This document shows, one piece after another, positions 1 to 64,000 of a stretch of 64,000 bases of DNA. Positions within the stretch are counted from its first letter, which is position 1; each line of letters starts with the position of its first letter. Made by a program: the position numbers and the translations under genes. The stretch comes from a virus. The stretch is taken from IMG/VR virus record IMGVR_UViG_3300032313_001035. One strand, 5' to 3'. Under the pieces are notes generated by a model. The model did not search any database. It saw nothing but the letters and a program-made list of their open reading frames with translations, and had not been told where the DNA came from.

Positions 1-47
1 CAAGCGGAAGACTTTTTCCGCTGAATTAAAAAATAAAAAACACTAAG

Positions 48-77
48 AAAAGGGGATCGTTCTGATCCCCTTTTTTT
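48..77 (+). terminator. Rho-independent terminator
   Basis: AGGGGATC-gttct-GATCCCC hairpin followed by T7 and preceded by an A-tract. Confidence 0.8.
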
Positions 78-90
78 GTTAAGTAATATC

Positions 91-612
91 ATGCAATCGT
101 TCTCGCAATTTTTCGAATCAAAATTGAAAAAATCGTCTATATCAAATGATGAACCTTATGAAGTTTATGATAAACACACGGGTGATATTATTTGGAGAGG
201 CACGTATGGAAAGAAACATATTGCTACAAGAATTATTGATAAAAAAAATAATGAATATGGCGGTTATAGATATTTTGGTAGACTTGTTAAAAAACCATTA
301 TTGGAATATCGCCACAAAGATGCATTCGGTGGTATAAAGCAGAGTATTCATCCTGATAACAAAAAAGGTTCTAACTTGACCATAGATCCATCATCGAGAA
401 AAATACCGTGGGTTAAAGGACCATATAAAAAAGAACGAAAACATGGTGAAATACTTATAGGTAACGAACTAAATAGAGAATTGGGTTCTTTAAACGGTGT
501 GGAATTTGAAGAAGGTAAAGAAATAAAACGTAAAAATTCTAATCAAATTTTGAAACTGTTTACCAATTCACATGGTCAACAATGCGGCAAAATTGTTGAA
601 ATTAATAAATAA
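91..612 (+). CDS. hypothetical protein, probable internal head protein
   Basis: ATG at 91 after a TAAGTA late-like motif; N-terminus MQSFSQFFE resembles the T4 capsid-targeting/gp21 cleavage signal. Confidence 0.5.
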   Translation: MQSFSQFFESKLKKSSISNDEPYEVYDKHTGDIIWRGTYGKKHIATRIIDKKNNEYGGYRYFGRLVKKPLLEYRHKDAFGGIKQSIHPDNKKGSNLTIDPSSRKIPWVKGPYKKERKHGEILIGNELNRELGSLNGVEFEEGKEIKRKNSNQILKLFTNSHGQQCGKIVEINK

Positions 613-617
613 TATTT

Positions 618-1403
618 ATGGGATGCCCTACGATACCTTTGTCTTGTCTTACTCCTGAAAATATTTTTGCTGGAGTTTATCGTCCTAATTGTGGTGGATT
701 CGCCGATCCATCGAACTTTCAAGCTGAAAGAGCAGTATTTAGCAGTAGTTTCAATGAACTTATAAACAATTATGGGGTAGAGATTGGTTATATGGTCAAT
801 ACATTTGAACCAAGTCAAATGAATGCTATATACGGTGAACATAGCACTATGTATTGGTTAAGTGCTGTTGATATAAAGGCTTACCCAACAATAGAAAATG
901 GATCTCCTATCTATGGTATAGCAGGAATGGATTCTCCTGATACAATAACATTGTATATTTATATAAAAGATTTCATAGATAAATTTAAAAACTACCCATA
1001 TTTTACAAATCATCCAGTTGAACCAAAGTCTCAAGATAAAATTATTCTTTATCCATTTGGATGTGATAGACCTAATGGTAGAAGTGCTAAAATATTTGAA
1101 GTTACTGAAGCACTGGATGAAGATGTTTCAGAATTAAACCCTGCCATGGGTCATTATGTTTGGAGAATCAAAGGTGTTCGCAGTGAGCATAATTACACTA
1201 CCAACGAACCTAGAGAAGCATTCAACCAACAAATTTCTGATAGCTCATACTTTGGTAAGCTATCATCAGTTTTATTCCCTCAACTATCATCTAATATTTC
1301 CGATAACAAAATATACACGGAAAATTCTGATGATGTGGTTCAAAGAGATATTTTCCCACCAAATACTGCTAATAATAGTAGTGTTTATGGGAATTATTTC
1401 TAA
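618..1403 (+). CDS. neck/head completion protein (T4 gp14-like)
   Basis: IYGEH...IKAY...DTITLYI...EPKSQDKII...IFEVT...HYVWRIK pattern; TAAATA at 606; next to terminase. Confidence 0.65.
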   Translation: MGCPTIPLSCLTPENIFAGVYRPNCGGFADPSNFQAERAVFSSSFNELINNYGVEIGYMVNTFEPSQMNAIYGEHSTMYWLSAVDIKAYPTIENGSPIYGIAGMDSPDTITLYIYIKDFIDKFKNYPYFTNHPVEPKSQDKIILYPFGCDRPNGRSAKIFEVTEALDEDVSELNPAMGHYVWRIKGVRSEHNYTTNEPREAFNQQISDSSYFGKLSSVLFPQLSSNISDNKIYTENSDDVVQRDIFPPNTANNSSVYGNYF

Positions 1404-1412
1404 GTATTAATT

Positions 1413-3188
1413 ATGGCTGCAAAGGTTAAAAATAAATCATATATGGGTAATACCAATTTACCCAGCGCCAATTCATCTTTCGAGTATACACCAGAAATGG
1501 TGGTTGAAATAGAAAAATGCAAAACTGACATTATTCATTTCGCATCGAATTATTTTTATATTATTGACCCTGATAGTGATGTTGGTAAAGTTTGTATCAA
1601 TTTATATGATTTCCAAAAAAGAGTATTAGCTGGCATATTCGATCATCGTTTTAATTGTCTTCTTTCACCTAGACAAGCTTCAAAAAGTACATTGATGACA
1701 ATTGCAGCACTCCATGAAGCATGTTTCAAGCCATACAAAAGCATTATTATTGTTGCCAACAAAGAAGCAACAGCTATTGAGATATTCAGAAGGGTTAGAT
1801 TGGCATATGAAGAGTTACCAAACTGGTTAAAACCTGGAGTTGAGGAATATGGTAAGACTGGATGTGTATTTGACAATGGTAGTCGAATCAGTATTTCTAC
1901 TACAACTGGCAGTGCTATTCGGGGAACATCGCTAAACATGTTGATCATTGACGAGTTGGCGTTCTTAGAAGAACACGTTGTTGATGAATTTTGGAAATCG
2001 GTTTATCCCACCATTTCTAGATCCAGAACATCCAAAATTATAGTAGCATCTACCCCAAATGGCACTGGTAATCTATTTCATAAGATATATACAGGAGCGG
2101 AACGTGGTGATAACGGTTTCAACCCACTACGTATTGAATGGAATGAAATTCCGGGTCGTGATGAAGCATGGAAAGCTCAACAAATCAAAGCATTGGGTTC
2201 TTATGAAGCATTTCAACAAGAATTTGGTAACATGTTCTTGGATAATAGCCAACAATCAATTGATGAGGAGTTATTTGAGCGATTAAAACAAGAATGTTGC
2301 GCACCGTTGCATATTTTTAAAGATGGTGATTATAAAGTTTGGGAGGAATACGATTCCAATAAGATATATGCTATTGGTGGGGATGTTTCTGAAGGTGTCG
2401 GATTGGATGCATCGGTTTTAGAGATATTTGATATCACAAATCCTAAAGAAATAATTCAAGTTGCAGAATATTACAACAATAAAATTGGTCCTTCTGAATT
2501 TACTAATGTGGTTGCTGAGATATGTGCTCATTGGGGTAATCCTCTTCTTTTAATTGAAAGAAATAACCAAGGAACAGGCGTTTGTGATCGATTATCCAAT
2601 GAATTTATGTATCAAAATTTGGTTTCTTGGGGTGCTAAAGAAGCACACAAGAATAAACAAAATGGTATGATATCTCATATCAATACAAAATACAAAGCGG
2701 TGTTGAACATGCGATATTTTGTTAATGAAACCAAATCTGTTTACTTTAGATCACTTGATTGTTTGAAGGAATTTAAAAATTTCATACGTTATCCGAATGG
2801 ATCATGGAAAGCAAAAAATGGCGAACATGATGATAGAGTAATGGCATCGGTATGGGCTTTGATGACATTGTATAAAGATATTACAGAAATGTATTTCGAC
2901 ATTAAGGAATTGGATGATTGTGACAAACCTTTGAAGATAGAACCGTTTGATATTAGTTCATATAGAACCAGAATATCTACTTCCATATACAATAATGAAG
3001 AAATTGAAAAAATAGAAAATTCCAATTTAGCACCGTTGTTATTCGGTGGCGTTGGTAGCGAAATGATGAACGATTTGGCAGAGTTGGAAGCTGCTGGATG
3101 GGTAATACCACAAGATTCTATCTATTCTAATAAAGAAAGAGACCTCTCATACGATCAATGGCAATCCATAGACAAATATTTCAATTAA
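1413..3188 (+). CDS. terL: terminase large subunit (T4 gp17-like)
   Basis: YMGNTNL N-terminus, LYDFQ, SPRQASKST Walker A, IIDELAF Walker B, ASTPNG, nuclease motifs GGDVSEG and HDDRVMA. Confidence 0.97.
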   Translation: MAAKVKNKSYMGNTNLPSANSSFEYTPEMVVEIEKCKTDIIHFASNYFYIIDPDSDVGKVCINLYDFQKRVLAGIFDHRFNCLLSPRQASKSTLMTIAALHEACFKPYKSIIIVANKEATAIEIFRRVRLAYEELPNWLKPGVEEYGKTGCVFDNGSRISISTTTGSAIRGTSLNMLIIDELAFLEEHVVDEFWKSVYPTISRSRTSKIIVASTPNGTGNLFHKIYTGAERGDNGFNPLRIEWNEIPGRDEAWKAQQIKALGSYEAFQQEFGNMFLDNSQQSIDEELFERLKQECCAPLHIFKDGDYKVWEEYDSNKIYAIGGDVSEGVGLDASVLEIFDITNPKEIIQVAEYYNNKIGPSEFTNVVAEICAHWGNPLLLIERNNQGTGVCDRLSNEFMYQNLVSWGAKEAHKNKQNGMISHINTKYKAVLNMRYFVNETKSVYFRSLDCLKEFKNFIRYPNGSWKAKNGEHDDRVMASVWALMTLYKDITEMYFDIKELDDCDKPLKIEPFDISSYRTRISTSIYNNEEIEKIENSNLAPLLFGGVGSEMMNDLAELEAAGWVIPQDSIYSNKERDLSYDQWQSIDKYFN

Positions 3189-3197
3189 ATAATTATA

Positions 3198-3806
3198 ATG
3201 CCTGAACAAATTCAACAGTCTTATTTGAATAAAGCGAGAAAAGATAAATTTCTTCTCGTGTTTGATATACCGCCAATTTTAAAACCCATACAATCGAATT
3301 ATACTAGAGGAGATACTACTATTATCCCTGATAGTGTGCAATTCAGCGTGTTTGGAACAATGGTTCCAGGTGTTACCGTTAAAGGGGTTGCCACTAGATA
3401 TGTCGGCGACACGTTATATGTATCATCCCATACTAAAGAACCTTATCCTCCTGTAAATGTTAAATTCGTGGTCGATAGTGGTTATAATAATTATTGGGTG
3501 GTTTATCAATGGTTGAATTTATTACACGATCAAAAGACTGGGCAATACAATACAAAAGGTTTACAGGGTATTAACTGTAGTCACACTGATTACCAAACTG
3601 ATATATCAGTATATGGTCTTGATGAATATGATAATAAAGTCATAGAATTCAAATATACTAAATGTTTCCCCACTAGTTTAGATGAAATAACATTTGATGC
3701 TAAAACCACTGGAGAGATGGAGTTGGAGTCGGGATTTACCTTCTTATTTTCACAAATGCATATAAAATTATTAGGTTGTGATAGATCATATGAAACTTTG
3801 AGTTGA
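3198..3806 (+). CDS. tail completion / tube terminator protein (gp3-like, tail-tube fold)
   Basis: VKFVVDSGYNNYWVVYQWL and FKYTKCFPTSLDEITF motifs; between terminase and sheath. Confidence 0.7.
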   Translation: MPEQIQQSYLNKARKDKFLLVFDIPPILKPIQSNYTRGDTTIIPDSVQFSVFGTMVPGVTVKGVATRYVGDTLYVSSHTKEPYPPVNVKFVVDSGYNNYWVVYQWLNLLHDQKTGQYNTKGLQGINCSHTDYQTDISVYGLDEYDNKVIEFKYTKCFPTSLDEITFDAKTTGEMELESGFTFLFSQMHIKLLGCDRSYETLS

Positions 3807-3839
3807 TAAAAAAAATATCGTTTTGTATTAAATAATTGT

Positions 3840-6167
3840 ATGCAAAGAACAATCAACAGCCCCGGTGTAGAAATTTTCGAGGATCGTAATTTCACTGTGC
3901 CAGTAAATGTCGGCACTAATGTGTTTATAACAGGTTTCACCCCACAAGGACCAACTGATGAAGTGCTTAAAATCACTACTAGAGATGAATTGGAAACCAT
4001 TTACGGAACACCTACCAACAGTGCGGAACGGTATTTCTATCATTCTGTAAGAGAACTTCTGAATTCTCCTGCCAATATCTATACTTTCCGTTTGCCCTAT
4101 GGTACTGAGTTGGGTGAAGGATTTAACCATGTCCACACTGCACTGATTTACCCTGTGGTTGCCGCTGAACCACTTTCTGCTGATATTACTACAAATTTGA
4201 ATTTATCAGCTGGAACTTATTTCTTAGGTAAGCCCATTCAAATTGAACTTACCCCCACCGAATATATCCAAGCATCTGAAGGTTCACTGTTCAATTGGTC
4301 ATCTACTGCATCTCTACTCAGTTCATTCACAACCACTAAAGCAGGGGTATTGTCTGCCATGGGTGGAGCGGGTCTGATCATTTTGGATAAAGCTCAAACA
4401 ACTATTAATAATCAGTTTGAAGGTTACTATATTGGTATTGCTGACAACATTAATAAAAATCCAGCATCGAATTTCGATGCTATTACTCGTGCATATACTA
4501 CAAGTTTGACTGCTGATGTTATTAAAGATGAGTATACCCAAATTCCTAATGGGACTTTGCAATTTAACTTGTCTGCCACAAGCAGTGGTTCTTCTAATAG
4601 TATCTCCCAAATTATGGAAAATCTTACCGATTACAACATTGATGGTCGGGAAGATGACGATGTTCTCAACATTGGAGTGTTCAAACTTCGTAAAAGCGTA
4701 TACGCCACCGAAGCATTTAAATTGGATTTTACCTTGGATACTGGTATCGTTGGCTCGATTGACACGTTCAGAAAACAACTAAACCCATTTGGTGGTCCTG
4801 CTGTTCCTTTCTTCTTGGAAGCCCGTGATTCGATTTCTAGAAATGTTGAAGTGTTGGTCAATCCATACATTTCCAATAAATATGGTAATTCTTCGCAAGA
4901 TTCTAGCGGTATGCCACTGAAAAAGATTCGTGTTGTTACTGATAGCTTGTTGTCTACGACTTACAATACGATTTCTACCGCTTTAGGCACTACGCAAACA
5001 GTGCTTACAGCGCTTTCGACTGCGGTTGGTAAAGCAGATGCATTATTCCCTCTTGGATCTTACAATCCTGTTGTAATCACACAAAAAATTATTGGTAATG
5101 TTCCTCGTAAACTCGACAGAGCTTTAGATTCTGTTAAAAATGATGAAGTGTATGACATTGATGTAGTGGTCGAGGCTGGTATTGGAACTGTTTACAGTAT
5201 AACAGAATCAAGTGGTTTGAGTTATTACGATGACACATTGTATAATACTACTCTTAGAAGTAAAATCGATCAATTCAGAACGTCAGGTGATCTGACTAAT
5301 AACACTGATGCCACAACGATTCGTTCAAATTATAAAGCTATCTTCAGCAGATTCGATGATTTCTGTAACGCTCCATCTAAATCGGGTGGTCGTGGTGACT
5401 GTATCTTCATTGCTGATCCGATTCGTCACTTGTTGGTAACTGGCAGAAATAATAAGATTCTCAGTGACAAGAATAAGACTTTCCAGACTGATGTTTATTG
5501 GGCTATGCGCCACCAATTTGAATTGGAAAACACTTCTTACAGTGCAACCTATGGTAACTGGGTGCAAGCATTTGATGAATTCACTGGCGAATTGGTTTGG
5601 ATTCCGTTTTCGTCATATGAAGGTGCTATTATAGCTAGAAACGATGCTGCCGAATTCCCATGGTCGGCTCCTGCTGGGTTCAATCGTGGATTAGTAACAA
5701 ACGCTCTTGATATTGCTATCAATCCTAACCAGAAACAAAGAGACGAACTTTACAAGGCAAACATCAACCCTGTTATGTTCTCTGCTTCGCAAGGTATCGT
5801 GGTGTTCGGTCAAAAAACCCTTAATCGTAAACCAAGCGCATTCGACAGAATTAACGTTCGTAGATTGTTCTTGGCTCTTGAAAGACCCACCAAGAAAGCT
5901 GCTCAATTCTTTGTGTTTGAACCTAATAATGAATTCACTCGCACTCGTTTGGTCAATACTCTCCAACCAATTTTCGAAAGAGCTAAACAAAATGGTGGTT
6001 GCGTTGATTACCTTATTATTTGTGATGATAGAAACAACACTCCGACTATCATTGATAACAATGAACTGAAAGTTGATATCCTTATCAAACCAACCAGAAC
6101 TGCTGAATTCGTGCTGTGTTCATTCACTGCTACTAGAACTGATGCAGTATTTTCGGAATTAATTTAA
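3840..6167 (+). CDS. contractile tail sheath protein (gp18-like)
   Basis: SPGVEIFE start; PWSAPAGFNRG, QRDELYKANINPV, FGQKTL, FDRINVRRLF, FVFEPNNEFTR. Confidence 0.97.
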   Translation: MQRTINSPGVEIFEDRNFTVPVNVGTNVFITGFTPQGPTDEVLKITTRDELETIYGTPTNSAERYFYHSVRELLNSPANIYTFRLPYGTELGEGFNHVHTALIYPVVAAEPLSADITTNLNLSAGTYFLGKPIQIELTPTEYIQASEGSLFNWSSTASLLSSFTTTKAGVLSAMGGAGLIILDKAQTTINNQFEGYYIGIADNINKNPASNFDAITRAYTTSLTADVIKDEYTQIPNGTLQFNLSATSSGSSNSISQIMENLTDYNIDGREDDDVLNIGVFKLRKSVYATEAFKLDFTLDTGIVGSIDTFRKQLNPFGGPAVPFFLEARDSISRNVEVLVNPYISNKYGNSSQDSSGMPLKKIRVVTDSLLSTTYNTISTALGTTQTVLTALSTAVGKADALFPLGSYNPVVITQKIIGNVPRKLDRALDSVKNDEVYDIDVVVEAGIGTVYSITESSGLSYYDDTLYNTTLRSKIDQFRTSGDLTNNTDATTIRSNYKAIFSRFDDFCNAPSKSGGRGDCIFIADPIRHLLVTGRNNKILSDKNKTFQTDVYWAMRHQFELENTSYSATYGNWVQAFDEFTGELVWIPFSSYEGAIIARNDAAEFPWSAPAGFNRGLVTNALDIAINPNQKQRDELYKANINPVMFSASQGIVVFGQKTLNRKPSAFDRINVRRLFLALERPTKKAAQFFVFEPNNEFTRTRLVNTLQPIFERAKQNGGCVDYLIICDDRNNTPTIIDNNELKVDILIKPTRTAEFVLCSFTATRTDAVFSELI

Positions 6168-6193
6168 TTATAGTCTAATAACTAAATAATAAT

Positions 6194-6787
6194 ATGCCTA
6201 CTACAATTGAAAACTTCATGAATGTTGCGTCTCAGAAACAGTTCTCTAGGGACTTTCTGTTTCGCGTTAAACAAGTCGATATCACTGGTTTAAGACTAGA
6301 CGGTGATAATGAACTGATTTATGCTAGATCTGCATCATTTCCTGGTAGAGATATTGAAAATAAACAAGTTAATTACGCTGGTCAAACTTTTAATTTACCT
6401 GGAAAATCATCTTATCCCGGTTCAGAAAGCTGGCAGATTGAATTTTATGCTGACCAAAATATGGACATTAGAAGTCAATTAGAAAGAGCATCAAGAACTC
6501 TTTTCAATAACGAAGGTCCAGCTGGTGGTAATATATGTATGCCCGGAAATGAATCAACTATTACTTTGGAAGTATATAAAATTCCTTGTAATAGTGTCCT
6601 CGGAAATCCTATGCAATTGGGAACTATCATTCAATTAGTTGGTGCTTCACTGAGAAATATCGGTGAGATCGGCTATGAAATTGCCGATGGCACAGGTGAG
6701 GTTAAAACATTTCCAGCGACATTTGCATTCCATTTCTATCGTTACTTCACATCTAACGAATTTAATGGTGTATTTAATTCGCTTTAA
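6194..6787 (+). CDS. tail tube protein (gp19-like)
   Basis: follows sheath; ASFPGR...VNYAGQTFNLPG...SWQIEF, FPATFAFHF. Confidence 0.85.
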   Translation: MPTTIENFMNVASQKQFSRDFLFRVKQVDITGLRLDGDNELIYARSASFPGRDIENKQVNYAGQTFNLPGKSSYPGSESWQIEFYADQNMDIRSQLERASRTLFNNEGPAGGNICMPGNESTITLEVYKIPCNSVLGNPMQLGTIIQLVGASLRNIGEIGYEIADGTGEVKTFPATFAFHFYRYFTSNEFNGVFNSL

Positions 6788-6802
6788 TAATTAACTTTTA
6801 TT

Positions 6803-7417
6803 ATGTCGAGTCCTCGACCAAATGATTTCCTCGTCGCATTTTCTGGCGAGAATAAATATTGTTTATCTTTACCTATTCTATGGACAGTAACTATAGATGG
6901 TGTTATTGAAAACAGTATTAATGATATATTACAATCTGCGGGTGAAAAATGGCGAGCGGGTATTACTCCAAATGCCATGACTAAAAACGGTAATGTTTTA
7001 CCAGCGCAATCTGTTACCACACCAGATGAATCTTCAAATTTTTCCGTTGGTAGTATAGGAGATGGTTCTTATGGTAACTTCTTACCTGGATATGCTCTGA
7101 ATAGTAGAAATGACTTCTTATCAAGATCCTTTTCTATTAATTTTTTGGAAACTAAAAAAGATTTAGAGCACGAATTTTTCAGACCATGGTTAATCGCATT
7201 GAGCATCAAAGGTTTAATCGAACGTGGTCCATCATTAAAGTGTGATATAACAGTTAAACAATATTCAAATAATGGCGAATTGCGTCGAGGTTATACTTTT
7301 AAAAAATGCTTACCCACAGGTATGGAGGGTTCTATTTTGGATTATAATAATACGGATTTTCCCATAAAAAGTGTTACATTTAATTGCCAAAATTACGAAC
7401 AAATAAAAGGTAATTGA
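6803..7417 (+). CDS. tail tube-like baseplate/tube initiator protein
   Basis: tube-fold motifs SINFLET...FFRPW...YTFKKCLPT...SVTF. Confidence 0.55.
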   Translation: MSSPRPNDFLVAFSGENKYCLSLPILWTVTIDGVIENSINDILQSAGEKWRAGITPNAMTKNGNVLPAQSVTTPDESSNFSVGSIGDGSYGNFLPGYALNSRNDFLSRSFSINFLETKKDLEHEFFRPWLIALSIKGLIERGPSLKCDITVKQYSNNGELRRGYTFKKCLPTGMEGSILDYNNTDFPIKSVTFNCQNYEQIKGN

Positions 7418-7420
7418 TAA

Positions 7421-8125
7421 ATGAAAATAACTTTTGAAGATTTGAAAAAATGTGTCGAAGAAGATGAACATTTTCTGATTGAATATTTTAATAGTTTTGA
7501 GGGTGATAACACCTATCAGAAATTTTCAAATATTATCAAAGCATGGGAAAAATGCGTTTCTTACACAATTAGCTTCAATGTTGATGGCAAAAATGTTAAA
7601 ATTTCTCTATCATATATACTAGAACAATTGAAGAATTATTTCGATGAACAATTGAAATTTGAATTTTCTGGTATTAAAGTTGTTTTGGATACCCCACTTT
7701 TTTTTAAAAAAGATATTAATATTTTATCTATTTCTGAATTTATACACAAATTAGAATACCTGAATCATAAAATACTTTTTGCTGAATTGGATGAAAATGA
7801 AAAAAATGAAATACTGCAAAATTTACCTGCCGAATTTTATAACAAACTTAGTGGTCATATCATAGACTCAAAAATAAAAAGGGTGAGAATAAATCATCCA
7901 TCGATACCTGATATGCATATAGATTTCTGGTCTTCTTACCCGTATGAAATGTTGAAGGATTTATTTCTTTCGTATAACATTGATTATTTTAGAGATATAA
8001 TATATATTTTATCCAAAAAAATAGATGGTAATATATTATTGAATTCGACAATCATGGATATCGATTATTATCTTGATAAAATTAAAAATGATAATATATC
8101 AGATTCTGATATGAATTTAGCTTGA
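7421..8125 (+). CDS. baseplate hub assembly-like protein
   Basis: position; C-terminal DYFRDIIYILSKK...STIMDIDYY resembles gp51-type chaperones. Confidence 0.4.
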   Translation: MKITFEDLKKCVEEDEHFLIEYFNSFEGDNTYQKFSNIIKAWEKCVSYTISFNVDGKNVKISLSYILEQLKNYFDEQLKFEFSGIKVVLDTPLFFKKDINILSISEFIHKLEYLNHKILFAELDENEKNEILQNLPAEFYNKLSGHIIDSKIKRVRINHPSIPDMHIDFWSSYPYEMLKDLFLSYNIDYFRDIIYILSKKIDGNILLNSTIMDIDYYLDKIKNDNISDSDMNLA

Positions 8126-8153
8126 CAATTCATTTTTCATGATAAATACGTTC

Positions 8154-8885
8154 ATGGAAAATGATATTAAAAAGTTCTTAGAATCGATACAAGAATTAAA
8201 ATCCCAATCTTTTAAAGTAGATAAAAAGGGTAGTAGGGAATCTTTTGAATGTAAAAAGATTTCTTTTAAACAGCAAAAGGGTCTTATTTCGACAGTAACA
8301 GAAGGAACTTCAGGTGTTTTGAGATTTCAAAAACTTCTGAATGACATTATCGTAGAAAACACTGGTATTAATGATTGGTTGACCACCGAAAAAGTTCCTT
8401 TGTTGATTCAGATGCGAATTGAAAGTCTTGGAAAAATTTTAAAATTAGATGGTAAAGAAATCGACTTAACGGCTTTAAAATTTGAAAAAAAATCAGACAT
8501 CGAGACTACTAAAACTATTAAAAATGTAGTAGATGTTGAATTGAGAGTGCCTACTCTAGTAGAAGAAAATAAAATATTGAACTATGCAGTGGAAATTTTG
8601 AAAAACAACAAAGATAGTGATATTGGTAAAGATATAACTAATATTTTCACTTTTGAAATTGTTAAGTATATCGATAGTATTACGTTTAATGAACAAACCA
8701 TAAAATTTGATACTCTGCCTGTTAAAGATCGAGTAACAGTGGTTGAAAATCTTCCAATCAGTCTCAATAAAGAAATTGTTAAGTATATCGAAACATTGAA
8801 AGATATTGAACGCGAACAATTAAAACTGAATGTTGATGATGAAACATTAAATATCGACATCGATGTAACATTTTTTGATAATTAA
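8154..8885 (+). CDS. baseplate hub assembly protein (gp26-like)
   Basis: LLIQMRIESLG, VELRVPTL, ending IDVTFF; late promoter TAAATA at 8143 supports start at 8154. Confidence 0.7.
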   Translation: MENDIKKFLESIQELKSQSFKVDKKGSRESFECKKISFKQQKGLISTVTEGTSGVLRFQKLLNDIIVENTGINDWLTTEKVPLLIQMRIESLGKILKLDGKEIDLTALKFEKKSDIETTKTIKNVVDVELRVPTLVEENKILNYAVEILKNNKDSDIGKDITNIFTFEIVKYIDSITFNEQTIKFDTLPVKDRVTVVENLPISLNKEIVKYIETLKDIEREQLKLNVDDETLNIDIDVTFFDN

Positions 8886-8886
8886 T

Positions 8887-9108
8887 ATGAAAAAAAATAC
8901 AATACTTAAAAAACTGGATAATTACGAAGAGCGTATGGTCAAAATTATTGACGAAATACAAGACTTTTTGGATTCGATTGAGGACTCTGATGTATCTATC
9001 ATGGCAGAAGATTTTTGCCAAGGTTTACTTGACTATGTGCAAGAGAATGATATATGTAATCTAAATGACATCAGAGAATTCATCGAAAACGATTATGAGA
9101 CCGAGTAA
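8887..9108 (+). CDS. small acidic hypothetical protein
   Basis: ORF fills the gap between co-oriented genes. Confidence 0.5.
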   Translation: MKKNTILKKLDNYEERMVKIIDEIQDFLDSIEDSDVSIMAEDFCQGLLDYVQENDICNLNDIREFIENDYETE

Positions 9109-9976
9109 TAATATTTTAATTTTGGGTAATGGGTATGTTGGTGGGTATTTATACCAACATCTTTTGAACAACAATTATAAAATCGATATAAAATCGAGAA
9201 AAGAATTGGATTACCATGATTCTGTAACGTTGCGCAAATACATATTGAATAATGATATTAATTGTATTATTAATTGCTCTGGATTCACTGGTAGACCAAA
9301 TGTTGATCAGGCAGAATTAGAGAAACAGGAATGTTGGAAGCTAAATGTTGAGATACCTTTGAAAACTAACCAATTGTGTGATATCTTAGATATCAATTAT
9401 TTGCACATTTCGACGGGCTGTTTATATGATGGCTATGATAAAGACTGGTCTGAAGAAGACACTCCCAATTTTGGTTTATTTCAAAATTATAGCTCGTTTT
9501 ATTCTAAATCCAAACATGCGTTCGAGAACTTATCGAAAAATCTCAGAGGAATGATTTTGAGAATACGAATGCCTTTCGGTTTAGATATCTCGCATCGAAA
9601 CTATCTCACCAAAATTAAATCCTACCCACAACTTTTAAATTTGGTCAATTCTAAGACATATATACCAGATTTATGCAAATTTGTGGAGAAATTACTGGGG
9701 GATGCATATACACCATGGATTGGTAGAGAGATATACAATTTGGTTAATCCACATCCATTAAAGACTGAATCAGTGTGCGCTATTCTGGAAGAATACGGTA
9801 TGCACAATTCGAATTGGAGTTACGTCGATAGATCGGCGTTGAAAGCATACGCAAACCGTTCTAATTGCGTGTTGGATTCTACAAAGTCGAGAGATATACA
9901 CGAGTTTCAACCCGAAGAACTCGCGATTAGAGAACATTGTCAATATATAATTAATTCTTCTAAAAAAAATGATTAA
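9095..9976 (+). CDS. dTDP-4-dehydrorhamnose reductase-like SDR, NRS/ER (3,5-epimerase/4-reductase) type
   Basis: GNGYVG Rossmann motif, GFTGRPNVD, STGCLY, EEDTPNF, SFYSKSK (YxxxK), LRIRMP. Confidence 0.8.
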   Translation: MRPSNNILILGNGYVGGYLYQHLLNNNYKIDIKSRKELDYHDSVTLRKYILNNDINCIINCSGFTGRPNVDQAELEKQECWKLNVEIPLKTNQLCDILDINYLHISTGCLYDGYDKDWSEEDTPNFGLFQNYSSFYSKSKHAFENLSKNLRGMILRIRMPFGLDISHRNYLTKIKSYPQLLNLVNSKTYIPDLCKFVEKLLGDAYTPWIGREIYNLVNPHPLKTESVCAILEEYGMHNSNWSYVDRSALKAYANRSNCVLDSTKSRDIHEFQPEELAIREHCQYIINSSKKND

Positions 9977-10712
9977 GAAAGCAATATGTTTAGCTGGAGG
10001 TAAGGGAACTCGCCTCCATCCGTTGACGAAAACAACTAGTAAGCAATTACTACCTTTATATAATAAACCTGTAATTGCGTTTCCTCTACAAACTCTTAAA
10101 AGTATGGGTTACGATGATATTCTTATCATCACTGCTGACGAGGCACAAATGTTATCATTTAAAGGACTTTTAGGTGATGGTAGTAAGTTTGGATTAAAAT
10201 TATCTTATGTGATTCAAGGTGAGCCGAGAGGTTTAGCTGATGCTTTTATTGTTGGTGAAGACCACATCAAAAATGCTGATGAAATTTGTATGATTTTGGG
10301 CGATAATATTATTATCGATAGCAATCCAATAAATGCTACTCCAAATACTATCTTCACATACAAAGTTAAAAATCCAGAGGCATACGGCGTTGTCACAATT
10401 GACGACAATGGGGGTATAGATGAAATTATAGAGAAGCCCCAAGAATATGTGTCTGATGACGCTGTTATCGGTTTGTATATTTTTAAAAATAATGTGGTGG
10501 ATCTCGCTAAACAATTGAAACCATCCAAAAGGGGAGAAATAGAAATCGTAGATTTGATTAAATTGATCAATCAAGAAGAACGAGTTAAAATACAGAGATT
10601 AGATGGTTTCTGGTTCGATGTTGGCGATTTCGATTCTCTTTTAGATTGTGCAAATCTCGTAAGGACTATTGACAAACGATCAAACCATGATATTGGTTTG
10701 GTAGGCATATGA
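9969..10712 (+). CDS. rmlA: glucose-1-phosphate thymidylyltransferase
   Basis: LAGGKGTRLHPLT...SKQLLPLYNKP, QGEPRGLADAF, LGDN, EKP, PSKRGEIEI, WFDVG. Confidence 0.92.
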   Translation: MIKKAICLAGGKGTRLHPLTKTTSKQLLPLYNKPVIAFPLQTLKSMGYDDILIITADEAQMLSFKGLLGDGSKFGLKLSYVIQGEPRGLADAFIVGEDHIKNADEICMILGDNIIIDSNPINATPNTIFTYKVKNPEAYGVVTIDDNGGIDEIIEKPQEYVSDDAVIGLYIFKNNVVDLAKQLKPSKRGEIEIVDLIKLINQEERVKIQRLDGFWFDVGDFDSLLDCANLVRTIDKRSNHDIGLVGI

Positions 10713-11650
10713 GTAAAGACACTGAGACTAATAATTTGTGGGTTGAGAAATATCGACCAAAAGCATTGAAAGATTTGATGGTGGATAAATGGGTTTCCGA
10801 TACCATTGAAAATTTTGGTTTGGATATGCCCAATTTATTGCTGACTGGTTCTGCTGGATTGGGTAAGACATCCTTGGCTAAAATCATCGTAAATAATATT
10901 TTAAAGTGTGATCATTTGTATATCAACGCTTCAGATGAGAATGGTGTAGATACTATTCGTGAAAAAGTTATTGGATTCACACAAACCATGAGTTTCGACG
11001 GTAAACTCAAAGTGGTGATATTGGATGAAGCCGATTATTTGGGTAAAGCAGCACAAGCTATTTTGCGGAATGTTATGGAAACTTATTCCGCTAGCACCAG
11101 ATTTATATTGACTGGTAATTACAAACATAAAATTATACCTGCTTTACAATCAAGGTGTCAAAATATCATCCTACGAACGAGTTTGAAGGATGTTGTTCGT
11201 CGTTGTGTTGAAATATTGAAAAAGGAAAATATCCTGTTGCCAAAAGAACAACAGAAAAATTTCTTAAAATTGGTGGAATCCTATTTCCCAGATATCAGAA
11301 AATGTATCAACGAATTACAGAAATATTCTTCATCTGGTTCATTTCAGATGAAATCTGATGGTAGTAATAAAGAATTGATGGAGTTGATGCATCACAATCT
11401 CAATACAGGCAAAACATTGACTCTTCGAAAATATTTGATCGAGAATGACGAATTATTTGATTCTGATCATGAATCTTTATTACGAGACTTTTTAAACCAT
11501 CTATATGATTTAGAGATAGATGACATCATAAAAAAACAAGCTATCATAATTATTGCTGATAGCTTGTTTGAGATGATATCGGTCACAGACCGTGAGATAT
11601 GTTGTATAGCTTGTCTATTAAAATTAGAAGATATTTTTCAATCTAATTAA
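10709..11650 (+). CDS. sliding clamp loader subunit (gp44/RFC-like)
   Basis: LWVEKYRP, GSAGLGKT, INASDENG, ILDEAD, ALQSRC. Confidence 0.95.
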   Translation: MSKDTETNNLWVEKYRPKALKDLMVDKWVSDTIENFGLDMPNLLLTGSAGLGKTSLAKIIVNNILKCDHLYINASDENGVDTIREKVIGFTQTMSFDGKLKVVILDEADYLGKAAQAILRNVMETYSASTRFILTGNYKHKIIPALQSRCQNIILRTSLKDVVRRCVEILKKENILLPKEQQKNFLKLVESYFPDIRKCINELQKYSSSGSFQMKSDGSNKELMELMHHNLNTGKTLTLRKYLIENDELFDSDHESLLRDFLNHLYDLEIDDIIKKQAIIIIADSLFEMISVTDREICCIACLLKLEDIFQSN

Positions 11651-11661
11651 CAAAAGACTGA

Positions 11662-12333
11662 TTATTTTCTTTTGGTGGTAGTTTTAGAAGCAGTTTTAGG
11701 AGCAGATTTTGCTACTTTTTTAGCCGCTTTTTTAGCTGGTGTTTTCGGTGTGGATCTTGCAGCAGGAGTAGAGGTAGGTGCTGGTTTTGGAGCAGGACTA
11801 GGTGCTGGAGATGGAGTTGGAGCAGGACTAGGTGCTGGAGATGGAGTTGGAGCAGGACTAGGCGCTGGAGCAGGTGCTGGCGTAGGTGCAGGTGCGGGTG
11901 CTCCAGCTGCAACATATTTTAAATTGGTGAGTGCTCTGTTGACTTGAGTGCTCAACATTTCAAACGCTTTATTGATAAGCAATTTTTGATTGTCTGGAAT
12001 ATTAATATTTAATTTGGTTAAATCCGACATAACATCACTTTTAAAATCTTCAATTTTATTATTAACGCTGTTGAGATAAGAATCAATTTTAGCATTATCT
12101 CTTCTACCAAAGCCTGATTTGATATATTCTTTTGATTTATTATAAGATTCTCCGCTATCATCAAAACCGCTCTTCATACCGTAACCAATTCCTTTTGCGA
12201 GTTCTTTAGTTCCTTTTATCGCGCCTATGGCTTGCGCTCCTCTTGCTTTAACTCTATCGAACCAACTTTCGGTTAAAAGTTCATCCACCAAATTTGACAA
12301 GTTTTTTTGATCGTCGCTTGAATATTTTCTCAT
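11662..12333 (-). CDS. hypothetical protein with Pro/Ala/Thr repeat and Lys/Ala-rich tail
   Basis: minus-strand TAAATA at 12339-12344; LLTE motif; PAPSPAPT repeats; histone-like KKAAKK tail. Confidence 0.7.
   Translation of the reverse strand: MRKYSSDDQKNLSNLVDELLTESWFDRVKARGAQAIGAIKGTKELAKGIGYGMKSGFDDSGESYNKSKEYIKSGFGRRDNAKIDSYLNSVNNKIEDFKSDVMSDLTKLNINIPDNQKLLINKAFEMLSTQVNRALTNLKYVAAGAPAPAPTPAPAPAPSPAPTPSPAPSPAPTPSPAPSPAPKPAPTSTPAARSTPKTPAKKAAKKVAKSAPKTASKTTTKRK
11788..11870. repeat. 30-bp coding tandem repeat (~2.8 copies)
   Basis: TGGAGCAGGACTAGGTGCTGGAGATGGAGT repeated with period 30. Confidence 0.9.
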
Positions 12334-12351
12334 GATATTATTTATTAAATT

Positions 12352-12597
12352 TTATTTATTTTTCCAATTTACTCTCTTGGAACTTTTTTTCTTATACATT
12401 TTACCTTTTATTTTTTTACATTCTGCTTTTGTCGCACGACATGCTGGATATGAACCTTTTGAGGTATCATTTCTTCCACATGGGCCACCTGTCTTACAAT
12501 TAATCCATCCTTTGAATTTTTTACCTTTTTTATCCACATGAGGGGCAAACCAATCACGTAAATTTTCCAGTAATTGCCTTTGTGACAGTTGTTCCAT
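12352..12597 (-). CDS. small basic Cys-rich phage protein
   Basis: LRDWF...WINCKTGGPCGR...YPACR motif, recurrent in large phages. Confidence 0.7.
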   Translation of the reverse strand: MEQLSQRQLLENLRDWFAPHVDKKGKKFKGWINCKTGGPCGRNDTSKGSYPACRATKAECKKIKGKMYKKKSSKRVNWKNK

Positions 12598-13385
12598 TAT
12601 TTTATTTTACCTTTGCGTTTGACACACTTTTGAACATATCCAGAAGCGTAAGCACTGGGCCAGACATCATATTTACTTTTTGCTTTTGATTGGCATTTTG
12701 AACGTAATGATTGCTCATCTTCTTCACCATCGTTATCTTCCTCTTCGTCGCCAAAGATTTTTTTGCCTATTTTTTCTTCCCAATCTTCTAATTTGCCGTT
12801 TTTATTTCTATCGGCTTTTTTAAAATCAAATTTTTCCATCAATATTTCATCGTAAATTGTAGCCAATTCACTGGTGCAGTCCCAAGACTTGGATTCTCCT
12901 GCTAATTTAAGATTTGTTGGAGTATTCTTACCATTACCTTTGTCTGTTACATTGGTGATGATATTGGGGTCTCTTTTCAATTGTTTGGGTTTGATAATAA
13001 CTTGATCTTTTCTTTTGAATTGGGATGGAACTGGAACACCGTTTGCATAGTCTGCCGAATCGATCATATCGGGACATACAGTGACTCTACCATAAGTTCT
13101 ACCACCACCATGATCCGCAGCGATTGTCAATACGACATCAGATGCTGTTTTATACACGTTTCCAGCGGATGCACCAGATAGTTTATCACCCACATTAATG
13201 ACTTTGATATTAAGACCACAAGTGGCTAAGTCATCTACTTCTTTTTTCAAAGTTGTTGGCATGTTTCTGTAAGTGTCTGTGTTTTTGTATCCTGTTCTGA
13301 ATACCACATATTCACCTGGCAAGTAGCCGCCAACTTCGCCTCTACTTACAACACTTTCATAAATTGCATCAAATTTCTGTCCCAT
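12597..13385 (-). CDS. hypothetical protein (probable head-internal) with C-terminal WPSAYASG domain
   Basis: start MGQKFDAIYE at 13385 after minus-strand TAAATA; CQSKAKSKYDVWPSAYASGYVQKC. Confidence 0.7.
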   Translation of the reverse strand: MGQKFDAIYESVVSRGEVGGYLPGEYVVFRTGYKNTDTYRNMPTTLKKEVDDLATCGLNIKVINVGDKLSGASAGNVYKTASDVVLTIAADHGGGRTYGRVTVCPDMIDSADYANGVPVPSQFKRKDQVIIKPKQLKRDPNIITNVTDKGNGKNTPTNLKLAGESKSWDCTSELATIYDEILMEKFDFKKADRNKNGKLEDWEEKIGKKIFGDEEEDNDGEEDEQSLRSKCQSKAKSKYDVWPSAYASGYVQKCVKRKGKIK

Positions 13386-13420
13386 GATATTATTTATCAA
13401 AATAGCTAAATAATAATATG
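13385..13420. promoter_or_regulatory. back-to-back late promoters (TAAATA on both strands)
   Basis: TATTTA at 13391-13396 and TAAATA at 13407-13412, each 5 nt from a divergent ATG. Confidence 0.7.
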
Positions 13421-15598
13421 AAATTCGATAAATTGTATGAATTAGCATTAGAAGCAGCGAAAAATTTTGGAAGTCCAAAAAATATCGGCGGCGGTAGACT
13501 ACAAGGTGTTAAACAATCCACTGCACCATCGGGATTTGTATCTAGTTCCGTAGGTAAGTCTGATAATTTTCAAGAAAGAGTGCCAATTGATCAAAAAAAT
13601 AAAAAAGGTTACGATCCACGTGCATCGACTAAACAGAAAAGACAAGGTATCGAAGTCACTGATGATATTACTGGCGAAACTATTGCTCGTAAAAAAACTG
13701 ATTTTGAAAAAGGAAGCGTATTTGCTTTAGAAGGTCAAAAGAGTCAAGCTCTCTTCAATGCATTCGCATTGCTGCACAATTATTCAGGATTCCAAGCGGA
13801 AATGAATGAGATTATTAATGATCTCAGTAATGCTCAAACAATCAATCAAAAAGACGAAAAAGATTTAAAAAATCTTCGATTCAACATTACTCAGAAGCAA
13901 GGTAAAGCAGAAATGCTGAGAGATAAAATTGCAACATATCAAAAAGTTATTGATAGTTATAACGAACCAGAAGAGGTGAAAGTAAAAACTTCTGAAGATC
14001 TGGCAGATTTTGAATCGTTATATGATACCAATTTTAAAAATCTTAAAAAAATCAAGGGTGGATCAAAATTGGTAAATTTCCTCAATACGTTGGAAAATTT
14101 AAAAATGCAGAAGTTATCTATTTTGAAAAACTTCACATCGAAGACATCACAATATGAAGTAGAAAAAGTTACTGCTAATATCAATCGGTTGGAAAATGAT
14201 ATAAATGAATATCTAGCTTCAAATCCGCAATATAAAAATTATTATGATAAATTTATATCATATTCTGATCAGATAGAAGAACTGTCTGTAAAACATGCAC
14301 ATCATAAATTAAAACCCAGTGATATATATGGCGTAGAAAATAAAAGTTATGGTATTCAAAATATTCTAGACAAGAGTATTGAAAAATTGAAACAATTGGA
14401 AGGTGATCCAGACAGCGAAGATGAAGATGAAGTCAAAGGTTCTATACAAAAAGATAAAGATGCTTTAGCTGCGCTTGAGCGATATACTTCTCGCGTCACT
14501 GCCTTCAACGAAAAATTGAATGATAAATGCGTTGAAAAATTTAAAAATTTAGTAGTTGATAGTGCTAAAAATATTTTAAAATCTAAATTTGAAAATGCAG
14601 ACATTGCTATTGTAGATAACAATGAAATTGATTGGACATCTACCTTACCTACCAGAGAAGACATGTATAATATATTGGTTAAGTTGTCGATGAATGATAA
14701 CAACAATCCAATTTTTAGATTTGTTGATTCTATCGATAATTGGTATTACGATCAAAGAACTGATACCGAAACCAGAGGCGCAATGCGTTATGATATCAAC
14801 AGAGCTATGAGTGATAATGAAAATATCACCGTAATGAGAGATAAAGAAAGTTTACCGTTTTTTAGAATAGTTAATTATTACAAAGCAGTCAAAATCGGCA
14901 CTATGCCTATTAGTGATGCTATTATGAATGATAATTTTAGAAAAGCTTATCGCCTTTTCTATACTATTTGTAATGTTGATGGTGATCAGTCGGCAAGATG
15001 GAATAATGGTGCTATTAAATTAAAACTCAAAACGTTGCTGAGTATTGATAGTGGATTAAATGTTGATACTAAATCCGCTTTGAGCATGGGAGAAGCTATC
15101 AAAGATCATCGACGTATTGCGTATGAAAAATATATCGATAGTCCATATGATAAAAGAGGTATCGGTTCGTTTAAAAAGTTGTTATCTATGGTTGATGCGG
15201 ATCTAAGATCTGATTATCCAAGACAATTCCAAGCCATGCGTCCTAAAATTATTGGGAAGACTGTTACTGAATCGTTCGATCAAGCTGCGAACAAAATCGC
15301 ATCATCCCTTATTGATTTTGACGTAAATGATTTTGTAATTGATTTACAAGAAGTTAAAACTCTATTGGAAAAGAAATGCACGGGACCAACCAAAAAGGCA
15401 TCTAGCGACCGTAAAGGCAAAAAATGGACTAAATGTGCAAGACAACCAGACGGATCGTATAAACGCATACATTGGGGTCAAGCAGGTGTTAGAGTTGGCA
15501 AGAACAATCCTAAACGGAGAAAGAGTTTCCGCGCAAGACACAAGTGTTCAAGTGCTAAAGCAGGTACACCCAAAGCAGCCGCTTGTAATGATTGGTGA
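13418..15598 (+). CDS. large coiled-coil protein with C-terminal DUF6321-like basic domain
   Basis: C-terminal KRIHWGQAG...NPKRRKSFRARHKC...AACNDW; N-terminal MKFDKLYELALE. Confidence 0.7.
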   Translation: MKFDKLYELALEAAKNFGSPKNIGGGRLQGVKQSTAPSGFVSSSVGKSDNFQERVPIDQKNKKGYDPRASTKQKRQGIEVTDDITGETIARKKTDFEKGSVFALEGQKSQALFNAFALLHNYSGFQAEMNEIINDLSNAQTINQKDEKDLKNLRFNITQKQGKAEMLRDKIATYQKVIDSYNEPEEVKVKTSEDLADFESLYDTNFKNLKKIKGGSKLVNFLNTLENLKMQKLSILKNFTSKTSQYEVEKVTANINRLENDINEYLASNPQYKNYYDKFISYSDQIEELSVKHAHHKLKPSDIYGVENKSYGIQNILDKSIEKLKQLEGDPDSEDEDEVKGSIQKDKDALAALERYTSRVTAFNEKLNDKCVEKFKNLVVDSAKNILKSKFENADIAIVDNNEIDWTSTLPTREDMYNILVKLSMNDNNNPIFRFVDSIDNWYYDQRTDTETRGAMRYDINRAMSDNENITVMRDKESLPFFRIVNYYKAVKIGTMPISDAIMNDNFRKAYRLFYTICNVDGDQSARWNNGAIKLKLKTLLSIDSGLNVDTKSALSMGEAIKDHRRIAYEKYIDSPYDKRGIGSFKKLLSMVDADLRSDYPRQFQAMRPKIIGKTVTESFDQAANKIASSLIDFDVNDFVIDLQEVKTLLEKKCTGPTKKASSDRKGKKWTKCARQPDGSYKRIHWGQAGVRVGKNNPKRRKSFRARHKCSSAKAGTPKAAACNDW

Positions 15599-16128
15599 TA
15601 TTTAAAAATATTCTCATGAATTATATATCAGAAGAAACTGCCGCGAAAGCTGTCATCAAGAAAGGTGAAGAAATAGCCAAGCAAGGCGAGTTTCTCAACT
15701 GCGAGTTTTTCTGCAACAAGATGATTGGGGGTAAAGGTTTCAAAGAAGAATTTTCAAAAATAGACTCCGATATTACGACCGTCAGTCAGGCTGCTTCCAT
15801 TCTAAAGGCAGGAGACGTATTGGCTTTCGGAGGCGGTGAAGATACTCCTCCGAGACATTATGCGGTGTATGTTGGCGGAAATTCTGTTTATGAAGTAGAT
15901 CAATGGGGCTCAAGACCCCGTGAATTCTCACTTTCCGAAAACCTCAATGAGTATGGAGTCATCAGTGCAGTCTATCGGAGTCGTGGTACCCAATACCAAG
16001 TAGATACGGAGTATGCTTCAGAAGCCCCAAGAACAACAATCAAAGAAAACACCAACCGTATTCTCACAAACTTCAATCAATTGTTCGAGAGAGTGATTTG
16101 GTTGAATGATGATTTATCCATTAAATAA
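15588..16128 (+). CDS. NlpC/P60-like cysteine hydrolase (start uncertain, about 15592-15616)
   Basis: NCEFFC...LKAGDVLAF...RHYAVYVG..VYE gives a Cys-His-Glu arrangement. Confidence 0.55.
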
Positions 16129-16132
16129 TTAA

Positions 16133-18031
16133 GTGGATACTAATCAAATATTAATAGAATTACTTGGACATCTTAAAAAAGCTGACGAAGCGAGAGGTGT
16201 CCAAGCCGAATCTTTATCTGATAAAAATATCACCAATAACAAACCCGATAATTCAGGAGTGGAATCATCACAGGGTAAAAGAAAATTAGGTACTATTGCT
16301 GAGATTTTCGCTGAAAAATTTTTTCAAGTTCAAAAAAAATATACAAAAGACACTGCACTCAAAACATCAGTACAAAAAATAACACCTAAAGCAATTTCAG
16401 AGAAAAAAACACAATTTGGCGAAAATCTTGGATTAAAAAAAGATAAAAAACCAGGGTTTTTCACAAGTACAATTCCAACGTTATTCGGTAGTTTATTCAG
16501 TGGCGGTTTTTTGAAAACAAAATTGAAAATACTGATAAAAGTATTAAATAAAATACTAAACACCACAATTTCTAAATTTTTTAAAGTCATCACTGGGATT
16601 TTTGGCAAAGGTTTTACGGATAGCCTAAAAACTATGAAAAAAACAGGATTGGCTAAAATAAGTAATATATTTAAAGGTGGTAGCCTTATGGCAAGAATGG
16701 TAAATTTTTTAAAACCTGCTGTTGGATTTTTAAAAAAATTGCCTCTAATAGGTAGTATCATATCAATAGGATTTGCTATTTCTAGATTCATGAAAGGTGA
16801 TATAGTGGGTGGTGTTATCGATACATTGAGTGCATTAAGTGCATTGTTATACCCTGTAGCTCCTCCTGTTGCTATAGGATTGTCTATTGGTTTAGATGTG
16901 CTTAATGCTGTATTAGACTCTAAACAAGCTTCTCCTGAAAATGCTGGTAAAGGAAAAGGCGCTATATTATTGGATATGACCAAATCTTTAGGCAACTGGT
17001 TATGGAAACATGCTTACCATATACCTTTTTTAGGTGGTATTAAAAGATTTATAGATGCCAAAGAATCATTTGATTCTGGAGATTACCTAAACGGTTTTTT
17101 AAAATTAGGAATGGGTCTTATAGCATTGACAGGATTCGCTCCTATTGCTACGGGAATTGAGATGGTTATGGGACTATTTAGTGGTAAATCTGATGAAAAT
17201 AAAGATTTAAAACCAAATAAGAATTGGATGTCTTCTATTAGAGAGTGGATAATTAAACGAATGGATGATTTACCGTGGTATATGAGACAACCATTAGAAT
17301 GGTTTGGTATTTTAGATAGTAAAAATGGTTCTAATATACCAAATGCACCTAAAACAGAAACCAGTGGTATGACACAAATGATTAATAATTTCCAAGACAC
17401 CATGATCAATGGTGCATCTGTTTTTGCTAATGATATAAATAATATTTTCGGAAATATTTTCAAAAAAAATGAAAGTTCATTACAGAATATTGCTAATACT
17501 GTGGATCAAGGATTTAATCCTGATAAAACAACAAATATTATTTCAGATATTAACAAAGGTATATCAAGTATATTCGATCAAATATTGAATGGTGTAAATG
17601 CAATTAATTCTTATACCGCGAAAAACGAAAATAATATTTTAAAAGAAATATCGAATAATATTTCATCATCAGAACAAATCAAATTGAAAGCATTTGATGG
17701 TAATACAGAATTGAATGTTGGTAAAAACACACCGCGAATAGCGATGGATAATAAAAATGTCATGGTGAATATTCGCACGAATGATGATAATAGCGGATTG
17801 GCAGAGGTCACTGATATTAACAATGATCAATTGAAAGTATTACAAGATTTGCGTAATATAAGTATTCAAACCTTGAAAGTATTGGCAAAAAATAACGAAC
17901 AAAGCACTCCCATACCACCAATAACACCTACTGGTTATAAATCTTCTAATACTATAAGTGATGGTGGAAAACAACATAGTATGAGAGTGAATCGTGGAGA
18001 TTATGGATCATCGCCATATGCATTAGCTTAA
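16133..18031 (+). CDS. tape measure / baseplate hub-like protein (gp29-like)
   Basis: LKKLPLIGSIISIGFA...GDIVGG hydrophobic helical repeats; sits before baseplate genes; TAAATA at 16122. Confidence 0.6.
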   Translation: MDTNQILIELLGHLKKADEARGVQAESLSDKNITNNKPDNSGVESSQGKRKLGTIAEIFAEKFFQVQKKYTKDTALKTSVQKITPKAISEKKTQFGENLGLKKDKKPGFFTSTIPTLFGSLFSGGFLKTKLKILIKVLNKILNTTISKFFKVITGIFGKGFTDSLKTMKKTGLAKISNIFKGGSLMARMVNFLKPAVGFLKKLPLIGSIISIGFAISRFMKGDIVGGVIDTLSALSALLYPVAPPVAIGLSIGLDVLNAVLDSKQASPENAGKGKGAILLDMTKSLGNWLWKHAYHIPFLGGIKRFIDAKESFDSGDYLNGFLKLGMGLIALTGFAPIATGIEMVMGLFSGKSDENKDLKPNKNWMSSIREWIIKRMDDLPWYMRQPLEWFGILDSKNGSNIPNAPKTETSGMTQMINNFQDTMINGASVFANDINNIFGNIFKKNESSLQNIANTVDQGFNPDKTTNIISDINKGISSIFDQILNGVNAINSYTAKNENNILKEISNNISSSEQIKLKAFDGNTELNVGKNTPRIAMDNKNVMVNIRTNDDNSGLAEVTDINNDQLKVLQDLRNISIQTLKVLAKNNEQSTPIPPITPTGYKSSNTISDGGKQHSMRVNRGDYGSSPYALA

Positions 18032-18045
18032 GTTAAATAATTTTA

Positions 18046-19044
18046 ATGAGTAATATTGTCAATATACACACCGACTACGATTGGACTGCTATACCTAGAA
18101 ACAGTCCTTATCGAGCAGACGCGCCACATATCAAAGTTATATCTTATAAAGTAACTTCTAGTGCTGCTTTGAATAGACTACGTAGTTATTTGTCATTACT
18201 CGACACCGATGTTAATGGATTTTATGAAAATTTGTATAAAAATGTAGAGCAAGCGAAAACATATTTCATACCTTATTTTGGAGATAATGTTCGTTCTTTT
18301 TCAAATGAATTCGGTGATACCTTTCAAAACTCGGTTTTGGGTAATGTTGATAGTATGATCAATAAACTAGCAGAAGAAACTGCTATTTTTTCTGAAGCCA
18401 AGGTTGCTGAAAATGTGAAAAAACTTGGGACGAGTGCTTATAATATGGGAAAAAACGCTTTGGGCGGTAGCTTTTCAGGATCTTTTAAAGATTTAACCAA
18501 AGGTATGAGCACTGCGCCAGGATCATACATTGAAACTCCTAAAATGTATGTATATGCTCAGAACGATAGTTCTTTGGATGTTAGTTTTCCTCTTTATAAT
18601 ACTATAAACCCAGATGCATGGGAAAATAATTATAACTTGATAGATGAATTGGTTACTATCAATAGACCAAAAAGAATAACCCCTATTACTATGGAACAAC
18701 CTTATTTATACGAAATTGTATTACCAGGTATTAGGTATATGAGATGGGCTTTTTGTAGTTCTTTATCTGTTAGTTTACTTGGTTCTAGGAGAATCATAGA
18801 CTCCAAAATAATACCAGATGGATATCAAGTAAATATGTCGTTTGTTTCACTCACAACGGAAGTCAGCAACTTCATGGAGAAAAGCAGAGGTGCCTCGACA
18901 ATATCTGGGGGGAGAGCGAATATTATCCCATCTGCGCCTTCTACCCCACCATTGCCTAATTCAACATCACCTACCCCAACATCACCTACCCCAACATCAC
19001 CTACTCCTCGAACATCTCCCACGCCAATATCCCCACTAGCATAA
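18046..19044 (+). CDS. baseplate tail-tube cap/initiator-like protein with Pro/Thr/Ser tail
   Basis: YIETPKMY, VSFPLYNT, PYLYEIVLPG; upstream of gp53-like gene. Confidence 0.5.
   Translation: MSNIVNIHTDYDWTAIPRNSPYRADAPHIKVISYKVTSSAALNRLRSYLSLLDTDVNGFYENLYKNVEQAKTYFIPYFGDNVRSFSNEFGDTFQNSVLGNVDSMINKLAEETAIFSEAKVAENVKKLGTSAYNMGKNALGGSFSGSFKDLTKGMSTAPGSYIETPKMYVYAQNDSSLDVSFPLYNTINPDAWENNYNLIDELVTINRPKRITPITMEQPYLYEIVLPGIRYMRWAFCSSLSVSLLGSRRIIDSKIIPDGYQVNMSFVSLTTEVSNFMEKSRGASTISGGRANIIPSAPSTPPLPNSTSPTPTSPTPTSPTPRTSPTPISPLA
18962..19004. repeat. 15-bp coding tandem repeat (TSPTP x3)
   Basis: CAACATCACCTACCC repeated three times. Confidence 0.85.
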
Positions 19045-19045
19045 T

Positions 19046-19444
19046 ATGGAACAACAAGGATTATACAGAAATCAAATCACCACATTACCAGTTTTAAAAA
19101 TTGGTGATTATGAGAGAATTTTTAAAGTTTATGGTGAAACTTTGGAAGACAAAGAGTTTTATTATTATAACATTCTTTCTAAAATTGATTTATCAGATAT
19201 AGATTCTGAATTTTTGGATTATTATGGTGTTAAATCCAAATCACCAATGACTATAATATCATATAATATATATGGTGATATGAATTTATGGTGGTTGCTA
19301 TATCTGCTTAATAAAAATTTATTTGACGGTGCGCCATTTTGGATTAATGGTGGTGTTCAACTGAAATATTTAAAACCTGAATATTTACCATCTTTATATT
19401 ACGATATAACAAAAAATACTATTTTAGGAGGACGACATTTTTAA
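19046..19444 (+). CDS. baseplate wedge subunit (gp53-like, LysM-like)
   Basis: ISYNIYGDMNLWWLLYLLN motif. Confidence 0.8.
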   Translation: MEQQGLYRNQITTLPVLKIGDYERIFKVYGETLEDKEFYYYNILSKIDLSDIDSEFLDYYGVKSKSPMTIISYNIYGDMNLWWLLYLLNKNLFDGAPFWINGGVQLKYLKPEYLPSLYYDITKNTILGGRHF

Positions 19445-19447
19445 TAT

Positions 19448-20809
19448 ATGAGCAATATTATTAAAATAAATGACGTAACATATGAATACGAATATGTGTT
19501 CGTAAATCCAGATGGCGCTGAAAAACTTTTAACATCATCTGCTGTTAAAAATATAACAATAGTTGATAATATTTTTAATCCATTTATGCGTGGATCTGTA
19601 TCTGTCGCAAATCCTTTTGAGTTATTTGAAGATGGGTTTCGATTAAGAGGAGACGGAAGAGACGAATTTCGGATGATATTACGCGCCACATCCAGTAATA
19701 CTGATAACGGTTTTGCTCCTGCTGCCCTCGATACGGGTAATGACTTGATAGAGTTTTCGGAGTCTTTTATATTATTAAAAGAAGAAAACACTGGTGATTT
19801 GGATGTTAGATCAGAAAACATAAAATCTTTTAAAATTATTTTGAAAGATTATCTGCCGTTTATGGATACCATACCATATGGTAAAAAATATCAAGGTAAA
19901 ATAGGTGATATAATTAGAGAAATATTTATAGAATTATTAGGTCCAAATCGAGTAGATGCCGCAAATTGGGAAAGTGGTGATTTCGAAATAGAATATTTTC
20001 CACCTTCTTCTTTTAGATATGTGGATTTAATATATTATTTGTTGAAATTTTTCTATGGTAAAGATGATGATTTATACGTCAAGGCGATCATATTACGTGA
20101 TGACAAAACTAAAAGATACAGTATGCAATTTATATCTCGACTTTTCGTAACAAATTCTCAACATGTTATGGACGTATTTACATGTGGTGATCTTTTTGAT
20201 AAACGTATAACGGCTGAGAACTCGAACAATCCACCGCCTTCTAATAGCCTCATGACTTATAGTAACGGTATAAAAAACTTTGCATATGACACACCATTAT
20301 ATGAATGGAATAATGATTTTTTTATAAATTATATCGTGCATGGATATGATCCTAATTTAGGCGTTCATAGTATGCGTATTTTAAGATTAGAAGACGTTGA
20401 ACAAAAGTGGGTTTCAAAATTTGTAAATTTTTTTCCTGCATTAGGTGGAAAACCTAAACCATTTTTAGTAAAAAATAACAACACTGCTCGTAAGTTTAGA
20501 CAATACCGCACACCTTATACGATTGATGATAACGTAAAAATGGTGGAGTCTGAAATATATAATATTTTAACCTTTTACAATTTGAATTGTACATTCAGCA
20601 ATATAGGATATTTGACGAGAAATGCTGGTAAATTCGTGGATATTGTTAAAATTAGTGACATACAATTAGATAGTGATCAAAAAATGTTTGGTCGTTGGTT
20701 TGTCACACAGGTTAAACACGTATTCTCTAATGATAGTTACAGTAACTATTTTGAATGTTGTAAAACATATGTCGGTCCGCTTAATAATATTAACCAAAAT
20801 GTGAATTAA
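19448..20809 (+). CDS. baseplate hub protein (gp27-like)
   Basis: IVDNIFNPFMRGSV; C-terminal GRWFVTQVKHVF...Y...CCK. Confidence 0.65.
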   Translation: MSNIIKINDVTYEYEYVFVNPDGAEKLLTSSAVKNITIVDNIFNPFMRGSVSVANPFELFEDGFRLRGDGRDEFRMILRATSSNTDNGFAPAALDTGNDLIEFSESFILLKEENTGDLDVRSENIKSFKIILKDYLPFMDTIPYGKKYQGKIGDIIREIFIELLGPNRVDAANWESGDFEIEYFPPSSFRYVDLIYYLLKFFYGKDDDLYVKAIILRDDKTKRYSMQFISRLFVTNSQHVMDVFTCGDLFDKRITAENSNNPPPSNSLMTYSNGIKNFAYDTPLYEWNNDFFINYIVHGYDPNLGVHSMRILRLEDVEQKWVSKFVNFFPALGGKPKPFLVKNNNTARKFRQYRTPYTIDDNVKMVESEIYNILTFYNLNCTFSNIGYLTRNAGKFVDIVKISDIQLDSDQKMFGRWFVTQVKHVFSNDSYSNYFECCKTYVGPLNNINQNVN

Positions 20810-22692
20810 TGAGAAATAAAATTGAAATACTCAGAGCAGTTTGCTTCTCAAAAGATGATATTAAAACTTATAATAATCTACCTTTCGAGTTTAAAAATAT
20901 TGAGATAGAATTCATGGAGGAATTTAAAAAAATCTATGAACTGGGATTGAATCAATTGGAACGTTTTATCATAAAATTAGATAAGGATGGGAATCAATTA
21001 GAACCACAAGACATCCAGTATTACGTCAAACAATTGTTAAATGGACCTTATAGCACATATGCTGCCGAATTGGGTAGAGGTAAAAAATATTTCATCCCTA
21101 CAACCGACAATATTGGTATTCTTCGAAATAACGAAACAACTGGATCATCCACTTCTTTGTATATAGATGACAAATATCCAATTGAAATACCAACGGATAT
21201 TTTGAATAAAACACCTTTGTCTATACAGAATATGATCAAAGTGTCTACTGAGACGGTTGAGGTTTTATTTCGTTCATCATTATTCACTAGTATAGCATAT
21301 GATAACACGTTACCTATAGTCGATAAGAAAAACCAAACAAGATATACTCAAGAAAAAAGTGGTGCATGGTTACAACAAGCTCATGGCAACTTCAACGTTA
21401 AGGATGCTTATTACAGAACCAAAATGGAGCCAGCTAGAGCCGAAATCACTGGTATTGTTCGTAGTGACATTGGTGATGAGAGATATAGAGTTTATGAAGA
21501 TAAAAAACAATTTTCGCCATTTAATCCATATTCAAATAATGGATATTCCGCTAATTTTGTTGTTGAGAAAAAAATAACCAATGGTGCAAATACTCAAGTT
21601 TTTAAACAAGATATATACGGCAATGTTATTGATGATCGAAATACCAAAATCGTGGTAAATGATAAATCATCAAATAAAGAATTTTTACCAAATACCGTAA
21701 GTGGACAATTGAGCTATTCTAATAAAGGAAAAAAACGAGAAGATTCAATTACGAACAAACTGGCAATTGTCGATCAAGCATTAAATATCGCTGAACAATC
21801 AGGATTGATCAATCTAGGACAATTTGGAGTCAATTCTAGAGGATTGTTGGTTCTGGCTTCACAAGCTGGAACTAGTAGTGGTAGAGAATTACTGGTCAAC
21901 ATCGGTAAAAATAAACTTATAACCGTAGGTAGACAAATTCTTGGAAACGTTGGTAATCAATTGAGCAACGCTACAGGTGGTATTATCGGCATATCAAATG
22001 GTGGCGATTTGGGTATTACGATAGCAGGTCAAGTATTTACTAAAGTAGATGGCAAAATTCATTCTAATGTTGGTAATCTATTGATAAATCGTCTCGGTGG
22101 ACAGATACTGAATAATACCAGTGATCAACTTATAGATATTAGTGGTAGAACCATAGCAACCATTGGTAATCAATTTGGACTTAATGTGAATACTCAAATG
22201 TTTGGAAATGTCGCTGGTGATGTGCTCAGTAATATCAGCAGCCAATTATTCAATAGTAATGGTCGCATATCTTTTGACGGAATAGGTGAGCAGATATTGA
22301 ATAATGTGGGTGGTCAATTGTTTGGCAATTATAATGGACAAACATTTAATAATATAGGTGGACAAATGGGCTTGAATATAGGAAATGAATTGGTCAATAC
22401 TAGCGGTCAATTATTTGGAAATAATGTATCGAACATATTAGGTATAAATAATATATCTAATAATATAAGCGCACAAATTGGTAATAATATAAGTAATGTA
22501 TTAGGTTTGAATACAATATCCACTAACATATCAAATAACATAGCAAATATTGGACAATTAGCTATTAATAGACTGAGCGATATAGGTGCTAATATAGCTC
22601 GACAAGTTGGTCAAAATATTGTTAATATTAGCAAAGCCGTAACAGTGCAAATTAGAAACTCCGTATCGTCTATAGTTAGAGGATTTTTTTAA
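20809..22692 (+). CDS. hypothetical structural protein with Gly/Asn/Gln/Ile-rich C-terminal repeats
   Basis: long ORF coupled to hub gene; repeated N(I/V)GGQ(L/I)(F/L). Confidence 0.6.
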   Translation: MRNKIEILRAVCFSKDDIKTYNNLPFEFKNIEIEFMEEFKKIYELGLNQLERFIIKLDKDGNQLEPQDIQYYVKQLLNGPYSTYAAELGRGKKYFIPTTDNIGILRNNETTGSSTSLYIDDKYPIEIPTDILNKTPLSIQNMIKVSTETVEVLFRSSLFTSIAYDNTLPIVDKKNQTRYTQEKSGAWLQQAHGNFNVKDAYYRTKMEPARAEITGIVRSDIGDERYRVYEDKKQFSPFNPYSNNGYSANFVVEKKITNGANTQVFKQDIYGNVIDDRNTKIVVNDKSSNKEFLPNTVSGQLSYSNKGKKREDSITNKLAIVDQALNIAEQSGLINLGQFGVNSRGLLVLASQAGTSSGRELLVNIGKNKLITVGRQILGNVGNQLSNATGGIIGISNGGDLGITIAGQVFTKVDGKIHSNVGNLLINRLGGQILNNTSDQLIDISGRTIATIGNQFGLNVNTQMFGNVAGDVLSNISSQLFNSNGRISFDGIGEQILNNVGGQLFGNYNGQTFNNIGGQMGLNIGNELVNTSGQLFGNNVSNILGINNISNNISAQIGNNISNVLGLNTISTNISNNIANIGQLAINRLSDIGANIARQVGQNIVNISKAVTVQIRNSVSSIVRGFF

Positions 22693-23162
22693 ACATCCAC
22701 CACGGTTTCAGGATTGTTCTTGCTATCCAATAATTTAAGAATATCGTTTCTAGTAAACGTTAAGCGTGGAGTATTATCATCATCTGCTTTGGTTGTTTTG
22801 GAGTCGATATTCATTTGTGCTATTTCTTTTTGTGCTTTTATTTTATCATCTGATAATTTCAATTTTGATAAAGATTCGATTGCGGAAGTGGTCGCTTTAA
22901 CCAGTTCCGATACGGATTCAATTAGTTTAGCGTCAGCACCCGCTATCACTTCTATTTTCATTTTTTCAACCATTTCTAAAGAATGGTTTACGATTTTACC
23001 AGCATTGGTAATTACAAAATTTTCCAGATCTTCTTTTGTCAAAGGGTCTGGTTCTTTGATTGGTTGGTTTAAATGTTTGGTTTGATTTTTAATTTGTGAA
23101 ATGATGTTTTCCACTTCATTATCCACGTCATCATCCAAAAAATTGTCCTCATCTTCAATCAT
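22689..23162 (-). CDS. terminase small subunit-like protein (gp16-like)
   Basis: acidic N-terminus, AKLIESVSELVKA helix, C-terminal TRNDILKLL; minus-strand TAAATA at 23168-23173. Confidence 0.55.
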   Translation of the reverse strand: MIEDEDNFLDDDVDNEVENIISQIKNQTKHLNQPIKEPDPLTKEDLENFVITNAGKIVNHSLEMVEKMKIEVIAGADAKLIESVSELVKATTSAIESLSKLKLSDDKIKAQKEIAQMNIDSKTTKADDDNTPRLTFTRNDILKLLDSKNNPETVVDV

Positions 23163-23212
23163 ACGAATATTTAAGCTTGACAAAAGAAAAAACAATAGTA
23201 AGTTAGTTGTAT

Positions 23213-24181
23213 ATGGTTGATTTGTCCAATAAAAAAGTTCTTGTTACTGGTGGTTGTGGCTTCATTGGAAGCAACTTCATTGAAATGATTTTGAATAAAT
23301 ATTACAATTTATCAGTGTATAACATAGATAAAATGGGTATCGGGTCGAGAAGTCTCCAAGATATTCAATATAATCATCTTAATCGTTATGTTGAATATCG
23401 AAAAGATCTCAAAGACATTAGCACTGTTTTCCATGCTGAAAATATGGTTGATTTTGATTATATATTTCATTTTGCAGCAGAATCTCATGTTGATCGTAGC
23501 ATATCAGGACCGAAGTTGTTCATTGATAACAATATCATGGGAATGGTCGAACTACTTGAATGGGCTAGACAGCATCAAAAAAATGTAAAAATTATTAATA
23601 TTAGCACTGATGAAGTTTATGGACATTTGGTCAATATCGATGATCCTTCTTTTAATGAGTCAACGCCTTTTGCTCCTAGAAGTCCATATTCAGCATCCAA
23701 AGCATCTGCTGATATGATAGCGGCATCATACACCACAACATATGGTATGGATATTATTACCACACATTGCTGTAATAATTTCGGTGCTCATCAAGCTGAT
23801 GAAAAACTTATACCTACGGTTATAAAATGTTTAATACAAAATCGAGCTATACCAGTTTATGGCAATGGTCAGAATATTCGTGAATGGATTCACGTAGATG
23901 ATCACAATAAATCCATTTTGGAGATTGCCGAATTGGTAACACCTCACCGAAGATTCAATATTGGTTCAAATTTAGAAATAAATAACCTTGACATTATTGA
24001 AGTTATATCTAAGATATTGAAAGTGACACCCACTATCAATTTCGTGGAAGACCGAAAGGGTCACGATTTTCGTTATTCAATAGAATCTATCAATTATGAT
24101 AGAAAATTTAAACTAATGGATTATGAAGAAGCAATAAAAAACACAGTAGAGTTCTATAAAAATAAATACACGCTTAAATAA
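23213..24181 (+). CDS. rmlB: dTDP-glucose 4,6-dehydratase
   Basis: TGGCGFIGSN, HFAAESHVDRSI, STDEVYG, PYSASKA, EKLIP, IREWIHVDD, DRKGHDFRY. Confidence 0.95.
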   Translation: MVDLSNKKVLVTGGCGFIGSNFIEMILNKYYNLSVYNIDKMGIGSRSLQDIQYNHLNRYVEYRKDLKDISTVFHAENMVDFDYIFHFAAESHVDRSISGPKLFIDNNIMGMVELLEWARQHQKNVKIINISTDEVYGHLVNIDDPSFNESTPFAPRSPYSASKASADMIAASYTTTYGMDIITTHCCNNFGAHQADEKLIPTVIKCLIQNRAIPVYGNGQNIREWIHVDDHNKSILEIAELVTPHRRFNIGSNLEINNLDIIEVISKILKVTPTINFVEDRKGHDFRYSIESINYDRKFKLMDYEEAIKNTVEFYKNKYTLK

Positions 24182-24187
24182 AAATAT

Positions 24188-25309
24188 ATGTATAACAATA
24201 CGAATAACAACGTCGAATCGTTCAAGTCTCAAGTTATCGAGGCTAGATTAGTAAAGGGATTATCTTATTCCACCATCAAAAAACAATTTGGCGTTCCAAA
24301 GAGCACTGCTCAAGGATGGGTCAATAAACATAATGAATTATCTGATGTAGATATTGATATAATTCATAATCCACCATCGGCATATGTTCAGGCTTATGCA
24401 GCAGATAATCTACAGAGAAGTAAGCAACCCAAAAATAAAAAAACAGAAGAAGATATTCTCTCATTCTTGGAGCAATTAGCACCTGTTTCTATTCCGAACA
24501 ATGACTCGTATGCATCAGCAAAATATACTCATAATAATTTTGCTGTTGTCGGTTCAGATTTTCACTTTGGTTGTCACGATAGCAAAGCAATTGATATTTT
24601 CTTGACAACAATCGATACGTTGAATCCAAGAGTCATAGTATTGAACGGTGATACTATGGATATGTTGGCAATTTCCCGATATCCAAAAGATATTAAGAAA
24701 AATTGGTCACTACTCGACGAACGAAAAGCATATCATCAATTTTTGTCTTCGTTGATTGAAGTCTCTCGTGGAGCGGAAATTTATGAAACAGTTTCTAACC
24801 ACAGTGGTCAGAGCATTGATGGTAGATGGAGACGATATTTATCTGAACGATTGGGTGAATTGAGTTCGTTACCAGACATTTCGGAAAAATTGAGTTATCA
24901 AAATGTGTTTATGGGTGATTATCAAAAACATGTTGAACACGTTGATTTCGTAGATCTGAACGGTTTGATTGTTACTCATGGCACAACAGTTCGTAAAAAT
25001 GGTGGTTACTCTGCTAGAGGTGAAATTGAAAAATGGGGTTCTTCCATTCTCCATGGGCATACTCATAGAATAGGTAGCACATGTCAACGGATTCCTGCTA
25101 TTGGCAATCGACCAGAGAATCAAATTTACGGTTTTGAAGGTGGTTGTTTGTGTAGTTTAGATGCATCCTATGGAACAGCTTTCAACTGGCAGCAGGGATT
25201 CAGCATCGTATCATTAGGAGAAGACGAATTTTCTTTTGGTGTGGAACAAGTTATGATAAATAATGGTATAGCCAATGTTTCAACTCTTGGTTATACTATA
25301 AAGGCATGA
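24188..25309 (+). CDS. calcineurin-like metallophosphoesterase with N-terminal HTH
   Basis: SDFHFG, LNGDTMD, SNH, THG, HGHTHR; GLSYSTIKKQFGVPKSTAQGW HTH. Confidence 0.8.
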   Translation: MYNNTNNNVESFKSQVIEARLVKGLSYSTIKKQFGVPKSTAQGWVNKHNELSDVDIDIIHNPPSAYVQAYAADNLQRSKQPKNKKTEEDILSFLEQLAPVSIPNNDSYASAKYTHNNFAVVGSDFHFGCHDSKAIDIFLTTIDTLNPRVIVLNGDTMDMLAISRYPKDIKKNWSLLDERKAYHQFLSSLIEVSRGAEIYETVSNHSGQSIDGRWRRYLSERLGELSSLPDISEKLSYQNVFMGDYQKHVEHVDFVDLNGLIVTHGTTVRKNGGYSARGEIEKWGSSILHGHTHRIGSTCQRIPAIGNRPENQIYGFEGGCLCSLDASYGTAFNWQQGFSIVSLGEDEFSFGVEQVMINNGIANVSTLGYTIKA

Positions 25310-26178
25310 CAGAAACATTTAAAATTTTTTTTGAAAGACGTGAGCGCAATCCTTTGAGAAAAGAGGAACTTCGTGATGTTGGACGTATCTCTAATATAGA
25401 ATATATCGAACAGGAGAAGTCCAATCTAGACCCAGAGGATCAAGCTAAAATCGATAGAATGGTTGAATTGAAAGTTCCTGAAGAACTGATAACCAAATTT
25501 CGAAACGCCAAAATAACTGAAAAAGAAAAAAGTTTAAAACGTGATTTTCTTCGAACTAAATTAAACGAACGACAGTTGTGGTTTAAATTATTTGGTATCA
25601 AAGTGTATGTCGATGAATATGTTGAAAACCCATCAGAATTCGAGAAAAGCAGACTCAATAATTTGACTATGAGAAGAATTATAGGAGTATTGGTTAATGA
25701 GTTTAGAGATGTGTTGCCTGTTCGAAAATTTAATATTGTTGTAACAGACAATACTAAAAATCCTATATTTCAAGAACTCAGTAAAAAAATGGATGCTACA
25801 ATTCCAGGTGTTTATCGAGATCGCATAATTTATTTGAATAAATATAATATAGACGATCCAGAGTTATTGATACACGAATACTCACACTTTATTGCTGATC
25901 GAATTCCTAATGAAATTTATCCAATGTTGAAAAGGGAATATGATAAAATGTTGGAAGAATTTTTCGGCAAAAAAACAAAAAGACAAAACTTGGCAGGTAA
26001 ACGTAATAAATCTTTGAGAGCAGAAGTTGCCAAAAAAATGAATCTTCCATCTGAATACTCTGCGACTAATCCAGATGAATGGTTTGCCGAATTGATGCAA
26101 AATTGGAAAAATTTTCCAAATAATAAAAAAACATATAGATTTAAAAGTATTTTGAAAAAAATAATTGGTAGATTATGA
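25306..26178 (+). CDS. putative zinc metallopeptidase (HExxH, lethal-factor-like)
   Basis: LIHEYSHFI...SEYSATNPDEWFAE. Confidence 0.65.
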   Translation: MTETFKIFFERRERNPLRKEELRDVGRISNIEYIEQEKSNLDPEDQAKIDRMVELKVPEELITKFRNAKITEKEKSLKRDFLRTKLNERQLWFKLFGIKVYVDEYVENPSEFEKSRLNNLTMRRIIGVLVNEFRDVLPVRKFNIVVTDNTKNPIFQELSKKMDATIPGVYRDRIIYLNKYNIDDPELLIHEYSHFIADRIPNEIYPMLKREYDKMLEEFFGKKTKRQNLAGKRNKSLRAEVAKKMNLPSEYSATNPDEWFAELMQNWKNFPNNKKTYRFKSILKKIIGRL

Positions 26179-26344
26179 AAGATAAATTTAATTATGGAAA
26201 TTATATGATTTCCTATAGAAAAGAAAAAGATGGTCTTTTGCATTTCTTAAAAAAGAAAATTGATAAATTAGAAGACGCACTTAAAGAACACCACAAACTA
26301 CAGGATTTGGGGTATCATGATGTTTTAATTAAAAAATTTAATCC

Positions 26345-26533
26345 ATGAAATATACTGGGAGTATTAATAATTATTCCTTCATTATGAAGGAAGGTGATGA
26401 CGTAATTGAAGTGTGGGCAGATTTGGAGGCAACATACCCCGAATCCTACATTTACTTAAAAGAAGGAGAAATCAAAAATGAGCGACAATTTCATATGGAA
26501 ATAATGGCATGGTGGTCTAGGCATAAAAACTAG
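26345..26533 (+). CDS. hypothetical protein
   Basis: co-oriented ORF with ATGA overlap. Confidence 0.5.
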   Translation: MKYTGSINNYSFIMKEGDDVIEVWADLEATYPESYIYLKEGEIKNERQFHMEIMAWWSRHKN

Positions 26534-26547
26534 ATTATCATGTCGCC
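26524..26547 (+). promoter_or_regulatory. phage promoter TAAAAAC-N5-TAnnnT (first of more than 20 copies)
   Basis: copies start at 26524, 28578, 29923, 31493, 33372, 34575, 38399, 39159, 42955, 44228, 47168, 50160, 51135, 52109, 53559, 55887, 57402, 59393, 61327, 61538, 62147, 62358, 62973, 63315. Confidence 0.8.
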
Positions 26548-26955
26548 ATGAGTAAAAAAGTTATTATTCTCAGAGGTTGCAGTGGTGCTGGTAAATCTAC
26601 CGTAGCTCACCTGTTTAGTGGAAAATCGGTCATTTGCACTGCTGATGATTTTTTCTATGATGAAAAAGGTGTATACAATTTCGATGCATCCAAATTGTCA
26701 GACGCTCACACTGATTGCCGTTTGAAATTTGTTACTGCTATCCATGATGATAGCATAGATACTATTATCGTGGCTAATACCAACACCCAAGAAAAAGAAT
26801 TTGATTTTTATCTTGATTATGCTAAACAACTTGATATTATGTATTTCTCTTTGGTAATCGAGAATCGCCATGGTAATGAAAATGTTCATGGTGTTCCAAA
26901 TTATGTATTGGAACGGCAAAGAGACAACATTATACAAAACTTAAGATTGATTTAA
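26548..26955 (+). CDS. P-loop polynucleotide kinase-like protein (AAA_33)
   Basis: LRGCSGAGKST, ADDFF, AHTDC, ANTNT, NVHGVP. Confidence 0.85.
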   Translation: MSKKVIILRGCSGAGKSTVAHLFSGKSVICTADDFFYDEKGVYNFDASKLSDAHTDCRLKFVTAIHDDSIDTIIVANTNTQEKEFDFYLDYAKQLDIMYFSLVIENRHGNENVHGVPNYVLERQRDNIIQNLRLI

Positions 26956-26956
26956 T

Positions 26957-27637
26957 ATGATTATAATACTGGGAGATACCCATGGTGAATGGGGGAAATT
27001 ATTTGATAAACTCAAAAGAACGAATATTACCAATTCTACTATTATTCACGTTGGGGATATGGGAATTGGTTATAGACACGATCTTGATGAAAATATCGAA
27101 TTGTTGGAGCGTATCAATGACATCTTAGCTCAAGATAATAATACAATTTTGGGTATTCGTGGTAATCACGACAATCCAAATTTTTTCAATGGTGATTATG
27201 TTTATTCTAATCTTAAATTGTTGCCTGATTACACGACAATAGATTTAGATGGTGAAAAATTTATGTTTATCGGTGGGGCTACCAGTATCGATAGAACATT
27301 GAATATTGAAAATAAGACTTGGTGGAAAGATGAAGTGTTAGTTTTGGATGAAGCAAAACTCGAAGGACAATTCTGTGATGTTCTAATAACTCATACTGCT
27401 CCAAGTTGGATTGGTCCTACAGGTCAAGGTTCGATCAAATGGTTTCTTGACAAAGACCCAACTCTGTGGGATGAATTGGTGGCAGAACGACAAAAAATGA
27501 ATCGTATAATCGAGATACTCAAACCAAAAACACATTATTGTGGTCATTTCCACATGAATTGCACAGTTAAGAATGATACTATCCACTCACGGATTTTGAG
27601 TATACACGAAATGTTGGAACATAATAAAAACTCTTAA
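26957..27637 (+). CDS. metallophosphoesterase
   Basis: GDTHG, HVGDMG, RGNHD, GGATSID, THTAP, GHFH. Confidence 0.9.
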   Translation: MIIILGDTHGEWGKLFDKLKRTNITNSTIIHVGDMGIGYRHDLDENIELLERINDILAQDNNTILGIRGNHDNPNFFNGDYVYSNLKLLPDYTTIDLDGEKFMFIGGATSIDRTLNIENKTWWKDEVLVLDEAKLEGQFCDVLITHTAPSWIGPTGQGSIKWFLDKDPTLWDELVAERQKMNRIIEILKPKTHYCGHFHMNCTVKNDTIHSRILSIHEMLEHNKNS

Positions 27638-27643
27638 AAATAA

Positions 27644-28618
27644 ATGATAAAAATATTAGTCGGTAATTGTTTAGATACATTGAAAAATGTAAAAGATGGA
27701 AGCGTTAATTGCTGTGTTACCTCGCCCCCTTACTATGGGCTACGAGATTATCAAGTCGATGGGCAACTGGGTTTGGAAGAAACACCAGAGCAATATGTCC
27801 AAAACATGGTAGAAGTGTTTAGAGAGATTAAACGAATTCTTAAAGACGATGGCACTCTTTGGTTGAATTTGGGTGATAGTTATGCTGGTAGTGGAAAGGG
27901 GAGATGGGGTGATGGTAAAAGTTATGCCACTGGCAAACAAGCTACCTCAAAAGGAACTACCAATGGTGTTTTGATTAAATCTCATACTCCTAATCTAAAA
28001 CCAAAAGATTTGATCGGTATTCCTTGGAAGGTTGCATTTGCTCTACAAGCTGATGGTTGGTATCTTCGTCAAGACATCATTTGGCACAAACCAAATCCTA
28101 TGCCAGAAAGTGTGCGTGATAGATGCACTAAAGCACATGAATATATTTTTCTTCTCAGTAAGTCTTCGAAATATTATTATGATTGCGATGCAATTAAAGA
28201 ACCTTGCAAACAGGATTGGGGAACACGTAATCGAGCAAACGGCAAATATCATAACGAAGGTACAGGATTACAACCTCACACTGGATTGGAAAAATCATAT
28301 ACTATGGCTAATAAAAGGTCTGTGTGGTCAGTCACAAGCAAACCATTCAAAGGTGCTCATTTCGCGACATTTCCTCAAGATTTGATCAAACCATGTGTTA
28401 TTGCTGGTTGTCCAGAGAATGGCGTGGTGTTAGATCCATTCGGTGGTAGCGGCACTACATCTATTGTTGCTGAAAAAAATAATAGAAATAGTATCATATG
28501 TGAAATGAATCCTGAATATGTAGAGTTAGCTAATAATCGTATCATCGGCGAATGTTCTGATGTGGACGTAGAAATTGTAAAAACCACTCTACAATCGGAA
28601 CATGATTCATCTACCTAA
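27644..28618 (+). CDS. DNA methyltransferase, beta class (N4-C/N6-A)
   Basis: TSPPYY catalytic motif, IIWHKPNPMPES, HFATFP, LDPFGGSGT. Confidence 0.92.
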   Translation: MIKILVGNCLDTLKNVKDGSVNCCVTSPPYYGLRDYQVDGQLGLEETPEQYVQNMVEVFREIKRILKDDGTLWLNLGDSYAGSGKGRWGDGKSYATGKQATSKGTTNGVLIKSHTPNLKPKDLIGIPWKVAFALQADGWYLRQDIIWHKPNPMPESVRDRCTKAHEYIFLLSKSSKYYYDCDAIKEPCKQDWGTRNRANGKYHNEGTGLQPHTGLEKSYTMANKRSVWSVTSKPFKGAHFATFPQDLIKPCVIAGCPENGVVLDPFGGSGTTSIVAEKNNRNSIICEMNPEYVELANNRIIGECSDVDVEIVKTTLQSEHDSST

Positions 28619-29690
28619 TCCAGAACAATTTATTTATCGCGATTGCGTTATCGGCGGTGATGAATGTGTCCACATCAGTCCCAATAAGATTGATGTAGAT
28701 TGGAATGATGAAAATTTGATGTTCCGTTCCATAATTCTTCGTAAATCTGATCATCATGTTGTGAGCAGAGGATTCGATAAATTTTTTAATTTGGGAGAAA
28801 ATGTCAAATCTGATAAAATGTTGGAGACTGCCAAGTCTATTGATTATTTGAATAAAGAAGACGGTTCTCTTCTCATATGGGGTTATCACAACGGTCAATT
28901 GATTCATAGAACTAGAGGCACGGTAACTGCTGAAATCATGCCGAATGGTAACGAAATTGAATTTCTTATCAATAAATATAAAAATCTTGTGGAATGGGTT
29001 AAAACTCATTCAAATTTCAGTGTTCTGACTGAATGGTTGACACCCACCAATATTATTGTTATTTCTGGTTATGATGAACCTCAATTAAAATTTTTGGGTG
29101 TAATAGATAACCAGACAGGTGAATTGATAAAATATGAAAATCTAATCGAAATAGCATTAGAAATTGATGTTCCTTTGGTCGAGCGATTTCAATACACTTC
29201 AATTAAAGAGTGTGTCCAAGATGTTAATGCTTGGAAAGGTAAAGAAGGTGTAGTTGTTTATCTTAGAAATGATAGTGATACCACTTTATTAAAAATTAAA
29301 AGCGAATGGTATTTGAAATTGCATCGAATCGCCACTGGCATGAGCAGCATCAAAAACGTTTTGGACGTATTTATGGATTCTCCTAGATATACCACGTTTC
29401 AAGAATTTTATGATTATATTGTAAGAACTATGGATTTCGAGGTGGCTGAAAAAATTAAGATTGAAATACAAAAAATCGTTGATGAGTATGCCGCATATTT
29501 AAAAATTCTCGAAAAAATTAAATTTGATGTAGACAATATTAAAAAAATAAATGATCGGAAGTCGCAAGCAAAAATAATTTTGGAAAATTATAAGGGTAGT
29601 TTATCAGCAATCGCTTTTTCGACTCTTGACAATAAGCCAATACCTGATAAAGTATTATTCAACATATTATTAGAAAATTTAAAAAAATGA
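28602..29690 (+). CDS. RNA ligase (T4 Rnl1-like)
   Basis: FDKFFNLGE, motif I KEDGSL, RTRG, EW, KEGVVV, KIKSEWY. Confidence 0.88.
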   Translation: MIHLPNPEQFIYRDCVIGGDECVHISPNKIDVDWNDENLMFRSIILRKSDHHVVSRGFDKFFNLGENVKSDKMLETAKSIDYLNKEDGSLLIWGYHNGQLIHRTRGTVTAEIMPNGNEIEFLINKYKNLVEWVKTHSNFSVLTEWLTPTNIIVISGYDEPQLKFLGVIDNQTGELIKYENLIEIALEIDVPLVERFQYTSIKECVQDVNAWKGKEGVVVYLRNDSDTTLLKIKSEWYLKLHRIATGMSSIKNVLDVFMDSPRYTTFQEFYDYIVRTMDFEVAEKIKIEIQKIVDEYAAYLKILEKIKFDVDNIKKINDRKSQAKIILENYKGSLSAIAFSTLDNKPIPDKVLFNILLENLKK

Positions 29691-29950
29691 AATATATATT
29701 AGCGACATCAAAAACCTGTGGTCCTTGCAAAGTTCTTAAAAATCAACTTGAAACCCTTGATATACAAATTGATATTAAAGATTATTCTATGCCTGAAAAC
29801 ATCAAATGGTTCAAGGACAAGTCTATTAGATCAGTTCCAGTATTACTCATCGAAGATGATAATGGTCAAGAAATTGAAATTGTTCACAGCGTCGAATCAA
29901 TTTTGCAAAAATTGACAGATGTTAAAAACAACTCTACAATAGACTCATGA
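29687..29950 (+). CDS. thioredoxin/glutaredoxin-like protein
   Basis: CGPC and IRSVP cis-Pro motif. Confidence 0.85.
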   Translation: MKYILATSKTCGPCKVLKNQLETLDIQIDIKDYSMPENIKWFKDKSIRSVPVLLIEDDNGQEIEIVHSVESILQKLTDVKNNSTIDS

Positions 29951-30129
29951 AAAAGAACAGAACCCGTAAGCAAATTGAAAAATGGGTGAAGACTCTGATT
30001 GATGAAAATGGGCTTACTTTAGAAACCATGATTGAAGCATACATGAGTGGGGTGCTTGATGGAGCAGTTGATCACAAACTCGTTGATCGTGTATTGAAGA
30101 TCATTGGTGAAAAAAATAATATATTATGA
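29947..30129 (+). CDS. hypothetical protein (leaderless)
   Basis: ATG 6 nt after the -10 of the repeated promoter. Confidence 0.6.
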   Translation: MKKNRTRKQIEKWVKTLIDENGLTLETMIEAYMSGVLDGAVDHKLVDRVLKIIGEKNNIL

Positions 30130-30320
30130 ATATTGAAAGAAAAGTTACTTGTGATATAAGTTCTATCTCTGGTGATGATGGTGAAGATAGCTTTCATCAG
30201 CGTTGGGATGAAGAATTGGAAAAACTATAAACTAAATAATAAAATGAAACTAATGAAAATATATACAGGTTCGACCTGTAACAAATAACGAGCGTTAAGC
30301 TTAATAACTATAATTAAATT

Positions 30321-30827
30321 ATGAGTGTATATTTTCTGGGTGATCCGCATCTGGGTCACAAAGCAATCGGACGTTATCGTCCATGGGTTAAAGATAGTGC
30401 GGCGAACACTGCGCTTATTCATAAACTATGGCGTGACACGATTAAAAAGAGTGACATCGTATATGTCATGGGCGATGCAGCATTCTCTGATGATGAACTC
30501 ATCGCAATGGGCAATCTGCGGGGTCGTAAGATTCTCATCAAAGGCAATCACGATGACTTTGTAAGCACTTCGCTACAGACTCAGGTGTTCGAAGAAATTC
30601 ACGGCATCATCAAGTATAAAGCTATGTGGCTAAGTCATGCACCGATCCACCCTGCGGAGCTCCGTGGCAAAAAGAATGTGCATGGACACACGCATATGAA
30701 AAGCGTTCGTACTTGGTATGGAACTCTTGACAAGCGTTACTATAATACTTGTGTCGATGTGGTTTACCCGAAGACTGGCAATATATTTGTGAATCTTGAA
30801 ACGGTTAAAAGTTATTTTGGATTATGA
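30321..30827 (+). CDS. metallophosphoesterase
   Basis: GDPHLGH, MGD, KGNHD, SHAPIHP, HGHTH. Confidence 0.9.
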   Translation: MSVYFLGDPHLGHKAIGRYRPWVKDSAANTALIHKLWRDTIKKSDIVYVMGDAAFSDDELIAMGNLRGRKILIKGNHDDFVSTSLQTQVFEEIHGIIKYKAMWLSHAPIHPAELRGKKNVHGHTHMKSVRTWYGTLDKRYYNTCVDVVYPKTGNIFVNLETVKSYFGL

Positions 30828-31036
30828 ATATTGGAGAGGAAATGAAAGATACAGTCTATCAATCACTTTGGTATTCAGTTCATAAATTAGTTCGTGATGC
30901 AGTTTGGAGCTCGGTTCATAATAGAATTAGCGGTTCATTTTTACAATGCGGTCGGTTGACATTTAACGACTCTGAATTTAGTTCAGTCCGAGATACAATA
31001 AAAGAATACAAATACCAATCGTATGATTTTAAATGA
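30824..31036 (+). CDS. SV-repeat mini-protein family member
   Basis: MNIGEE start, VWSSV, 4-residue periodicity, ends IKEY. Confidence 0.65.
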   Translation: MNIGEEMKDTVYQSLWYSVHKLVRDAVWSSVHNRISGSFLQCGRLTFNDSEFSSVRDTIKEYKYQSYDFK

Positions 31037-31238
31037 TGGTGTTGAAGATACCGTATGCTTTCATACAGGCTATCGTACAAGAACTGCGCTCATCAATGAA
31101 CTTGGCTATGCCGTATGGAAAACTGGATTGACTGTTGTTAATCAGGCAAGTGAAGGTGTCATAACAAACGGTCTAGAGGTTCGTGGTGTATTAAATGATT
31201 GCTTCTCAGAACATGAAAATATATATTATAAATTTTAA
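31023..31238 (+). CDS. mini-protein, diverged SV-family member
   Basis: overlap-coupled to the previous ORF, similar size, AVW and EHE end. Confidence 0.45.
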   Translation: MILNDGVEDTVCFHTGYRTRTALINELGYAVWKTGLTVVNQASEGVITNGLEVRGVLNDCFSEHENIYYKF

Positions 31239-31247
31239 AATTGACAT

Positions 31248-31490
31248 ATGAAATTAACTCTTTTGACTTACAGTGCGTGTGGTCTCTGTTTTTCTCTCAA
31301 AAAAAGATTAGAAAAACATGAACTTGTCGTAAACACCTTACAATATACTGATCCTGAATACTTGTCATTTTACAAAAAACATGGGGTGGAATCGCTTCCT
31401 ACGTTAATTGTGGAAGATGGGGAGCATGTGGAAAAAATCACCAGTAACGATGACATTTTTAATTTTGTGGAAAACCATTTCAAATCTTGA
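31248..31490 (+). CDS. glutaredoxin-like protein
   Basis: CGLC and GVESLP motif. Confidence 0.75.
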   Translation: MKLTLLTYSACGLCFSLKKRLEKHELVVNTLQYTDPEYLSFYKKHGVESLPTLIVEDGEHVEKITSNDDIFNFVENHFKS

Positions 31491-31516
31491 GATAAAAACC
31501 ACATTACCATATCGCC

Positions 31517-31555
31517 ATGAATATTTTCTTCACCTCGCCCGAACCATTTCAATAA
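31517..31555 (+). pseudogene. orphaned 5' fragment (MNIFFTSPEPFQ*) of the glycosylase-like gene at 32501
   Basis: matches MNIFATSNDPFQ; keeps the leaderless promoter; ends 3 nt before the endonuclease stop. Confidence 0.75.
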
Positions 31556-31558
31556 TAA

Positions 31559-32422
31559 TTATTCCAGATATTTGAATGTGTAACCTTTGCAAGTTTTTGT
31601 CCTACCTGATAATTGATGTGAAATTTGTGCGGGATCACAATCAGTTTGATATCCCGCTTCTTTTATAGAATTGAATATTTTCCCATCGGATCTTATGATT
31701 TTTTTTCCATTTTTTCCAATTCTTGACAATGACATATTTTTGACATGAGACTCTGAAAATTTCATTCCAATTCTCCCCTTTGATATATTTTCTCGAATTT
31801 GATTTGATCTTTTTTGTCCCAGTAATGGATTTGGTTTGTTTTTTGTAATAAATCTCAATTTCAATTCATTTAAATCAAAATCTTTTAAATAAAACCAAAA
31901 TTTGTTATGTAAATTACTATAATTATGTTTAACTATTTTTTTCATTGTTACACACCCAAGAAATTGTGGTCCTATATGTGGATATTTTTTAGAAACCTCT
32001 GCAACATAATCAAAGTATTCAACCTCTCCCGTGATTATATCATAAGATACAATAGGTTTTCTATTTGGACATTGTTTTCCTTTATTATGCGGCACGATAC
32101 CATACATTCCATTCATTTCTCCTACAGGACATGGCGTAGCGTGTTCTCTGCCATTGTAGCCTTTGTTGTACGAGTTGTGATAGTTTATCCAATATTGTTC
32201 TCGTTCTGCAAGCATTTCTTGATTGATATTTTGTTCAAGTATGATAAATTCAAAAGATTCTTCTCCGTATTTGTCCCACGCTCTTTGGAGTTTCCTAGAG
32301 TGGTGTTCTTTTTTATTTAAACGTCTGATGTGCTCTGATTTTCTTTTGTGGAAAGTTCTGCCAGTAGCTCCAATGTAAAATTTTTTGTTGACATTACACT
32401 TCATCCCATATACTATGTTCAT
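31559..32422 (-). mobile_element. free-standing GIY-YIG homing endonuclease with NUMOD repeats
   Basis: IVYG...FYIG, RKSEH, KLQRAWDKYG, REQYWI, GYN; NUMOD-like tail; minus-strand TAAATA upstream. Confidence 0.9.
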
Positions 32423-32500
32423 ACACTTATATTTAACTTTGAATTCAAAAAATATTTTAATTACCTGCTTTTTATAAAAACTAAACACAATTATTGAACA

Positions 32501-32983
32501 ATGAACATTTTTGCAACTTCCAATGACCCTTTTCAAGCCGCAATGTGGCTGTGTGACAAACACATGAAGCAATTATTAGAAAGCTGTCAAATGCTTTGCA
32601 CAGCATTTCATGAGCAAGGCATTACCGCCCCTTATAAACCATCGCATCGTAATCACCCCAGTTCTATTTGGACACGTGCAAGCTATGACAATTTTCAATG
32701 GCTTATTGCACACGCTCACGGTATCTCAGAAGAATACACTGCTCGTTATGGTAAAACACATAAATCTAAAGCAGTTTTAGACTGGTGTGAGGACAACGCT
32801 CATAAACTTGGATTCGACACTATCGATCTTACTAAGTTTGCTATTGCAATCGCAGAAAACATGTTGTGTCGCAAGCATCCAGACTTCACCGAGAGTGACC
32901 CTGTTAACGCATACAGACTTTACTACAAATTAGACAAACAACATCTCCATGCTTGGAAACGAAACAGACCAGACTGGTTATGA
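32501..32983 (+). CDS. pyrimidine-dimer DNA glycosylase-like protein (DenV-related)
   Basis: MNIF...CDKH...LESCQML, YKPSHRNHPSSIW, EYTARYGKTHKS, AYRLYY. Confidence 0.75.
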   Translation: MNIFATSNDPFQAAMWLCDKHMKQLLESCQMLCTAFHEQGITAPYKPSHRNHPSSIWTRASYDNFQWLIAHAHGISEEYTARYGKTHKSKAVLDWCEDNAHKLGFDTIDLTKFAIAIAENMLCRKHPDFTESDPVNAYRLYYKLDKQHLHAWKRNRPDWL

Positions 32984-32995
32984 AAAAATATAAAA

Positions 32996-33271
32996 ATGAA
33001 ATCACAGATTACTAATATGACATTGCAACAAAAAATAGATGACTACCTTGAAGATGAATCTATCTTACTCGCAGATGGATTTGATGAAGCGTTCATCGGG
33101 ATTGCACGACAATTCACAAACCTATTTGCTGTGTATGATCGAGAGAAGTGTATCGAGATTCTTACTGCTAATGGTATTACCGAAGACGAAGCTGAGGAGT
33201 ATTTCCAGTTCAATGTCGAAGGAGCATACGTAGGAGAAAGCACACCTGCATTTTTGACGAGATTGTCTTAG
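32996..33271 (+). CDS. conserved phage hypothetical protein
   Basis: ADGFDEAFIG...AVYD...AEEYFQFNVEGAYVGESTP. Confidence 0.75.
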   Translation: MKSQITNMTLQQKIDDYLEDESILLADGFDEAFIGIARQFTNLFAVYDREKCIEILTANGITEDEAEEYFQFNVEGAYVGESTPAFLTRLS

Positions 33272-33417
33272 TTCTACGCAAGGAATTTAAACTGACATTA
33301 TACAAATGAATTTTAAGAAAAGGCAAACGAATGCATCTTACATTCAGTCGCAAAATTTTATCATTTGATAATAAAAACCACACTACAATAACGACATCGA
33401 TTTGAACACAAAAGAAT

Positions 33418-33711
33418 ATGTTTAATTTATTCACAATTTTGATTGGTTTATTATTATTCAATGCTGGTTATTATTATATGCCAATGATTGGAATTATTTT
33501 AATGTTATTGGGTGGATATATCTTATCTCGTCTGATGGCTGGTGAATCGAATACACCCATTTACTTTTTCATTGGGTTGAGCATGTTAGTTCCATCGTGT
33601 TTTATGTTGGTCTCATTCTTTGAAAAAAATCAATTCGAATATTCTCAAACATTCAAATATCTACTGTGCCTTTGCGGTGCAGTCACTACATGGTTATCAG
33701 TAAAAAAATAA
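33418..33711 (+). CDS. membrane protein
   Basis: 3-4 hydrophobic segments. Confidence 0.65.
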   Translation: MFNLFTILIGLLLFNAGYYYMPMIGIILMLLGGYILSRLMAGESNTPIYFFIGLSMLVPSCFMLVSFFEKNQFEYSQTFKYLLCLCGAVTTWLSVKK

Positions 33712-33715
33712 AAAT

Positions 33716-34225
33716 ATGCACGAAATATACAATCCATTAAACTTACTAGGCAAAACTATTGAAGTATCTTATCATCAAGACGATCTTGGAGAATACGCTA
33801 GAGTAATTGAAATCGAAGCAATTGACGGCGAAAGAGCTTTCGAAATAGTATTCGACAAATATCCAGAAATTGAAGATGATGAAAGATTCATTTGGACAAC
33901 TCAAGAACCTTTTGAATTTGTTAATGGTAAAGCATGCTTCGATAATATTGGACACATGCGTAGAATTTTCTTGACATTGAAAGAACCACATGATAATGTC
34001 GAAACAGAACAAATCACAACAGCAAACACAATGAAAACAACAATTAAAGAATTGAGTGAAAAATTAGGAGTGGATTCAGTTTACGTAAATGGTTTTATTC
34101 AAACCCTTTTGAAAATTAAAAAGGCTAGAATCGTAGGTAAGGTGGAGAAACCAAGTGGTGGTAAAGGAAAACCATCAAATATTTATGAGATCGATGATAT
34201 TGATAACCTTCTAAAGGATCGATAA
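33716..34225 (+). CDS. hypothetical protein with C-terminal winged-HTH (internal start at 34031 likely)
   Basis: TIKELSEKLGV...GKVEKPSGGKGKPSNIY. Confidence 0.6.
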   Translation: MHEIYNPLNLLGKTIEVSYHQDDLGEYARVIEIEAIDGERAFEIVFDKYPEIEDDERFIWTTQEPFEFVNGKACFDNIGHMRRIFLTLKEPHDNVETEQITTANTMKTTIKELSEKLGVDSVYVNGFIQTLLKIKKARIVGKVEKPSGGKGKPSNIYEIDDIDNLLKDR

Positions 34226-34259
34226 AACAACTCATAATTGAAAGTAAGATATTGCCCTT

Positions 34260-34574
34260 ATGGTTGAAAAAAAATTAGCACTACACGAAATAAAATATTA
34301 TCACGATAATGATTTAGGATTTGTCTTTTTGGGTAATACTCCATCATCGGATAGCAGCATTCAAAAATTAGCAGATTTTTTGGTATCCATGGGTGTTTCT
34401 CAAAAATTACCAGAATGCTATATTAGGGTATCACCCACTGTTACTGCTTTCATATACGCTAAAGATTCTGGATACAAGTCTGGAGCGTTTTATCAAGCTT
34501 GTCAACGAGTCGAATTGCGTGGTGTTTATCGCGTAGAATCGTTGGGATATTTTTTGGATAATCTTGCAAAGTGA
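34260..34574 (+). CDS. hypothetical protein
   Basis: co-oriented ORF. Confidence 0.55.
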   Translation: MVEKKLALHEIKYYHDNDLGFVFLGNTPSSDSSIQKLADFLVSMGVSQKLPECYIRVSPTVTAFIYAKDSGYKSGAFYQACQRVELRGVYRVESLGYFLDNLAK

Positions 34575-34598
34575 TAAAAACCACATTAAAATTGCACC

Positions 34599-36539
34599 AT
34601 GATAACGAACTTAGCAGCATCACCTATTTATACACAAGGTATTGACCATGACCAAATATCTTCCATGGATATGGATTTGGAAGGTATGAAACAAGCATGT
34701 CAAATTTTCCGCGATAATATCTATACCGATAAAATCTTGGCAGTTGTCCGTGAATGGACGTGCAATGCGGTGGATGAGCATGTGAAACATAATATCAATA
34801 AACCTGTCAGAATAGGTATCGTCGATAGTAAATTCTTCGTCAGAGACTTTGCAATGGGTCTTGATGACAATGGCATTCGAAATATTTTCGGTAAGTATTT
34901 CCGTTCTACCAAATCTAATTCTGATCAACCGATTGGTGGATTTGGTGTTGGTGCAAAGGCTGGTCATTGCTATAATGACGTATTTTACGTCACATCATTT
35001 CACAATGGTCTCAAAACCCAATACTCTTGCATTTTGGGTGGCGATGAATCGGGAGCATCGATTGGTCAAGTTATCGAATTGTCTCAAGAACCCACAACTG
35101 AAAGTGGTTTGTTGGTAGAGATTGATTTGAATAATCACTACGATACAAGAATTTTCTATGATAAGATGAAGAAAATGCAGAAGTTTATGAACTCCTGCCC
35201 AGTAGAAATTTTTTGGCAAGGTAAAATCGACGATGCGTTTGAAAAGACATTCATCTTTGAAAAAGATGGTATCAAAGTCTACAACATCAAAGATACTGAA
35301 AATGAAAAGTATTTTATTACTATGGGTGGTGTTTATTACAAAACCCCTGATAGCTTCAAGAATTTTTCTTTTAGAAATAGTATAACCCCACATACGCATA
35401 ATTATATTCAGATCGATGTTCCTATTGGATTTTTCGATGTTCCGATTTCCAGAGAATCATTTAGAGATGGGCAAAAATTTAAAAGTAACATTGAGAAATG
35501 TGAGAAAATAATGTTGGAATACTTTGAAAGTGAAAAGTCTTCTTTGAAGAAACTAGACATTTTCGATATTATTAATGATGTTCCAACCAATACTCAATTT
35601 TTTAACTATACAAAATCCAACTTCATGGCAGCTGATTTGGTCATGGCGTTGTTTAAAATCGGTAGTGTTGGTGATAACACATCACCTTTTATCATGGATA
35701 AAAAATCTGTGGTGGTTGCTACAGTATCCAATCACTATGCCCACAAGCATAATCAAATCGATAATCTTACTAAGTTTGCAAAAGAAAATAATTTTCGGAT
35801 TTTAACTATTTCTGAAAATGATGCCTACACCACAGCTGGCACTTTGAGCAAACATGGATTGGATGGAGTGTTGAAATTCAAAAAATGCCGATCAGTATTA
35901 CCTAAAAATAAAACATCCAAGTTGGATGATGGCACATACAGTATCTATCGTCGTGGTTATGGTAATCATATTCGTCTTACACCTTTGGAATTACATAACG
36001 CTTATCAAGGCACTAACCACATGACAATAGAGGAAGTGCAGGGATATATCGAAGATATATTTGATAACGGTGATATGTATAGCATTAAAAAAATTGTCAT
36101 GACTGATAACGGATTTATCGACAAATATTCTTTTAGAAGTAATAAACTCATACAATCTTTGAAATCCATGGGGTATTACGAATTTACCGATGCTGAATAT
36201 TCATCTCGTAGATCAGAACTCGAAAGAGAACACGCTAAAATCTATAGTGAATTTGAAACATTATATAATAATTATACTAAAGTTAGAAAGTTTTTGTCAC
36301 CAACGACTAGATCTTTATTGGATAAAAAATCCAGTGATAGTAAAAGTTCTTTTATTAAAAAATATTCTTGCCGCATAAAAGATTTCAATAATATCATCAG
36401 TAATTATATTAATACTGAAGATGTCTCAGCTAAAATCTTGTTGCAATTATTGACACAATCTCGATATGTTGATATTCCTTATACGGACATCAAAAAAGTT
36501 CTCAAAGTTGCTAAAAAAAATATTGACATCGTCAAATAA
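34599..36539 (+). CDS. rIIA: rIIA-like protein (GHKL ATPase N-terminus)
   Basis: IYTDKILAVVRE..CNAVD, VRDFAMGL, YFRSTK, IGGFGVGAK; adjacent to rIIB. Confidence 0.9.
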   Translation: MITNLAASPIYTQGIDHDQISSMDMDLEGMKQACQIFRDNIYTDKILAVVREWTCNAVDEHVKHNINKPVRIGIVDSKFFVRDFAMGLDDNGIRNIFGKYFRSTKSNSDQPIGGFGVGAKAGHCYNDVFYVTSFHNGLKTQYSCILGGDESGASIGQVIELSQEPTTESGLLVEIDLNNHYDTRIFYDKMKKMQKFMNSCPVEIFWQGKIDDAFEKTFIFEKDGIKVYNIKDTENEKYFITMGGVYYKTPDSFKNFSFRNSITPHTHNYIQIDVPIGFFDVPISRESFRDGQKFKSNIEKCEKIMLEYFESEKSSLKKLDIFDIINDVPTNTQFFNYTKSNFMAADLVMALFKIGSVGDNTSPFIMDKKSVVVATVSNHYAHKHNQIDNLTKFAKENNFRILTISENDAYTTAGTLSKHGLDGVLKFKKCRSVLPKNKTSKLDDGTYSIYRRGYGNHIRLTPLELHNAYQGTNHMTIEEVQGYIEDIFDNGDMYSIKKIVMTDNGFIDKYSFRSNKLIQSLKSMGYYEFTDAEYSSRRSELEREHAKIYSEFETLYNNYTKVRKFLSPTTRSLLDKKSSDSKSSFIKKYSCRIKDFNNIISNYINTEDVSAKILLQLLTQSRYVDIPYTDIKKVLKVAKKNIDIVK

Positions 36540-36561
36540 TCTGGTAATATATAAACACAAT

Positions 36562-37572
36562 ATGAAATACATCATCAACGAAGTTGGAGTGGTTCTCTTC
36601 AAAGACGGTAAACCCACTAAAATCGAAAACACAGACAAGCGATATGCGCGAGTCATTGCCGCTCTTAAATTACCTCTCGGTGAACAAGATGCTGCTATTG
36701 ATGAAGCATTGGTGAATATCAACTTTAATAAAGATATTGAATCGAAAGGATTTTGTGTGAATTATTCGACTGGTGAAGTCACCTACAAAGGTGAACATCT
36801 ACCTACTCCTCTCGCACAAAAAGTTATGTCACTGATTGAAGAAAACCTTCCTGTCACTTTGTTGGAGCGTTTTTGGGAAAATCTTAAACTCAATCCATCT
36901 TACAATTCAATTCGAGAATTATATGATTTCCTTGCTTATAAGGAATTGCCTATCACAGAGGATGGTTGCTTCTTGGCATATCGTGGACTGCGAGAAGATT
37001 ATTATTCCGTCAATGGCAATACTTCAACTAAAGTGTTGCAAGGAATGGTGGATTCACAAGGTCATATTTATAATGGTGTGGGAGAACATATCGAAGTATT
37101 TCGTGGAGATGTTGATGATGATCGAAATCATCATTGCTCACAAGGTATCCATGCTGGTTCGTATGACTATGCTAAAAACTGGTCTCGTGGCAAATTGGTT
37201 GTCGTTAAAATCAATCCTAAAGATGTCGTAAGTGTTCCATCCGATTGCAATTGTCAGAAACTTCGTTGCTGTGCTTACACGGTTATTAGCGAAATTGAGC
37301 ACGAAATCAAAGATATTGCCACCGACGAAAACGGTGAAGGTATTACTGATGAAGATTATTCGGAAGAAGCAGCACAACGTTATATCGTAATCGATAGAGT
37401 TGATAAATATATTTCACGTAAACGTGATCAAGGTGTTAAGACATTGACACTTAAATCGATACAGAGTTGTTTCTCTCCTGATTGTCCTAGCACAATTGAA
37501 ATCATTGATGCTTTAAATTATCTCGGTCTTGTATGGAGATTTGAGGGTAACTCTAAAGTTGTTGATATTTAA
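36562..37572 (+). CDS. rIIB: rIIB-like protein
   Basis: FWENLKLNPS, ELYDFL, ITEDGCFLAY, CSQGIHAG, KINPKDVVSVP, KLRCC. Confidence 0.92.
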   Translation: MKYIINEVGVVLFKDGKPTKIENTDKRYARVIAALKLPLGEQDAAIDEALVNINFNKDIESKGFCVNYSTGEVTYKGEHLPTPLAQKVMSLIEENLPVTLLERFWENLKLNPSYNSIRELYDFLAYKELPITEDGCFLAYRGLREDYYSVNGNTSTKVLQGMVDSQGHIYNGVGEHIEVFRGDVDDDRNHHCSQGIHAGSYDYAKNWSRGKLVVVKINPKDVVSVPSDCNCQKLRCCAYTVISEIEHEIKDIATDENGEGITDEDYSEEAAQRYIVIDRVDKYISRKRDQGVKTLTLKSIQSCFSPDCPSTIEIIDALNYLGLVWRFEGNSKVVDI

Positions 37573-37574
37573 TC

Positions 37575-38135
37575 GTGAAATTTTGTCGGTATTGTATCAT
37601 GAATGTAATACTTTGCTTGCCTGTAGTTGGGCAAGCAAAGTATCTCGAATCTGGTATAGCTTCTATTTATTCAGTGAATACTAATGGTGGAACTATCACA
37701 GCATCTGGTATACCACTCAAAGATAATGATTTAACCGCTGCACATAAAACATTACCATTCGGTTCTTACGTTAAGGTAGTGTGTGCAAAAACTAAAAAAT
37801 CAGTAGTAGTTAAAATAATTGATAGAGGACCATATATGAAAGGTCGTGTTATCGATTTAACACCCGCAGCAGCACAGGCTATAGGACTAGATCGAAAACG
37901 TGGTATTACCAAGGTGACTTTATACAAAGATGTTCCTTCTTTATCCAATTCCAAAACTAAAGCTTTGAAAGTAACCCCTGCGAATGGAGCACCTTTTGTT
38001 GATACAAAACCTCAAAATGAAACAGAAACCGTGAAAAATAATAATTATAAATGGGTAGTAGTGCCATTAGTTGTGGTATATGTGATATATCAAATTAAAA
38101 AATGGTGGACAAATAAAAATAACGTGGTAAAATAA
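37575..38135 (+). CDS. rlpA: RlpA-like double-psi beta-barrel lytic transglycosylase with C-terminal TM
   Basis: GIASIY, TASG, TAAHKTLPFGS, IIDRGPY, RVIDL. Confidence 0.85.
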   Translation: MKFCRYCIMNVILCLPVVGQAKYLESGIASIYSVNTNGGTITASGIPLKDNDLTAAHKTLPFGSYVKVVCAKTKKSVVVKIIDRGPYMKGRVIDLTPAAAQAIGLDRKRGITKVTLYKDVPSLSNSKTKALKVTPANGAPFVDTKPQNETETVKNNNYKWVVVPLVVVYVIYQIKKWWTNKNNVVK

Positions 38136-38141
38136 AATTTT

Positions 38142-38384
38142 ATGAAAACAGTAAACGAAAAAACAAATAGAAAAAATAAGCAGTGGCTCAGGAATCCAGA
38201 TCAACGGAAGAACAAAAAATTGTTTAACGTTCAGATGGTGCAAATGAAAGATGGTTCTTTCCATATTCTTGGTGGTGGAGCTAGAGTGGAAATTGGTGTG
38301 AATCAACATCGTTCTGAATGGGTAAATGTTGATGTTCGCGACCTAGCGACTGAAATGCGATTGAATGGTGTTCGTTCTTTTTAA
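38142..38384 (+). CDS. hypothetical protein
   Basis: co-oriented ORF. Confidence 0.55.
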   Translation: MKTVNEKTNRKNKQWLRNPDQRKNKKLFNVQMVQMKDGSFHILGGGARVEIGVNQHRSEWVNVDVRDLATEMRLNGVRSF

Positions 38385-38428
38385 GAAAAACATTTGAATA
38401 AAAACTACTGTATAATAAATACAGTAAA

Positions 38429-38503
38429 TCCCATGTAGCTCAATGGTAGAGCGGTGCGCTGTTAACGCATAGGTTGTAGGTTCGAGTCCTACCGTGGGAG
38501 CCA
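38429..38503 (+). tRNA. tRNA-Asn(GTT)
   Basis: canonical cloverleaf, loop CTGTTAA, GGTTCGAGTCC, encoded CCA. Confidence 0.95.
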
Positions 38504-38512
38504 AAAATTTAT

Positions 38513-38588
38513 TGCGGGATGGAGCAGTTGGTAGCTCGTTTGGCTCATAACCAAAAGGTCGTCGGTTCAAGTCCGACTCCCGCGACCA
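38513..38588 (+). tRNA. tRNA-Met(CAT), initiator-like
   Basis: loop CTCATAA, U1-G72, A11-U24, CCA; only two G-C pairs at the base of the anticodon stem. Confidence 0.9.
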
Positions 38589-38598
38589 ATTAAATAAT

Positions 38599-38674
38599 AC
38601 TAGTCATCGTCTAAATGTTAAGACCTCACGACAGTACGTGGGAAATGTAGGCTACAATCTACTGGCTAGTACCA
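38599..38674 (+). ncRNA. non-canonical tRNA-like RNA
   Basis: 8-bp acceptor ACTAGTCA/TGGCTAGT plus ACCA; D arm GTCT/AGAC; aberrant anticodon and T loops. Confidence 0.6.
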
Positions 38675-38694
38675 ATTTACCTAAGCGGGCTCAC

Positions 38695-38782
38695 GAAACG
38701 TAGGGACGGGCTCTTCCAACAGCGTAATGGCTGTAGCTTTCGAGCGAAGAGTATGTATATCTTGCAGAAGCGTTTCAAACCA
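38695..38782 (+). ncRNA. structured RNA ending in ACCA
   Basis: GAAACGT/GCGTTTC, CTCTTC/GAAGAG, ACAGC/GCTGT, GCT-TTCG-AGC. Confidence 0.4.
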
Positions 38783-38796
38783 ATTAAATAATAAAT

Positions 38797-39063
38797 ATGA
38801 AAGTAATATATTTATCAATTGCATTACTATCTTCTTGCGCTCACACGAAAATTTATTCTCGTGATGGTAAGAAAATTTTTAAAACGCAAGCTGATATTGA
38901 AAACATGAGCTATGTTCAAAATTCTGATGGTAGTATTGAATGGAAAGTTGAGAAACTGAACCATTCAATTCCTACAGAGTCACAGGGCAAAGCAGCATCA
39001 GGTAAAATCAATGCTGTATCCGCAGGATTGATAGGAATAGGTGTCGGCTCACTAATTAAATAA
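38797..39063 (+). CDS. putative lipoprotein
   Basis: MKVIYLSIALLSSC lipobox; TAAATA upstream. Confidence 0.65.
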   Translation: MKVIYLSIALLSSCAHTKIYSRDGKKIFKTQADIENMSYVQNSDGSIEWKVEKLNHSIPTESQGKAASGKINAVSAGLIGIGVGSLIK

Positions 39064-39065
39064 TT

Positions 39066-39149
39066 TTTGCGAGAGGGTGTCTAAACTGCTTGGTCCGTCA
39101 GTTGAACTTGCAAAGGGTAAGAATCCAAATCGAACCTTGTCAACGGACC
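39066..39149 (+). ncRNA. predicted pseudoknotted RNA
   Basis: P1 TTTGCGAG/CTTGCAAA, P2 AACTG/CAGTT; loop GGTCCGT pairs with ACGGACC at 39143. Confidence 0.5.
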
Positions 39150-39189
39150 TTCACTTTATAAAAACAACATTAAAATAACTGCGTAACAT

Positions 39190-39354
39190 ATGAATAAAAA
39201 TACACGACAAGCACGTAATGCTGGTTTCGCCAGTAAAAAAGACCAGAACAACAATGGCACTAGAATCTTTGCAGGTTCGAACTGTGATACTAGCTGGGAT
39301 AATCCCAACAGTAAACACCGCAAGCGCAAGCAATACGGTCGTCAACCAGCATAA
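39190..39354 (+). CDS. 54-aa basic protein (MNKNTRQARNAGFASKK...)
   Basis: ORF read by eye downstream of the promoter copy at 39159. Confidence 0.55.
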   Translation: MNKNTRQARNAGFASKKDQNNNGTRIFAGSNCDTSWDNPNSKHRKRKQYGRQPA

Positions 39355-39361
39355 TCACTAT

Positions 39362-39437
39362 AACTTCGGTAGCTCAGATGGACAGAGCACAGCATTGATA
39401 AAGCTGATGTCGTTGGTTCGAATCCAACCCGAAGTTT
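39362..39437 (+). tRNA. tRNA-Ile(GAT)
   Basis: AACTTCG/CGAAGTT acceptor, loop TTGATAA, GGTTCGAATCC; A-A mismatch in anticodon stem; no encoded CCA. Confidence 0.8.
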
Positions 39438-39446
39438 CATATTTTT

Positions 39447-39926
39447 ATGAGTAATTATTCTATAGAACGTGGTGATGCTTTAGACTATGACCCAAGCAAA
39501 CAAACTTTGATTGCTCATGTGGTCAATGATAAAGGTTTGTGGGGTGCTGGATTTGTTGTCGCTATTTCTAATAAATGGACACAACCTGAAACTTACTATC
39601 ATCGTTACATAAAAAATGCAATTGATAGTAATCGATCTGTTTTAGGTGAAGTTCAATTTATTGATGTTGAGTCGTGTGTTACTATAGGTAACATGTGTGC
39701 GATGTCGGGAGTCTACAATCACAATAACAAAACACCGTTGTGTTACGATTCTTTGAGAAAATGTCTTATTACTCTAAGAAAAAAAGCCGAAAGAGATTCT
39801 TTCGATATTGTTCAGATGCCTCAGATTGGTGCGGGATTAGCTCGTGGTGATTGGAATATTATTGAAAAAGATATTAAAGATATTTTTTTCGGTTCTTCTG
39901 TAAATGTCATAATTAAAATTTTATAA
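39447..39926 (+). CDS. macrodomain (ADP-ribose hydrolase-like)
   Basis: GD, IAHVVND.G.WGAGF, MPQIGAGLARGDW. Confidence 0.88.
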   Translation: MSNYSIERGDALDYDPSKQTLIAHVVNDKGLWGAGFVVAISNKWTQPETYYHRYIKNAIDSNRSVLGEVQFIDVESCVTIGNMCAMSGVYNHNNKTPLCYDSLRKCLITLRKKAERDSFDIVQMPQIGAGLARGDWNIIEKDIKDIFFGSSVNVIIKIL

Positions 39927-39927
39927 T

Positions 39928-40170
39928 ATGGATATTGAAGAAATATTCTACCCCAAAGAAGTCGAATCTCTCCTGAGCGATCTTTGGGGTACTATGAGAA
40001 ATGCGCCAACAGAACGTTGGCAAATGCCTCGGACAACTGGTTTCCAACGTCTTGTTGACTTTCGATTATGGCGTGGTATAATTCAAGAACAAATCAACAG
40101 CAATGCTTCAAACAGAACTAAATCGCCTGACATCAGGACTATATTGCCTACCCATACGGAAGCTTCGTGA
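39928..40170 (+). CDS. hypothetical mini-protein
   Basis: co-oriented ORF starting MDIEE. Confidence 0.4.
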   Translation: MDIEEIFYPKEVESLLSDLWGTMRNAPTERWQMPRTTGFQRLVDFRLWRGIIQEQINSNASNRTKSPDIRTILPTHTEAS

Positions 40171-40318
40171 TGAGTTGTGGGAGGATGTAATACAGCTACA
40201 ATTAAATGATGATATAGACGATATTGTACATGATAATGTTAGAAGACGGTCATTATTAAGCCACATTGCTGGGAACATAGGTTGGGAATTATTTGAAAGA
40301 GGACAAAATGAAAGATAA
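40103..40318 (+). CDS. hypothetical mini-protein, possible diverged SV-family member
   Basis: 4-residue hydrophobic periodicity LRDELWEDV...IDDIVHDNV. Confidence 0.45.
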
Positions 40319-41414
40319 TAAAAATAATATGAAAAAAGCTATTATAACAGGCATCACAGGTCAAGATGGATCTTATCTCGCTGAACTATTACTTGAGAAA
40401 GGTTATATTGTTCATGGAATTAAAAGACGTTCATCTTCCTTTAACACACAACGACTCGATAAATTCTTCGAACATCCTAACCTCCACCTGCACTATGGCG
40501 ATCTAACTGATTCGAGTAATCTAATAAAGTTGATTGCTGAAATTGAACCAGATGAAGTATACAACTTAGGAGCACAATCTCATGTAGCTGTATCATTTGA
40601 TTTACCAGAATATACTGCTGATGTTAATGCATTAGGTACACTGAGATTGCTCGAAGCGATTCGTTTTCTCAAACTTGAGAATAAAACTCGCTTCTATCAG
40701 GCATCGACATCTGAACTATTCGGCTCATCTGAACCACCCCAATCAGAACTAACACCATTCCATCCTCGATCTCCGTATGCAGTATCTAAGCTCTATGCGT
40801 ACTGGATTGTTAAGAACTATAGAGAAGCATATGGAATGTTTGCGTGTAATGGTATATTGTTCAATCACGAATCACCTCGTAGAGGAGAGACATTTGTAAC
40901 ACGAAAGATTACTCGTGGTATTGCAGAGATCTCTCTTGGTGTTAAGAGCGAGCTACGACTCGGTAATCTTGATGCTAAACGCGATTGGGGTCACGCAAAG
41001 GATTATGTATATATGCAATGGTTGATGCTTCAGCAAGATCATGCTGAAGACTTTGTCATTGCGACGAACAAACAAATCTCTGTTCGTGAATTTGTTCGCA
41101 TGTCTGCACGTGAGGCAGGTATGGAACTGGAATTTCATGGCGATGGGATTGAGGAGACTGGGATTGTCAAATCCATACTTGATGATCAGAAAGCCCCAGC
41201 AGTTAATGTAGGGGACGTTGTTATAAGAGTCGATGCTCGTTATTTCCGACCAGCAGAAGTGGAAACACTCTTAGGCGATCCTTCTAAGGCAAAAGAAAAA
41301 CTTGGGTGGTCTCCTGAAATTACTGTGGAGCAAATGTGTGCGGAAATGGTTGCTTCCGATCTTGCAGAATTACGCCGACATACCCTCCTTCAAAATTATG
41401 AGCATCGAAAATGA
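40308..41414 (+). CDS. gmd: GDP-mannose 4,6-dehydratase
   Basis: [67 protein letters not shown]. Confidence 0.97.
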
Positions 41415-42938
41415 AATCACTGGATCATTCATCTTAAATGATTTGTTATATGCAATGAGTGGAGCTTGTCTTGACCGTTTGTCTGCTAAGAGTTACCCTG
41501 ATAATCTTCACACTGATGTATGGTATGCAGTCGACTGGCAAGTGAGAAGTGCAATCCAAAATGAGATGAGAGAATATGAGCACAGCATCAAATAATATAT
41601 TTATTCCAAGTTCTTTGCCAGATGAGGCATGGACAATTAAAGATATTATAAGTGAGCAGTTCGAATTTGATCTTATATTTGATATCTGCGATGCTCTTAA
41701 ACTTGATGACAATGGGGATATTTTCTGGATTCTGAGGGGAGAGGTCTTTTATAACAAATCGATTATAACAAAATAAATATGAAAGAAATTCCCAAACATA
41801 TACCAATCTATAGCACCGTTTGCGATCTTGAATTTAACGCAATTCATGGTAGTATTCGTAAACATGTTAGAGATAGCATTCATCACGAAACACGCTATGA
41901 TATAGATGATAAGTTGGATTGGATTGTCTCTGATGCCATATTCGTCTCTGTGAGTAATAATGTAAATGGGACACTACAAGATTATGAATTTAAGAAATGA
42001 ATTGGTTATAAACCAGATAATAAGGAACAATATGGCGAGTATGAAGGAATCTATTGCCGCATCCCTCCGCGAAATCACTATGAATAACATCTGTGTAGCA
42101 GTGGGATATGGATCAGTCAATGGCGATGTTGTCAATGCGTGTGTTACGATCAACACCAATATACGCGAGGAAGTAAAAGAGTATGGGTATAGTAAATGAA
42201 ATAGATGACTCAGTTAATGGCTCAGTTAGTGACTCAGTTTATGACTCAGTTCATGACTCAGTTCGTAACTCTGTTCGTTACTCAGTTATTGACTTAGCTT
42301 ATGGTACAGTTTGTGGCTCAGTTCATAGCTCAGTTCGCAACTCAGTTCATAACAATGTAGAGAGTGAAATAGAAGGGTATGAATATTAAAAAGAAAATAG
42401 TTGACTCAGTTAATGACTCAGTTGGTTTCTCAGTCTGTATCTCAGTTAATAGATCAGTTTATAAGTCAGTTTGGGTCTCAGTTTGGAGCTCAGTTAGAGA
42501 CTCAGCTTGGGACTCAGTTAATAACTCAGTTCATAGCTCAGTTCGTATTAGTGTATCGAGAGAGATAAAAGAGCATGGATATAGTAAATGAAATAGATGA
42601 CTCAGTTAGTGACTCAGTTTGTGACACAGTTATTGACTTAGTTTATGGTACAGTTAGTGGCTCAGTTTGGGGCTCAGTTCGGGACTCAGTTTGGGGCTCA
42701 GTTCGTATTAGTGTATCGAGAGGGATAAAAGAGCATGAATATCGGAAGTGAAATAAATGAAGATGTGTATAATCTTGTGTGGGAGAATATATGGCGAGAA
42801 TGCAGAAAACCAATCATAGATCAAATGTCATCACTCGCACAGGTCAACACATATGATTCATTGGGATCGGTAATCGATGATACACTAAGAGGCAATATCA
42901 GTATAGAAGTTGTTATTAAAATGAGGGATAAAATATGA
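41398..42938 (+). other. array of 8 coupled mini-genes (41398, 41576, 41779, 41984, 42183, 42379, 42575, 42735)
   Basis: 58-73 aa ORFs, mostly overlapping through (E/D)(Y/H)E / M(N/S/D/G)I junctions; 42575..42751 read by eye. Confidence 0.75.
42209..42703 (+). repeat. 12-nt coding repeat CTCAGTT-N5 (x-x-S-V)
   Basis: about 30 units across three ORFs. Confidence 0.92.
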
Positions 42939-42978
42939 ATATTAATATAACTGTTAAAAACCACTTTATGATTAAGCC

Positions 42979-43530
42979 ATGAAACTTTTTTGGGACATAG
43001 ACGAAACACTCATCCACACAAAGATGAATCCATTCAAGCCAGAATGGAATTGCGAACTCCTTGTATTGGATGATTTTGTTCACTATACCCGCATCAGACC
43101 ATGCGCTCGCGAATTAATCGAATACAGTAGAACTCTTTTCGGTGGCGAAAATGTCTATATCTTGACGGCAGCAACTCATCAGTATGCTAGAGAAATCAGT
43201 CGTGTGGCTAATTGGGGATTTACTTCGGAGCAAATCTTTGCGCGGGAAAATGTGGAGCAATACACGCACCGATCATCAGGTGGTTGGGGCGCAGAACGTG
43301 TGCAAGTTACTGCACATCCTCTTGCTCATCCCGACAATATCTTGATTGACAATCTGCCCCCAGAGTGGAATGAAGAAAAAACGTCTTTTATGTTGATTAA
43401 TCCCAAGACCAACTACTTGAAAGTTAAGGATTACTTGGGCGACAATACCGATGAAGATATTTTTCGCGATAAGGTAAAACACTTTTTGAAAGAAAAAGCG
43501 AAAAATAATTTGACAAACTGTGAGAAATAG
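42979..43530 (+). CDS. HAD-superfamily (FCP1/NIF-like) phosphatase
   Basis: WDIDETLIH, IRP, ILTAA, ILIDN. Confidence 0.8.
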   Translation: MKLFWDIDETLIHTKMNPFKPEWNCELLVLDDFVHYTRIRPCARELIEYSRTLFGGENVYILTAATHQYAREISRVANWGFTSEQIFARENVEQYTHRSSGGWGAERVQVTAHPLAHPDNILIDNLPPEWNEEKTSFMLINPKTNYLKVKDYLGDNTDEDIFRDKVKHFLKEKAKNNLTNCEK

Positions 43531-44113
43531 TTTACTAAACTGTTTGGAAGATGGGGTGGAAATGCATATCCTTTCAATAGAAATATGGCAAAACGAAAAG
43601 GTATAAAATCAAAATTCCCAGAAATAATTTCATATTGGGAAACCAAAATATACGAAGGTGATATCGGGGTCGATTGGTGTGATGCTGATGAAAGATGTTG
43701 GAGATGTGGTTATAAAGCCAGATTAGAAAAATGCCACATCATACCACACTCTTTAGGTGGTGTGGATGAGGTTTCAAACTTAGTATTATTGTGTAATAGA
43801 TGCCATAAAGAAGCACCGAATTCAACCGACAAAGAATGCATGTGGGAATGGATTAAAGCTACCAAGGTAGCATTCTATGATATATTTTGGGCTCAACATG
43901 GACTGGAAGAATATGAAAAAATTTACAACACAAAAATCATCAATGATTTGAAAAATGTTGATTTGACAGATTCTAAAAAAATTAGAATGGTAGTTAGACG
44001 ATCTTTTGAAAATGTGTCTGTTCATTATGGGACAGGGAATTATAACACATCAACAGTTGCCTCAATAATAAAAAATATCACAAAAAACTTGACAAACTGT
44101 GAGAGATAGTTTA
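43510..44113 (+). repeat. 25-bp direct repeats flanking the HNH gene
   Basis: TTGACAAACTGTGAGA(A/G)ATAGTTTA at 43510-43534 and 44089-44113. Confidence 0.9.
43585..44109 (+). CDS. HNH endonuclease
   Basis: CWRCG...KCHIIPHSLGG...NLVLLCNRCH. Confidence 0.9.
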   Translation: MAKRKGIKSKFPEIISYWETKIYEGDIGVDWCDADERCWRCGYKARLEKCHIIPHSLGGVDEVSNLVLLCNRCHKEAPNSTDKECMWEWIKATKVAFYDIFWAQHGLEEYEKIYNTKIINDLKNVDLTDSKKIRMVVRRSFENVSVHYGTGNYNTSTVASIIKNITKNLTNCER

Positions 44114-44124
44114 TATTTCTCGTG

Positions 44125-44230
44125 TTGCCACATTCCAGCCTCCGCAATGAGGGCATTCAAAACGTAACGTGCATTAAGTCTACCTCTCCGTAATGAATGA
44201 GCGACCTGATCGGGGGTTGGAATGTGGTAA
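44125..44230 (+). ncRNA. about 106-nt structured RNA closed by a 20-bp stem
   Basis: TTGCCACATTCCAGCCTCCG pairs with CGGGGGTTGGAATGTGGTAA (G-U pairs); begins at +1 of TTGACA-N17-TATATT. Confidence 0.7.
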
Positions 44231-44277
44231 AAACTACATTATAATACAAGTATGCCAGAAAAAAAAATCACAAAACA

Positions 44278-44844
44278 ATGAAAACATATACAATAAAACT
44301 ACACGGTTACTGCACTGAAGCAAGAATCTATGAACTTGATCAAGATGCCGCTGAATATTGGAATAATCTTCTAATAGTTGGCGAAGACGAAAGTCTTTAT
44401 GAATATCTTGAGGGAGAAGCGACTGATCATTCACCAGAAGCTGACTTTTTGAATGGCGAGGATCAATTCGATGCATCGAGTCTATATGCCACAACTACAT
44501 ACATCGATACCGCCCAAGCTAGAATCAATGTTCAACATGGCGACGAAGAAGTTCTTAACATGGTATTGAATGAGGATGATGTTAATATCGAATGGGTCGA
44601 TGGTGATGAAATGCCAAGTCCAGCACTGCTGGTATCTGATTATTCAAAAGGGGTATTTTTCCAAACAGATTTGGAGCTTGATGATGAAAAAACATTTGAC
44701 AAATCCAAACTTAAAGTTATTCTAAGCGAGGAAGATGAAGGTGAGGCATTCATAGGAGTTTCTTATGATGGTGTTGAACTGGAATTAGACGATTTCTTCT
44801 TGACAGGAAAAGGAAGAACATACACAATTACGAATCTTGACTAA
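44278..44844 (+). CDS. highly acidic hypothetical protein
   Basis: Asp/Glu-rich ORF; first long gene of the operon. Confidence 0.7.
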   Translation: MKTYTIKLHGYCTEARIYELDQDAAEYWNNLLIVGEDESLYEYLEGEATDHSPEADFLNGEDQFDASSLYATTTYIDTAQARINVQHGDEEVLNMVLNEDDVNIEWVDGDEMPSPALLVSDYSKGVFFQTDLELDDEKTFDKSKLKVILSEEDEGEAFIGVSYDGVELELDDFFLTGKGRTYTITNLD

Positions 44845-44850
44845 CCAAAT

Positions 44851-45873
44851 ATGGAAAACAAAGAAACAAAAGATATGACAGAAAAAGTGGAAACTGCTAT
44901 GAAACAAAAAATCGACAAGCTCACACCTGAGCAGGAAGCGAAGATGCCTGAGTATGTCCAGAAATGGATTAACATTGGTATTAACACTGATCGTCTTGAT
45001 CCAGTTCGCACACGAAAAACGATTGATCAGTATCGTGCGTTGATCAATAGACCAGTAGATGTGCCATTGATTATCCTTAATAACCCTCTTGAAGCATGGG
45101 CTGCATGTCATCTCATTACCAACTTTGGTGTTAAGATCGAAGATCTCGATGCAGAGCTTGATGATGTATTCAATGGTAATCCTAAGAAGTATGATATTCC
45201 CCCTGCACAACTTCCATGGCAGTCTGGCTCATTCTTCGCTGCGACCTTTAGCTTCTATGACTTTATGTTTGAAGAAGTAGGTGTGGAGATTGATGCCGAA
45301 CTCTATGCTAAGTATAAGACATGGGAAGCAACTTCACAAATCGGTTGCATCTACCCTATGGAAGAGTATACCATTGTAAGTGAAAAGCCTACAGAGATTC
45401 ATCTCAATGCGGAGAATCGTCTGCATCGTAATGGTGGTGCTGCTCTAACTTATGCTGGTCGTGGTAATCTTAAAGTGTATTCTCTCAATGGTGTTCGTGT
45501 GCCAGAATATATTGCTGTTACGGATGAAGAGAAGCTCGATCTTGATTATTACAAGACTATTGCAAACGCTGACGTTAAAGCAGAATTTGTGAGGAAGGCG
45601 GGGATTGAACGCTTTAAGTCTCTTGGCAAACTTCTCGACACATATGAAAACTATATTGGTGCTGAGTATGAATGGTGGCATAAGAGTCAGTATGAACTCT
45701 GGGATATGGAAGCTATCTTTGATGGCTTGAGCAGTGCGCCATATCTCTCTATGGTCAATCAAACTACAGGTATCTTCCACTTCGAAGGTGTATCACCTGA
45801 TTGCCAAGACCTCAAGAGTGCAATCAAACAGCGTCTCGGTGGACGCGATATGGTTATCAAAGAAATTAAATAA
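44851..45873 (+). CDS. DUF6745-like protein lacking the internal tetrapeptide repeat
   Basis: LTPEQEAKMPEYVQKWINIG; FYDF; IVSEKPTEIH...RLHRNGGAAL.Y...VYSLNGVRVP; NADVK. Confidence 0.7.
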   Translation: MENKETKDMTEKVETAMKQKIDKLTPEQEAKMPEYVQKWINIGINTDRLDPVRTRKTIDQYRALINRPVDVPLIILNNPLEAWAACHLITNFGVKIEDLDAELDDVFNGNPKKYDIPPAQLPWQSGSFFAATFSFYDFMFEEVGVEIDAELYAKYKTWEATSQIGCIYPMEEYTIVSEKPTEIHLNAENRLHRNGGAALTYAGRGNLKVYSLNGVRVPEYIAVTDEEKLDLDYYKTIANADVKAEFVRKAGIERFKSLGKLLDTYENYIGAEYEWWHKSQYELWDMEAIFDGLSSAPYLSMVNQTTGIFHFEGVSPDCQDLKSAIKQRLGGRDMVIKEIK

Positions 45874-45905
45874 ATAAAACAATCAACAACGAAAGAAACA
45901 ACAAT

Positions 45906-46241
45906 ATGAACAAAACAACAGTAATCCTACATGGCGAAGCTATGCTATTCCCAGCCGAACTGCCAGCAGACGCAGTTGAAATTAAGCCTACTAACAACGA
46001 TCTGCATATTATTGCAGATAGTGAAACAACTGGCAATCACCATGTCGTTGATATGGTTGAAGGCACTAAAGTGTTTCGCTCTGGTGATCGCACATTCATT
46101 CGCAACTCTAAACCTACTCAGGTGCGTTGTGTGCATGCCAATCGTCACGATGCTATCGCTATGCCTCCTGGTGTGTGGCAAGTAGATGTACAGCAGGAAT
46201 TTGATCATTTTGCACAAAACATGCGAGCAGTTCGTGATTGA
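45906..46241 (+). CDS. His-rich partner protein typical of DUF6745 loci
   Basis: HGE, SETTGNHHV, H..RH..I.MPPG.W.V..QQEFD...RAVRD. Confidence 0.7.
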   Translation: MNKTTVILHGEAMLFPAELPADAVEIKPTNNDLHIIADSETTGNHHVVDMVEGTKVFRSGDRTFIRNSKPTQVRCVHANRHDAIAMPPGVWQVDVQQEFDHFAQNMRAVRD

Positions 46242-46256
46242 TAAACCTATAGAATC

Positions 46257-46296
46257 AAAGCGAGGAGTTTGTATTCTTATAAGCTCCTCGCTTTTT
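46257..46296 (+). terminator. hairpin/terminator between the DUF6745 operon and the second mini-gene array
   Basis: AAAGCGAGGAGTTT/AAGCTCCTCGCTTT followed by TT. Confidence 0.75.
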
Positions 46297-46301
46297 GTTG
46301 T

Positions 46302-47132
46302 ATGAATATTAAAGAGGAAATAGATGTCTCAGTTAGAGACTCAGTTGATAACTCAGTTAGGATCTCAGTTATTGACTCAGTTTATGGCTCAGTTGATAAC
46401 TTGGTTAATGGCTCGGTTAATGTCTTAGTTAGGAGCTCAGTTAATAACTCGGTTTATCAATCAGTTTGGAGCTCAATTAGAGACTCAGTTAGTAACACTG
46501 TTAGTATTGCGATAAACGATTATGAATATTGAACAGCATATTTATGATACAGTTTGGTTATCTAATCAATCCATACATCTCAGTCTTGAGATGCATACTC
46601 GTGTTGTAACTTCTCCTCTCTTATTTGACGCTGTACACAAAAAAATTAATGTGTTAGTATGGAGCGCTGTATCATCAGAAGTATATAGGAACGTTCGGGA
46701 GTGCATAGAAGAATATGAATATTGATAAGGAAATAGATCGCTCAGTTTGTGACTCAGTTAATGACTCAGTTATGAACTCAACTAGGAAATCGGTTCGGTT
46801 CTCAGTTAAGGACTCAGTTTGGAGCTCAGTTTTTGGTTCAGTTCGCCGCTCAGTTTGTGACTCAGTTAGCATTGCGATAAACGATTATGAATATGACAAA
46901 GCAATCAGTTGAATATTGTGTTTGGAATAATGGTTGGCGTGACATTGATTTTTTGCGCATTGCATTAAGGGCAAATGCTGAAAATCATGTTGATGAAGAA
47001 CCTTTGTATAAAATACAGATTAGTGTGCCACGAAATATTATTAATACAATTGGTGGTAATGTTCCATTTGCTGGCGGTTTTGAATTAAAGTCAACTCTTA
47101 ACACAGAGCTAAGAGAGCGTAAATATAAATAA
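46302..47132 (+). other. second array of 4 coupled mini-genes (46302, 46522, 46715, 46887)
   Basis: MNI starts overlapping YEY ends; CTCAGTT-N5 repeats in 46302 and 46715. Confidence 0.8.
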
Positions 47133-47398
47133 ATTATAATGTATACTTGTTGTAATCAGAATGATCATAAAAACCACATTATGATGTGGGTGTGCAAAGC
47201 GACAAAATAATGAAAAAAAATACGCCAAAACTTAAAGCAATGAAACAAATTGCGCGTATCATGTTTAGGCTTAATCATTTTCTTGAACCTTATGGCTTGA
47301 CAAATGATTTTAAACGGCTACGCTTTATGAATCGCTCATTGTTTCGATGGCATACTGGACTAGAAACACCTACAGAAAAATGAAATCACCATATTGAT

Positions 47399-47629
47399 AT
47401 GAAACATAAATTTTATTATTACGAATATACTGACGATGGTGGAGTGACATGGACGATGGGAGATTATCGCCGCTATCTCATGCCTATTGTAGAATTGGCA
47501 AATGCGCAGCCTTATCGTTTTCGTGTTTGCGATCAAGATGATGACGTGATAGATCCTGTAGAAATACAAGAAGCAACCGATCAAATCCGTTTAATGAATT
47601 TAATCTTTAATAAAGAAGGTCAACTATGA
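47399..47629 (+). CDS. hypothetical protein
   Basis: co-oriented ORF, ATGA-coupled to the next gene. Confidence 0.55.
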   Translation: MKHKFYYYEYTDDGGVTWTMGDYRRYLMPIVELANAQPYRFRVCDQDDDVIDPVEIQEATDQIRLMNLIFNKEGQL

Positions 47630-47838
47630 AACTAATCAAAGCAGGAAATAAACTCAAAAGAATCTGGCGCGGAACTTGTCGAAACTGCGAATCAGAGTTT
47701 GAAGATACCGAAGAAAATGTGAGACTTGGAAAGGTCGAAAGTTGCATTCGCGAAAGAGAAGAATTTGCGCATCGCGATTGCCCAGAATGTGGGCGTAAAG
47801 CGGGAAGGGCAGTTATTCTTTATCCTATTGAATTTTGA
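47626..47838 (+). CDS. zinc-ribbon protein
   Basis: CRNC...CPECG. Confidence 0.65.
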   Translation: MKLIKAGNKLKRIWRGTCRNCESEFEDTEENVRLGKVESCIREREEFAHRDCPECGRKAGRAVILYPIEF

Positions 47839-47850
47839 TAAAATAAATAT

Positions 47851-48174
47851 ATGAAACCAGAACAGCAAAGGCTAAAAATAGCCGAGGTTTGTGGATGGGA
47901 AATCAACAAAAGAAAATGGCTAGCAAAACCACCAAACGATAGTTGGCAATATTTAGATACAATGCCAGACTACCTCAACGACCTCAACGCGATGCATGAG
48001 GCTGAGAAAAACCTTAAACCTAAACAACAAGTAGATTACTGGCTTTGGGTAAATAAATTGGCAGGAAATGACCCGACCAATAGCATTTACTTAGTATGGG
48101 GAGATGCTATTTTTGCTACCGCAGCCCAACGCGCCGAAGCTTTCTTGCGAACCCTCAAACTCTGGGAAGAATAA
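47851..48174 (+). CDS. conserved phage protein (PDYLNDLNAMHEAE family)
   Basis: IAEVCGW, PDYLNDLNAMHEAE, ATAAQRAEAFL. Confidence 0.7.
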   Translation: MKPEQQRLKIAEVCGWEINKRKWLAKPPNDSWQYLDTMPDYLNDLNAMHEAEKNLKPKQQVDYWLWVNKLAGNDPTNSIYLVWGDAIFATAAQRAEAFLRTLKLWEE

Positions 48175-48179
48175 CAAAC

Positions 48180-48281
48180 AAGTGTGTGGTGTAGTGGTAG
48201 CACAACCCAAGCAAAGGGCTTCTTGTCCGATAGGATAGGTGGTATTTCATCGAGGTGCAGGTTCGATTCCTGCCACACTTA
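48180..48281 (+). ncRNA. tRNA-like RNA with extra arms (GCA in an atypical loop)
   Basis: AAGTGTG/CACACTT acceptor, normal D arm and GGTTCGATTCC T arm, about 35-nt structured insert. Confidence 0.65.
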
Positions 48282-48296
48282 CAATTTTCTTCTTGA

Positions 48297-48711
48297 CAAG
48301 ACCCCAACAATGTGGTTTAATTCTCCCTAAAATCAAGCACATCGAATTCTAAATGAACATTATTATGATTGACATTAAACAACTCAAATCTGAACTAGCA
48401 CAAACTAAGAAAGACCTTAAAGCTGAGGAAAAACGAACACGAAAGCTTGAAGTGCTTATCAAAGAATTTGCGGAACGTCTCAATGATTGCGAAGAAATCT
48501 TTAGTATTGTTCTTGCGCTTGATGAGGATCTTAGAGGCGAAAAAACTGTCGATATTTCTACAAAGAGAATGAAACAACTTGTCCGAGAGATCAACACCGC
48601 TTATAATCGCAATACAAAGACATTAAGCAAGAGAGCCTCGTTCATCTATGCTAACGAAATCTAAACAAACATCAGCATGCCAAGACTCCAATAATGTGGT
48701 TTAATTCTCCC
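48297..48711 (+). repeat. 31-bp promoter-bearing direct repeats flanking ORF 48353..48664
   Basis: CAAGAC(C/T)CCAA(C/T)AATGTGGTTTAATTCTCCC at 48297 and 48681. Confidence 0.85.
48353..48664 (+). CDS. coiled-coil hypothetical protein
   Basis: heptad-rich ORF after a TTGACA-N17-TTTAAT promoter. Confidence 0.6.
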   Translation: MNIIMIDIKQLKSELAQTKKDLKAEEKRTRKLEVLIKEFAERLNDCEEIFSIVLALDEDLRGEKTVDISTKRMKQLVREINTAYNRNTKTLSKRASFIYANEI

Positions 48712-48730
48712 GCACCCAATAATAAACAAT

Positions 48731-49120
48731 ATGAAAAAAAATCAACTAATCGAACAACTCCAAAAAATCAAAGGCAATCCCGAAATCAAAATGTGGAATG
48801 GTCTTGTTGAAGATTGGATGAACATTGGAATTGTGGAATGTGAATTGGTAAAACGATGCGCCGAACATATTCGTTGGAGCATCGAAATGGACTGGAAGCA
48901 AAGAAACAAATCATGGGAAATCCCCGCTGATGTTCAACAATATCTTGACCAGTGTATCAAAGATCAAATCAGAGAAGAAGAATGGGACTTCCCGAATCAA
49001 TACCTAGATAAAGAAGGGGAAAAAAGATGGTATGGTAAAAACAGAAAAAAAGTCGTAATGATTGATGCAAAACAAAGAAACAAAACGTATGCTGATCGAC
49101 TTGGAAAAATTAGCTACTAA
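48731..49120 (+). CDS. hypothetical protein
   Basis: co-oriented ORF after a promoter copy. Confidence 0.65.
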   Translation: MKKNQLIEQLQKIKGNPEIKMWNGLVEDWMNIGIVECELVKRCAEHIRWSIEMDWKQRNKSWEIPADVQQYLDQCIKDQIREEEWDFPNQYLDKEGEKRWYGKNRKKVVMIDAKQRNKTYADRLGKISY

Positions 49121-49790
49121 AACTGCCGATATGGAACAAGAACTGCAAAATTCATTGGAGAAATTGCTCGAAACATATGAAGAGCGTCTTCCTCAGATTA
49201 CAAACGACCGATTCTGGACTGATCGAGAAGAAGCTTATGCTAATGGCAGGGAAAGCGAACTGGAAGATGTTATATCTGATCTGAAAGCAATTCTCCACAA
49301 AGTTAAATAATTTCTTGACAACAAAACAAAATCCGATACAATACCAATATGATAAAAATTATAAAACAAATAGCTTATGCTAAAGGACAGCATGATTTGA
49401 CATGCAAGTTGTTGGCAATCGATCCAAATGTTGATGCAAACAGTGATACACTTTACGAAGAAGTATGTCATCTATTGTCAGTGATAAAAGAACTCGATGA
49501 ATACATCAAGAAAAATGGTAAAGTTCGAGTTTATAAGTCTTCCTTGTATCATCAAATGGTTCAGGATATTTTATCAAAAACTGAATTTGACCAATGATAG
49601 ATATTAGTGATATTATCGACACCAACAACGATATTGCATTTCGTTTGATGCATGATGAATTCATATCTTTTTTCTGGGGAAGTGAATATTGGAAGTTGGA
49701 ATTTTTGGTCGATGATGTATTATCACCCATAAATGACATCATAATGTTTTATGATTATCAATACGAAACAAATTCTTAATATATATAATT

Positions 49791-50162
49791 ATGGAAAATA
49801 TAACAATACCACTGGAATTATTTGACGGTAGATACAACGATGAAGAAATTTTTGTTATCTGTGCTTTGATGGCAATGCCACACCTTGATGACGATTCTAC
49901 GTTAAAATGGATGGATGATGAGAAATATACAGATGTAATCACATCTTTGGTATCTCGTAGAGTAATCGTTAAAGAAAGCGATGGTAATATCACCATTGAT
50001 TTGACAAGCGATAAAGAATATGATTTAGACACCTTGTTGGGTGAATTGGACTCTGATAAAAATATAAAAGTCAAAAACATCATTGAAGAACTACGTGCAG
50101 ATTCTTATGCTGACGGTTACACCAAAGGTTATTCAGATGCCAAAATTGATTTTGATTCGTAA
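49791..50162 (+). CDS. hypothetical acidic protein
   Basis: ORF whose stop is the TAA of the next promoter. Confidence 0.6.
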   Translation: MENITIPLELFDGRYNDEEIFVICALMAMPHLDDDSTLKWMDDEKYTDVITSLVSRRVIVKESDGNITIDLTSDKEYDLDTLLGELDSDKNIKVKNIIEELRADSYADGYTKGYSDAKIDFDS

Positions 50163-50183
50163 AAACTACATTAAAATCACGCC

Positions 50184-51128
50184 ATGCTACTTAACATCGC
50201 TGACACAAAATTTGTAAAATGCTCCTCGGTGGTTATTCCACAGTCTTATTTTGACCGTGTTACCACTGGTAATGAATCTGTTGACCTTATCTTTGGATCA
50301 AATCATCTTAAAGGATTGGTCGCTGGAAGCACCATTACTATTACTGGAACTCCAGGTGCTGGCAAATCGACATTCCTTCTACAGGTTGGTCAAATGCTTG
50401 CAGATAGAGGTAAAAAATTCGCAGTTGCTTCTGGTGAAGAGTGCGTAGATCAGTTGGCTTATACCTGCAATCGTCTTCAATTGACTGACGTTGATATTGC
50501 ACATCTTAAAAATGTGGAGGACATTGCATCTGCCATGAGTTCATACGATGTGATGGTGGTTGATAGCTTCCAAGCTCTCCGTAGCAATAACAAAAACTTG
50601 AAAAAGCGAGAATTTTATCAATATGCACAAGACCTTCTTATCTCAACTGCTAAGAATACTGGTTGCATCTTGGTGTTCGTGCTACATATTACTACTACAG
50701 GTCTACCTAAAGGTGGCACTGATATTATCCATGCTGTCGAGGTGAACATGAAGGTGAGTGTTGATAAAGATGACGATAGTATGCGTATTATCGATGTTTA
50801 TAAAAATCGCTTTGGGGAGACCAAAAAGCACATGGCATTGATGACCTCCAAAGGATTTGACTTCCAAGACATTAAGATTTACGATCCTGTAGAGACAAAA
50901 GCACAAAATAACGTATCTGAGACCAGAAAGAATGAGATTCTCAGCGTCGAGTCTGATGAACTGACATTAGCCGATGTATGCTCAAAACTTGGAGTCTCTG
51001 GTCAAACTGCTACCATCCTGTTACGTGAGATGGTGGGTGAAAACAAATTAGAAAAAATCGGTAGAGGTGTAAATGCCATTTGGAAAATCTCCAAAGAGTG
51101 CAAAGTCCTTCGCAACATACTTTCTTGA
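50184..51128 (+). CDS. RadA/Sms-like RecA-family ATPase with C-terminal HTH
   Basis: GTPGAGKSTFLLQ, SGEE, VVDSFQ, KNRFG. Confidence 0.85.
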   Translation: MLLNIADTKFVKCSSVVIPQSYFDRVTTGNESVDLIFGSNHLKGLVAGSTITITGTPGAGKSTFLLQVGQMLADRGKKFAVASGEECVDQLAYTCNRLQLTDVDIAHLKNVEDIASAMSSYDVMVVDSFQALRSNNKNLKKREFYQYAQDLLISTAKNTGCILVFVLHITTTGLPKGGTDIIHAVEVNMKVSVDKDDDSMRIIDVYKNRFGETKKHMALMTSKGFDFQDIKIYDPVETKAQNNVSETRKNEILSVESDELTLADVCSKLGVSGQTATILLREMVGENKLEKIGRGVNAIWKISKECKVLRNILS

Positions 51129-51161
51129 AACGAATAAAAACCACATTACAATCGACACACA

Positions 51162-51674
51162 ATGAGTAACACCACTAAACAACAATCGCTGACAGCAGAC
51201 CAAATCATCGAACGAATCCTCAACGCAAAGGGACAGTTTGTAAAAGCAGTTTGGAAAAGCAATCCCACTCCTGCCGCTGCACATAAAAAAGCAGGTATCA
51301 TCTTGGAAAAACATACTAGTGCAGTTTGCCGTGCTGGTATCAACTTTGCCAATCTTTCCAGTGTTCAAGTTGGTATCGCCAATGGTGAGCGTGGTGAAGT
51401 TCAGGAACTACCCTTCGGCACTTGGTTGAAGTTCCCATATATTATCAAACACACTCCGAAAGGTAGTGAAGAGGAGCAATACTATATTCGCCTGTATCCA
51501 TCCGATTCACCTTCAAATACAATATATTTCGTGAATGGTGATCAAGTTGATAAAGATGAATTTTCGAAATATCTAACTGAATCGGATAAAAAGAAAATGT
51601 ATTCAGGTGAAAAGCCAGAGTGCTTTACTATCAAGAGAGACAACATCATTTCTACCGAAGATTTCGGTGGCTAA
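51162..51674 (+). CDS. hypothetical protein
   Basis: long ORF after a promoter copy. Confidence 0.7.
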   Translation: MSNTTKQQSLTADQIIERILNAKGQFVKAVWKSNPTPAAAHKKAGIILEKHTSAVCRAGINFANLSSVQVGIANGERGEVQELPFGTWLKFPYIIKHTPKGSEEEQYYIRLYPSDSPSNTIYFVNGDQVDKDEFSKYLTESDKKKMYSGEKPECFTIKRDNIISTEDFGG

Positions 51675-51734
51675 AATTCCCCCCCCTAATTAACTAAACA
51701 AATAAACAACTAAACAACTAAATTAACTAAAAAT

Positions 51735-51962
51735 ATGGATAATAAACTAAATTGCTGCGCACACAACATCACACGTCCTAACTCCAATCAATGGATTTAT
51801 AACGGTGCTACCCAAATCCTAGACCGCAACCGTAAAGGCATTGCAAAACTTCGCAAACGCCAATTTAATTGGTCACAGATTCACACCATTCTGGTTCGTA
51901 TGGGTATTGACGTAGACTATAACAACCTCTACCAATGGCAACTTCGTCGCTTTAAACGATAA
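51735..51962 (+). CDS. small basic hypothetical protein
   Basis: ORF followed by a terminator. Confidence 0.6.
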   Translation: MDNKLNCCAHNITRPNSNQWIYNGATQILDRNRKGIAKLRKRQFNWSQIHTILVRMGIDVDYNNLYQWQLRRFKR

Positions 51963-51970
51963 TTCATATC

Positions 51971-52002
51971 ACCCCCCACTCTTTAAGGGTGGGGGGTATT
52001 TT
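51971..52002 (+). terminator. Rho-independent terminator
   Basis: ACCCCCCACTC/GGGTGGGGGGT hairpin plus ATTTT. Confidence 0.75.
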
Positions 52003-52763
52003 ATTAAAATGTCATCTGAATTAAAATTTAATTATGTTGGGGAATCATTGATGAATTGGAGTCTCCCATATCAAATTATAATTATTTGAAAGGCAACGAT
52101 ACCGCTCGTAAAAACTACAATAAACTTGACACATGAAATATCACGCCAAATACGAAGACGGTTTTGAATTTGATTATAACAACGATGGATCGATTGATGG
52201 TTATACCAATCTCGGTGAAGTGTATTGTTCTGATGTTTGGGTGGAAGCACATACTGAAAAATTATCTCGACTCGCAACAGAAAAAAATAATGGTGTGGTC
52301 GGTATAATCTATCAATACAATAATCGTTATATACGAAAACAATGGTTTGTTGCACCATCTATTCGTGCTTACTGGTGTAGACATTCTGAATAAAAAGAGT
52401 TGACATTTCAAAAAACTATCGTATCATCTTTTTATGGACACTACTCAAGCAATCAAAATTCTCAAAAGTAGCGGTTGGAAAGTTGAAGTGATTAATCGAA
52501 AAAAATATCGCGTTAAACATTTCCGTTGGGAAGATTATGAAGATCACACCGCACGGGAACTGATTACGCTAGCTCGTTGTTACACCCACGACAACAAACA
52601 AACCAATACTGTAAATAAAAATACAAAACACCAAAATAACTCTAAAACCCGCACCAGCACACGCGAAGCTATTCAATCGGAAAGATTCGATGACATTCCT
52701 ATAAATGGACACATTCGTCAGGGAGACCGCTGGAACTGGGACTAGATCAACAACAATATCATT

Positions 52764-52997
52764 ATGGATAAACTACCATGCTTTGAATGCGATGACGGAA
52801 ATCTGGAAAACAAAATTATCAATTATGAAACTGTGATAGATGAACAAAACTTTATTGTTCAAAATGTCCCAACCTTAATTTGTAATGTGTGTGGGGATCA
52901 ACTTTTGAGTAGTAAAAGTTGTCAGATTATAGATACAGCTATTGATGAAGCTTTTCCAAACCGCATAAAAAGATCCCCAAGAAGAATAAAAAATTGA
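52764..52997 (+). CDS. YgiT/MqsA-type zinc finger protein
   Basis: CFEC...IVQNVPTLICNVCGDQLLS. Confidence 0.75.
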   Translation: MDKLPCFECDDGNLENKIINYETVIDEQNFIVQNVPTLICNVCGDQLLSSKSCQIIDTAIDEAFPNRIKRSPRRIKN

Positions 52998-53012
52998 AAA
53001 TCAAGTAAAGAT

Positions 53013-53561
53013 ATGGAAATCACATTCATTCGTCACGCACAAAGCATGGGAAATGTAAATCATTCGATTTACTATGAAATGATGGATTGTGATGTCCCAT
53101 TGAGCCAGAAAGGTATCAACGATGCTAGAAAATTGAATATCGGTTTTGCACATCAATTCAAAAAAATTTATTATTCTCCATTTCTCCGTTGCATTCAAAC
53201 AAAAAATTTGATATTCAAAGAATCTTCGATCACCAATCAGACCGAAAATCCTTTGCTGATTGAAAGACAATGGGGTGGGTTACGAGACATTATCGAAACC
53301 AAAGATTTCGATGCTGAAAAACATTTCAATTTCTTTTATCGTCCTCCTAATGGTGAATCATTCTTTGATGTGTATCAAAGAGTAATCATGTTTTTCGATC
53401 AACTAAAAAAGAATCATGATGAATTTGATAAGATTTGTCTTATTACTCACGGTGAATGGATCAGGGTGGCACTTATGTATCTCGATAATACAACCGTAGA
53501 GGATTTTCACAAGAATCATATCAAAGTTAAGAATTTGGATATTATCGTGAAACAATTTTAA
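53013..53561 (+). CDS. histidine phosphatase (phosphoglycerate mutase family)
   Basis: IRHAQS, PLSQKG, SPFLRCIQT, ERQWG, PNGES, THG. Confidence 0.92.
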   Translation: MEITFIRHAQSMGNVNHSIYYEMMDCDVPLSQKGINDARKLNIGFAHQFKKIYYSPFLRCIQTKNLIFKESSITNQTENPLLIERQWGGLRDIIETKDFDAEKHFNFFYRPPNGESFFDVYQRVIMFFDQLKKNHDEFDKICLITHGEWIRVALMYLDNTTVEDFHKNHIKVKNLDIIVKQF

Positions 53562-53741
53562 AAACCACATTATAATCGACACATAATTAAACAACAATAA
53601 TATGAGACTATACATCGGAATACTACTATTGATAATTACATTGACGCACTCAGGTTCTCTATCGCAGACATTACTAACACTTTGCACCATTGGTGGAATT
53701 TTGTGTATCTGCACATATACTAAAGACCAACATTAAAAATT

Positions 53742-54026
53742 ATGACAGCAGCAGAAGAACTATTAAAGCATGTCGGTGATCGTGCAGTAAAGTATGTTCA
53801 GATATTTTATGATATTGATTGGGATAATCTCGAACAAATCGAAGGTACTCTTGAACAGGTATTGCCTCGTCTTAACTTTGAATATGATCGTGGTTATGGT
53901 CATCAAGAACTCTTTGGCACAATTTGGTATAACGATGGCTCATGGAGCGAACGTGATGAATATGATGGTAGTGAATGGTGGGTGCATCGCAAGTGTCCAC
54001 CATTGCCAGAAGGAATTTCGTTATAA
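53742..54026 (+). CDS. conserved phage hypothetical protein
   Basis: YDRGYGHQELFGTIW..DGSWSERDEYDGSEWW. Confidence 0.7.
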   Translation: MTAAEELLKHVGDRAVKYVQIFYDIDWDNLEQIEGTLEQVLPRLNFEYDRGYGHQELFGTIWYNDGSWSERDEYDGSEWWVHRKCPPLPEGISL

Positions 54027-54033
54027 TTAGAGT

Positions 54034-54423
54034 ATGAGAGAGCTAAAATTTAGATATTGGAATCCTATTGCTAAAACATATAAAATGTCATGGAGATATA
54101 ATCTTACTCATGACGGCAAGATTCTTGCCTATGATGTTGATATGATGGGTTATGATGAACCGACAGATCCGAAAAATTCCGCACTAGTCATTCAACAATG
54201 GACTGGTTGCTATGATAAGAATGGAGTAGAGATTTACGAGGGTGATATTGTTAAGGTCTACAGCGAGGAATTTGAAAATGAGAACTTTACTGGAAAAGTA
54301 ATTTTTGATGAAGGAAGTTTCTTAACTTGGATTAACAAAAATGATATTAGGGGTGTATGGAGTGGCGACAATATCGAAGTCATTGGAAACATTATGGAAA
54401 ACCCTGAACTATTAAAAGTATGA
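54034..54423 (+). CDS. YopX family protein
   Basis: MRELKFRYW, QWTGCYDKNGVEIYEGDIV, EVIGNIMENPELL. Confidence 0.9.
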   Translation: MRELKFRYWNPIAKTYKMSWRYNLTHDGKILAYDVDMMGYDEPTDPKNSALVIQQWTGCYDKNGVEIYEGDIVKVYSEEFENENFTGKVIFDEGSFLTWINKNDIRGVWSGDNIEVIGNIMENPELLKV

Positions 54424-54775
54424 GTGTTAAAAGATTATGGAGAATTTGGGCAAAAGCAATGGGGCAAAAGGCAACTGAGCATGATGGAGAAGCAGACCTT
54501 GCGGCAATCATACGAACTGTGTTCTGGGTAGTTAATCTCATTACCTGCTTCTTTATCATTGCTAACACGCTACGACATTGGTAGAATGAAAATTAAAATA
54601 CTTGGAAAAATCAAAAACCGCTTTGGTGATGATCGAATCGAAATGCCCGAAGATATTTGGACAAATAATAAATACCGAATTAGACTTGACAAAACTGGAG
54701 AATGGTCTAAAATAACAAAGTGTTATGACTTGGCAATGGCAAGCATAATTGAACTTGGAATAGTAGACGAATAAT

Positions 54776-55261
54776 ATGAGCGAAACATTTAAAAGCGTAG
54801 GAGAGATGTTGGATTATTTTACAAAAGAAGAAATGATCCAAGAGAGATTTGTAGAGAAGTTAATGGCAGCATACCCACAACTTTTTCCAAAGGATGCTGA
54901 TGGAAAACCAAAAGAGCCTGATTGCCACGTATGGTGTCCAGTTGGATGGCAACCTATGCTTGAAGAGCTATTTGCGAATCTTTGCAAGATCGTAGAGGAA
55001 AAGAATGTAGTATTTCAAATCGAACAAATCAAAGAAAAGTTCGGAGGATTACGATTTTATTACTCTTATAAAGGTGATCGAGTTGATGAAATTGCCGATC
55101 TTATTCATGATGCTGAAGCACGTAGTTTTAAGATTTGTGAAGTCACTGGCGAAGCTGGCGAGCTTCGCATTAAAGGCAAAGGCTATGGTTGGTTGAAAAC
55201 ACTATCTGATGGTGAAGCGGGGCGACAAGGCTATGAAACACTAAAAGAAGAAGAAAGATGA
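54776..55261 (+). CDS. conserved phage hypothetical protein
   Basis: GW...QIKEKFGGLRFY...CEVTG...WLKTL. Confidence 0.75.
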   Translation: MSETFKSVGEMLDYFTKEEMIQERFVEKLMAAYPQLFPKDADGKPKEPDCHVWCPVGWQPMLEELFANLCKIVEEKNVVFQIEQIKEKFGGLRFYYSYKGDRVDEIADLIHDAEARSFKICEVTGEAGELRIKGKGYGWLKTLSDGEAGRQGYETLKEEER

Positions 55262-55466
55262 GCGCAATAATAATAAACGGCACACTAATTGGATCATGGA
55301 TTGTAGCAATCATCATGACTGTTCTCGTTGGCTCGTGTATGTATGTTAGTATGCTTGACGCTTTTCACGAGCAACCTAGTATTAAGCACGGTCGTTTTTG
55401 GTTGTGCCAAGGGATCGCTGCATCTATAGTAATTTGCATTTATCTCACGAAAATTGGAATCATTGT

Positions 55467-55889
55467 ATGGCATTGAAGACCAAACAAGTCATCGTGGTTC
55501 GTCGTGACCTGAAAATGAAACACGGCAAGATGGCGGCTCAAGTTGCACATGCTGCAATGAGCTTTCTTACTCGCGAGGGTCGAGTTGGTTGGCAAGCTGA
55601 TATGCTTAACGATGTCTTCATGAATGACGACGACTCCATTGATAAGCACAATGGCGCAATACGCGATTGGCTTGCAAATAGCTTTACCAAAGTAGTTCTT
55701 GGGGTTGATAGTGAAGAGGAATTGCGGGCGCTTGAAGAAAAAGCAGTAGAAAATGGCATCATGGCGCATTTAGTTGTTGACAATGGTCGCACTGTGTTTA
55801 ATAATATTCCCACCCCGACCTGCCTAGCACTTGGTCCTGATTGGAACGAGAACCTAGACGAGTTGGTGGGGCATTTAAAACTCTATTAA
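55467..55889 (+). CDS. pth2: peptidyl-tRNA hydrolase, Pth2 type
   Basis: KQVIVVRRDLKMKHGKMAAQVAHA, KVVL, DNGRT, TCLALGP, LKLY. Confidence 0.93.
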   Translation: MALKTKQVIVVRRDLKMKHGKMAAQVAHAAMSFLTREGRVGWQADMLNDVFMNDDDSIDKHNGAIRDWLANSFTKVVLGVDSEEELRALEEKAVENGIMAHLVVDNGRTVFNNIPTPTCLALGPDWNENLDELVGHLKLY

Positions 55890-55911
55890 AAACTACAATA
55901 CAACCGCACGT

Positions 55912-56190
55912 ATGAAATTTCCTATTGTTAATGTCAATTTACGATTACGCGATCCCGACTGGATTCCTGAATATGATCCCGATGGAAAAGCAACTAATAT
56001 GGATTCCCACACTAAATTTTTTAATGTGGAAGCAGAGGTAATCCAATTGAATTTGAGTGCAAATACTATGAGAATCCGATTCAAATGGGCATGGAAAGGC
56101 GATAAACATAAACCAAACATCGTTACCCATGACGTTCCAATGGAGGCATTCACTGAACGCTATTCAATTCAAGAAAAGAATGAACTCTAA
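55912..56190 (+). CDS. hypothetical protein
   Basis: ORF directly after a promoter copy. Confidence 0.6.
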   Translation: MKFPIVNVNLRLRDPDWIPEYDPDGKATNMDSHTKFFNVEAEVIQLNLSANTMRIRFKWAWKGDKHKPNIVTHDVPMEAFTERYSIQEKNEL

Positions 56191-56202
56191 TACAATTACA
56201 CT

Positions 56203-56424
56203 ATAACAACCGTTGCACAACTTATCGCCCATCTCCAAACGCTTCCTCAAGACGCTATTGTTCAGTGTCTTGGTGAAGATGAGTGGATTACCGATTACTA
56301 CACATGGAAGAATCTTGACATTGATAGAGACGTTTATGTCAGAGATCTTCGCGGTAACAAATTTTTTAAACCAGATGACATTCACTACGATAAAGTGTTT
56401 GTGGAAATTGGTGATAAGCGGTAA
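56203..56424 (+). CDS. 73-aa protein with apparent ATA start (xTTVAQLIAHLQTLPQDA...)
   Basis: phage-like open frame with no ATG; ATA lies 6 nt after TACAAT. Confidence 0.5.
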   Translation: MTTVAQLIAHLQTLPQDAIVQCLGEDEWITDYYTWKNLDIDRDVYVRDLRGNKFFKPDDIHYDKVFVEIGDKR

Positions 56425-57005
56425 CGAACTCTGATATAATATTATGACTAAAGAAGATGTTAAAAAACGAATCATTGAAATACTCAACAGCTATACCAAA
56501 GAAATGGAAGGCTATAGCTATTATGGTTCAAATCCAGGTATTAGTGAGAATGACTATGAAGATATTGCAGAAGAAATCTGCAAAGACCCGATTTGTGGAA
56601 CAGATCTTGATTGAATAATATGAACATCGCCAAATTAATTACAAAATACGAAAAAGAGATTGAAGAATTAGAACTTGAGTCGCTGAGTTGTGTATCTCCT
56701 GATTGGCATAGTGGAGAGCTTTTTGGAAGACTTCATAGCATCAAACAAGTTGTTTCGGACTTGAAGCAACTGTTGGATTTGTAACAAACTTTGATATAAT
56801 AAAATGAAAACAGCAAAAGATTTTTTTGGTAATGATATCTCTGTAGGTGATATTGTTGCATTTATGCAAACGGGCTATCGCGTATTTTTAACTGGAACTG
56901 TAATAAGCGTAACAGAAAAAACTGTCTTGATTGCTCATGAAAAAACAAACGTTGGAACAACCGAAACACGACAGTTTCATGGTCAAGTTTTTGTAAAGAA
57001 ATAAT

Positions 57006-57404
57006 ATGGCAAAAAAGAATCGACAAAAATGGCTCACCTCTCATGTTAAAGGTGATTGGAAGGATAAGGACTATATCATTGAAACTGTCTTAGTGCAATG
57101 TTTGTTCCATTATGTTGAAAAGGAATTGAACGGAGAGATACCTGATCATAGCTATTATGATGAGGACTTAAAGGCGGGACATGTTAGCGAATCCTATGCG
57201 GAAAAGAGTAATGCGTATCATGATGTCATTCGTAAGGTATATGCTTACTTCAAGACCGAACGTGCAGCACTTGTAAAAGAGATTGACGAGGCATTTGACT
57301 GCAATGATATAAAACTCGCAATCACGGGAGAGAGCGATCTTTATGAACGCGACACTGAGATGTTAAGCACGATTGTGAAATATCGTGGCTATTTGTGGAC
57401 ATAA
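57006..57404 (+). CDS. hypothetical protein
   Basis: WKDKD...RGYLWT; stop is the TAA of the next promoter. Confidence 0.65.
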   Translation: MAKKNRQKWLTSHVKGDWKDKDYIIETVLVQCLFHYVEKELNGEIPDHSYYDEDLKAGHVSESYAEKSNAYHDVIRKVYAYFKTERAALVKEIDEAFDCNDIKLAITGESDLYERDTEMLSTIVKYRGYLWT

Positions 57405-57470
57405 AAACCAAGATATGATTCAAGCATGACCACCTCCTGTAACACGAAATGAACCTTAAAAAATAAATTT

Positions 57471-58463
57471 ATGAAATTAGCAAGTATTGAAAAAATTATT
57501 TCGGTAACGCATCATGATAACGCAGATGCGCTTGACATTGTTAAGGTCTTGGGCTACGAATGTATTGTGCAGCGTGGAACACATAAAGAAGGAGAAGAAG
57601 TAATTCTAATTCAACCTGATACTATTCTACCTGATGCACCTTGGAGCGAAACTTTCAAGGCACGTAGTAGTCGTGTCAAAGCGTGTAAATTGCGTGGACG
57701 TTGGAGTTTTGGTATCGTCATGCCCATTTTTGGATTGATTCCAGCAGTTATTGTTGATACACTCAATGTCGGTGATGAGGTATCACATCTCATTGGTGTG
57801 ACTAAATACGAACCACCATTGCCAAAAGATTTACAAGCAGCAGGTTATTTACCCAACGGATTACCAAAGACCGATGAGGAGCGTTGGCAAAACATTGACA
57901 ATATCCCATTTGGTTCGATGTGTGATATCACTCTCAAATACGATGGTTCATCACTGACAGTATTTGCACGTAAGAACGAAGATGGAGAATGGGAAACAAG
58001 TATCTGCTCAAGATCACTGTGTCTGAAAGATGCTTGTCAAAATCAATATACGATTGCCGCTGAAAAATATGATCTTGTTAAAAAACTACTGGATTATTGC
58101 CAGAAGCACGATGTGAGTCTTGCTTTGCGTGGCGAACTTTATGGTTCTGGCATTCAAGGTCATGGTAAGAATCCACATAGTAAATTACCATTAGGGTTTG
58201 CAGCGTATAACATTTACAACATGGACACCTTCAAATATGAATCCCATAATACCCCACACCATTACACCAAAGTTTGTGAAGAGTTGGGTATTGAAACTGT
58301 CAAGATTCTTGAAAAAGATGTTGTTTTCACGGAAGAACATATTCGCAAATACAGTGTTGACATTGATGAAATTGATGGTAAATCATACGAAGGTGTTGTT
58401 GTGAAGTTTCACGATGGAGGTAGCTTCAAAATTATCAATCTGAAATATGATGAGAAAAAATAA
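57471..58463 (+). CDS. RNA ligase, DRB0094/Rnl2-type with N-terminal OB fold
   Basis: LASIEKI...HDNADAL, KTDEERWQN, motif I KYDGSS, RGELYG.GIQG, EGVVV, FKII. Confidence 0.9.
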   Translation: MKLASIEKIISVTHHDNADALDIVKVLGYECIVQRGTHKEGEEVILIQPDTILPDAPWSETFKARSSRVKACKLRGRWSFGIVMPIFGLIPAVIVDTLNVGDEVSHLIGVTKYEPPLPKDLQAAGYLPNGLPKTDEERWQNIDNIPFGSMCDITLKYDGSSLTVFARKNEDGEWETSICSRSLCLKDACQNQYTIAAEKYDLVKKLLDYCQKHDVSLALRGELYGSGIQGHGKNPHSKLPLGFAAYNIYNMDTFKYESHNTPHHYTKVCEELGIETVKILEKDVVFTEEHIRKYSVDIDEIDGKSYEGVVVKFHDGGSFKIINLKYDEKK

Positions 58464-58711
58464 ATTATGAACGAATACAATAAAATTATCAAACAAATAC
58501 GCAAAGAAGTCCAAGAACTTGCTCTTGAACAGGATGTGTTGTATAATGCGCTCAAAAAATCATTACCAAAATTGACAGAACGTGCCGAAGATTTTCTTTT
58601 CGATTACATCTTCAACCATGGTGACGACTATTCTTATGAAGACCATCTGAAAAAGATATTTGGTGAAGAAATACCATTTGACATTTTTGAAAAATAAACT
58701 ATAATAATGAC

Positions 58712-59167
58712 ATGAACATCGCACAAGGATTAAAAGAAAAGAATCGTATCGCAGGTCGCATCGCTGAACTTGAAAGGAAAATTGTTAAGAGCAATAAGTA
58801 TCAAAGCAATCGTCCACCAGTGGATGATGTTAATGAACTTTTTGGACGTTTAACGCTAGAAAAAGCAAGTCTCGTAAGGCTTAAAAATCAACTTGCTGTT
58901 GCCAATGCAGGTATTGCTGAAACTCTTGCCGATCTTGCCGAAACAAAAGGCATGATCAAGTTTCTTGAAAGTCTGCCTACAGGTGTTAGTGGTTATCCTG
59001 TTCAAACACATGATTATAACACCAATCGTTTGGTTGATAGCGAATATACAATTGAATATAAGATTGATCAAAAAAGTCTCGATGTTTCAATTGAATTATA
59101 TCGTGGTCTTGCCGAAAAGTTACAAGACAAGATTGATAACTACAATGCAACGACAACATTGAAGTAA
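58712..59167 (+). CDS. DIP1984-like coiled-coil protein
   Basis: MNIAQGLKEKNRI...LKNQL..AN...LQDKIDNYNATT. Confidence 0.65.
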   Translation: MNIAQGLKEKNRIAGRIAELERKIVKSNKYQSNRPPVDDVNELFGRLTLEKASLVRLKNQLAVANAGIAETLADLAETKGMIKFLESLPTGVSGYPVQTHDYNTNRLVDSEYTIEYKIDQKSLDVSIELYRGLAEKLQDKIDNYNATTTLK

Positions 59168-59172
59168 AACTT

Positions 59173-59388
59173 TTGTCGGCTCAGATGGATGAAATGACGC
59201 AAGTATCCTAGTGATACTAACTCTGATCTTGCATGGTTATGCAAACACTATGATATTGAAAATGACACTGCAATTGCCTATACATTTCTGGCAAAAAATT
59301 CAAAACTTAAAATGCCGTTTTCAAAATTCAAAACTTAAAGCATAAAATTCAAAACACAGTTTGTCAAATCTGAAGTTTGAGCCGACAA
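59173..59388 (+). ncRNA. 216-nt structured RNA with triple AAAATTCAAAAC repeats
   Basis: 13-bp closing stem TTGTCGGCTCAGA/TTTGAGCCGACAA; three internal hairpins; repeats at 59295, 59323, 59344. Confidence 0.7.
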
Positions 59389-59419
59389 TCCTTAAAAACC
59401 ACATTACAATAACTGCGAT

Positions 59420-59785
59420 ATGAAACTAACAATCCTACTAGGAACACTTAACCAAATAAAAATTGATCACTGGCAGACCAAATCACATGCGGAACATACA
59501 GCATTAGGAACTGCTTATGAATCACTTGATGGTCTGTTTGATAAATTCGTTGAACTTGTGTATGGTCGTCAAGGTATTCCGACTCTACAGGACAATGCTG
59601 GTGCTGTGTATAGAACTGCCTTTGAGCCATATAAAGGAGAAATGTCCGAAAAATATGCCATGCTCATGGAAGAAGTCATGAAGCATTTGTATGATGTGGC
59701 AGGTGACTATGGTGATCTTAAAAATTTAGCGGATGAAATCGAAGGAGAATTTAACCATCTACTCTATAGACTACAACAGAAGTAA
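59420..59785 (+). CDS. ferritin/Dps-like four-helix protein (DUF5856-like)
   Basis: HWQTKSHAEHTALG..Y..LDGLFDKFVE..YG; LLYRL. Confidence 0.75.
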   Translation: MKLTILLGTLNQIKIDHWQTKSHAEHTALGTAYESLDGLFDKFVELVYGRQGIPTLQDNAGAVYRTAFEPYKGEMSEKYAMLMEEVMKHLYDVAGDYGDLKNLADEIEGEFNHLLYRLQQK

Positions 59786-60025
59786 GAATAATATGAAAAA
59801 ATACATTTATCGCCTTTGGAACTATTTTCAACCATTTGAGCAACCAAAATATGGTGCTAAAATCTTCCAACAGAAAAGTTGGCTTGAAAGACAAGTGAAT
59901 GAAGAGTTATTAAAGAGACAATATCAATAAATAAGTATTGACAAATCAAAGAATGATACTAAATTATTTTTAACTGCGTGGGTAGTCCCATCGGAAAATG
60001 GTTGTGATACCGTTACAACTTTTAA

Positions 60026-60110
60026 GGGTAGGTAAAGCTAGTGGCTCTAGCAGCGAGACTGTAAATTTCGTCTCTTCGGAGGGGTGGAACGATACCACAC
60101 CTGCCCACCA
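60026..60110 (+). tRNA. atypical tRNA-Tyr(GTA), possible 8/4 fold
   Basis: loop CTGTAAA, variable arm CTC-TTCG-GAG, T loop AACGATA, CCA. Confidence 0.65.
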
Positions 60111-60121
60111 ATTTTCGAAAT

Positions 60122-60184
60122 TGCGTTTCAGTTTTTGATTCTATACAGTGATTTTCGACTGTGATAGAGGGTAAAAAGAGCGCA
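60122..60184 (+). ncRNA. long imperfect hairpin between tRNA-like genes
   Basis: TGCG...TCTAT-ACAGT/ACTGT-ATAGA...CGCA. Confidence 0.4.
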
Positions 60185-60195
60185 CAAAATAAAAT

Positions 60196-60283
60196 GGGGA
60201 TTTAACAGAATGACCTTCTAAGTCATGGCGTAATAATACTGTAATGGATTGCCATATGGGTTCGAGTCCCTTAATCCTCACCA
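60196..60283 (+). ncRNA. D-armless tRNA-Arg(TCT)-like RNA with long variable arm
   Basis: GGGGATT/AATCCTC plus ACCA; ATGAC-CTTCTAA-GTCAT; GGGTTCGAGTCCC. Confidence 0.65.
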
Positions 60284-61269
60284 TTTTCTTGCTTAGAATG
60301 AAGCATTTTCATTCTATATTTATTATCAGGACATTTAATATCCATTTTCTGACACCATTTTCTAATACTATTATCAGATACCCCAAACATTTCACCAAGT
60401 TTCGTTAGTGGATATTTTAAAACCAATGATTCTAATTTTTCTTTATTCGGTTTATCTTCTATAATTTCTCCATCTGGTGACAAAAATTTTCTAACATTTT
60501 TATTTTTTTCGAGTTCTCGGTGTTTAATGTTGCAACTTTTACATCTAGTCGAATACTTCTTAATATCGCACCCACAATCCAAACATTTTTTATCTACCTT
60601 TTCTTTCGGTGTATATTTGAAATAATCAAAATCAATTTTCTTATCACTACTCACTAAAACATTCCTGAAATCATTCCACTTATCAAATGAAAAACAAGCA
60701 GAATAATGTATCTCATAAACAATCCATCCATTAGCTTCTAATAAATCATGTCGTTCCTGATAGTATGGTTTGAGTGTCCCATCTTTCTCATAATGTTGAT
60801 TACCGTTGATTTCAATAGCTATCATCTTATCAGGTAATGCGATGTCGATAGAGAATGATCTTCCATCTATACTCGGCACATATTCTTCTACAAATTGAAT
60901 GTTCGAACTATTTAGAAACTCTTTAACTTTCTCACATGGTTTAGATTTGAATTTGTCTTTATTACGCCAAGGATGTTTATCGGGATTTTTACGAAGCCAT
61001 TCTTTTCTTTTTTGAGAAATTATCATTTTTGTTTCCTCTGCAACTTTAGGTCTAATAGAGTGTTTTTTGATTATCAATCCTAACTCCATCGCTTTTTTCA
61101 TCGTGGAATATGATATGTTTAATCGTTTCCTCAAAGAGCCTATCGTTTCCCCACTATCATGTCTATTTTGTATTTCATCCCAATTATACAGTTTGGAAAA
61201 ATTAAAATTATATTCGTTCCATCTTTTTTCATTCATTTGAATTGCAATTTTTTCAGAAATTGTTCTCAT
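60271..61269 (-). mobile_element. free-standing DUF559/Vsr-like PD-(D/E)xK endonuclease with Zn finger and HTH
   Basis: SIDIAL...IAIEINGNQHY...LEANGWIV; CLDC..CKSC; GVSDNSIRKW; minus-strand TAAATA at 61275. Confidence 0.8.
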
Positions 61270-61349
61270 GATAGTATTTAGTCAATGAGTTTAACTTTTC
61301 AATAAACAATTTTCAAGGTTCGAAATTAAAAACTACATCATCTTTCAAT

Positions 61350-61426
61350 CGTCCAGTAGCTCAGGTGGTAAGAGCGCGTGCCTTATAAGTGCGAGGTCAT
61401 GGGTTCAAAACCCATCTGGACAACCA
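61350..61426 (+). tRNA. tRNA with UAU anticodon (Ile) and C1-A72 mismatch
   Basis: CGTCCAG/CTGGACA-A-CCA, loop CTTATAA, GGTTCAAAACC. Confidence 0.85.
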
Positions 61427-61599
61427 CTTAAACGAATGACGCTTATAGCAATAATACTTACACTTTTTTCATTGGAAACTAGATCAATTATTTTACCACT
61501 TGCAACTATTGGAGCATGGATATACGTTTGGATGTATTAAAAACCACATTACAATAACTGCACCACGACAACAAAACAACTAACCAAACAAATACTATT

Positions 61600-62076
61600 A
61601 TGGGACTTGACATGTATCTTAAACGCACAAATCGCACCGACAATACAACCGAAGAATTGGAAGCGATTGACCACGAATTTATCACTCCAGAAAAAGCAGA
61701 AGCCGCGCCATTTCTGCCCCTCCGAGAGTATCAATACTCTAATGGATTTTACACCATCTTTCATGAGGTGGCATACTGGCGCAAATTCAACGCACTGCAC
61801 AACTGGTTTGTGGAACGTGTCCAAGGTGGCGTTGATGAATGCCAACTGTCAGAGATTGACGACGACACTCTGATTGCACTGATTGATGATCTTCGTGCTG
61901 TCAGCAAGGGAGAAGTCATTGAAGACTTAGAACCTGTGGGAGGTTTCTTCTTTGGTTCTACTGATAAGGATGAGTATTATCTTAAGCAAATCAATCATGC
62001 TCTGGATACTTTCGAGGAGATTTTGAAGACCTTTGACTTCAAGAAGTATCGTCTGTTTTACCGCGCATCGTGGTAA
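61600..62076 (+). CDS. conserved phage protein (MGLDMY family)
   Basis: MGLDMYL, YWRKFNALHNWF, GFFFGS, YRASW. Confidence 0.8.
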   Translation: MGLDMYLKRTNRTDNTTEELEAIDHEFITPEKAEAAPFLPLREYQYSNGFYTIFHEVAYWRKFNALHNWFVERVQGGVDECQLSEIDDDTLIALIDDLRAVSKGEVIEDLEPVGGFFFGSTDKDEYYLKQINHALDTFEEILKTFDFKKYRLFYRASW

Positions 62077-62177
62077 CAAACATAAATTTTTCGGTAACAT
62101 GGTAGTAAGTCCTCTCCCCTTGGTGGTGCTTGGGGAGAGGCAATCTTAAAAACCATAATAAAATCGACACATACAAT

Positions 62178-62360
62178 ATGAGACAATACACAAACCGATT
62201 GATTGAATTAGTAGAAGAAGGTGTTTTAGATGCTGAAGATGTGATGAAAGCATGTCTGAATTACATGTCTGAATCGGATGTTCAAGACCTTTGTGAGAGT
62301 GAAGGATACATCGAGGAAGAGGATGAAGACGACGAATACAGTATTCCTTGGGAAGAATAA
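62178..62360 (+). CDS. small acidic protein
   Basis: TNRLIELVEEG...CLNYMSESDV; follows a promoter copy. Confidence 0.6.
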   Translation: MRQYTNRLIELVEEGVLDAEDVMKACLNYMSESDVQDLCESEGYIEEEDEDDEYSIPWEE

Positions 62361-62383
62361 AAACCACATTACGATAGCACCAC

Positions 62384-62965
62384 ATGATCACTCCATCTAC
62401 CATCACCAACTTCAACCGCACCGAATTTGAACTTGAAGAGTTCCTTCTGTTCTCTATCATGGTCGCAGGTAAAAATGCCAATCAGACCGCTAAGAAACTC
62501 GATTCGTTTCTGTTTGTTACCATGGGTTTGATGTCTCCCCTGTCTTGGGTCGAGCATCTCCTCAAACTGGAGAATGATATCTCAACATCCAAACCTTTGA
62601 TGGTGTGCATGCAGAACCACAAATTGGGTCAGTATGGTAGACTCTACAAAGCATTCAAGGGTATCGCTCAATTCAAGGACAAACTGAAGGATGTTACCGT
62701 TCAAGAACTAGAAAACATTCACGGTATCGGAGCAAAGACCGCACGATTCTTTGTGCTTCATTCCCGCCCCAATCAAGAACTTGCTGTTCTCGATACTCAC
62801 ATTCTTCGTTGGCTGAGAGACCAAGGTGTCAAAGCTCCCAAAGCTACTCCCAATGGCAAGAAATACCAAGAATTGGAAAACATCTTTCTACAACTTGCTA
62901 AAGAAAAGGGTATCTCCCCTGCTGACTTGGACTTGCAGATTTGGAAAGAATACTCTAATCGTTAA
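62384..62965 (+). CDS. helix-hairpin-helix DNA glycosylase-like protein (Ogg-like)
   Basis: IHGIGAKTARFF, AVLDTHILRWL, YQELE, DLDLQIW. Confidence 0.8.
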   Translation: MITPSTITNFNRTEFELEEFLLFSIMVAGKNANQTAKKLDSFLFVTMGLMSPLSWVEHLLKLENDISTSKPLMVCMQNHKLGQYGRLYKAFKGIAQFKDKLKDVTVQELENIHGIGAKTARFFVLHSRPNQELAVLDTHILRWLRDQGVKAPKATPNGKKYQELENIFLQLAKEKGISPADLDLQIWKEYSNR

Positions 62966-62967
62966 TA

Positions 62968-63352
62968 CCTAATAAAAACCACATTAAAGTAATTGCGCTC
63001 CCTGCAACAATAACTAACTACCATAAACACACATGATTAACCAAATTGATACAAGCAACCCACGTCACGCCGCAGCATACACGCTTGCAGCAGGACATTT
63101 CCTCTCTGACCTTGGAGGCTACGAGGGTATGGAATTGGAAACCCTTCTCAACCTCGATGAAGACGATGCAACTCCAGAGCAGTTGGCGAAACGCAGTGAA
63201 ATCATTTTGTGGGGTGTCTTTGAAAGAGGATGCGACCGTATGGATGATCCATATCTTTATGTTGCTGACCTTATCGAGATGTTGGCACTTGATTTTCTCA
63301 ACTTCAACGCCTAATAAAAACCACATTAAAGTAATTGCGCTCCCTGCAACAA
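62968..63352 (+). repeat. 43-bp perfect direct repeats flanking ORF 63033..63314
   Basis: CCTAATAAAAACCACATTAAAGTAATTGCGCTCCCTGCAACAA at 62968 and 63310. Confidence 0.95.
63033..63314 (+). CDS. hypothetical protein
   Basis: ORF between promoter repeats. Confidence 0.65.
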   Translation: MINQIDTSNPRHAAAYTLAAGHFLSDLGGYEGMELETLLNLDEDDATPEQLAKRSEIILWGVFERGCDRMDDPYLYVADLIEMLALDFLNFNA

Positions 63353-63367
63353 CTAACTACTACTACT

Positions 63368-63568
63368 ATGACCTACAAAGTATTTAATGCCAACCTCGTC
63401 TTAGGCGAGAATCATGTTCAATCAAGCCTACGCACAATCTTAACTCCAAAAGAAGTTGATGTGATTGAGAGTCTGATGCTTGCCCTTTCTAATGCAGGTA
63501 TCGAGCTTCCCATCAAGGAAACACAAATTGCGCTGGAGACTTGTGCCGAAGCCTTGGGTAACAACTAA
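63368..63568 (+). CDS. hypothetical protein
   Basis: ATG after an (ACT)n leader. Confidence 0.55.
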   Translation: MTYKVFNANLVLGENHVQSSLRTILTPKEVDVIESLMLALSNAGIELPIKETQIALETCAEALGNN

Positions 63569-63600
63569 TCAACAAACAACCAACTACTACTACTACTACT

Positions 63601-63861
63601 ATGTTTATTGATTACAAAACAACTGTCTGGGAACGATTCGAAATTGAAGATGAACACGCGAACTTGCTACTTGAGTTCTTGAAAGAGAATCCAAAAGCAT
63701 TTGCGATGGACATTTGGAATTGGTATGCTGACAATGGGGGTGATCCTTATTCAGAGGAACTCGAAGGAACTTCTCAAGAAATGTCTGTTGAGGAAAACGG
63801 TGGCAGTTCTACCATCGAAATTCTTTTGAACGATAAGATTCTTTTCCAAAACGCTGAATAA
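63601..63861 (+). CDS. hypothetical acidic protein
   Basis: ATG after an (ACT)n leader. Confidence 0.65.
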   Translation: MFIDYKTTVWERFEIEDEHANLLLEFLKENPKAFAMDIWNWYADNGGDPYSEELEGTSQEMSVEENGGSSTIEILLNDKILFQNAE

Positions 63862-64000
63862 TCTTGACAAACACCAAACAATTCATTAACTTTCTCCCGC
63901 CTTCATAAACAACCAACTAACTACTACTATGCCAAACTGGTGCGAAAACAAACTGACTGTCGATAACGTAACTCCTGCATTTCAAGAATTTCTCAAAGAA

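What the first reader, a model, noticed from the sequence alone, without database searches (positions are those of the whole stretch)
41398..47132. Candidate new system: repeat-less DUF6745-like protein and partner surrounded by arrays of stand-alone hypervariable SV-repeat mini-genes
Seen: 12 coupled ORFs of 58-81 aa in two arrays (41398-42938, 46302-47132), plus outliers near 30824, 31023, 40103 and 49594. Five are almost pure (x-x-S-V)n; the rest look like decayed versions. They bracket an operon of an acidic protein, a DUF6745-like protein (44851) and a His-rich partner (45906). Recalled knowledge, unverified here: DUF6745 proteins usually carry an internal SVxx/QVxx tetrapeptide repeat between the N-terminal LTPEQ region and the FYDF/RLH domain. 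This copy has no such repeat at that position. Inference: the variable module has been externalised into a library of interchangeable trans-acting subunits or decoys, giving a combinatorial specificity system, perhaps for anti-defence or phage competition.
Basis: partly seen in the sequence, partly recalled or inferred. Interest (0 to 1): 0.88.

Follow-up and report, generated by a model that had tools for sequence, protein, structure and literature searches.

The report
Detached repeat mini-genes beside phage DUF6745
A large uncultured phage encodes about a dozen tiny, fast-changing helical proteins that are free-standing copies of a four-residue repeat which related phages build into one unstudied protein (DUF6745). 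A structure model clips them back onto this phage's repeat-less DUF6745, so one core may carry many interchangeable surfaces.

Summary
Two arrays of overlapping mini-genes (41398-42938 and 46302-47132) flank a DUF6745 gene (44851) and a small His-motif partner (45906). Five minis are nearly pure (x-S-V-x)n. Six more, including the outlier at 30824, are diverged paralogues, and 46887 is borderline. ORFs 41576, 31023, 40103 and 49594 are not supported.

Many DUF6745 relatives carry an internal xxQV, xxKV or xxNL tract of 60-270 aa at the junction where this copy has none.

In 66 non-redundant viral loci, at least 2 repeat mini-ORFs lie within 6 kb of 22 of 42 repeat-less genes. The same is true of 1 of 24 tract-bearing genes, and that one looks spurious. 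This rests on only 3-7 independent transitions.

Between positional orthologues a mini is 55% identical in protein, yet 8% diverged at fourfold silent sites. Its neighbours are 93-95% identical and 26-36% diverged.

A complex model docks a mini on the DUF6745 protein (score 0.82, best control 0.00). The invariant S-V stripe is buried and x1 is exposed.

Function is unknown; counter-defence is inferred from mycobacteriophage Tweety gp54, an analogue and not a homologue. This scan has noted the same split layout in at least 10 other genomes. No paper in the held library mentions DUF6745.

The parts
30824..31036 (+). Outlying diverged mini-gene (70 aa). It has an MNIGEE N-cap, degenerate x-S/T-V/L-x units and an EYKY C-cap.
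   Evidence: Sequence. It aligns with the family (A3) and was part of the HMM training set.
41398..41595 (+). Strongly diverged mini-gene (65 aa), first ORF of array 1. It ends in REYEHSIK.
   Evidence: HMM E 7.4e-5, not in the training set. Its stop overlaps the next ORF.
41576..41776 (+). ORF of 66 aa inside array 1 with no detectable family signal. Membership is not supported.
   Evidence: No hit in the HMM search. Only its position and coupling link it to the array.
41779..42000 (+). Diverged mini-gene (73 aa) with a DYEFKK C-cap.
   Evidence: HMM E 4.6e-11, not in the training set.
41966..42199 (+). Diverged mini-gene (77 aa) with an EYGYSK C-cap.
   Evidence: It was in the HMM training set.
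42183..42389 (+). Pristine mini-gene (68 aa), about 12 x-S-V-x units.
   Evidence: Codon table. CTCAGTT cores in register.
42379..42591 (+). Pristine mini-gene (70 aa), 13 units. This is the copy that was folded and docked.
   Evidence: AlphaFold2 gives a single helix over residues 3-65, pLDDT 89. Complex model.
42575..42751 (+). Pristine mini-gene (58 aa), about 9-10 units.
42735..42938 (+). Diverged mini-gene (67 aa), last ORF of array 1. It keeps the MNIGSEI N-cap.
   Evidence: HMM E 4.5e-6, not in the training set.
44278..44844 (+). Acidic 188-aa protein upstream of DUF6745. It is a lineage-specific neighbour and probably not part of the conserved module.
   Evidence: tblastn finds it only in the two closest relatives, L078 and L080, among 85 loci. 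No Pfam, PHROG or PADLOC family.
44851..45873 (+). Repeat-less DUF6745 protein (340 aa). It has the N-domain (LTPEQ ... PLEAW) and the C-domain (FSFYDF ... LH ... NADVKAEFVRKxGIER ... H-x-E), joined with no tetrapeptide tract between them.
   Evidence: Pfam PF20530 at 35.1 bits against a cut-off of 27; phrog_31813. 265 and 3239 relatives. Alignments A2 and A4.
45906..46241 (+). Small His-motif partner (111 aa; HGE ... ADSETTGNHH ... RH ... EYDHF ... VRD), fold and function unknown.
   Evidence: phrog_27831, E 1.5e-4. Found next to DUF6745 in 73 of 80 viral loci, both fused and repeat-less. Alignment A5 with invariant G, P, E, G, H, H, G, D, D.
46257..46294 (+). Terminator-like hairpin of 17 pairs between the partner gene and array 2.
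   Evidence: Consensus scan. Function not tested.
46302..46532 (+). Pristine mini-gene (76 aa), about 15 units. It is the positional orthologue of L078:6447-6677.
   Evidence: Orthologue comparison.
46522..46725 (+). Diverged mini-gene (67 aa) with MNIEQ and EEYEY caps.
   Evidence: 82% identical to L080:6610-6819.
46715..46912 (+). Pristine mini-gene (65 aa), 11 units, with a DYEYDKAIS tail.
   Evidence: Its orthologue in L081 has two more units, 73 aa.
46887..47132 (+). Last ORF of array 2 (81 aa). A borderline, strongly diverged member.
   Evidence: HMM E 0.083. Its counterpart L078:7264-7494 ends in KKYEY.

Best explanation
The mini-genes are free-standing, diversified copies of the central tetrapeptide-repeat helix that many DUF6745 proteins carry between their N- and C-domains. 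In this phage clade the DUF6745 protein has no tract.

Each mini-protein is a single helix of about 60 residues with three parts:
- a lineage-specific N-cap and C-cap;
- an invariant Ser-Val stripe;
- two variable positions per unit, drawn almost only from polar, charged and aromatic residues.

Proposed mechanism: each mini docks through its S-V stripe and C-cap into a groove at the N/C-domain junction of the repeat-less DUF6745 protein. That protein works with its conserved small His-motif partner. Docking exposes the variable residues. The 11-12 paralogues would then give one core many alternative surfaces.

The arrays turn over by whole-gene and 12-nt unit duplication and loss. The variable positions change far faster than silent sites.

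The most likely role is an early accessory function in phage-host or phage-phage conflict, such as counter-defence, by analogy with the tunable tetrapeptide-repeat protein gp54 of mycobacteriophage Tweety.

Shown here: family membership, the fused and split forms, their complementary distribution, the hypervariability, and a predicted interface.

Inferred: physical binding, interchangeability, and the biological role.
For: 1. 44851 passes the Pfam DUF6745 cut-off.

2. Relatives with two matched stretches carry (xxQV)n, (xxKV)n or (xxNL)n tracts of 60-270 aa at the junction.

3. Complementary distribution in 66 non-redundant viral loci. At least 2 repeat mini-ORFs lie within 6 kb of 22 of 42 repeat-less genes, against 1 of 24 tract-bearing genes, and that one is an off-frame RLM repeat. 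Minis elsewhere use xxSV, xxQV, xxNV, xx(E/K)V and xxQL, an overlapping set of repeat types with that of the internal tracts.

4. Selection acts on the protein. Different lineages freeze different codons for the same Ser-Val: C-TCA-GTT here, T-TCT-GTT in L001, T-TCA-GTC/T in L003 and T-AGT-GTT in L079.

5. Hypervariability. Window 46302 against its positional orthologue in L078 is 55% identical in protein, with fourfold-site divergence 2/25 = 0.08. Neighbouring genes are 93-95% identical with 0.26-0.36. Differences fall on 8 of 98 core bases and 40 of 70 variable bases. A second pair gives 7/77 against 32/55 and differs by two units.

6. Structure. AlphaFold2 gives a single helix for the mini (pLDDT 89) and for the internal tract of the fused relative P0137.

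7. Complex model of window DUF6745 plus mini 42379. The score is 0.82 (runs 0.78-0.89) and the best of 3 controls is 0.00. That mark was reached by 58 of 80 solved complexes and 2 of 110 mismatched pairs. These counts hold only roughly here, because my own alignments were used. Partner pLDDT is at least 79 and the runs share at least 48% of their contacts. Across the 13 units, contacts include V 13/13, S 12/13, x4 9/13 and x1 3/13. The C-cap touches DUF6745 residues 79-83, 119-121 and 199-209, which is the junction where fused relatives carry the tract.

8. The DUF6745-partner pair is conserved in 73 of 80 loci.

9. Cyanobacterial DUF6745 proteins fused to LRR repeats suggest that the domain is commonly coupled to a recognition module.

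10. Tweety gp54 has the same design: terminal domains flank 40-48 tetrapeptide repeats with frozen third positions, and changes in repeat number tune counter-defence (PMC9262239, PMC2884959).
Against: 1. No measurement of binding, expression or phenotype exists.

2. The complex model may score high because it has learnt the fused homologues. In that case it shows likeness to the internal tract, not that the free protein binds.

3. The complementary distribution is largely one big clade. The tree needs 7 changes, of which only 3 are forced by well-supported branches, and too few independent pairs exist for a sign test.

4. 20 of 42 repeat-less loci showed no minis within 6 kb. Several of these are cut at contig ends.

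5. A strict period of 4.0 residues does not keep one face of a straight alpha-helix towards a partner over 50 residues. The helix would have to wrap or sit in a deep groove, so the modelled geometry is uncertain.

6. The caps are dual-coded with the neighbouring gene's start or stop. Their conservation therefore need not reflect docking.

7. The fold and activity of DUF6745 and of the partner remain unknown.
Confidence: 0.55

Rival explanations
1. The minis descend from, or gave rise to, the DUF6745 tract but now act on their own. They could be self-assembling helical proteins, or direct binders, decoys or inhibitors of host or rival-phage proteins. On this view they stay near DUF6745 only through shared history and early-gene clustering.
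For: Mini arrays occur on an 86-kb fragment and a 43-kb fragment with no DUF6745 hit (G001 and G005). One family member, 30824, lies 14 kb away from the module. AlphaFold2 predicts a lone helix, which would normally need to oligomerise or bind something. The high complex score may simply echo the fused homologues (caveat stated).
Against: G001 and G005 are only 48% and 24% complete. Arrays sit directly beside DUF6745 and its partner in many lineages that use different repeat types. Minis are nearly absent where the tract is built in. In the model the invariant S-V stripe, not the variable face, makes the contacts, and the controls score 0.00.
Confidence: 0.22
2. The arrays are neutral or selfish by-products. 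A slippage-prone 12-nt microsatellite was excised from DUF6745, amplified by tandem duplication, and is now decaying. The ORFs have no function.
For: The window holds a gradient from pristine to strongly decayed copies. Gene content differs between close relatives. Contigs of related strains carry a 24-nt insertion and break or join inside the arrays.
Against: Reading frames, caps and start/stop coupling are kept in every copy and across lineages. Ser-Val is kept through different codon sets, including TCN against AGY. Variable positions avoid hydrophobic and stop codons, with A or G at the second codon base in 51 of 60 and 53 of 60 units. Replacement change far exceeds silent change, which is the opposite of neutral decay.
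Confidence: 0.1
3. The repeat works at the DNA or RNA level. It could be a binding-site array, a recombination hotspot, or the target of a dedicated mutator such as a diversity-generating retroelement. On this view the peptide reading is secondary.
For: Seven of the 12 bases are nearly invariant, including silent sites, and run against the genome's codon bias. GAC is used 21 of 21 times against 19% in the background, and TCA 46 of 52 against 20%. Silent sites of the core diverge less than those of neighbouring genes, 0.08 against 0.26-0.36. All frames are open across the repeat.
Against: The frozen core differs between lineages while the peptide S-V stays the same. So no single DNA word is conserved. 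The third-position A of TCA, which an adenine-specific retroelement would scramble silently, is A in 52 of 60 units. Substitutions at the variable sites are of all types. Gene-like caps and coupling are conserved.
Confidence: 0.06

Closest known systems
DUF6745 (Pfam PF20530, phrog_31813) proteins with an internal tetrapeptide tract, with their phrog_27831 partner. Examples are the representatives P0129, P0132, P0137 and P0213, and the DUF6745 protein of Microcystis phage LMM01.
   Same: The N- and C-domains are homologous, and the fold match to the LMM01 protein has E 7.5e-15. The small His-motif partner lies next door in both forms. The repeat design is the same: two fixed and two variable residues per unit, with W/R/G/D/S/N at the variable sites.
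   Different: Here the tract is absent from the DUF6745 protein. It is encoded instead as 11-12 separate capped mini-genes in two overlapping arrays. The fixed pair is S-V, whereas the tract-bearing relatives examined use Q-V, K-V or N-L. No function is known for either form, and no paper in the held library mentions DUF6745.
Mycobacteriophage Tweety gp54 (also Che8 gp57 and PMC gp51), a tunable counter-defence protein
   Same: Unique terminal regions flank tens of tetrapeptide repeats. Two positions are fixed (Ala-Ala) and two are variable. Third codon positions are frozen while first and second positions vary. Repeat number changes readily and tunes activity against a prophage defence (PMC2884959, PMC9262239).
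   Different: It is not homologous. gp54 has no Pfam family, and profile comparison with DUF6745 gives probability 0.04. It is a single fused protein rather than a library of detached repeat genes. Its repeat composition, GC content and host are also different.
Diversity-generating retroelements (for example Bordetella phage BPP-1 Mtd)
   Same: Variation is concentrated at a few codon positions of a phage protein while the scaffold stays fixed.
   Different: The changes are not adenine-specific: the silent A of TCA is kept in 52 of 60 units. No template repeat was seen. The variable unit is a 12-nt microsatellite spread over many genes. The window was not searched for a reverse transcriptase, and the whole genome is not held.

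Membership tests
DUF6745 (Pfam PF20530), for the 44851 protein | Match to the family HMM at or above the curated cut-off | tested here: met
   35.1 bits against a cut-off of 27, E 1e-8. The match covers profile positions 35-127 of 206. Also phrog_31813 at 2e-7.
DUF6745 (Pfam PF20530), for the 44851 protein | Conserved N-domain (LTxEQ ... P-x-x-AW) and C-domain (FYDF, LH-x-DGPA, NADV(K/R)-x-EF(V/I)RK-x-GIER, H-x-E) shared with family members | tested here: met
   Full-length alignments with 112 and 70 relatives. Invariant K249, G251, Y281, M301, N303, H310 and E312. 3239 relatives at E up to 0.001.
DUF6745 (Pfam PF20530), for the 44851 protein | Central tetrapeptide-repeat tract between the two domains. 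This is common in the family but not universal. | tested here: not met
   There is no period-4 signal in 44851 or its close relatives, which score 3-7 of 32 against 16-28 in tract-bearing members. The tract is variable within the family, so its absence does not exclude membership.
DUF6745 (Pfam PF20530), for the 44851 protein | Adjacent small His-motif partner gene (phrog_27831) | tested here: met
   The 45906 protein matches phrog_27831 at E 1.5e-4. A homologue lies beside DUF6745 in 73 of 80 viral loci.
Detached DUF6745 tract, for the mini-proteins | Same repeat design and predicted structure as the internal tract | tested here: met
   Period 4 with two fixed and two variable residues and the same variable-residue repertoire. 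Both are predicted as a long single helix. Ordinary sequence homology cannot be established for such simple repeats: a search of longer proteins with a mini found nothing.
Detached DUF6745 tract, for the mini-proteins | Complementary distribution with tract-bearing DUF6745 | tested here: inconclusive
   Raw counts are 22 of 42 against 1 of 24. Only 3-7 independent transitions lie on the tree, and the independent-pairs test has no power.
Detached DUF6745 tract, for the mini-proteins | Physical binding to the repeat-less DUF6745 core | not testable with these tools
   Only a model is available: score 0.82 against a best control of 0.00, partner pLDDT at least 79, contact agreement at least 48%.
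Tweety gp54-like tunable counter-defence proteins | Homology of the terminal domains to gp54 | tested here: not met
   gp54 has no Pfam family. hhalign of the DUF6745 profile against gp54 gives probability 0.04.
Tweety gp54-like tunable counter-defence proteins | Tetrapeptide repeat with frozen silent positions and variable first and second codon positions | tested here: met
   for this window. PMC2884959 for gp54.
Tweety gp54-like tunable counter-defence proteins | Changes in the repeat alter escape from a host or prophage defence | not testable with these tools
   This needs an isolated phage and host.
Diversity-generating retroelement target | Variation confined to positions that are adenine in a template repeat | tested here: not met
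   The synonymous third-position A of TCA is kept in 52 of 60 units, and the variable sites show all substitution types.
Diversity-generating retroelement target | Reverse transcriptase and template repeat nearby | not tested
   The window's ORFs were not all scanned for a reverse transcriptase, and the whole genome is not held.

The most novel reading that the evidence does not exclude
The phage runs a combinatorial recognition system. One conserved DUF6745/partner core is loaded with any of a dozen hypervariable helical adaptor proteins. The variable 5 of every 12 bases are renewed by a dedicated or repeat-intrinsic diversification process, while the 7-base core is kept uniform. This would be a protein-level counterpart of an immune repertoire, encoded by a virus of bacteria.
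Probability: 0.15. Interest if true: 0.92.

Novelty: new variant of a known kind. Interest (0 to 1): 0.78.

Why it matters
DUF6745 is a very large phage protein family, with over 3000 cluster representatives found here, and nothing has been published on it. The split form turns an opaque internal repeat into a testable hypothesis: one core plus many exchangeable, fast-evolving surfaces.

If the docking is real, it would be an unusual way for a virus to multiply the specificities of one machine. It would also give a natural scaffold of single helices whose exposed residues evolve like binding sites. It would further point to the job of the fused family members. That job is probably in the arms race with host defences, as for Tweety gp54.

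The contrast between near-frozen silent sites and saturated coding sites is also a clean case for studying how microsatellite-coded proteins diversify.

Tried and rejected
- Megablast of the region and tblastn of 44851 against the GenBank phage collection: no match.
- No whole genome is held for the window.
- Word-indexed search for longer proteins with a mini as query: none scored. This is weak evidence, because the repeats are of low complexity.
- DNA pattern scan for three in-register CTCAGTT cores: 71 stretches. Most are unrelated simple repeats, including some in giant-virus bins. Only five contigs hold true family members.
- Fold searches with the fused-relative model. Foldseek against PDB found nothing at E up to 0.001. 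VIA-align listed only long coiled-coil helices at Z up to 5.7, all matching the tract helix, so the globular domains were barely tested.
- PDB sequence searches with profiles of the DUF6745 C-domain and of the partner: only chance-level hits.
- PADLOC: no defence-system family. There is one weak Cas2e hit for a mini at E 0.004, taken as compositional.
- Partner protein: no Pfam family. The Atlas gives only unnamed viral clusters.
- Genome-contig scan: only 7 loci, all on metagenome-assembled or uncultured-isolate contigs. The scan used one peptide pattern, so its sensitivity is limited.
- Independent-pairs test of tract loss against mini presence: too few pairs to reach significance.
- Sequencing runs: no RNA holder is listed. 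Only contigs of DNA runs were available, so expression could not be examined.
- Joints inside the arrays in those contigs may be strain variants or assembly artefacts of repeats, and were not used as evidence of recombination.
- Sigma-70-like promoter matches in 40000-48000 are no more frequent than in shuffles.
- Literature: 0 papers mention DUF6745. A search on tetrapeptide repeat, bacteriophage and hypervariable gave nothing relevant.
- Coiled-coil reading of the minis: considered and set aside on general knowledge, not on a test. A period of exactly 4.0 residues is far from the 3.5-3.75 of known coiled coils.

Full report
**Context.** The window comes from a large tailed phage. It encodes a terminase large subunit, tail sheath, RIIA/RIIB and RNA ligase, and GC content is 31-41%. 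No close relative is present in the GenBank phage collection, and no whole genome is held. The finding lies in a block of small, co-directional, mostly unannotatable genes between rIIA/rIIB and a DnaB-like ATPase gene. This looks like an early or accessory region.

**Observation.** The ORFs exist as described.
- Array 1 (41398-42938) holds eight ORFs and array 2 (46302-47132) holds four. Start and stop codons overlap by 11-35 nt at ten of the twelve... more exactly, at all junctions except one 2-nt gap before 41779.
- Five ORFs (42183, 42379, 42575, 46302, 46715) consist of three parts: an N-cap M-(N/D)-I-x-x-E-I, then 9-15 units of x-S-V-x, then a C-cap I-x-E-Y-E-Y.
- At the DNA level each unit is nnC-TCA-GTT-nnn. 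The 7-base core occurs 39 times in register in the arrays, against 7.3 expected for the whole window. Tandem Repeats Finder also sees a gene-sized period of 196 nt.
- A family HMM searched against all 281 small ORFs of the window supports three members that were not in its training set: 41779, 42735 and 41398. ORF 46887 is borderline. ORFs 41576, 31023, 40103 and 49594 get no support. ORF 30824 is a true outlying member.

This gives 11 supported members plus one borderline, rather than 16.

**The core genes.**
- The 44851 protein passes the Pfam DUF6745 cut-off (35.1 against 27 bits) and matches phrog_31813.
- The 45906 protein matches phrog_27831 and carries the motif ADSETTGNHH.
- A tblastn survey finds a 45906 homologue directly beside DUF6745 in 73 of 80 viral loci. 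So DUF6745 plus this partner is the conserved two-gene module.
- The acidic protein at 44278 is found only in the two closest relatives and is probably not part of the module.
- Two unrelated genes separate array 1 from the module: a NIF-like phosphatase and an HNH endonuclease.

**Is the recalled premise true?** Yes. An exhaustive HMMER search found 3239 relatives. Many match in two stretches with an insertion between the N-domain and the C-domain. In P0129, P0132, P0137, P0142, P0147, P0151, P0170, P0179 and P0213 that insertion is a clean tetrapeptide array, (xxQV)n, (xxKV)n or (xxNL)n, of 60-270 residues; in P0201 it is a looser period-4 tract. The variable residues are of the same kinds seen in the minis, namely W, R, G, D, S, N and E. 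The 265 closest relatives of 44851 are all 300-360 aa and lack the tract.

**Do minis go with repeat-less DUF6745?**
- Loci around relatives at 59-94% identity show the same trio: DUF6745, the partner, and SV mini-genes next door.
- A scan of viral contigs with a C-domain profile gave 80 loci. Each was scored for an internal tract and for repeat mini-ORFs within 6 kb.
- After removing duplicates, 22 of 42 repeat-less loci have at least 2 minis. Only 1 of 24 tract-bearing loci does, and that case is an off-frame RLM repeat.
- Minis in other lineages use xxSV, xxQV, xxNV, xx(E/K)V or xxQL. This repertoire overlaps that of the internal tracts, and each lineage has its own caps.
- Several of the 'no mini' loci end at a contig edge.

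The caveat is phylogenetic. On a C-domain tree the tract-bearing forms are mostly deep and the repeat-less forms make up one large clade. The tree needs 7 changes of state, of which only 3 are forced by well-supported branches. The independent-pairs test has no power. The tree is unrooted, so whether the split form is derived cannot be told.

**Protein or DNA element?** The codon evidence separates the two levels.

Within this phage the core runs against codon bias:

| Codon | In the repeats | Background genes |
|---|---|---|
| Asp GAC | 21 of 21 | 19% |
| Ser TCA | 46 of 52 | 20% |
| Asn at x1, AAC | 7 of 7 | 23% |

Other lineages freeze other cores for the same peptide: T-TCT-GTT in L001, T-TCA-GTC/T in L003 and T-AGT-GTT in L079. 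So Ser-Val is selected at the protein level, while the silent sites are homogenised within each lineage, as expected for units that copy each other.

The variable codons have A or G at the second base in 51 of 60 and 53 of 60 units. This yields D/G/N/S at x1 and R/N/S/W/Y/C/H at x4, with no hydrophobic residues and no stops.

A diversity-generating retroelement is unlikely. The silent third-position A of TCA, which such an element would scramble, is kept in 52 of 60 units.

**Hypervariability.** Window 46302-46532 and L078:6447-6677 are positional orthologues inside a colinear block of 86% DNA identity. Both are 76 aa and in the same register; for example, the odd N-L-V-N / S-L-V-R unit is seventh in both.

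| Gene pair (window vs L078) | Protein identity | Fourfold silent-site divergence |
|---|---|---|
| Mini 46302 | 55% | 2/25 = 0.08 |
| Acidic protein 44278 | 95% | 0.26 |
| DUF6745 44851 | 93% | 0.36 |
| Partner 45906 | 93% | 0.29 |

In the mini, differences fall on 8 of 98 core bases and 40 of 70 variable bases. The first base of the x4 codon differs in 13 of 14 units.

A second pair, 46715 against L081:8571-8792, gives 7/77 against 32/55 and differs by two units. Its unit-by-unit register is less certain.

Array gene content also differs between phages whose DUF6745 proteins are 90-94% identical. Contigs of co-occurring strains show a 24-nt (two-unit) insertion at 42245.

This is strong diversifying change at two of the four residues. 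Whether it comes from selection alone or from a biased mutational process cannot be told from these data.

**Structure and docking.**
- AlphaFold2 with a 35-row family alignment predicts mini 42379 as one helix over residues 3-65, pLDDT 89.
- In the fused relative P0137 the tract is one helix over residues 78-159, pLDDT 55-72, between very confident N- and C-domains.
- The complex job folded window DUF6745 (70-row alignment) with mini 42379 (35-row alignment). The score was 0.82 (runs 0.78, 0.82, 0.89) and the best of three controls was 0.00.
- That mark was reached by 58 of 80 solved complexes and 2 of 110 mismatched pairs. These counts hold only roughly here, because my own alignments were used. 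Partner pLDDT is at least 79 and the runs share at least 48% of their contacts.
- From the listed interface residues, the 13 repeat units contact the core through V in 13 of 13, S in 12 of 13, x4 in 9 of 13 and x1 in 3 of 13.
- The C-cap (58-70) touches residues 79-83, 119-121 and 199-209. This is the N/C junction where fused relatives carry the tract.

The model therefore puts the invariant stripe on the core and the most variable position in solvent.

Cautions:
- The model may have learnt this from fused homologues.
- A strict 4.0-residue period cannot keep one face of a straight helix towards a partner for 50 residues, so the geometry needs experiment.
- The score is the model's own confidence, not a measurement.

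**A detail that qualifies the 'docking cap' idea.** The caps are dual-coded. In G-AAT-ATG-AAT-ATT-GA the same bases encode the Y-E-Y-stop of one gene and the M-N-I of the next. Other lineages show the same trick with other words, for example N-E-T-I-T-stop over M-K-R-S-L in L115 and S-Y-D-T-stop over M-T-L-K in L118 (inferred from the protein sequences; the DNA there was not read). The junction is thus a duplicating cassette that also couples translation. Cap conservation could owe something to that.

**What the core does.** This remains unknown.
- Foldseek and PDB sequence searches found no solved relative.
- VIA-align matched only the long helix.
- BFVD returned the DUF6745 protein of Microcystis phage LMM01.
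- The ESM Atlas returned viral DUF6745 clusters, plus a cyanobacterial cluster in which DUF6745 is fused to leucine-rich repeats. This is a hint that the domain is habitually joined to a recognition module.
- Nearly all members found here are viral. Only 7 loci turned up in 185,579 species genomes, all on metagenome-assembled or uncultured-isolate contigs, and the search was limited in sensitivity.

**Comparison with the known.** The closest family is DUF6745 itself. 44851 is a member, and the minis are best read as its detached tract.

The closest characterised analogue is mycobacteriophage Tweety gp54. Its terminal domains flank 40-48 Ala-Ala-x-x repeats with frozen third codon positions. 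Its defence-escape mutants change repeat number and so tune the protein against the Phrann gp29/gp30 defence (PMC2884959, PMC9262239). gp54 is not homologous to DUF6745, so this is a resemblance in design, not membership.

No paper in the held library mentions DUF6745.

This scan has already noted the same split layout in at least 10 other genomes, with the same reading. My tests were run independently on this window and agree with those notes.

**Verdict.**
- Solid: the homology, the fused/split relation and the hypervariability.
- Supported only by a model: binding.
- Inference: interchangeability and an anti-defence role.

I rate it a new variant of a known but uncharacterised kind, with high interest because it makes a large dark phage family experimentally approachable.

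Noticed in passing
window 43503-44082 (HNH gene 43585-44109): The HNH endonuclease gene (Pfam HNH, E 7e-9) is skipped cleanly in contigs of three related strains from the same study: 43503 joins to 44082, skipping 578 nt, in X2, X3 and X4. This is the pattern of a mobile homing-endonuclease insertion, present in this strain only.
   Followed up: partly
window 42386-42392, 46529-46535 and the other mini-gene junctions: The junctions are dual-coded. The bases that spell Y-E-Y-stop of one mini also spell M-N-I of the next (GAATATGAATATTGA). Other lineages appear to use different words in the same way, judged from protein sequences only. The junction looks like a duplicating, translation-coupling cassette.
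   Followed up: partly
window 42401-42568 (+), 42643-42813 (-), 46675-46872 (-): Alternative-frame and antisense ORFs run through the repeats (TQLxTQF..., TEPQTESR...). They are by-products of the 12-nt periodicity. They lack the caps and coupling of the real frame.
   Followed up: partly
window 46257-46294: A 17-pair terminator-like hairpin lies between the partner gene and the first mini of array 2. Array 2 may therefore be a separate or attenuated transcription unit.
   Followed up: no
window 42979-43530: A NIF/CTD-phosphatase-like protein (Pfam NIF, E 5e-10) sits between array 1 and the DUF6745 module. Its role in a phage is unknown.
   Followed up: no
ESM Atlas cluster, not in the window: A cluster of 62 cyanobacterial proteins combines DUF6745 with leucine-rich repeats (LRR_4 in 89%, LRR_8 in 81%). 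This is a second kind of repeat module attached to the same domain.
   Followed up: no
L160:2936-4665: A repeat-less DUF6745 on a long branch is flanked by mini-ORFs rich in S/G/R/W (SGSWSRS...). They are not clean tetrapeptide repeats and may be a different or degenerate kind of detached module.
   Followed up: no
window 40293-41414: A GDP-mannose 4,6-dehydratase-like gene (its translation begins with a Rossmann GxxGxxG motif) lies directly upstream of array 1. This fits the earlier scan notes about sugar-modification genes in this genome. It was not tested here.
   Followed up: no

Follow-up and report, generated by a model that had tools for sequence, protein, structure and literature searches.

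How can a short repeat keep its silent bases fixed while the amino acids that it encodes change? The question is raised by a 12-nt repeat in a 64,000-nt stretch of DNA (hereafter, the window) from an uncultured, T4-like phage. Its unit, NNN-NNC-TCA-GTT, is translated as x1-x2-Ser-Val, where x1 and x2 are variable residues. An earlier note, made from the sequence alone, had considered three causes: strong diversifying selection, shuffling of units through the shared core and a targeted, DGR-like diversification mechanism. Our results fit the first two, selection and shuffling together, and contradict the third.

Mini-genes and their arrays

The window contains 41 copies of the word CTCAGTT, compared with 7.3 ± 2.4 in shuffled sequences, and 39 of the 41 fall, in a single register, in five small plus-strand ORFs (g1–g5) that together hold 62 units. 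TRF placed 12-nt arrays at 42205–42350, 42402–42543, 42598–42703, 46324–46505 and 46741–46871. Given these array and ORF positions, the span 42183–46912, to which the earlier note had assigned the repeat, represents two array clusters with about 3.5 kb of ordinary genes in between. The repeat reported there is real, but its distribution over five separate small genes of one DUF6745-linked family had gone unrecognized. Higher-order periods of 24, 36 and 60 nt are also visible among the arrays.

Sequence comparisons with a profile built from eight mini-proteins identify the repeat as protein-coding sequence of a multigene family, of which the window holds five well-preserved and about six decayed members (Table 1). 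The proteins, 50–90 aa long, share a common plan: a short, conserved N-terminus of the form MNIxxEI, followed by (x1-x2-Ser-Val)n and a likewise conserved C-terminal I-K-E-Y-E-Y. Consecutive mini-genes overlap via ATGAATATTGA, which codes for both the ...YEY-stop of one protein and the MNI... of the next; the start of g2 overlaps the stop of g1 through ATGAATATTAA. The g3 gene is a paralog of g1, and the two have in common the irregular pair ID-L-[A/V], YG-T-V. Decayed paralogs display mixed codons without the freeze. For example, the member between g4 and g5, 90% identical in nucleotide sequence to L004:7606-7813, has lost codon uniformity but retains a period-4 hydrophobic pattern, while the member far from the clusters still contains relict TCA/TCG-GTT units. 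For the member directly upstream of g1, the start is likely the ATG near 42032. A terminator-like hairpin parts the DUF6745 gene pair from the g4–g5 cluster, of which g4 is the first gene, and the 81-aa gene that closes this cluster is kept at the equivalent place in related loci (L001:8264-8494, L004:8512-8775 and L002:10012-10254). Searches with PADLOC and NCBIfam gave no clue to function.

Table 1. Mini-gene family members and neighbouring features of the window (E-values are from hmmsearch with the family profile)
Feature	Position	Strand	Evidence or details
Possible degenerate family member, 65 aa	41398..41595	+	MSIENEI...MREYEHSIK; E = 6e-4, weak
Degenerate family member, 73 aa	41779..42000	+	...QDYEFKK; E = 7e-9
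Degenerate family member, directly upstream of g1	41966..42199	+	...VKEYGYSK; E = 8e-4, weak
Mini-gene g1, 68 aa, 13 x-x-S-V-type units	42183..42389	+	MGIVNEI, units, EIEGYEY; E = 8.5e-27
Mini-gene g2, 70 aa, 13 units	42379..42591	+	E = 5.7e-25
Mini-gene g3, 58 aa, 10 units	42575..42751	+	E = 1.1e-19
Degenerate family member, 67 aa, overlaps the end of g3	42735..42938	+	MNIGSEI...; E = 2.5e-4, weak
DUF6745 protein, 340 aa	44851..45873	+	Pfam PF20530, phrog_31813
Conserved ~110-aa partner of DUF6745	45906..46241	+	Motifs HGE, ADSETTGNHH, RHDAI, VRD
Intrinsic-terminator-like hairpin	46257..46294	+	17 pairs and a T run
Mini-gene g4, 76 aa, 15 units	46302..46532	+	E = 1.1e-22
Degenerate family member, 67 aa, between g4 and g5	46522..46725	+	MNI...IEEYEY; E = 2e-9
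Mini-gene g5, 65 aa, 11 units	46715..46912	+	E = 9e-25
81-aa gene, non-repeat protein	46887..47132	+	Closes the mini-gene cluster
Family member far from the repeat clusters, 70 aa	30824..31036	+	MNIGEEM...TIKEYKYQSYDFK; E = 1e-13

Codon pattern of the repeat units

Variation across the 62 units of g1–g5 is non-uniform to a degree well outside chance, which bears out the earlier description of frozen silent sites and varying coding sites. Entropy at unit positions 1–5 amounts to 1.89, 1.35, 1.22, 1.43 and 1.40 bits, compared with 0.79, 0.51, 0.66, 0.74, 0.21, 0.28 and 0.40 bits at positions 6–12. Measured against the window's own codon usage, the serine codon is TCA in 47 of 53 units (20% background, p = 9e-27) and the valine codon is GTT in 54 of 58 (44% background, p = 2e-15). 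At x2, Asp is always GAC (21/21; background 20%) and Asn is always AAC (9/9; background 24%); at x1, the same residues are encoded by GAT (6/6) and AAT (8/8). More generally, two-fold codons end in T at x1 (33/33) and in C at x2 (37/37). The residues themselves comprise 14 different amino acids at x1 and 11 at x2. Compared in pairs, units differ on average by 0.62 at positions 1, 2, 4 and 5, but by 0.16 and 0.04 at positions 9 and 12, which are four-fold sites. In all 62 units C is absent from positions 2 and 5, and consequently no Ala, Thr, Pro or TCN-Ser codon occurs at x1 or x2.

This codon pattern is already known from gp54 of mycobacteriophage Tweety, a 'tunable' counter-defence protein, for which it was described in 2007. 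There, too, a 12-nt unit encodes a tetrapeptide in which two residues are fixed and two vary; the changes fall at first and second codon positions and leave the third unaltered, from which the authors inferred selection for variation (PMC2884959). The window units have the same arrangement of two fixed and two variable residues with invariant third positions. In the gp54 group (Che8 gp57, PMC gp51) repeat number varies between related phages, and it also differs in escape mutants that beat the defence by Phrann gp29/gp30 (PMC9262239). However, the gp54 repeat is A-A-[G/W/Q]-[S/Y] within one 374-aa protein rather than x-x-S-V, and a comparison of the domains flanking the repeats revealed no homology between gp54 and DUF6745 (gp54 lacks a Pfam match; hhalign probability 0.5%). 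The resemblance is therefore one of working principle, not of family membership.

The DUF6745 neighbour and a predicted complex

The mini-gene clusters flank a gene pair (44851–46241) encoding a DUF6745 protein and its partner, and the same layout is found in L001, L004, L005, L020–L025 and L030. The window DUF6745 protein matches PF20530 with 35.1 bits (cut-off 27, E = 1e-8), and most of the 120 homologs listed for it have a precomputed PF20530 assignment. The link extends further, as the mini-protein profile matches 2238 representative proteins at E ≤ 1e-3. Ten of these matches were checked: in the eight long proteins (370–570 aa) an internal array is followed by PF20530, and the two shorter proteins (269 and 212 aa) match no Pfam family. 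Judged by these matches, the repeat is a tetrapeptide module that many DUF6745 proteins contain, with an N-terminal part before it and a C-terminal part after it. A literature search on DUF6745 returned no paper.

The fused forms (PF20530, phrog_31813; P0121, P0124, P0125 and P0127) match the mini-protein profile with E-values of 1e-33 to 1e-50. Their arrays, like those of the window, consist of 12-nt in-frame units with fixed Ser-Val, two variable residues and array-specific frozen codons. They also have a homologous ~110-aa partner gene downstream; this gene adjoins DUF6745 in L001, L002 and L004, and the fused forms in L011 and L012. In contrast to the covalent inserts of the fused forms, the window has about 11 separate, translationally overlapping mini-genes with conserved ends of their own. 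Its DUF6745 protein can be aligned with both the N-terminal and the C-terminal part of P0121 but lacks an internal array, having about 30 non-repeat residues at the array site; the arrays form genes of their own to either side of the DUF6745 gene. Moreover, x1 and x2 are more diverse in the window than in the fused arrays examined, which mostly use W/R/G/C/E/Q with D/N/E.

AF2 predicted the g4 protein as one helix spanning residues 3–74 (pLDDT 77; pTM 0.36 for the isolated model) and modelled the window DUF6745 protein with pLDDT 87. The modelled complex of the two scored 0.87, compared with 0.00 for the best of three controls; among solved complexes 58 of 80 passed the docking mark, and among mismatched pairs 2 of 110, counts that hold only roughly because our own alignments were used. 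Complex runs agreed in at least 36% of contacts, with partner pLDDT of at least 82, and we found no solved relative that the model could have memorized. In the best run, contacts involve 15/15 Val, 14/15 Ser, 10/15 x1 and 6/15 x2 positions. On the strength of these models, the mini-proteins probably dock on the neighbouring DUF6745 protein. Nevertheless, the helix and the pose may both be artefacts of the modelling, since residues repeated with a period of 4.0 do not line up straight along a canonical alpha-helix.

Array exchange, selection and the alternatives

Related loci show how the arrays change. Between L024 and L025, a single base out of 1561 is changed in the flanks, compared with 18 out of 100 in the array (Fisher p = 4e-22), and there is an additional indel of three units (36 nt). 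L023 and L030 are distinguished by a 12-nt unit indel and by a cluster of four bases that matches a 26-nt tract of a paralogous array 250 nt upstream; the patch at L030:1370 is a copy of L030:1108-1133. Mosaic junctions within arrays are likewise present in near-identical relatives, so that the earlier suggestion of unit shuffling through a shared core finds its counterpart there. Among recent in-array substitutions, 10 of 15 fall at positions 1, 2, 4 and 5 (p = 0.009), but silent change does happen, as 3 of the 15 are at position 12. Within the window, the five arrays do not share whole units more often than chance would predict (22 identical pairs versus 14–18 expected, p = 0.05–0.18), and shuffling is therefore documented in the relatives rather than in the window itself.

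Over a longer distance, the positional ortholog of g4, L001:7447-7677, is equal in length and differs at 33 of 60 positions 1, 2, 4 and 5, compared with 4 of 30 positions 9 and 12. The genes flanking this pair are 93–95% identical at the protein level and differ at 26–36% of four-fold sites. The frozen core also depends on the lineage: it is NNT NNC TCA GTT in the window, L001, L004 and most of L005, NNG NNC TCT GTT (100%) in L009 and L005:1543, NNK NNT AGT GTT in L002, TCT GTG in L011 and TCA GTA (50/50) in L012.

Very fast change at x1 and x2 alongside frozen silent bases suggests shuffling of the repeats combined with selection, and not a retroelement. The explanation that we favour, and consider likely, is a mini-gene family shaped by array exchange and by selection on x1 and x2, with docking on DUF6745. 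Arrays would change, as they do in the relatives, by whole-unit indels, short-patch copying from paralogous arrays and recombination within arrays. Ongoing exchange, primed by the shared 7–8-nt core, would homogenize the core of each array lineage, silent sites included, and this would account for the choice of synonymous codon being frozen differently from lineage to lineage. Selection, for its part, would favour differences at x1 and x2, making them diverge faster than neutral sites. We infer such selection from the rate contrasts, both among window units and between the g4 orthologs, as we can account for their size in no other way; this agrees with the diversifying selection put forward earlier. 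In the modelled complex, each mini-protein would be a single long helix laying its invariant Ser-Val stripe on DUF6745, with x2 and part of x1 facing outward. By analogy with known systems, the set of mini-proteins would allow the phage to build one DUF6745 complex in many exchangeable versions, most likely for use in host–phage conflict such as counter-defence, and the fit would be tuned through the content and number of the repeats, as in Tweety gp54.

The variation might instead involve no selection at all, the arrays being young products of slippage in which x1 and x2 are unconstrained parts of a disordered, low-complexity spacer without specific binding. Tandem repeats expand by slippage, and both the higher-order periods and recent segmental duplications, seen by TRF and in relatives (L011 among them), are in keeping with this. 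Repeats of this kind are common in unstructured proteins (PMC2884959), and the pTM of the isolated helix model is low enough to suit such a spacer. However, x1 and x2 diverge 4 to 15 times more than the four-fold silent sites of the same units, and in the ortholog pair their divergence exceeds that at silent sites of the flanking genes. Adjacent identical units are absent from all five window arrays. The recurrence in distant arrays of a preference for W/R/G–D/N at x1/x2, together with the lack of C at positions 2 and 5, shows that these residues are filtered. We regard the absence of selection as unlikely.

We find it still harder to accept that the frozen bases are a nucleic-acid signal (a protein-binding or modification site at CTCAGTT, or an RNA motif, recurring at 12-nt intervals) or a second reading frame, with the x-x-S-V protein secondary. 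Between the g4 orthologs, synonymous sites do change less than the roughly 32% seen at neutral sites of flanking genes, and two candidate frames, +2 (T-Q-L-x) and one reverse frame (T-E-x-x), are open over several arrays (42205–42297, 42401–42568, 46324–46428 and 46675–46872). Yet related arrays encode Ser-Val as TCT-GTT, AGT-GTT, TCT-GTG or TCA-GTA, so that the peptide rather than the DNA word is conserved, and these other cores wholly alter the alternative frames. Since other arrays freeze other synonymous codons, a DNA motif is improbable. Conserved termini, start/stop overlaps and in-frame 12- and 36-nt indels all suit the x-x-S-V frame, and the protein profile finds the module in DUF6745 proteins, some of which, like P0127, are rich in alanine.

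Least credible of all is a DGR or other targeted mutagenesis that copies an (AAT AAC TCA GTT)n template into the arrays while altering its adenines, a mechanism largely refuted by the sparing of the position-9 adenine and by the lack of a template array and of RVT_1 among window ORFs of at least 226 aa. Variation is indeed concentrated at positions 1, 2, 4 and 5, and in the NNG NNC TCT GTT sublineage these are the only positions with adenine. The earlier idea that many units fit an AAT-AAC template altered only at adenines holds for 27 of 62 units, which fit NNT NNC TCA GTT exactly, but the other 35 break a non-A template base. The A of TCA, already described as mostly spared, is silent and is kept in 53 of 62 units, compared with 104 of 248 (42%) at positions 1, 2, 4 and 5 (Fisher p = 3e-10); L012 retains the TCA adenine in 50/50 units and the GTA adenine in 46/50. 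No tandem AATAACTCAGTT template within three mismatches exists in the window, except for one di-unit inside g2. As for the reverse transcriptase, which the earlier note had likewise not seen in the window, RVT_1 was not detected in three related viral records either (L005, L006 and L009; G001–G003), while positive controls matched. Also against a DGR, array lengths differ, g1 and g3 share their irregular units, and locus pairs from different samples (L005/L006 and L002/L003) are identical across 13 kb. Finally, most x1 residues in the NNG sublineage are W, R or G, all within one step of TGG at position 1, and lack the broad range expected of a DGR.

Like DGRs such as that of Bordetella phage BPP-1 (Mtd), the mini-gene system is phage-encoded, shows highly localized variation on a fixed scaffold and commonly uses AAY-like codons at variable sites. 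It differs in the missing template repeat, RVT_1 (same ORF range) and adenine specificity, and in that variation here comes through unit indels, patch conversion and ordinary substitutions. A second parallel is offered by TAL effectors, whose 34-aa repeats read DNA bases and are near-identical in DNA save for two adjacent specificity residues, with recombination between repeats reshuffling them. The window unit, by contrast, shows no sign of nucleic-acid binding and corresponds to four residues of a predicted single helix.

A more tentative extension of the favoured explanation is that a lytic phage keeps a cassette library: about a dozen interchangeable helical modules that share one DUF6745 scaffold through the Ser-Val stripe and differ in their x1/x2 surfaces, with short-patch gene conversion and slippage of units between cassettes, primed by the frozen core and the ATGAATATTGA junction, making new variants. 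If true, such a library would be a recombination-based, retroelement-free analogue of pilin-type antigenic variation or of DGRs, and would let the phage keep pace with a rapidly changing target in the host, for instance a defence protein.

Codon pattern of the x-x-S-V mini-genes

The word CTCAGTT occurs 41 times in the window against 7.3 expected, and 39 of the 41 copies lie, in a single register, inside five small plus-strand ORFs (mini-genes g1–g5), so that the 4.7-kb span resolves into two clusters of short arrays. All five mini-genes share one plan: MNIxxEI, then 10–15 units encoding x1-x2-Ser-Val (x-x-S-V), then I-x-E-Y-E-Y. Successive mini-genes overlap by ATGAATATTGA, a stretch that supplies YEY-stop to one mini-gene and, in a different frame, MNI to the next. 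The clusters are separated by ordinary genes for a NIF-type phosphatase, an HNH endonuclease, a 188-aa protein, a DUF6745 protein and a 111-aa protein. A local profile search detected six more family members in the window, mostly decayed, one of which lies far from g1–g5.

Coordinates of the mini-genes and of other features of the window
Feature	Position	Strand	Description
g1	42183-42389	+	x-x-S-V mini-gene
g2	42379-42591	+	x-x-S-V mini-gene
g3	42575-42751	+	x-x-S-V mini-gene
g4	46302-46532	+	x-x-S-V mini-gene
g5	46715-46912	+	x-x-S-V mini-gene
Distant family member	30824-31036		found by local profile search
DUF6745 gene	44851-45873		340 aa, PF20530
Homing endonuclease gene	31559-32572	-	GIY-YIG/NUMOD
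HNH endonuclease gene	43585-44109	+	between the two clusters
Direct repeat, first copy	~43513-43540	+	3′ end of NIF-phosphatase gene
Direct repeat, second copy	44089-44115	+	3′ end of HNH gene
Imperfect hairpin	44125-44232	+	gap between HNH and 188-aa genes
Open +2 frame	42205-42297, 42401-42568, 46324-46428		T-Q-L/F-x
Open reverse frame	46675-46872	-	T-E-x-x
tRNA match	48180-48281	+	Rfam, 102 nt
Nucleotide-sugar genes	9065-10712, 23207-24181, 40293-41414		scattered

We compared the 62 units of g1–g5 (NNN-NNC-TCA-GTT, positions 1–12) with codon usage in the other genes of the window. Entropy per unit position is 1.2–1.9 bits at positions 1–5 and 0.2–0.8 bits at positions 6–12. Serine is encoded by TCA in 47/53 units (20% in the other genes) and valine by GTT in 54/58 (44%). 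Two-fold boxes ending in a pyrimidine are T-ending in 33 of 33 cases at x1 and C-ending in 37 of 37 at x2; accordingly, the Asp codon is GAT at x1 but GAC at x2. Units differ pairwise by 0.62 on average at positions 1, 2, 4 and 5; the averages for the four-fold sites are 0.16 (position 9) and 0.04 (position 12). The earlier description of this repeat as having frozen silent sites and varying coding sites is therefore correct, and drift acting on a coding repeat cannot yield such a pattern.

Because the core is fixed, the +2 frame and one reverse frame also stay open through arrays. We rejected both as alternative coding frames: their conservation is lost once the core codons change in other arrays, and we regard them as by-products.

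Exchange among units and probable selection on x1 and x2

Other array lineages encode the Ser-Val core as TCT-GTT (with x1 always NNG), AGT-GTT, TCT-GTG or TCA-GTA, each choice being almost invariant inside its own array, while decayed paralogs in the same window have mixed codons. Across lineages it is the peptide that is conserved, not the DNA word. The freeze hence belongs to the array lineage, as expected if the units evolve in concert: exchange among units would keep the core codons, silent sites included, homogeneous within an array.

Processes that would cause such exchange can be seen in near-identical relatives. The L024 and L025 loci diverge at 1 of 1561 bases in the flanks and at 18 of 100 in the array, with a 3-unit indel in addition. 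Between L023 and L030 there is a 12-nt unit indel plus a 4-base cluster that changes E-S to A-L and, silently, GTT to GTC; this cluster is an exact 26-nt copy of a paralogous array 250 nt upstream. Comparison of L021 with L031 reveals a mosaic junction within an array. Unit shuffling through the core, as put forward earlier, fits these observations, and the claim is one about relatives, since the arrays of this window show no significant excess of identical x1x2 hexamers. We also observed a replacement hot spot just past the terminator of the DUF6745 pair (the DUF6745 gene and its ~110-aa downstream partner), seen on comparing L014–L031 with window positions 46268–46520: relatives are 85–91% identical up to 46268 and then carry very different mini-gene sets.

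Since exchange alone should make x1 and x2 no less homogeneous than the silent sites, we infer that selection for x1/x2 variation acts on top of it. When g4 is aligned with its positional ortholog of equal length (L001:7447-7677), 33/60 sites differ at positions 1, 2, 4 and 5 against 4/30 four-fold sites; in the flanking genes of the same pair, proteins are 93–95% identical and 26–36% of four-fold sites differ. Recent substitutions within arrays likewise fall at positions 1, 2, 4 and 5 in 10 of 15 cases (p = 0.009). C never occurs at unit positions 2 or 5, indicating filtered rather than unrestricted variation. Of the interpretations offered in the earlier note, diversifying selection and shuffling thus fit the evidence, but a targeted mechanism resembling a diversity-generating retroelement (DGR) does not.

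The DGR proposal was that units derive from an AAT-AAC-TCA-GTT template altered at adenines. With such a template, mutation should hit the silent adenine at position 9 no less often than the remaining adenines, yet it is kept in 53/62 units, as against 42% at the other template adenines (p = 3e-10); the A of TCA is indeed mostly spared, as had been remarked. Every non-A template base is intact in only 27/62 units, and the suggested search for an invariant template, run within the window, found no template array. No reverse transcriptase domain (RVT_1) was detected among window ORFs of at least 226 aa, in line with the first reading, or in three related viral records. Moreover, the paralogs g1 and g3 retain identical irregular units in arrays of unequal length, and 13-kb loci are identical between different samples in two pairs (L005/L006 and L002/L003). 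From the window and these relatives, a DGR is very unlikely.

The combination of frozen silent sites, variable coding sites and patch conversion between paralogs makes this a clear natural case of concerted evolution plus diversifying selection on a 12-nt repeat. A cassette-library reading, if true, would represent a further phage route to protein diversity without reverse transcriptase.

The repeat as a module of DUF6745 proteins

A word-indexed homolog search with g4 among proteins of similar length gave no match, and an exhaustive profile search was required. A profile built from eight mini-proteins and searched against 1.84 billion representative proteins matched 2238 representative clusters at E ≤ 1e-3. 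In eight of the ten matches examined (370–570 aa), a long x-x-S-V array follows an N-terminal part and precedes a C-terminal PF20530 (DUF6745) domain; the other two (269 and 212 aa) matched no Pfam family. Phages and mobile elements very commonly encode DUF6745 proteins that contain tetrapeptide arrays. The DUF6745 protein of the window matches the N- and C-terminal parts of the fused form P0121 and lacks the array between them. Its ~110-aa downstream neighbour is kept beside repeat-less and fused DUF6745 genes alike, and relatives reached through the DUF6745 protein carry from 1 to at least 12 mini-genes, mostly straight downstream of the pair. In P0154, P0157 and P0188 the array is fused to another short C-terminal domain with the motif ...PSFDG..WRLH.G... 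and no Pfam family, so the module is common to at least two architectures. The mini-proteins gave sub-threshold noise only against Pfam and PHROGs, PADLOC and NCBIfam returned nothing for the module, and MSCRAMM matches to the fused form P0124 were rejected as low-complexity artefacts.

In the AF2 model, g4 is a single helix (residues 3–74, pLDDT 77). The modeled complex of g4 with the DUF6745 protein scored 0.87, the best of three controls 0.00; the mark applied is reached by 58/80 solved complexes and 2/110 mismatched pairs, counts that are only roughly valid here because our own alignments were used. Runs agreed in at least 36% of contacts, with partner pLDDT of at least 82. Since DUF6745 has no sequence relatives in PDB, no Foldseek match at E ≤ 0.001 and a best VIA-align Z of 4.7, the method had no solved relative from which to remember a complex. 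The model supports, but does not demonstrate, binding of g4 to the DUF6745 protein. In the best run, all Val, 14/15 Ser, 10/15 x1 and 6/15 x2 positions touch DUF6745, and the contacted residues (20–44, 79–91 and 106–139) ring the site occupied by the array in fused relatives. On this model, S-V would form a docking stripe and be fixed, and x1/x2 would form an exposed surface free to vary.

The closest studied analogue, although not a homolog, is Tweety gp54, for which the same codon pattern was published in 2007 (PMC2884959) and whose repeat number tunes counter-defence (PMC9262239). Apart from the Tweety papers, our literature search on tetrapeptide-repeat phage proteins returned no publication, and a full-text search found no paper naming the DUF6745 family. 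Hypervariable proteins of this kind are known, if barely studied; here they take a detached multigene form, with the variable module split off into many small genes. Because the scaffold and the variable parts can each be expressed on their own and interchanged, the system should be easy to dissect.

The phage and other features of the window

The window is part of the genome of a large, uncultured T4-like myovirus. It has ~35% G+C and encodes a large terminase, tail sheath, rIIA/rIIB, a clamp-loader ATPase, two RNA ligases, a DNA methylase, homing endonucleases and 4–5 tRNAs. Neither megablast of the region nor tblastn of the DUF6745 protein matched any of 50,697 phage records, and the large terminase is only ~36% identical to those of T4-like cyanophages; by these comparisons, no cultured phage is close.

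Besides the GIY-YIG/NUMOD homing endonuclease, the window encodes the HNH enzyme, whose gene may have helped to split the two mini-gene clusters. A near-identical ~27-nt direct repeat, TTGACAAACTGTGAGA[A/G]ATAGTTTA, lies at the 3′ end of the NIF-phosphatase gene and again at that of the HNH gene, which gives both proteins the C-terminus NLTNCE[K/R]. Its second copy scores as a TTGACA-17-TATATT promoter, and the repeat may be a phage promoter or the edge of a mobile HNH cassette. The gap following the HNH gene is G+C-rich and non-coding; its fold is a long, imperfectly paired hairpin (-45.9 kcal/mol, z = -3.2) that matches no Rfam family at gathering score. An Rfam tRNA match (45 bits, E = 2e-6), absent from ARAGORN output, could represent either a tRNA that carries an insertion or has a long variable arm, or a copy in decay. 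Finally, genes for an RmlD-like reductase, a nucleotidyl transferase, a GDP-mannose 4,6-dehydratase-like protein and an epimerase are scattered over the window, which suggests that DNA or a surface structure is modified with sugars.
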